Origin: Pseudomonadota bacterium
Lineage (GTDB): Bacteria; Pseudomonadota; Gammaproteobacteria; Pseudomonadales; Moraxellaceae
Direction of reading: 5' to 3'
NCBI GenBank assembly: GCA_052034295.1
Contig: JBPOIS010000036.1
Coordinates: 4,394 to 28,393, forward strand
Length of the DNA: 24,000 nt
Below, in pieces: positions 1 to 24,000 of the stretch (its first letter is position 1; each line of letters begins with the position of its first letter). A program made the translations under genes and the position numbers. Under the pieces are notes generated by a model. That model made no database searches and was not told the origin of the DNA. It saw only the letters and a list, made by a program, of their open reading frames with translations.

Positions 1-75
1 GCTCATGGCCACCTGAATATTGTCCGCAATGTCGTCAATAATCAGCAGGTGCGGTGAGCGGTCCATGGCAGGCAT
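1..75 (-). CDS. response-regulator receiver-domain protein, N-terminal 25 codons only (gene runs off the left edge)
   Basis: Reverse complement of 1-75 translates to MPAMDRSPHLLIIDDIADNIQVAMS. A hydrophobic strand followed by DD is the beta1/acidic-pocket pattern of CheY-like receivers. Only 25 codons are visible, and the Met at 66 is an alternative start. Confidence 0.4.
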   Translation of the reverse strand, partial: MPAMDRSPHLLIIDDIADNIQVAMS

Positions 76-257
76 CCAGTTTTTCTTATGCTTCACCCTG
101 TTTTAACCTGAACGCTTGGCCCTGCCAAGTGTTTTGATCGACTGATCTGTGCAGGCGGTCCGGCAATCCTGCACGATGTTAACACCCTGTTGCACTCTTG
201 TCCGTCCGGCTCGGGCATAATTCCGGCTTCTGTGCGTCACTGCTGGTCCTGCTTTCC

Positions 258-1391
258 ATGAACATTCCCCTGTCCGTGCTGTGGCAACACGCCCAGGCCC
301 AGCTGGGCCTGCTGTGGGTCCAGACGGCGACTGATCCGGTGGATGCCACCCGCAAGGTGCTCACCAACACTGCCGATGCCGCCAAGGATGCCAGTCTGGC
401 CGTGAAGGACAGCGTGGTGGACAAGGCCAATGAATACAAGGGCGTTTACACCTCCATCAACAGCATCATCAAGGCCTTTTGGGAACGCGTGCCCTATCTG
501 GCAATCGCGCTGGGGGTGTTTGTCCTGTTCTGGCTGCTGTCGCGGCTGTTCAAGAAAATTGTCCGCCGCATGCTGGCCCACCGCGCCCGCAAGCAGAATC
601 TGGTGCTGGCCCTGAACCGGCTGGGCAGTACCCTGATTGTGTTCATGGGCTTCATGATTGCCATGGTGGTGGCGATTCCGGGCTTTACCCCGGCGCAGCT
701 GATGAGCACGCTGGGGCTGGGTTCGCTGGCGATCGGCTTTGCCTTCAAGGACATCGTACAAAACCTGCTGTCTGGCATGATCATCCTGCTGTCAGAGCCG
801 TTCCGCATCGGCGACCAGATCATCACCGACAAGCACGAAGGCATCGTCGAGGACATCCAGATCCGCGCCACCTACCTGCGCACCTACGATGGGCGGCGCA
901 TCGTCATCCCCAATTCGCAGCTGTACACCAATGCCGTGACCGTCAACACCGCCTACCAGAACCGCCGGGTGCAGGTGCACATCGGCATTGGCCGCAGCGA
1001 TGATCCGGCCCACGCCAAGCAGGTGATTTATGAGGCGCTGCAACGCTGTCCCAGTGTGGCCCATGAGCAGCCCAAAACCATTGTCCTGACCGAACTGGGG
1101 GAAGACGGCAACCACCTGATGGTGCGCTGGTGGATCCAGACCTGTCGTCAGGTGGATGTGATCAGCTCCACCGATGAAGTGCTGTCGGCGATCCATGCCG
1201 GTCTGGCCCGTGCGGGCATCGCCCAGCCGGCCGCCAGTCCCGTACTGCTGGACGCCGAAGCGCCGGACGCGACCACCACCAGCCCGCGACCCGGCACGTC
1301 GGGTGCAGCACTGGCCACCGGCACCGCAGCCGCCAGTGTGGTGACCAATCGAGACCCCAGCGAAGACAGCACCCCCGAGTCTTCCAAATAA
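258..1391 (+). CDS. mechanosensitive ion channel, MscS family
   Basis: Frame of track ORF 198..1391. It has hydrophobic helices (YLAIALGVFVLFWLL, LIVFMGFMIAMVVAI, LGLGSLAIGFAF) followed by the MscS pore/beta-domain signature GFAFKDIVQNLLSGMIILLSEPFRIGDQI...GIVEDIQIRATYLRTYDGRRIVIPNS. The C-terminal tail is Ala/Thr/Pro-rich. Start is ambiguous: ATG 258 (MNIPLS) is preferred over TTG 198, and neither has a clear SD. Confidence 0.85.
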   Translation: MNIPLSVLWQHAQAQLGLLWVQTATDPVDATRKVLTNTADAAKDASLAVKDSVVDKANEYKGVYTSINSIIKAFWERVPYLAIALGVFVLFWLLSRLFKKIVRRMLAHRARKQNLVLALNRLGSTLIVFMGFMIAMVVAIPGFTPAQLMSTLGLGSLAIGFAFKDIVQNLLSGMIILLSEPFRIGDQIITDKHEGIVEDIQIRATYLRTYDGRRIVIPNSQLYTNAVTVNTAYQNRRVQVHIGIGRSDDPAHAKQVIYEALQRCPSVAHEQPKTIVLTELGEDGNHLMVRWWIQTCRQVDVISSTDEVLSAIHAGLARAGIAQPAASPVLLDAEAPDATTTSPRPGTSGAALATGTAAASVVTNRDPSEDSTPESSK

Positions 1392-1412
1392 AAACACCGG
1401 CCAGAGCCGGTG
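1390..1412 (-). terminator. intrinsic terminator between the convergent mscS-like gene and the small secreted-protein gene
   Basis: Hairpin CACCGGC-caga-GCCGGTG (1395-1412) is flanked by AAAAA at 1390-1394. On the minus strand this gives stem-loop + UUUUU directly after the 1433 stop. On the plus strand the hairpin follows the mscS-like stop at 1389-1391 but lacks a U-tract. Confidence 0.6.
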
Positions 1413-1432
1413 TCGGGAACCTGCCCTGCCGC

Positions 1433-1693
1433 TCAGGCGTGCGGGTGGGCCGGTGCAGTCACAGGGGCAGCGGGTTTGGCCGGGTGGGCGGCTGCCTTGT
1501 GGACGGCTGCCTTGTGGACGGCTGGTTTTTCAGCCTTGACCGCCGTGGCGACTGTAGCGGCCGGGGTGGTTTTGGCGGCCGTGGCCGACTGCACCACGGG
1601 CGCACCCGCCGGGGTTGCCGCAGGCGTTGCAGCCAGCGCAGCGCCGCTGGCCAGGAGGGAAATCACCGAAACAACAGACATCAATGCACGCAT
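1433..1693 (-). CDS. small secreted Ala/Pro/His-rich protein (hypothetical)
   Basis: Frame of track ORF 1433..1753, with start moved to ATG 1693 (MRALMSVVSVISLLASGAALAA-TPA). This gives a classic signal peptide with an A-x-A site; ATG 1681 is an alternative. The mature part is low complexity, with VHKAA repeats and an AHPHA C-terminus. Third-position GC is high and a terminator lies downstream. The opposite-strand ORF 1410..1745 has no such features. Confidence 0.55.
   Translation of the reverse strand: MRALMSVVSVISLLASGAALAATPAATPAGAPVVQSATAAKTTPAATVATAVKAEKPAVHKAAVHKAAAHPAKPAAPVTAPAHPHA
1490..1524. repeat. 15-bp perfect tandem repeat, about 2.3 copies (GGCTGCCTTGTGGAC)
   Basis: 1490-1504 and 1505-1519 are identical, and 1520-1524 repeats the first 5 nt. 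The repeat is in frame on the minus strand and encodes (VHKAA)2 inside the small secreted protein. Confidence 0.85.
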
Positions 1694-1919
1694 AAAGCAC
1701 CTGATCCATCCTACAGGATTCACCGGCTGCACAGGCCACCGTTGACACTGCATCGCACCGGGAATGGGCCCATCATGCGCTGCCCTCCGGGCCTTGGCCA
1801 GAGGGGCCCATGCGAATGCCCTGCTTATTCTTGTTTTTCACAAATCACAAGCCGAATCATGGGCTTAATATTTTAAGGCACAAGGTTTTTTTAAGAAAAA
1901 CCGCGGCCCTGACGCACGC

Positions 1920-3782
1920 TCACTCGTGCAGCACCTGGTACACCGTGCGCGCCAGGGTCCTGCCGATACCGGACACCGCAGCGATTTCGTTTTCGGAGGC
2001 ACTGAGCAACTGCTGGATCCCGCCAAAATGGGTCAGCAGGTCACGGCGGCGCTTCGGCCCCAGCCCCGGAATCAGCTCCAGCACCGACCCACCCCGGCGC
2101 TTGTCGCGCTTGGCCCGGTGCCGGGTGATGGCAAAGCGGTGCGCCTCATCGCGCACCTGCTGGATCAGGTGCAGCGCCTTGTGGTCCGGTTCCAGCTGCA
2201 GGCTGCGCCCATCGACCCAGTGCAGGGTTTCCAGCCCCGGCCTGCGGCCTTCGCCCTTGGACACGCCGAGCATCAGCGGATTCAGGCCCAGCTCGGCCAT
2301 CACCTCGCGGGCCATGCCCAGCTGGCCCTTGCCGCCATCAATCAGCAACAGGTCGGGCAGTGGCTGCTTGCTGTAGCGACGCTTCAGCGCTTGCCGCATG
2401 GCCGCGTAGTCGTCGCCGCCGGTGATGTCACTGATGCTGTACTGGCGGTAGTCGCGCTTGCGGGCGCCCCCCTGATCGAACACCACACACGAGGCCACCG
2501 TGGCCTCGCCCATGGTGTGGCTGATGTCGAAGCATTCGATCCGGTCAATCACCCAGCCCTGCAGGTCCCCGGCCAGCAAGTCCTGCAACAGCCGGAAACG
2601 CTCGCGCAGCTCCAGCTGGTTGCCCAGCCGGGCCTTCAGGGCGGTGCTGGCGTTGAGCTCGGCCAGCTCCAGCCAGTCGGCACGGGTCTCGCGCACCCGC
2701 GATTTCAGGCTGACTTTCTGGCCAAACTGCTCGGCCAGTGCCGCCTGTAGCGCCGCCTGATCCGGCAGTGCCACGCTGGTGATCAGCTCCTCCGGCAGCT
2801 CTTCGGCCAGCTGGAAATAAAAACTGGCCATGAATTCCGACAGCACCGCGCCGGCATCCTCGCGGACCGCCAGATCCGGAAAAAAATTCTTGCCGCCCAG
2901 CACCCGCCCACCGCGCACGGTCATCACGTGCACGCAGACCACACCCGCCTGCTGGGCAATCGCCAGAATGTCGGCTTCGCCCTTCAGGGTGTACACGGCC
3001 TGCTGTGACTGCACCTCGCGCAACAGGATCAGTTGATCGCGGTACAGGGCAGCCTTTTCAAAATCCAGCCCCTCGGACGCCGCCGCCATCATCCCGATCA
3101 GCTTCTGGTTCAGTTCGGTGCTTTCTCCGCGCAAAAAACGCCGGGTATTGTCCACGTCGCGGGCATAGTCCTCCGGTGACACCAGTCCGACACAGGGCGC
3201 ACGGCAGCGCTTGATCTGGTGCTCCAGACAGGGGCGCTTGCGCTGGGCAAAAAAACTGTTTTCACACTGGCGCACCTGAAACATTTTCTGCATCAGCAGC
3301 AGGGTTTCGCGGGCGGCATTGGCACTGGGGTATGGCCCAAAAAAATGTCCGCCTTCATGGTTGCGCCGGCCGCGACCCACCGCCAGCCGGGGGTAGGGCT
3401 GGTCGGCAGACAGGTAGACATACAGATAGGATTTGTCGTCGCGCAGCAGGATGTTGTAGGGCGGGCGGTGCTGTTTGATCAGGTTTTGCTCCAGCAGCAG
3501 CGCCTCGGTTTCACTGCGCACCACGATGGTCTCGAAGTGGCGGATGCGGGCCACCAGTGCCCGGGTCTTGGGGTGGTCGATGGTTTTGACAAAATAACTG
3601 GACACGCGGTTTTTCAGGTTTTTGGCCTTGCCCACGTACAGCAGCTCACCGTCCACCCCGATCATGCGGTACACGCCCGGCAGGTTGGGCAGCGTGGCGA
3701 GCAGCGCGCGCAGGTGCGCCTGTACCCGGTCGGGGTCGGCCTGGGCAATCAGCAAAACGGGATCAATGGACGGCGTGTTCAT
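1920..3782 (-). CDS. uvrC: excinuclease ABC subunit C (UvrC)
   Basis: 620-aa ORF. N-terminal GIY-YIG motif ([29 protein letters not shown]...PPYN), central UvrC/RNase-H-like region, and C-terminal (HhH)2 ([40 protein letters not shown]). Confidence 0.97.
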
Positions 3783-4006
3783 CTGCCGTTAATAAGGCTG
3801 TGGACGGGTAATTGCAAGCCGTGGGGCGCAGGGGTGCGATGCAGGCCGGTGGCGTTTTTGTGCACAAAGCCCAGCCCGGTTGACCGGTTCACCACACAGG
3901 GCGCAGCAGGTTTACGCAAACCAAACGCCGCTTTGCCACACGTGCACACGGTCAGGGCAATGGCTTGACCACAATGGGCCTTCTGTTGAGACGCTGGATG
4001 TTTCCC

Positions 4007-4540
4007 ATGAAAAAAACAACCCTGACCCTGCTGGGCGCTGCCCTGTCGCTGGCCGGTACGGCCCACGCCGCCGAAACTGCCGTGCTGGTAGATTCCGGTG
4101 CAGGCCGGGCACCGGTGGTGGTGACCACCCCGGCGGCCGTGCCCGTGGTGCCCAGTCCGGTACTGGCCAGCACCCCCGATGGAACCCCAGTGGTGGTGAC
4201 ACCCAGCCCGGCCCCCAGCACCACGGTGATCACCACTGCACCGGTGCAGCCCGCAGCGGCGGTGATCGTCGATGAAGGCACCCCGCAGATCGAGAGCCAT
4301 AGCGTGCAGACTGAACCGGGCACCACCCTGCGCACCACCACCGTGGCCCAGCCGGTGACCACCACCACGGTGACCGCGGACGGCACCACGGTGCAGAGCA
4401 CGGCCGTCAAGCGCACCACCACCACCCAGGTGACCCGCAAGCGCACCGTGACCCTGTCGCGCTCGCCCTATGTCTACAACAGTGTGTACCGGACCTATGC
4501 CCGCTACCACTGGAATGGCAAACGCTGGGTGTACCGCTGA
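4007..4540 (+). CDS. secreted Thr/Pro/Val-rich low-complexity protein (hypothetical)
   Basis: Frame of track ORF 3965..4540, with start moved to ATG 4007. The signal peptide is [23 protein letters not shown]. The mature part is dominated by T, P, V and A, and ends in the basic/aromatic tail [24 protein letters not shown] strong terminator follows. The antisense Gly/His-rich ORF 3779..4639 was rejected. Confidence 0.65.
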
Positions 4541-4560
4541 ACCCGCGTGCCGCCCACCCA

Positions 4561-4586
4561 CCGGCCCGCTGGGCCGGTTTTTTTTT
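4561..4586 (+). terminator. Rho-independent terminator
   Basis: CCGGCCC-gct-GGGCCGG (4561-4577) followed by T9 (4578-4586), 20 nt after the stop at 4540. Confidence 0.85.
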
Positions 4587-4660
4587 GCCAAAAATCCACC
4601 GCTCTGCCGTGCCGAAACATTCGGTGACTGTCCCGTCATGGGCGTTTGGATTCACCCCTG

Positions 4661-4688
4661 TTGCCAAAGCAACAACATGCCGTACACT
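4661..4688 (+). promoter_or_regulatory. candidate sigma70 promoter for fadBA
   Basis: TTGCCA (4661-4666), 16-nt spacer, TACACT (4683-4688), about 75 nt upstream of the fadB ATG. Based on the sequence pattern only. Confidence 0.3.
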
Positions 4689-4701
4689 TGTGGCACTTTT
4701 T

Positions 4702-4737
4702 GCCAGCCGGATGGACCTGCGGCTGGTGGCTTTTTTT
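4702..4737 (+). terminator. terminator-like hairpin + T7 in the fadB leader (possible attenuator or 5'-UTR stem)
   Basis: CCAGCCG (4703-4709) pairs with CGGCTGG (4720-4726). Alternatively GCCA/TGGC (4702-4705/4727-4730) extends the stem. TTTTTTT follows at 4731-4737, 24 nt before the fadB ATG. Confidence 0.4.
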
Positions 4738-4761
4738 CCCTCCCAACAGGAGATTTCCGGC

Positions 4762-6927
4762 ATGATCTATCAAGGCAATGCCATCACCGTTTCGATGTTG
4801 TCGGACGGTATCGCAGAACTGCGTTTCGACCTGCAAGGCGAATCGGTCAACAAATTCAATCGCCCCACGGTCGAAGACCTCAAAGCGGCCACAGAAGCCC
4901 TGAAAAACAACAGCGACGTCAAAGGCCTGATCGTGACCTCCGGCAAGCCGGTGTTCATCGTCGGGGCTGACATCACCGAATTCGGCGACAACTTTGCCCA
5001 GGGTGAAGCCGCCATCGCAGAATGGCTCGGCCCGGTCAATGGCATTTTTTCCGCCTTTGAAGACCTGCCCTTCCCCACCGTGGCGGCCATCAACGGCATC
5101 GCTTTGGGTGGCGGCTTTGAAATGTGTCTGGCCTGCGACTACCGGGTGATGTCCACCGCCGCCAAGGTCGGCCTGCCGGAAGTCAAACTGGGCATTTTCC
5201 CCGGTTTCGGCGGCACCGTGCGCCTGCCGCGCGTGATTGGCGTGGACAATGCCATCGAGTGGATTGCCACCGGCGCCGAGCAGCGTCCGGAATCTGCCCT
5301 GAAAGTCGGTGCTGTGGATGCCGTCGTGGCCCCGGTACAGCTGGTCGATGCCGCCATTGCCCTGGTCAAACAGTGCATCGCCGGCAAGATCGACTACAAG
5401 GCCCGCCGCCAGGAAAAGCTCGACCCGGTCAAGCTGAACATGCTGGAACAAATGATGGCGCTGAACAGTGCCAAAGGCATGGTGCTGGCCAAGGCCAACC
5501 CGGCCCAGTATCCGGCCCCCAAACTGGTGCTGGACTCGCTGCAGCAGAGCATCAGCCAGCCGCGTGACGCCGCCCTGAAGGTCGAAAGCGAATACTTCGC
5601 CAAAGCCGCCGTCACCCCGCAGGCCGGTGCGCTGATTGGCCTGTTCATGAACGACCAGGTGGTCAAGAAAATGGCCAAGAAGTGGGAAAAACAATCCCAC
5701 CCGGTCAACCGCGCCGCTGTCCTGGGTGCTGGCATCATGGGGGGCGGCATCGCCTATCAGGCAGCCAGCAAGGGCCTGCCGATCATCATGAAGGACATCA
5801 ACACCAAGGCACTGGATCTGGGCTTTGGCGAAGCGTCCAAGCTGCTGTCCAAGCAAATCGAGCGTGGCAAGTCCACCCCGGCCAAGATGGCTGAAGTGCT
5901 GGGCCGCATCGACCGCACCCTGAGCTACAGCGATTTCAACAACGGCGACAGCGCCGTGGACATCGTCATCGAAGCCGTGGTCGAAAACCCGAAAGTCAAA
6001 CAGGCCGTGCTGTCGGAAGTCGAAGGTCTGGTCAAGGACAACTGCATCCTGGCCTCGAACACCTCGACCATTTCCATCACCCATCTGGCCCAGAGCCTGA
6101 AGCGTCCGGAAAACTTCGTCGGCATGCACTTCTTCAACCCCGTGCACATGATGCCGCTGGTTGAAGTCATCCGCGGTGAAAAATCCTCCGACGAAGCCAT
6201 CGCCACCACCGTGGTGCTGGCACAGAAAATGGGCAAGGTGCCGGTGGTGGTCAATGACTGCCCGGGCTTCCTGGTCAACCGCGTGCTGTTCCCGTACTTT
6301 GGCGCCTTTGACCTGCTGCTCAAGGACGGCGCGGACTTCCAGCAGATCGACAAGGTCATGGAAAAATTCGGCTGGCCGATGGGCCCGGCCTACCTGACCG
6401 ATGTGGTCGGCATCGACACCGGCGTGCATGGTGCGCACGTGATGGCCGAAGGTTTCCCGGACCGCATGAAACCGGACTACAAGGGCGCCATCGAGCTGAT
6501 GTATGACGCCAAGCGTCTGGGCCAGAAAAATGGCCAGGGCTTCTACCGCTACGAACTCGACAAGAAGGGCAAGCCCAAAAAAGTCGTCGATGCCGCAGCC
6601 TATGACGTCTTTGCCAGCAGTGTCACCGGTGAAAAACGCGCCTTTGACGACCAGGAAATCATCGACCGCATGATGCTGGCCTTCTGCAACGAAACCGTGC
6701 GCTGCCTGGAAGACAAGATCGTGGCCACCCCGGCTGAAGCCGACATGGCGATGATCATGGGCGTCGGCTTCCCCCCGTTCCGTGGCGGCCCGTGCCGTTA
6801 CATCGACCAGGTTGGTGTCGCCAGCTTCGTCGCCCTGTGTGACCAATACGCCCACCTGGGCAAAGCCTATGAAGCGCCGCAGATGCTGCGGGACATGGCT
6901 GCGGCCAACAAGAAGTTTTACGGTTAA
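4762..6927 (+). CDS. fadB: fatty-acid oxidation complex alpha subunit (enoyl-CoA hydratase / 3-hydroxyacyl-CoA dehydrogenase / epimerase), FadB
   Basis: Frame of track ORF 4585..6927. Start set at ATG 4762 ([33 protein letters not shown]), preceded by AGGAG at 4748-4752. N-terminal crotonase fold ([33 protein letters not shown]), central NAD Rossmann motif ([14 protein letters not shown]), and a 3-hydroxyacyl-CoA dehydrogenase C-domain. Directly followed by fadA. Confidence 0.97.
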
Positions 6928-8115
<1,188 letters not shown>

Positions 8116-8130
8116 AAAAACACGCCAAAA

Positions 8131-8157
8131 ATCCCCGCCCGGTGCGGGGATTTTTTT
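8131..8157 (+). terminator. Rho-independent terminator of fadBA
   Basis: ATCCCCGC-ccggt-GCGGGGAT (8131-8151) followed by a T-run to 8157. Confidence 0.85.
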
Positions 8158-8304
8158 ATGCACGGGTGCGCACCATCGCGCCGGTGCAGCTACAGGCGCT
8201 TACGCCTGAAACACAGTCACAACGCGCCTTGCACAGCCCTTCGCTGGGCACAGGCCGGTAAACCGTTCAAGGTGAACCTGCCCTGCCCACCCAAGGAGCC
8301 AGCC

Positions 8305-9468
8305 ATGCGCGCCCTCACCTATCACGGTCCCAAAGACGTCCGCATCGACAACGTCGATGACCCCACCCTCCAGCAGGATGACGACATCATCCTGCGCGTC
8401 ACCGCCACCGCCATCTGCGGCTCTGACCTGCACCTGTACCGTGGCAAGATCCCCGCCACCGAGCAGGGCGATATTTTTGGCCATGAATTCATGGGCATCG
8501 TCGAAGAGGCTGGACCGGCCGTGACCGCCGTAAAAAAAGGCGACCGCGTGGTGGTCCCCTTTGTGATTGCCTGCGGCGAGTGCTTTTTTTGCCAGATGGA
8601 CCTGACCGCCGCCTGCGAAACCACCAACACCGGTCGCGGTTCGCTGGTCAATAAAAAGGGCATTCCGCCGGGGGCCGCCCTGTTTGGCTATTCGCACCTG
8701 TACGGGGGCGTGCCGGGTGGCCAGGCCGAGTATGTCCGCGTGCCCAAGGCCAACGCAGGCCCATTTAAAGTGCCCGGCTCGCTGTCCGATGAAAAAGTGC
8801 TGTTCCTGAGCGACATCCTGCCCACCGCCTGGCAGGCCGTGCAGAATGCCCAGGTCAAGAAGGGCAGTTCGGTGGCGATCTTTGGGGCGGGTCCAGTGGG
8901 CCTGCTCAGCGCGGCCTGTGCGCAAATGCTGGGCGCTGCACAGATTTTCATGGTCGATCACAACGGCTACCGGCTCGACTATGCACAAAAGACCTACGGG
9001 GCCATCCCGGTGAACTTTGATCAGGTGGACCCGGCCGAAACCATCATCCAGCAGACCGCCGGTCACCGGGGTGTGGATGCGGTGATTGATGCCATTGGCT
9101 TTGAGGCCAAGGGCAGCCTGATTGAAACCGTGCTGACCAACCTGAAGCTGGAGGGCTCCAGCGGCGCGGCCCTGCGCCAGTGCATGGCGGCGGTGCGCCG
9201 TGGCGGCGTGGTCAGTGTGCCGGGGGTGTATGCCGGGCCAATCCATGGCTTCCTGTTTGGTGATGCCTTCGACAAGGGCCTGACCTTCAAGATGGGCCAG
9301 ACCCATGTGCACCACCTGCTGCCGGAGCTGCTGCAACACATCGAAAATGGCGACCTCTCGCCCGAGGCCATCATCACCCACCGCATGAAGCTTGCCGATG
9401 CAGCCAAGGGCTATGAAATTTTTGAAAAACGCCAGGAAGAATGCCGCAAGGTGGTTCTGACGCCCTGA
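8305..9468 (+). CDS. zinc-dependent alcohol dehydrogenase family protein (formaldehyde/threonine dehydrogenase-like)
   Basis: Frame of track ORF 8158..9468. Start set at ATG 8305 ([14 protein letters not shown]), preceded by AAGGAG. Catalytic Zn motif CGSDLH...GHEFMG, structural Zn cysteines CGECFFCQ, and NAD-binding loop [10 protein letters not shown]. Confidence 0.9.
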
Positions 9469-9485
9469 GCGATTTGAAATCCTTT

Positions 9486-9509
9486 CCCCGCTTCGGCGGG
9501 GATTTTTTT
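9486..9509 (+). terminator. Rho-independent terminator
   Basis: CCCCGC-ttcg-GCGGGG (9486-9501) followed by A + T7 (9502-9509). Confidence 0.85.
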
Positions 9510-9626
9510 GCCTGCCCAGAACCGCACGACACAACCTGTCCAGTCCGGTCGCTACAGTCCAGCAGAGTCTACAGGCCGGCCGTTGTTTTCCGGCTGCCCC
9601 ATGCACACCACAGATCGAGTACAACC

Positions 9627-10574
9627 ATGATGTCTTCAGGTCCTTTGACTGAACGCTTTGAACAACGGGTGATTTTCCGGCTGGCCCGCTGGCTGCCGCT
9701 GCTGCTGGGGGGGCTGGCCACCCTGGCGCTGATCGGTGCCGTGGTGGCCCTGCTGTATGCCGTCACCCCCACCCGAGAGCCCGCCGAGCCCAAGCCGGTC
9801 ACGCCGCCGGAACCGGTCCAGCTCAAACTGTCCGAGGTACAGCAGCACCTCGACACACCGGCCCAGCCCAACCCCACTGATGACGCTGAACCGGGCAGCC
9901 TGCCCAATGAAGACCAGCCCAGCGTGTCGGGACAGTCGCGCAGTGCCGCCCTGCAGGAATTCCTGAAAACTGTGGACGCCCTGCAGGCCCAGCTACAGCG
10001 CCATGGTCTGAGTCTGGTCAACCTCACCGAAACCCGCTGTGACAGCTATTATGACGACGGGAGCTGCGCCCACACCGCTGAGGTGGTGGTGACTGAAGCC
10101 CAGCAGGACCTTTTTCAGGTGCTCTCCCTGTACGATGTGGACTCCGAAAACAAGCCGCAGCGTCAGGATACTGCAGGTGGCCTCTACCTGACTGTGGCCG
10201 ATGATGACAGCCTGCCCACCAAAACCCGGGTCATGAAAGAGCTGATTGACATCCTCGCCCAGGCCAAATCCGCCGCTCAGGCCCAGCGCCTGCTGGACGG
10301 CTGGGTGGCCCTGCGCCGTGAACGTGAACACGCGCAGCGGCAGGCCTTTGTGCAGCAACAGGAAGCGCAGCAGGCCGCCTACGCCGAAGCGCTGCAAAAA
10401 CAGCACGACACCCAGACCAAAAAAGCCGAACTGCGCACCCAGTCGATGATGGCCATCGCCGGGGGGCTGTCCCTGCTGGTGTTCTGTGGGCTGGTGCTGG
10501 CGGTGATGGCCCTGGAGCGCCACAGCCGCGCCATGCAGGCCCTGCTGGCGCAGCGGGCCGGGTCACAGCCCTGA
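9627..10574 (+). CDS. hypothetical membrane protein (N- and C-terminal TM helices flanking an acidic, Gln/Ala-rich helical domain)
   Basis: Frame of track ORF 9441..10574, with start moved to ATG 9627 (MMSSGPLTERF), downstream of the preceding terminator. TM1 is LPLLLGGLATLALIGAVVALLYAV and TM2 is MMAIAGGLSLLVFCGLVLAVMAL. I do not recognise a family. Confidence 0.6.
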   Translation: MMSSGPLTERFEQRVIFRLARWLPLLLGGLATLALIGAVVALLYAVTPTREPAEPKPVTPPEPVQLKLSEVQQHLDTPAQPNPTDDAEPGSLPNEDQPSVSGQSRSAALQEFLKTVDALQAQLQRHGLSLVNLTETRCDSYYDDGSCAHTAEVVVTEAQQDLFQVLSLYDVDSENKPQRQDTAGGLYLTVADDDSLPTKTRVMKELIDILAQAKSAAQAQRLLDGWVALRREREHAQRQAFVQQQEAQQAAYAEALQKQHDTQTKKAELRTQSMMAIAGGLSLLVFCGLVLAVMALERHSRAMQALLAQRAGSQP

Positions 10575-10580
10575 ACCCCT

Positions 10581-10784
10581 TCAGGGGCCGCTGGTGTGCT
10601 GGATGGTGGTCACGTGGTGCTGGCTGAACCCCACCCACCACACACCGCCCACCCACGCCACACTGCCCAGGGTGATCAGCGCCACCCCGTGCACTGTGCA
10701 CCATGCGCGCAGCTCACCCCGGTGCCAGCCCAGACAGGGCGGCATGGCCCCGGGTGCCGTGTGGTTTTGACGGTCAGGGTTCAT
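10581..10784 (-). CDS. small hypothetical membrane protein, translationally coupled to creD
   Basis: 67 aa starting at Met 8 of track ORF 10581..10805 (MNPDRQNHT...). Its ATG (10784-10782) overlaps the creD stop (10783-10781) as ATGA. It has one Trp/Gly-rich hydrophobic helix (VALITLGSVAWVGGVWWVGF) and high third-position GC. Confidence 0.45.
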   Translation of the reverse strand: MNPDRQNHTAPGAMPPCLGWHRGELRAWCTVHGVALITLGSVAWVGGVWWVGFSQHHVTTIQHTSGP

Positions 10785-12211
10785 ACCTCTGTCTCCCCGA
10801 CACAATCCGGAGCGGCACTGGCCAGCATCGGGGCCTCCGGCTGATCCAGCCCATACCAGTCCACCCGGCGGGTGACGAACATCACCACTGCAATCAGCAC
10901 AAACACCAGCACCGAACCCATCATCAGCGTGTAGTCCTCCGAAGACAGCAACAGGTAGGTGGTGCCATACAGCGCCGACAACCCAGCCGCCAGCATCAGG
11001 CCGCGCCGCCAGCCGCCCAGCACCTGCGCCACATACCAGCCGATCAGCCCCACACAGGCCAGACAGCCGCCCAGATAGGCCCCGGCAAAGCCCACCACCT
11101 CACCAAACGACAGCACCAGCCCATAAAACACCGCCAGCGCCGCGCCCACCAGCCCATACTGGATCGGGTGCACGCGCCAGCCATGCAGGATTTCCACCAG
11201 AAAAAAAGTCCCAAAGGTCATCAGCACCAGCAGCATGGCGTATTTCAGGCTGCGGTCGGTCAGGGTGTACACCGACACCGGATTCACCCACGTCACGCTC
11301 AGGCTGCGGAACGTCTGCGCCGACGCTGCTGGCGAGATCAGCCCCTCTGGGTCTGCCAAACGGGCCTGTGAGGGGGGGACAGGCTGCGGCTGATTGAGCA
11401 GGCGGTTGTTTTCGACATTCAGATAGCTGGTGTGCCACTGTGCGCTGAAGTCCCGGGCGGTCAGCGTCTTCTGGCTGGGCAGGCTGTCGCCGTCAAAGTG
11501 CGGATGCGGCCAGTTCGACTGCAGGCGCACCTGACTGCCCTGCCCCAGCGGCACCAGACTCAGCCGCTGGATACCGTTCAGGGCCAGTTGCAGCTGCACC
11601 GGCCATTGGGCAGGCCGGGCACTGGCCAGCAGTCCGCCCAGCGGCAGGGTCACCCACTGGCCCTGTATGTCGTCCGGGGCGCCGTTTTCAGCAAATTCAA
11701 ACACATGGCGCTGATCATTCGCCACCAGCACCGGCAGCTGGTCCAGGCCGCGCAGGTCAGTCACCCCCAGCCACAGTTGCGCCCGGCGCCAGTCGAGGCT
11801 GTGCCCGGCAGCCTGGGCTTTTTGCTCAGCCTGTTGCAGTGGATACTGGGTGTCCAGTTGCCACCGGGCCTGCCAGGCCAGCACGCGGTAGGCATTGCGG
11901 CGGTAGCGCTGCCCATCCACCAGGGCTTTGCCCTGCCACCGGCTCTGCAGCGGCACGATCTGTCGCCATGCCGTCATGGCACAGGACTGGCGCGGGTCCT
12001 GCACACAGGGCTGCTGCCACTGTTCAGGCACACGGATGAATGGGGTGATCAACCGCTGCGGCTGCACCTGACTGCGGCCCACATCCTGCTGCAATTGCTG
12101 CTGGTAGCGCTCACGCTCATGGATCAGCCCGCGCACCATCGCGAACACCACCAGCATCACCCCACACAGCAGCCCGATCACCAAGACCTTGCCCATCAAC
12201 ACGGAACGCAT
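10781..12211 (-). CDS. creD: cell-envelope integrity inner-membrane protein CreD
   Basis: 476-aa ORF with an N-terminal TM, a large periplasmic domain and a C-terminal multi-TM block. LQSNWPHPHFDGDSLPSQ...FSAQWHTSYL closely matches my recollection of E. coli CreD (LTSNWPHPSFLGDFLPAK...FQAHWQSSWF). It lies directly downstream of creBC. GGGGAG SD is present. Confidence 0.92.
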   Translation of the reverse strand: MRSVLMGKVLVIGLLCGVMLVVFAMVRGLIHERERYQQQLQQDVGRSQVQPQRLITPFIRVPEQWQQPCVQDPRQSCAMTAWRQIVPLQSRWQGKALVDGQRYRRNAYRVLAWQARWQLDTQYPLQQAEQKAQAAGHSLDWRRAQLWLGVTDLRGLDQLPVLVANDQRHVFEFAENGAPDDIQGQWVTLPLGGLLASARPAQWPVQLQLALNGIQRLSLVPLGQGSQVRLQSNWPHPHFDGDSLPSQKTLTARDFSAQWHTSYLNVENNRLLNQPQPVPPSQARLADPEGLISPAASAQTFRSLSVTWVNPVSVYTLTDRSLKYAMLLVLMTFGTFFLVEILHGWRVHPIQYGLVGAALAVFYGLVLSFGEVVGFAGAYLGGCLACVGLIGWYVAQVLGGWRRGLMLAAGLSALYGTTYLLLSSEDYTLMMGSVLVFVLIAVVMFVTRRVDWYGLDQPEAPMLASAAPDCVGETEV

Positions 12212-12288
12212 GATTTTTTTCTCCCCTTCTGGTGAGCGCCAGTGTGGCGGGCGGGCAAGGGAAATCCGTGAAGTGATCCGGCACGGCT

Positions 12289-12304
12289 GTGAAATGGCGG
12301 TGAA
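12289..12304 (-). promoter_or_regulatory. CreB-binding cre tag (TTCAC-N6-TTCAC) upstream of creD
   Basis: The plus strand reads GTGAAatggcgGTGAA, so the minus strand reads TTCACcgccatTTCAC, an exact match to the direct-repeat consensus described for E. coli CreB. It sits in the creC-creD gap, 77 nt upstream of the creD ATG. A third TTCAC half-site lies at 12268-12272 (minus strand). Confidence 0.6.
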
Positions 12305-12325
12305 ATCTGTGTGCCAGACCGGCCC

Positions 12326-13771
12326 TCAGGACACAGGCAGCTCCAGCAGCACGCTCACCTGCAGGCCCTGCGCCTGCAGCTGCGCCTGTCCGCCATGACG
12401 CTGCATCACCTCGGCGACCAGCGTCAGGCCGATGCCGCTGCCCTTGCGGCCATCGCGGCGCGGCAGGGAAAAATACCGCTCAAAGGCCCGCGTCAGCACA
12501 TAGTCCGGCAGTGGGGCCGCCACGGCATTGCTGATCCGGACCTGGACCCGCGCCCCCTGCGGTTGCACCGCCACCTGCACCACACTGCCCGGCGAGGCGA
12601 AATCCAGCGCATTGTCGAGTACATTGCCCAGTGCCTGCCCCAGCCAGAACGGCTCGGCCTGCACCCACAGCGGGTCCGGCCCGGCACACTGCCACTGCAA
12701 CTGGCGCTGTCGGGCCAGCTGTGCGCGGGACTGCCATTGCTGGCGCAACAGCGCCATCAGGTCCACCGGCTGCCGCTCAAAGGGCTGGCGCTGGTTTTCC
12801 AGCCGGGTCAGCAGCAGCATGCGCTCCACCAGCCCATGCAGGCGCTGGCTCTGCTGCAGGACGTTGTTGCTCAGACGCTGCCGATCCTCAAGCGCCAGCG
12901 GCTCAGCCAGCAGCTCGGCACTGGCGGCAATCGCGGTCAGCGGGCTTTTCAGCTCATGGGTCAGGGTCTGCACATAGCGTTCGACGTAGTGGCGGTTTTC
13001 CAGCGTGTCGCGCATCTGGGCGATGCTGGCCGAGAGCTCATTCAGCTCCCGGGCCAGATAAAAATGCGGCGCCTGCCGGGCCGTCCCCAGCAGTGACAGT
13101 GCATAGCGGCGCACCCGTTGCAGGCTGTCCCGCACCCACAGCGCCACCCCGGTCAGCAGCAGCGCCATCAGCAGCAGCGCCCAGCCGATTCGCTGCAGCA
13201 GCGCGGTTCTGGCACTGTCCAGATACTGCTGCACCGACAGGGCCGGTTTGCCGAGGCTGAGCACCCCGATCAGTCGGCCCTGATGTACGATGGGGGCCCC
13301 GACATACATCACCGAACTGCGGTCATCCCCGGGTGTGCTGCGGGTGCTGCGGACCCCGTACCGGCCCCGAAGGGTCAGGTACACGTCATTCCAGCGGGAA
13401 AAATCCGCCCCCACCGACCGTCCGGTGGAGTCATACAGCACCCGCCCCTGGGCATTGGTGATGTACAGCCGGGTACGCACCTGATTTTTTTCAAACTGCC
13501 AGATCCGCGCGTTGAGCGGCTGCCTGAGCACGGTCTGGATGCGGGCGTCAAAATCCGGCTGCCGGACCCGTCCCTGCGCCACATCTTCGGCCACCCAAAC
13601 CGCCAACAGCCGACTGCTGTCCACCAGGGTGTCCTCCACCGACTGGCGCAGCAGGGGTTTGATCTGGCTTTCCAGCCCGATCAGCAACACGGCCCCACCC
13701 AGCGCCAGAATCAGCGCCAGTGCCAGCCAGATGCGAAAAAAAATCGACAGCTGCGGTCTGCCCACCTCCAT
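12326..13771 (-). CDS. creC: two-component sensor histidine kinase CreC
   Basis: Frame of track ORF 12326..13966. Start moved to ATG 13771 (MEVGRPQLSIFFRIWLALALILALGG), 11 nt after the creB stop; the longer ORF would overlap creB. H-box LTHELKSPLTAI, N-box NVLDNALDF, G-box GSGIGLTLV. Two TM helices flank a periplasmic domain, as in CreC. Confidence 0.9.
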   Translation of the reverse strand: MEVGRPQLSIFFRIWLALALILALGGAVLLIGLESQIKPLLRQSVEDTLVDSSRLLAVWVAEDVAQGRVRQPDFDARIQTVLRQPLNARIWQFEKNQVRTRLYITNAQGRVLYDSTGRSVGADFSRWNDVYLTLRGRYGVRSTRSTPGDDRSSVMYVGAPIVHQGRLIGVLSLGKPALSVQQYLDSARTALLQRIGWALLLMALLLTGVALWVRDSLQRVRRYALSLLGTARQAPHFYLARELNELSASIAQMRDTLENRHYVERYVQTLTHELKSPLTAIAASAELLAEPLALEDRQRLSNNVLQQSQRLHGLVERMLLLTRLENQRQPFERQPVDLMALLRQQWQSRAQLARQRQLQWQCAGPDPLWVQAEPFWLGQALGNVLDNALDFASPGSVVQVAVQPQGARVQVRISNAVAAPLPDYVLTRAFERYFSLPRRDGRKGSGIGLTLVAEVMQRHGGQAQLQAQGLQVSVLLELPVS

Positions 13772-13782
13772 GGCCCTGTGCT

Positions 13783-14550
13783 TCAGGCCACGGGAGGCGC
13801 GGGGCGCAGGCTGTAACCCAGCCCCCGGTGGGTCTCGATCGGGTCTTCTCCCGGGGCAATCGCCCGCAGCTTGTGGCGCAGGGTTTTGATGTGACTGTCC
13901 ACCGTACGGTCCAGGCTGTGCTCCGGATGGTCCCAGACCTGCTGCATCAACTGCTCGCGCGACCACACCCGCCCCGGATGGCGCAGCAGCAGCACCAGCA
14001 GGCGCAGCTCATAGCGGGTCAGGTTCAGCAGCCGGGCATGGTAGTGTACCTGCAGGCGCAGCGGATCAAACTGCCACGCACCCCAGGCCAGCGCACGGCC
14101 CAGATCCAGCGGGACCAGGGTCTGGCCTGTGGATAAACCTGTGGATAACTCAGCCGGAGGTGTCGGGGCCAGTTCACCCTCGGGACGGCTGCGCCGCCAG
14201 ATCGCCTTGATGCGGGCGACCAGCTCCCGGGGGCTGAAGGGCTTGCTGCAGTAATCATCGGCCCCCAGCTCCAGCCCGAGCACCCGCTCCAGCTCCTCCG
14301 AGCGGGCCGTCAGGAACAGCACCGGCACCCGGGACTGCTGGCGGATCTGTCGGCACAGGGTGTAGCCATCGCCATCGGGCAGGCCCACATCGAGAATCAC
14401 CGCATCCAGCGACACCGGCTGTTGCAGCAGCCGGGCGGCCTGCTCGACCGTGCTGTGCCAGATCACCTGCCAGCCTTCGCGGCGCAGGGCCATCTGCAGG
14501 GGATCGGCAATGCCGGGATCATCCTCAACCAACAAGATATTTTTGGGCAT
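13783..14550 (-). CDS. creB: two-component response regulator CreB (OmpR/PhoB family)
   Basis: 255 aa. Receiver domain (ILLVEDD, ILDVGLPDGDG, SKPFSPREL) plus winged-helix output (LTRYELRLLVLLLRHPGRVWSREQL...RTVDSHIKTLRHKL...GLGYSL). Adjacent to creC and creD. The inter-domain linker is longer than I would expect for this family. Confidence 0.92.
   Translation of the reverse strand: MPKNILLVEDDPGIADPLQMALRREGWQVIWHSTVEQAARLLQQPVSLDAVILDVGLPDGDGYTLCRQIRQQSRVPVLFLTARSEELERVLGLELGADDYCSKPFSPRELVARIKAIWRRSRPEGELAPTPPAELSTGLSTGQTLVPLDLGRALAWGAWQFDPLRLQVHYHARLLNLTRYELRLLVLLLRHPGRVWSREQLMQQVWDHPEHSLDRTVDSHIKTLRHKLRAIAPGEDPIETHRGLGYSLRPAPPVA
14126..14149. repeat. 12-bp tandem duplication inside the creB linker
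   Basis: CCTGTGGATAAA (14126-14137) and CCTGTGGATAAC (14138-14149) match at 11 of 12 positions. On the minus strand they encode LSTG-LSTG, using TTA Leu codons that are unusual for this GC-rich sequence. Confidence 0.8.
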
Positions 14551-14694
14551 GGTGGCATCCTGTACAAACCAGACTGCCCCCGTTCAGACAGAAGCAGACA
14601 GGCGGCCCAGCCCCCACAGTCTAGCCGCAAAACGGCTGTACGGGACACGGCACCACGCTTCGACGGGGCGTCTGGTGCTCAGGACAGGCGGGGC

Positions 14695-16395
14695 TCAGGG
14701 CCGCAGGGCCGCCGCAGACAATTGTGGCCACAGCGGTGACCAGCTGCCTTCACAGGGCGCATGGGCCACCCCCTGCAGCACTTCGTTGAGGATCTGCAGG
14801 CCAATCAGCCAGAAAGCCAGCTGACGGTCCGGCTGATCAGCGTGCATGGGCAGCATCGACAGGAACAGCATGGCTTCGAGGATTTTCAGGTCCTCGACGC
14901 GATGCCCTCGGGCCAGCAGCGCCTCACAGAACCAGTGGCGCAGCCGGTCCAACTGGTGATTGCGTGGCAGGCGCAGCTCAAAGCTCACCCCATCCTGCTG
15001 CACACTGAACAGGTCATGGATGATGAAATCATACTGGCCATGCACCGAATGCAGCAGTTTGGCCAGGTCATAGCGTGGATCGCCACAGTTCACCGAGCCC
15101 AGAAAATCGCCCCGTGGATCAATCAGCCGCACCATGCCGCTGGCAGGCTCCAGCAGGATGTTGGAAAAACACAGGTCGCCATGCACAAAACCCGGCCTTG
15201 CACGGCTGCACAGCTGCGCCACCCGCGTTTCCAGCTGGGGCATGAGCCGGGGCAGGCCCTCCAGCGCCACCCCGTTGACCCAGATCCGTGGCGCCTGTAA
15301 CAGATTCTGCAGGGCGGGCTGCGCCACGGCCGCCAGACGCTCCTGCAGCTTGCCCAGATAAAAACGGTTCAGGGCAATGGCAAACTCGGCCCCCTGCGGA
15401 TAGGCGGGCGGCACATCCAGCTGGTTCAGTGACCAGTCGGCGAACTGCCCCTGCAGGTCCAGCACATGGCCCAGTGCCCGCTGCCACACCGCGTCCGGCA
15501 AGGCATAAAACACCCAGTGCTGCGACAGCGAGGCAAAGGGAAAGAACTCCAGCTCATAGCCCAGACGCTGGCCATGGTCCCACTCGCCCAGCAGGCGGGG
15601 AAAATACAGGCGCAGCCCATCCGGCAGACGCTGATAAAACTCAATTTCACGGGCGATCTTGTGGCGCTGGCTGGACTGCTTGGACACCCGACCCTGCACT
15701 GGATCAATGCGCACCTCGTTGAAGCTGCGCGATGCAATGCCGGTGCTCAGTGCCGTCGCCTGACAATCCTGACAGGCCAGATCCGGCAGCGCGGGCGCAG
15801 CCTGCCACTGCTGGCGCAGCCAGCTCACCGCCGCACTGAAAGAACCCTGAAGCAGGTCACGCAAGGTACGGCAGGCCGCCGGGTCCAGCCACAGGCCACA
15901 AAACAGCGGCACATCTTCAGCACTGGCCATGCCGGGCTGCTGCCACACCGAAATGGCTTCACTGCGCTGCCGGTTCAGGTCCAGTTGCCGACTGTCGCAG
16001 AGCTGGTCCAGATTCTGCAGCCAGAGCCCGCCGCGACAGTCATACACCGACAGCACCTGTTGCAGCAGCTGCGTCACCTGCTCCAGCGCCAGGGTCTGGG
16101 CACGGTGGCGCAGGGACAGCTGATGACGCTGCAAATCAATCTGGCAGCCGAGCACCCGCGACCACTCGGGCAGCTGGCTGAGCAACAGGTCATCGGGGTT
16201 GGGCAGCAACAGCACCACATGGTGCACCCCCTGGGCCTTCAGGGTCTGAATCTGCCGGTACACCAGCGGCTGGCCGGCCCGCATCGTCCAGGACTGTGAA
16301 AAACTGGCCAAAGCCCGCTGTTCACGTGCACCCAGACGCTGTGGATCAAACAACACCGCCAGCGGCTTCGACAACGAAGGGGGATTCGTGTGCAT
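14695..16395 (-). CDS. nucleotidyltransferase-like / APH-ChoK-family phosphotransferase (kinase) fusion protein
   Basis: 566-aa ORF. The C-terminal half has the aminoglycoside/choline-kinase catalytic motifs FVHGDLCFSNILL...VRLIDPRG and GDPRYDLAKLLHS. The N-terminal ~120 aa resemble sugar-1-phosphate nucleotidyltransferases (LAVLFDPQRLGAR...MRAGQPLVYRQIQTLKAQGVHHVVLL), but the Gly-rich loop is not intact. Confidence 0.75.
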   Translation of the reverse strand: MHTNPPSLSKPLAVLFDPQRLGAREQRALASFSQSWTMRAGQPLVYRQIQTLKAQGVHHVVLLLPNPDDLLLSQLPEWSRVLGCQIDLQRHQLSLRHRAQTLALEQVTQLLQQVLSVYDCRGGLWLQNLDQLCDSRQLDLNRQRSEAISVWQQPGMASAEDVPLFCGLWLDPAACRTLRDLLQGSFSAAVSWLRQQWQAAPALPDLACQDCQATALSTGIASRSFNEVRIDPVQGRVSKQSSQRHKIAREIEFYQRLPDGLRLYFPRLLGEWDHGQRLGYELEFFPFASLSQHWVFYALPDAVWQRALGHVLDLQGQFADWSLNQLDVPPAYPQGAEFAIALNRFYLGKLQERLAAVAQPALQNLLQAPRIWVNGVALEGLPRLMPQLETRVAQLCSRARPGFVHGDLCFSNILLEPASGMVRLIDPRGDFLGSVNCGDPRYDLAKLLHSVHGQYDFIIHDLFSVQQDGVSFELRLPRNHQLDRLRHWFCEALLARGHRVEDLKILEAMLFLSMLPMHADQPDRQLAFWLIGLQILNEVLQGVAHAPCEGSWSPLWPQLSAAALRP

Positions 16396-16800
16396 GATGA
16401 AGGCGCGATCAAGGACGCAATGGTTTTTATTAATACGACCTTAACTCACCATTGACTCAGGTCACCAGTGTGACTGTGTACAAATCTTGCAAATCATGCA
16501 GGGTCCATGCAGCACAGGCCGAGCGGACAGCATCCACCGGCACGCCCCAGTGTCTGGGCCAGCCTTCAGCAGGATTTTTTTCTGGTTTGCTGCACGCACG
16601 GGATGGCCGCCTGACCGACGGCCAGTGCGCTTGCTGCAGTATTTTTTCAAAAAAAACCTCTGGACTGTGGAGGGGCCTCCTTGTGCTTGTGGGTCCCGTC
16701 CACGCGGTCCGGGCGCTGTACAATATTGCCGACAGTCCGGACTGGCTGTTTACAAAAGAGGGTTTTATGCTGGACCCAATTGATTGACCTGACCTTTTTC

Positions 16801-17841
16801 ATGCGACCGTTTCTTGTTTGTGCCGCACTGTTGAGCCCTGTGACCCTGCAGGCTGCCGAGTCCGCCCCCGCAGCTTCCCTTTCCCCGGCCGCCACGGCCC
16901 CAGCGGCCCCGGAGACAGACGCCAACAGTCCTGGTGTGCTGGAACGCACTGCCGACTGGATTGACCGCAACCGTGATGAGGTGCGCCAGCGCCTGCAACA
17001 GCAGGCCCACCGCATGGACCACTGGTTTGGCGACCAGTACAATCCGGAGGCCCGTGCCCACCTGACGGTGTTCATGGACCACAGCTGGAACGAGTATGAT
17101 GGCTTTGACGCGCGGTTGCGGCTGCGTGGCAACGTCAAGCTGCCCAATGCCAAAAACCGCCTGCGGCTGGTGTTTGGCGATGACCTGATTGAAGAAGAAC
17201 AGCGCCTGAATTTGCCCACCACGGGACGTGCCCCCGCCGCCAGCAAACAGACCAGCCTGCCCCGCCCCTCGCAGGTGAATGACCAGGCCCGGCGTGACAA
17301 CGCCTCGGTGGCGCTACGCCTGCTCGGCGACGCGGGCCGGGGCATCGACACCGATCTGGATCTGGGGGTGCGCTCGGGCACGGACATTTACATCCGGGGC
17401 CGTGCCGACAAGGTGTGGTGGCCTGAGCCGGAATACCGTGTGCTGCTGGGTCAGACCCTGCGTTATGGCAGCAAGAGCCGTGAATACGCCCGCACCGATG
17501 TGCAGGTGGACTATTTGCCCGCCGATCAGGTCGGCAGCACCCTGCTGTCCACCTATACCTTTGCCCATGAACAGCGTGACCTGGGGGTCAGCTATGCCCA
17601 CCGGCTGTCGAAGACCCGCCACTACTGGGAAGGACAGGACCTGACCTATGGGGTACTGGCCGGGGGACACATCCGCGACACGGCCCTTCGGCTGGACAGT
17701 TATGGTCCGTTTGTGAGCTGGCGGCAACCGGTCTGGCGCGAGTGGTTTTTTGTACGTGGGGATTTGAACTACTTCAACGACCGGCTGGCCCACCGTGACC
17801 ACCACCTGTCGGCACTGCTGCGGCTGGAAGCGCAATTCTAG
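16801..17841 (+). CDS. predicted outer-membrane beta-barrel protein (hypothetical)
   Basis: Frame of track ORF 16681..17841, with start moved to ATG 16801. Signal peptide MRPFLVCAALLSPVTLQA-AE. The C-terminal two thirds show alternating hydrophobic/polar strands rich in Y, R, D and G. The protein ends in ...LLRLEAQF, and a C-terminal Phe is typical of the OMP beta-signal. Confidence 0.65.
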   Translation: MRPFLVCAALLSPVTLQAAESAPAASLSPAATAPAAPETDANSPGVLERTADWIDRNRDEVRQRLQQQAHRMDHWFGDQYNPEARAHLTVFMDHSWNEYDGFDARLRLRGNVKLPNAKNRLRLVFGDDLIEEEQRLNLPTTGRAPAASKQTSLPRPSQVNDQARRDNASVALRLLGDAGRGIDTDLDLGVRSGTDIYIRGRADKVWWPEPEYRVLLGQTLRYGSKSREYARTDVQVDYLPADQVGSTLLSTYTFAHEQRDLGVSYAHRLSKTRHYWEGQDLTYGVLAGGHIRDTALRLDSYGPFVSWRQPVWREWFFVRGDLNYFNDRLAHRDHHLSALLRLEAQF

Positions 17842-17878
17842 GCCCCGCCCACTGCGGTCCTGACGCACCCTTGGAGCT

Positions 17879-18736
17879 TCAGTCTGCGCTGGTATAGTCC
17901 CGTTCGCGCCACCACAGCGTGGCAATGTACTTGGTGCCCTCGATGACCGGCAGCCCCGCATGCAGGGTGCGCCGGTCCGGTGTGCCTTCCGCCTGGACAT
18001 TGATGAAGCACAGGGCACTGCCCCGGTGAGGCTGGATGGTCAGCCCCAGCTCCGGAAAAGATGTGCCCCCGCCAGCGGCCACGTCAGACAGGTACAGGAC
18101 CACGGTCAGCACCCGCTGTCCCCCTTTGGCCAGATGGCGCGCACTGCCGCCCAGCGCCGGGTCAAAAAAATCAAAGTGCGCCCGGTATTCGCCGCCCGGC
18201 TGATAGCACAGCACCTGCATGCCCTCCAGCCGCTCCACCGGATAATCCAGCCACTGGCCGATGCGCCGCTCGATCTGGTCCGCCAGCACCTGGGTGCGCC
18301 GGGGAAACCCCGTGCCCACGCTGCTACGGCGCTGGTCCAGCACCGCCCCGCCACCCTGGTCCTCGACCACGGTGGAGCTTTGCAGCTGCGGCTGGGCCAG
18401 GGCAATGAGGGCCTCACACTCTGCTCCGGTCAGCACGCCATCCAGCAGCACCACCACCGGCTGGCTCAGCTGCAGGCGAATGCGCGGCTGCAGGCCATCA
18501 CAGGGCTCCAGCTGGTTGCGGCCCAGTCGGCGGATCGGCTCCGCCAGCAGCGCATAGGGCCGGTCCGGCAGCTGGCCGCCATGTGCGGTCAACTGCGCCG
18601 CCGTCTGGTCGATCAGGTCGCCAAAACCGTTCTGGCGCAGGGTGTCCAGCAGCTGGTCGGGATCACAGCCGCGCTGCAGGTTGTCGTGCAGCCAGTGTTG
18701 CCAGACCTCGGGCAGGTGTTGTGAAAATGCACTCAT
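17879..18736 (-). CDS. 2-oxoglutarate/Fe(II)-dependent oxygenase, prolyl 4-hydroxylase family
   Basis: Frame of track ORF 17879..18754. ATG 18736 (MSAFSQ) is preferred over TTG 18754. P4H core with H-x-D (RAHFDFF), distal His (RTLHAGLPV) and 2OG-binding Lys (GTKYIATLWW). An extra ~90-aa N-terminal region (PEVWQHWLHDNLQRGCDPDQLLDTLRQNGF...) precedes it. Confidence 0.85.
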   Translation of the reverse strand: MSAFSQHLPEVWQHWLHDNLQRGCDPDQLLDTLRQNGFGDLIDQTAAQLTAHGGQLPDRPYALLAEPIRRLGRNQLEPCDGLQPRIRLQLSQPVVVLLDGVLTGAECEALIALAQPQLQSSTVVEDQGGGAVLDQRRSSVGTGFPRRTQVLADQIERRIGQWLDYPVERLEGMQVLCYQPGGEYRAHFDFFDPALGGSARHLAKGGQRVLTVVLYLSDVAAGGGTSFPELGLTIQPHRGSALCFINVQAEGTPDRRTLHAGLPVIEGTKYIATLWWRERDYTSAD

Positions 18737-18830
18737 GTTCAGGACAGCGATCAAAAAACTCTGTCTGCTAACTTAGCAGCTTCACCGCAGGCTGCAAAGC
18801 CAGCCGGCCCGATCCTGTCGGCCCTGCTGC

Positions 18831-18848
18831 TGTAAGCCAAAGCGTACA
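18831..18848 (+). promoter_or_regulatory. GacA/UvrY-type upstream activating box (TGTAAG-N6-CTTACA-like)
   Basis: TGTAAGCCAAAGCGTACA matches the palindromic consensus TGTAAGN6CTTACA at 11 of 12 specified positions. It lies about 60-75 nt upstream of the GGA-rich RNA candidate. Confidence 0.5.
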
Positions 18849-18904
18849 CACTGTGTCAGGAATGTAAGCTTTTTTGAGGATCGTGTTTCCGCGATGATGG
18901 TTAC

Positions 18905-19061
18905 ACGGCACAGGGATGCTGGTCAGGATGACCCGAAGGAAGGACCGCCGTAGGATGACAGGTGACGCTGTAACCCAGTGAGACCTGCAAGGAAGACTCA
19001 ACAGGACGTTGCGCATGAGACCCGCCCCCCTCAGGATGAGATTGGGCGGGTTTTCTCTTTC
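18905..19061 (+). ncRNA. candidate Csr/Rsm-family sRNA (CsrA/RsmA sponge); 5' end uncertain, could be as early as about 18877
   Basis: No credible ORF is present. A(N)GGA motifs lie at 18912-16, 18925-28, 18938-44 (double), 18952-55, 18991-93, 19003-06 and 19033-36. GGUC-AGGAU-GACC forms a hairpin at 18921-18933. One more AGGAUGA sits in the loop of the terminal stem, which is followed by UUUUCUCUUUC. A GacA-type box lies upstream. Confidence 0.55.
19020..19061 (+). terminator. Rho-independent terminator (3' end of the sRNA candidate)
   Basis: ACCCGCCC (19020-19027) pairs with GGGCGGGT (19044-19051). An inner CTCA/TGAG helix presents AGGA in the loop, and a T-rich tail TTTTCTCTTTC runs to 19061. 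The plus-strand orientation is the one with the U-tract. Confidence 0.8.
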
Positions 19062-19188
19062 TGGAATACCCCCATCCGGGTGTTTTTGTCCTGCACTGCC
19101 CAATGCCCTCCTGAATGCAGAATGCCTGCCCGGTGCCATGATGCTGTGGTCAGCCACAGCCTGCAGACTGCCCTGCCCGCACCGCACC

Positions 19189-19410
19189 CTAGCGGTTCCA
19201 CCACCATTTGCTGCGGGTGGGCTCTTCGCTGGGATGCTCTGACAGTGGCGTGTCGCTGGGCTGCTCCTGATTCAGATAGCGAATGATTTCCTGCCGCTCT
19301 TCACGATAGGCTTCCGGGCTGATCTGGCCTTGCAGGCGCTGCAGGTCCAGCTGCCGGAGCCGCTCATTGGCCTGCTGGAACTGGACGCTGTGATTCACCG
19401 GACTAGTCAC
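19189..19410 (-). CDS. small SHOCT-like protein (hypothetical), coupled to the PP2C gene
   Basis: 73-aa track ORF. Its GTG start at 19410 overlaps the PP2C stop (TAG 19405-19403) by 8 nt. LRQLDLQRLQGQISPEAYREERQEIIRYL resembles the SHOCT short C-terminal domain pattern (G-x-I-[ST]-x-E-E-[FY]...). It has an acidic/Pro tail ending in KWWWNR and good third-position GC. Confidence 0.5.
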   Translation of the reverse strand: MTSPVNHSVQFQQANERLRQLDLQRLQGQISPEAYREERQEIIRYLNQEQPSDTPLSEHPSEEPTRSKWWWNR

Positions 19411-20122
19411 GAATTTTCACCACGATTGCGGAAATGTTGTCATCAGCCCCGCCCTCCAGCGCCACGGTCAGCATGCAGTCGGCTGCATCGCGCGGGTTGA
19501 GGCCTGCTGCGAGGTCACACAGGTCGAGCTCATCGACTTCATTGTAAAGCCCATCGGAGCACAGAATATAGCTGTCTCCCGGCAGCGGTTCAAACAGCCG
19601 GCAATCCAGCGCCAGTTCTTCATCGGCACCCACGGCACGGGTGATGACATTGCGCGCCGGGTGCAGGTGGGCTTCTTCCTCGGCCAGCGTGCCCTGGTCA
19701 ATCAGGCGCTGGATCAGCGAATGGTCGGTGCTGATGCGCTCCAGCTGGTGGTCGCGCACCCGGTACAGCCGCGAATCCCCGGCCCACAGGCACACCCCGA
19801 TTCGACTGGACAGCACCATCACCACCACGGTACTGCCCACCGTGCCCATCTGTTTTTCGCGGGCATACAGGCGCAGCTGATGATTGACCGCATCAATGGC
19901 CTGATCGATCTCGTCCACCACTTCAGAGACCTGACGCTGGCGCACATTGAGACTGCGTAACCGTGCCGTAATCAGCTGGCTGGCATAATCGCCGGCAGCA
20001 TGGCCCCCCATGCCATCGGCGACGGCCCAGATGCCCTGAATGGGGGAATCCAGCACCGAGTCTTCATTGATCTTGCGCCGCGTGCCAACGTCTGTGATGT
20101 GGGCAGAGGTCCAAATTAGCAT
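19403..20122 (-). CDS. PP2C/PPM-family Ser/Thr protein phosphatase
   Basis: 239 aa. Motifs are TDVGTRRKINEDS, AVADGMGGHAAGDYAS, GSTVVVMV, WAGDSRLY, ILCSDGL and GGADDNISAIVV, which include the metal-binding Asp residues typical of bacterial PP2C (Stp/PrpC-like). GGGGAG SD lies 6 nt upstream. Confidence 0.9.
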   Translation of the reverse strand: MLIWTSAHITDVGTRRKINEDSVLDSPIQGIWAVADGMGGHAAGDYASQLITARLRSLNVRQRQVSEVVDEIDQAIDAVNHQLRLYAREKQMGTVGSTVVVMVLSSRIGVCLWAGDSRLYRVRDHQLERISTDHSLIQRLIDQGTLAEEEAHLHPARNVITRAVGADEELALDCRLFEPLPGDSYILCSDGLYNEVDELDLCDLAAGLNPRDAADCMLTVALEGGADDNISAIVVKIRD

Positions 20123-20189
20123 GTCATCTCCCCACCCGATTCAATCCCACACCCAACATTCCCTGTTTCTTGCAAGTGATGTTATCGTT

Positions 20190-21251
20190 TTAGCGGTGAC
20201 GGTGCAGCAAAAATACGCCGAGCAGCGCCGTGAGCAGGATGGGCAACAGGATAAACCAGCCAATGGCCCCCTGAAACAGCAGACTGACATAGCCCAGAAA
20301 ATCCTGCAAGTAACGAAAGCCCAATCCCACAAACAGCGCCGTCACCAGCCGCAGCCCCATGGTCTGCTGGCGCAGCGAGCCAAAAATGAACGAGCAGGCC
20401 AGAATCACCAGCGCCGCCAGTCCCAGCGGGGCGGTGAGTTTTTGCCAGAGGGCCAGCCGGAACGTGCGCGGCAGCGTCTCGCCCTGGGCCTGGAGGTATT
20501 GCCCATATCGCCACAGGGTTGACGGGGCCAGCAGCTCCGGGGACTGGGTGGCCACATGAATCCAGCGCGGCTGCAGCGGCAGCGCCAGATCCACAGACGG
20601 GTGCACCGTCCGCGTGGCCACCCCGCTGGTGGCCAGTTGCACCACCTGCACCTGCTGCAAGTGCCACACCTGCCCCTGTTGATAGTGGCCGGTCTGTGCG
20701 GTCAGGGTCTGGCGCAGGCGTCCCTGCGGGTCAAAATCCAGCAGCTGCACCCCGAAAATCTGTCCTGTGGCGGTGGCGCGCTGTACGTACAGCAGCCGGG
20801 CCTGCTGGCGCACCCAGTGGCCCTGCACTTCGCCGTGGCGCAGGCTGACCGAGGGGTCACGCACGCTGGCTGCCTGCTGGCTGGTGTACGGAATGATGCT
20901 TTCTGAGAGCAGCAGGTTCAGCACCAGCAACACACTGGCTGGCCAGAGGGTCCAGCCGACGATGCGCCACAGGCTGACCCCAGAGGCCCGCATCACCGTC
21001 AGCGCCCCTTCGCCAGCCAGCAACCCCAGCCCCACCACACTGCCCATCAGCGCGGTGATCGGCAACAATTCATACAGGTACTCCGGCATCGACCACAGCA
21101 CATAACCCACGGCCTGCAGCGGACGGTAGTGCTCGGTCAGGTTGCCCAGCTCGGCAATGTAGGCAAAAATCAGCTGCAAAAGCAGCAACAGCAGCGTGGT
21201 GCCGGCCATCGCCAGTCCGGTGCTGGACACCACATAACGACGCAGGATCAT
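20190..21251 (-). CDS. lptG: LPS export ABC transporter permease LptG
   Basis: Frame of track ORF 20190..21569. Start set at ATG 21251 (MILRRYVVSSTGLAMAG...), which overlaps the lptF stop as ATGA. YjgP/YjgQ permease architecture: three TM helices, a periplasmic beta-jellyroll, then three TM helices. The upstream 106 codons of the track ORF lie inside lptF and were rejected. Confidence 0.92.
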   Translation of the reverse strand: MILRRYVVSSTGLAMAGTTLLLLLLQLIFAYIAELGNLTEHYRPLQAVGYVLWSMPEYLYELLPITALMGSVVGLGLLAGEGALTVMRASGVSLWRIVGWTLWPASVLLVLNLLLSESIIPYTSQQAASVRDPSVSLRHGEVQGHWVRQQARLLYVQRATATGQIFGVQLLDFDPQGRLRQTLTAQTGHYQQGQVWHLQQVQVVQLATSGVATRTVHPSVDLALPLQPRWIHVATQSPELLAPSTLWRYGQYLQAQGETLPRTFRLALWQKLTAPLGLAALVILACSFIFGSLRQQTMGLRLVTALFVGLGFRYLQDFLGYVSLLFQGAIGWFILLPILLTALLGVFLLHRHR

Positions 21252-22336
21252 GAACGCAGGCTCCGGATGCGCGCGGCCAGCTGGGGACGGCGGGACCAGA
21301 ACAGCCCCAGCCCGGCATAGGCCAGCAGCACCAGCGCCGGAGCCTCCGCAGGCCATTTGCCTTTGGCCACCTGCGGCTTCAGACCGACCAGCAGCACCAC
21401 CAGCGAGGCAAACACCAGCACGGCCGGAAACAGCCGCAGCCAGCGGCCCTGACGGGGACTGACCTCTGACAGGGGCAGGGCCAGCAACAGCGCCAGCGGC
21501 AGGGTCAGGGCAATCGACAGCCGCCAGCCCAGCTCCGCCTGTGCCGGGGCCTCGGTGCGCTGGCGCCACAGCTGCGCCAGGGGCATTTTTTCATAGTGCT
21601 TTTCGGACTGCGGACTGTCCGGTTCGTGCGCCAGTCGCAGCCGGTAATAGGCAAACTCAGCATGGCTGTACTCGGGCGATCCCGGCCGCAGCAGGTATTG
21701 GCGGCCATTGGTCAGGTCGACGATGCTGGCTTTTTTTTCCGGGTCCATCACCCGCCGGGCCCGCTCGGCCACGATCATGCGGTCGGCAGCACCCGGCTCA
21801 CTGGCGCGCTGGTAAAAAAACACATGTTTCAGTTCGGCTTTCTGGTCGCCCTGACTTTCAGCGTACAGCGTGTAGGCCCCGCTGGACACAAAAGTGCCGG
21901 TCTGCACCAGATCAAAGCCGCTGCGCGCGGCCTGCTCGGCAAACAGGCGGTCGGTCTCACGGTTGCTCCACGGGCCCACCCACAGGGCCAGCGCGGCCTC
22001 CAGCACCGCCAGGGCCAGCACCAGCGGCAGCAGCTGTACGCCGAGCTGGGGGCGGCTGATGCCACTGGCGTTGAACACGGCCATCTCATGGTCCACATAC
22101 AGGCGGCCAAAGGTCAGCATCAGCGCCAGAAACACCGACAGCGGCAGGATCAGCACCAAAAAATCCGGCATGCGGAAGGCAATCAGCTCCAGCAGCACCG
22201 TAACGTCCAGACGGCCATCCACGGCCAGTCCCAGATAGCGCACCAGACGGCCACCCATGGCAATCAGCACCAGCAGCAGTACCAGTACCGCGGTGGTGCT
22301 GGCAATCTGGGTGGAAAGGTAACGGCGAATAATCAA
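21248..22336 (-). CDS. lptF: LPS export ABC transporter permease LptF
   Basis: Frame of track ORF 21248..22366 (GTG start). I prefer TTG 22336, which gives (M)IIRRYLSTQIASTT..., matches the usual LptF N-terminus (MIIIRYL in E. coli) and has AGGA 9 nt upstream. GTG 22366 remains possible. The gene is divergent from pepA, as in E. coli. Confidence 0.92.
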   Translation of the reverse strand: MIIRRYLSTQIASTTAVLVLLLVLIAMGGRLVRYLGLAVDGRLDVTVLLELIAFRMPDFLVLILPLSVFLALMLTFGRLYVDHEMAVFNASGISRPQLGVQLLPLVLALAVLEAALALWVGPWSNRETDRLFAEQAARSGFDLVQTGTFVSSGAYTLYAESQGDQKAELKHVFFYQRASEPGAADRMIVAERARRVMDPEKKASIVDLTNGRQYLLRPGSPEYSHAEFAYYRLRLAHEPDSPQSEKHYEKMPLAQLWRQRTEAPAQAELGWRLSIALTLPLALLLALPLSEVSPRQGRWLRLFPAVLVFASLVVLLVGLKPQVAKGKWPAEAPALVLLAYAGLGLFWSRRPQLAARIRSLRS

Positions 22337-22504
22337 CGGCGATCGTCCTGCAAGGGCTGGCACCACGGTGGGGCGAGTGTAACCGATAGCGCCCTCAGGG
22401 TACGATTTATGCAGATCGGGGGCAATCCGCCTGTACTGAACTGTTCAGGCTGCACAGACAGTGATTTAATGCGTTTTTGTCCTGCCTGTCTTGGGTCCCG
22501 TGTC

Positions 22505-23968
22505 ATGAAGCTACAGATTGTCGATCAATTGCCTGCAGACGCCGAAGTGCTGGTGGTGCTGCTGGACAGCCGCGCCGTGGACCCTGCCGCGCCGCCCCTG
22601 CCCCACCTGCCGGAAGCCGCGGCCAGCCTGCTGCGCGAGCTGGCCGGCAAGGCGGCCTATCAGGCCAAACCGGGCGAGCTGCTGCCGGTGTATACCGGGG
22701 TTGAGGGGCTGGCCAGCCAGCTGCTGGGGGTAGGTCTGGGCAAGCCTGAAGAGCTGAAGGCCGGTCAGGCCCAGACCGTGGCGGCAGCGCTGTACAAGGC
22801 CCTGTCCAGCCGGGTCACCCAGGCCACGGTACTGCTGGAAGGTCTGGAGGACAGCCTGCTGGATGCATTCCTGCTGGCGCTGGCCAATGCCAGTTATGCT
22901 TTTGAAACCTATAAGGAAAAACCCACACCGCGCCGTCTGGCGTCGCTGACGCTGGTGCACCCGCAGGCCGCAGACCTGCAGGCACGGCTGGCCTTCATTC
23001 AGGCGGTGCATCAGGGCCAGAATCTGGCCCGTGATCTGGCCAACCAGCCGGCCAATGTCTGTCACCCCAGCTACATGGCCGAGCAGGCGCTGGCGCTGGC
23101 GGCTGAGTTTCCCGAACTGCTGCGGGTGACCGTGCTGGACGAGCAGCAAATGGCCGAGCTGGGCATGAACGTCTTTCTCTCGGTGGGCCGGGGTTCCGAG
23201 CAGCCGCCCCGGCTGATCACCCTGGAATATCAGGGCCAGCCGGACCAGCAGCCGGTGGTGCTGGTGGGCAAGGGCATCACTTTTGACACCGGGGGGATTT
23301 CCATCAAGCCCGCGGCAGGCATGGATGAGATGAAATTTGACATGGCCGGGGCCGCCAGTGTGCTGGGGGTGATGCGGGCGCTGTGCGAAAGCCGCCTGCC
23401 CATCGCCGTGGTCGGGGCACTGGCCTGTGCCGAAAACATGCCTTCCGGCCGGGCCAGCCGTCCGGGCGACATCGTCAAGTCCATGAGTGGCCAGACCGTT
23501 GAGATCCTCAACACCGACGCCGAAGGCCGGCTGGTGTTGTGCGACACCCTGACCTACGTCAAGCGCTTCAATCCGGCGCTGGTGGTGGACATTGCCACCC
23601 TGACCGGGGCGTGCATTGTGGCTTTGGGCAAGGTGGTGGCCGGGCTGTTCAGCCCCGATGATGCGCTGGCGGCAGAGCTGAGTGCCGCAGGCAGCGTGCT
23701 GCATGACCGGGTGTGGCGGATGCCGGTGTGGGAGGATTATCAGGAGCTGCTGGATTCGCCGGTGGCCGACATCGCCAACATCGGCGGGCCCACGGCGGGC
23801 TCGGTGACGGCAGCCTGCTTTCTGGCCCGGTTCACCAGGGACTACCGCTGGGCGCACCTCGACATTGCAGGGGTGTCGCACCTGTCCGGCCCCAACAAGG
23901 GGGCCACGGGCCGTCCGGTGCCGCTGCTGATGCAGTTCCTGCGCCAGCGGGCCCAGTCTGCCGACTGA
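22505..23968 (+). CDS. pepA: leucyl aminopeptidase PepA (M17 family)
   Basis: Frame of track ORF 21596..23968, with start set at ATG 22505 (MKLQIVDQLPADAEVLVV). M17 motifs are VGKGITFDTGGISIKP, MKFDMAGAA and the signature NTDAEGRLVLCD, followed by ATLTGAC. Confidence 0.96.
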   Translation: MKLQIVDQLPADAEVLVVLLDSRAVDPAAPPLPHLPEAAASLLRELAGKAAYQAKPGELLPVYTGVEGLASQLLGVGLGKPEELKAGQAQTVAAALYKALSSRVTQATVLLEGLEDSLLDAFLLALANASYAFETYKEKPTPRRLASLTLVHPQAADLQARLAFIQAVHQGQNLARDLANQPANVCHPSYMAEQALALAAEFPELLRVTVLDEQQMAELGMNVFLSVGRGSEQPPRLITLEYQGQPDQQPVVLVGKGITFDTGGISIKPAAGMDEMKFDMAGAASVLGVMRALCESRLPIAVVGALACAENMPSGRASRPGDIVKSMSGQTVEILNTDAEGRLVLCDTLTYVKRFNPALVVDIATLTGACIVALGKVVAGLFSPDDALAAELSAAGSVLHDRVWRMPVWEDYQELLDSPVADIANIGGPTAGSVTAACFLARFTRDYRWAHLDIAGVSHLSGPNKGATGRPVPLLMQFLRQRAQSAD

Positions 23969-24000
23969 AGGCCCAGCCCCCATGCCTGCCGGGACCGTGC

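Follow-up and report, generated by a model that had tools for sequence, protein, structure and literature searches.

The 24-kb stretch of DNA analysed here, hereafter the window, probably encodes a stand-alone small RNA (sRNA) of ~156 nt on the plus strand, spanning positions 18905–19060. This RNA is predicted to be a CsrA sponge of the Csr/Rsm type and its gene is putatively activated by GacA, a reading to which we assign a probability of about 0.85. The extent of the RNA is defined by its conservation, by an inferred start and by a covariance model, R1, which scores the window sequence at 158 bits.

In the proposed mechanism, a GacA/UvrY-family response regulator would bind to a box centred ~65 nt upstream of the RNA start. 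Transcription would then be driven from an activator-dependent promoter with a weak −10 element and would stop at a GC-rich hairpin followed by a U-tract. The eight exposed GGA motifs of the transcript may function as decoy sites for CsrA/RsmA dimers. Here, accumulation of the RNA would titrate CsrA off GGA-containing mRNA leaders, resulting in relief of translational control.

Genomic location of the sRNA gene

The sRNA lies inside an intergenic gap at 18737–19188, which is delimited by the open reading frame (ORF) list and the Pfam-supported genes and is flanked by two minus-strand units. One flank is a gene for a 2OG-Fe(II) oxygenase (17879–18736, minus strand) and the other is an operon comprising a 73-aa ORF and a PP2C phosphatase (19189–20122, minus strand), beyond which lie lptG, lptF and then a divergent pepA. 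The sRNA is convergent with the 73-aa/PP2C operon and divergent from the oxygenase gene. The original prediction had described the gap as lower in GC and lacking a convincing ORF, and this is what is found: the GC content is 0.53–0.58 in the gap versus 0.60–0.73 in the flanks, and the ORFs that overlap the sRNA have no Pfam match and are broken by indels between strains.

Two of these ORFs, one of 139 aa at 18768–19187 (minus) and one of 102 aa at 18978–19286 (plus), could be taken to mean that the region codes for protein, and a gene caller did annotate a 163-aa ORF on one of the strain contigs (L009). However, neither matches a Pfam family. Among the strain variants, both ORFs contain a 1-nt insertion, and several more indels follow just downstream. 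In the homologues, indels are not multiples of three, the conserved sequence has the box and the terminator as its exact limits, and the conserved block is present in unrelated genomic contexts. The likelihood that either ORF explains the conservation is close to nil.

The region could also belong to one of its neighbours, as a UTR, an antisense RNA or the terminator region of the PP2C operon or the oxygenase gene. Its location between two minus-strand units, converging on the 73-aa/PP2C operon, would suit such a role, but both neighbours are on the opposite strand and the sRNA has a predicted promoter and terminator of its own. In addition, homologues adjoin unrelated genes, such as xthA, and the element is therefore autonomous. 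A cis-acting element of this kind is highly improbable and, judged by sequence comparison, both it and the coding alternative appear effectively excluded.

Extent and fold of the RNA

The most probable start of the RNA is near 18905, where an ACGGC motif is found, rather than 18877. A putative −10 element, GATGAT, is located at 18893–18898 (plus strand), 6 nt upstream of the inferred start. It was placed by alignment with the homologues, which have CATTAT, GATTAT, CATCAT or CATGAT at the same position. Two further GGAs had been noted just upstream, at 18858–61 and 18877–80. These are not part of the RNA, as both fall in the spacer that separates the box from the −10 element and are unconserved in the nearest homologue.

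The centroid fold of the RNA contains five helices, and all eight GGA triplets are unpaired in it as well as in the consensus structure, in line with the expectation that the motifs would fall in loops. Three of the triplets are in hairpin loops (AGGAU, AGGAC and AGGAU), and five are single-stranded. The 5′ domain (18905–18951, plus strand) is closed by helix P1, in which 18905–18909 is paired with 18947–18951. Inside P1 are the unpaired sequence CAGGGAUG, the P2 hairpin and the unpaired sequence GAAGGAAGGA. P2 (18921–18933) is the hairpin GGUC-AGGAU-GACC, apparent from the sequence and present in the centroid fold, and it places a GGA in a pentaloop just as had been claimed.

The 3′ portion of the RNA begins with a free UAGGAUGA immediately 3′ of P1. 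This is followed by a variable hairpin, P3 (18959–18987, plus strand), whose loop, UAACC, is without a GGA in the window lineage. The free sequence CAAGGAAG lies 3′ of P3, and hairpin P4 (18999–19011, plus strand), CAAC-AGGAC-GUUG, again has a GGA in a pentaloop in the centroid fold. The RNA terminates in a predicted intrinsic terminator (19020–19060, plus strand) with an outer stem, ACCCGCCC/GGGCGGGU, and an inner hairpin, CUC-AGGAU-GAG.

The original prediction had placed a GC-rich terminal hairpin at the 3′ end, with a motif in its loop and a U-tract behind it. All three are present: the hairpin spans 19020–19051, its inner loop is AGGAU, and it is followed by the tail UUUUCUCUUU. This predicted Rho-independent terminator is composite, and its stem covaries between homologues, as described below. 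A simple consensus scan of the window called no terminator, because such a scan is blind to stems that enclose a second hairpin.

Density of the GGA motifs

By direct reading, the GGA triplets of the RNA start at 18914, 18926, 18938, 18942, 18953, 18991, 19004 and 19034 on the plus strand. Seven GGA-core motifs had been quoted for this stretch, and each is present where it was placed, with the eight triplets contained inside the quoted strings. The RNA thus carries eight GGA in 156 nt, seven of which are AGGA, whereas the plus strand has on average 1.7 in a stretch of this length. It is the only place on the plus strand of the window with at least seven GGA per 156 nt.

The stretch is G/A-rich, and mononucleotide shuffles of it reach at least eight GGA in 2.3% of trials (P ~0.02). 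In addition, several minus-strand coding stretches also reach seven to nine. Therefore, GGA density by itself is only modestly significant for this base composition. The folding energy of the RNA is likewise no better than that of shuffled sequences (z = −0.6), and the z-score is non-significant on either strand. RNAs in which many motifs are unpaired commonly have an unremarkable folding energy. As density and folding energy are both equivocal, the case rests on comparative evidence, and it is conservation that provides the decisive support for an RNA gene.

Homologues of the sRNA

Ten strain variants of the locus were found via contigs that encode an identical oxygenase. Within the RNA, only 1 of 156 columns is variable, and this is a 1-nt insertion in a linker. 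Upstream, none of the 74 columns from the box to the RNA start varies, so that the box itself is identical in all ten. The flanks are more variable, with changes in 6 of 94 and 21 of 130 columns.

A relative of the window organism, L013, has an oxygenase that is 67% identical and the same synteny, and carries two tandem copies of the sRNA, both of which have their own box, GGA motifs and terminator. The blastn block shared by the window and L013 spans exactly 18830–19060, from the box to the terminator, and is 84% identical. The neighbouring genes are 74–78% identical, which is below the sRNA block. In the next relative, L011, the oxygenase is located elsewhere and has no sRNA beside it. Instead, a copy of the sRNA is found downstream of xthA. 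The sRNA of the window sits in a segment that is absent from the closest relative.

A genome collection was scanned using a pattern from the 3′ half of the sRNA, and matches were obtained in four Alkanindiges genomes and in the MAG KLAP32, which has three copies on three contigs. A match in an actinomycete (L023) was a chance hit. In metagenomes, at least 120 loci matched the pattern and 80 of these were tested with R1. Three of the 80 proved to be family members, and the others among the 80 were chance matches by the same model.

Model R1 is a covariance model built from ten sequences, with a hand-assigned structure that is equal to the centroid fold. Homologues score 62–174 bits, with the Alkanindiges and KLAP32 copies at 166–174. 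Sequences outside the seed are also recognised: L011/L012 score 71.6 bits, the second copy of L013 scores 62.2 bits, and the metagenome contigs L037 and L039 were recovered. Two further non-seed loci, L147 (111.2 bits) and L148 (101.2 bits), are 65–67% identical to the window RNA and are located downstream of xthA, on contigs whose ExoIII proteins carry Acinetobacter pittii and johnsonii names. These are referred to here as the Acinetobacter-type loci.

The position downstream of xthA is common to the Acinetobacter-type, Alkanindiges and L011 loci and to one of the KLAP32 copies. At the xthA locus of Moraxella (L149), R1 found no homologue. The conserved block therefore occurs in unrelated genomic contexts, the window copy being the one between the 2OG oxygenase gene and the PP2C operon.

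Conservation and covariation

Across Moraxellaceae-type genomes, including the Acinetobacter-type contigs, the whole stretch bounded by the box and the terminator has been conserved as one block. The original prediction had suggested looking in relatives for conserved GGA motifs with compensatory changes in the stems, and both are seen. In 14–16 of 16 sequences, over a GC range of 42–60%, each of the eight GGA sites aligns in its own column and is unpaired. In the model-guided alignment of the 16 sequences, 94.8% of the cells that should pair do so, and 13 of the 31 pairs show compensatory changes. The observed values exceed those of all 500 shuffles, and pairing in slid controls is only 28–49%. 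An alignment guided by a covariance model is biased towards the modelled structure. With a plain MAFFT alignment, pairing is 92.6% and the trend is unchanged.

The helices differ in how they contribute to this signal. P1 is invariant in all 16 sequences and P2 in nearly all homologues. They are therefore consistent with the structure but provide no covariation support for it. The sequence of P3 is wholly different between lineages and yet the hairpin is kept, with all five modelled pairs changed on both sides. In L011, P4 is GCAC-AGGAC-GUGC, which represents two compensatory pairs. The seventh pair of the terminator outer stem is C-G, A-U, G-C or U-G according to lineage, and the inner stem covaries from C-G to A-U.

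These data bear on whether the GGA motifs are functional at all. The RNA could act by base-pairing, for example in an Hfq-dependent manner, or otherwise independently of CsrA, with the motifs being incidental. Their number is modestly above chance for the composition, as would be seen in that case, and CsrA binding is a prediction. Yet the eight motifs hold their positions and stay unpaired across lineages that differ widely in GC content. The variable P3 hairpin tends to regain a GGA in its loop, as in Alkanindiges, KLAP32 and L037. Furthermore, the architecture agrees with all five published criteria for such RNAs (PMC1488887), and the only resemblance to Rfam families is to the Csr/Rsm clan. 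We consider a CsrA-independent role very unlikely, and the RNA is treated below as a predicted CsrA sponge.

Promoter and the GacA-type box

A GacA/UvrY-type upstream activating sequence, TGTAAGCCAAAGCGTACA, is present at 18831–18848 on the plus strand, confirming the box as originally reported. It has one mismatch to TGTAAGN6CTTACA and is the only sequence in the 24 kb that matches this consensus with two or fewer mismatches, where 0.16 would be expected. All 12 of the 12 promoters examined among the homologues contain TGTARG-N6-CKTACA, and its centre precedes the ACGGC start by 65 nt, or by 64 nt in a single promoter. Despite this fixed distance, the spacer separating the box from the −10 element is divergent across lineages. 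A simple consensus scan of the window called no sigma-70 promoter, which is expected because the promoter proposed here depends on an activator and lacks a −35 element.

The right half-site of the box is CGTACA instead of CTTACA in 9 of the 12 promoters, so that one conserved position is off the palindrome. Two of the boxes, those of L011 and Alkanindiges sp. WGS2144, are perfect palindromes. At L147 and L148, the two Acinetobacter-type loci, the right half of the box is kept and the left half is degenerate.

Both the altered right half-site and the degenerate left half-site could indicate that the sponge is Gac-independent, with the box bound by a different regulator or dispensable. Such RNAs exist, as RsmV and RsmW of Pseudomonas are Gac-independent. 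It also fits this view that gacA was not seen in the window or in the homologous loci examined. On the other side, the box is close to TGTAAGN6CTTACA, perfectly so in two genomes, and its spacing is fixed in every promoter amid diverging sequence, as it is in Gac-dependent rsm promoters. Further, GacSA is known in Acinetobacter (PMC7366521). Gac-independence is thus unlikely on balance, and GacA is retained as the putative activator of the sRNA gene.

The asymmetric half-site is itself conserved, and this may hint at a GacA specificity that has diverged in these lineages.

Relation to known Csr/Rsm RNAs

Kulkarni et al. (2006) described five sequence criteria for CsrA-regulating sRNAs (PMC1488887). 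The window RNA shows all five features, namely an intergenic location, a high density of AGGA/ARGGA motifs, an intrinsic terminator, unpaired GGAs and a conserved GacA/UvrY-type upstream site. Together with the compensatory changes, the position-conserved unpaired GGAs and the fixed distance of the box, this supports the original assignment of the RNA to the Csr/Rsm family.

Standard models do not detect it. In an Rfam search at gathering thresholds, using the window and five homologous loci, no family of the Csr/Rsm clan CL00106 (CsrB, CsrC, RsmY, PrrB_RsmZ and rsmX) was reached. In E-value mode, the only Rfam match of the window is to CsrB, at 19.1 bits against a gathering threshold of 71 (E = 0.003). 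An Acinetobacter-type homologue scores 19.1 bits against rsmX, for which the threshold is 56. The suggestion that the RNA is a lineage variant missed by standard models is borne out by these scores.

The novelty implied by that suggestion was overstated, even though the RNA is unmodelled in Rfam. Predictions dating from 2006 already include rsmX, rsmY and rsmZ for Acinetobacter sp. ADP1 and Rsm-type sRNAs for Psychrobacter arcticum (PMC1488887). Reviews of 2020 and 2022 entered these sRNAs as predicted only or left them blank. More recently, CsrB, CsrC and CsrD were reported as CsrA sponges in A. baumannii by Singh et al. (2025), as cited in PMC13516227 and PMC13643297. CsrB of A. baumannii is reported to co-immunoprecipitate with CsrA (PMC13643297). 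What is known, then, is the CsrA-sponge mechanism and the Acinetobacter predictions; what is new is a Moraxellaceae/Acinetobacter branch that is without a database model.

The closest counterparts of the window RNA are in Acinetobacter, which belongs to the same family, Moraxellaceae. Direct sequence and structure homology exists with the Acinetobacter-type locus, including the eight GGA positions, the −10 element and the terminator. This locus may be one of the named RNAs CsrB/C/D or rsmX/Y/Z, or a further paralogue. As in Acinetobacter, multiple copies per genome are also present in KLAP32 (three) and L013 (two). The window copy differs from the Acinetobacter-type loci in that it is in another genomic context, has a GC content of 58%, carries a canonical box and has no GGA in the P3 loop.

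The RsmY, RsmZ and RsmX RNAs of Pseudomonas (RF00195, RF00166 and RF02144) are similar in size, at about 110–160 nt. They share with the window RNA the placement of GGAs in hairpin loops and linkers, a terminator hairpin with a GGA loop, and promoters with a TGTAAGN6CTTACA upstream activating sequence some 65–75 nt upstream (see also PMC1488887). However, the window RNA is below their gathering thresholds, and only its own family has this order of helices and a 5′ domain enclosed by P1. With the enterobacterial CsrB and CsrC RNAs (RF00018 and RF00084), it has in common hairpins of the CAGGAUG type and, presumably, the mechanism. CsrB is considerably larger, at ~360 nt with about 18–22 sites, as compared with 156 nt and eight GGA.

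Host and regulators

The UvrC protein of the window organism shares 74–75% identity with its counterparts in Aquirhabdus parva, Alkanindiges and a Moraxellaceae MAG. A betaproteobacterial host had been considered, as the database neighbours of the oxygenase are mostly from Betaproteobacteria, and this was overturned by the placement of UvrC with Moraxellaceae. Based on the UvrC identity and on an sRNA family of the Moraxellaceae type, the host is taken to be an uncultured, high-GC, Moraxellaceae-like gammaproteobacterium.

GacS/GacA and CsrA are established in A. baumannii (PMC7366521, PMC12802169). In the 24-kb window and the homologous loci examined, searches for csrA (tblastn) and gacA (Pfam and NCBIfam) gave no match. 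Likewise, neither gacA nor uvrY was found next to uvrC in the window organism or in two relatives.

A possible Moraxellaceae RNA family

The sRNA gene appears to move and to duplicate. This is seen in the tandem copies of L013, the three copies of KLAP32 and the position beside xthA in several genomes. Differences in how many copies are present, and where, might thus allow lineages to adjust their CsrA activity.

More speculatively, the homologues may constitute a distinct, Moraxellaceae-wide RNA family that is modelled by no database. In this tentative proposal, the family would be marked by a P1-bounded 5′ domain with four GGAs, a fast-evolving middle hairpin that gains and loses its GGA loop, a box held rigidly at about −65 and the asymmetric CGTACA half-site.

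None of the models in Rfam 15 recognises the Csr/Rsm sRNAs of the Moraxellaceae/Acinetobacter branch, which are therefore left unannotated in genomes and MAGs. The family affected includes the priority pathogen A. baumannii, in which CsrA is conditionally essential and for which the description of CsrA-antagonist RNAs has only lately begun. The alignment and covariance model presented here (16 sequences, eight GGA sites and 13 covarying pairs) could be used to seed an RNA family, and the fixed geometry of the box provides a handle for testing control by GacA. Finally, the sRNA leads to the prediction that a Gac-Csr cascade operates in an uncultured lineage of the Moraxellaceae.

Genomic setting of the sRNA

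Compared with the closest relative (locus L025, 84–89% nucleotide identity), the window has two segments without a counterpart, at 9468–16987 and 17849–20188. The first holds a 377-aa ORF, CreD, a CreC-like kinase, CreB and an APH-like kinase, and the second holds the 2OG-Fe(II) oxygenase gene, the predicted CsrA-sponge sRNA, a 73-aa ORF and PP2C. In L025 a 338-aa gene immediately adjoins lptG. As the oxygenase-to-PP2C segment is missing from L025, the window copy of the sRNA is, judged by this comparison, located in a variable segment.

The 73-aa ORF (19189–19410, minus strand) is conserved, and it and the end of the PP2C gene overlap. L013, a relative's locus that is syntenic at the oxygenase, carries a version of 68 aa. 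No family could be assigned to the 73-aa ORF, the sole match being GvpG-like and sub-threshold (E = 0.004).

A second TGTAAGC half-site lies at 18862–18868, inside the spacer between the GacA/UvrY-type box and the −10 element. Directly 3′ of the sRNA terminator, indel polymorphism is abundant at 19074–19091, a stretch overlapping another weak hairpin with its T-run (ACCCCCATCCGGGTGTTTTTG).

sRNA copies in relatives

Within a single intergenic gap, which matches that of the window, L013 carries a tandem pair of sRNA copies (L013:3203–3766, minus strand of the locus), each with a box and terminator of its own. The second of these is strongly diverged, with 11 GGA and an additional hairpin. The MAG KLAP32 has three copies that are near-identical, also in their promoters, on separate contigs with differing flanks (L017:6552–6708, L019:2819–2975 and L021:3760–3916), a pattern that suggests recent duplication or gene conversion.

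In L011, another relative's locus, approximately 700 nt separate the oxygenase gene from another sRNA copy, which is downstream of an ExoIII gene; this region (L011:4001–6732) has a layout unlike the window's. The linkage of oxygenase and sRNA is a loose one.

Gene calls and other GGA-rich stretches

The uvrC gene of the window (1920–3782, minus strand) is not preceded by gacA/uvrY, nor are those of Alkanindiges (L024) and L025, whereas in E. coli and Pseudomonas gacA/uvrY precedes uvrC.

Minus-strand stretches with 7–9 GGA per 156 nt occur in the window near 100–350, 3000–3200, 6900–7100 and 10750–10900. These overlap called coding regions (MscS-like, uvrC, the fadB/thiolase junction and creD) and were taken as compositional.

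A 1175-aa ORF at 4636–8163 on the minus strand is spurious, the genuine genes being on the plus strand: fadB-like (4585–6927), thiolase (6940–8115) and zinc alcohol dehydrogenase (8158–9468).
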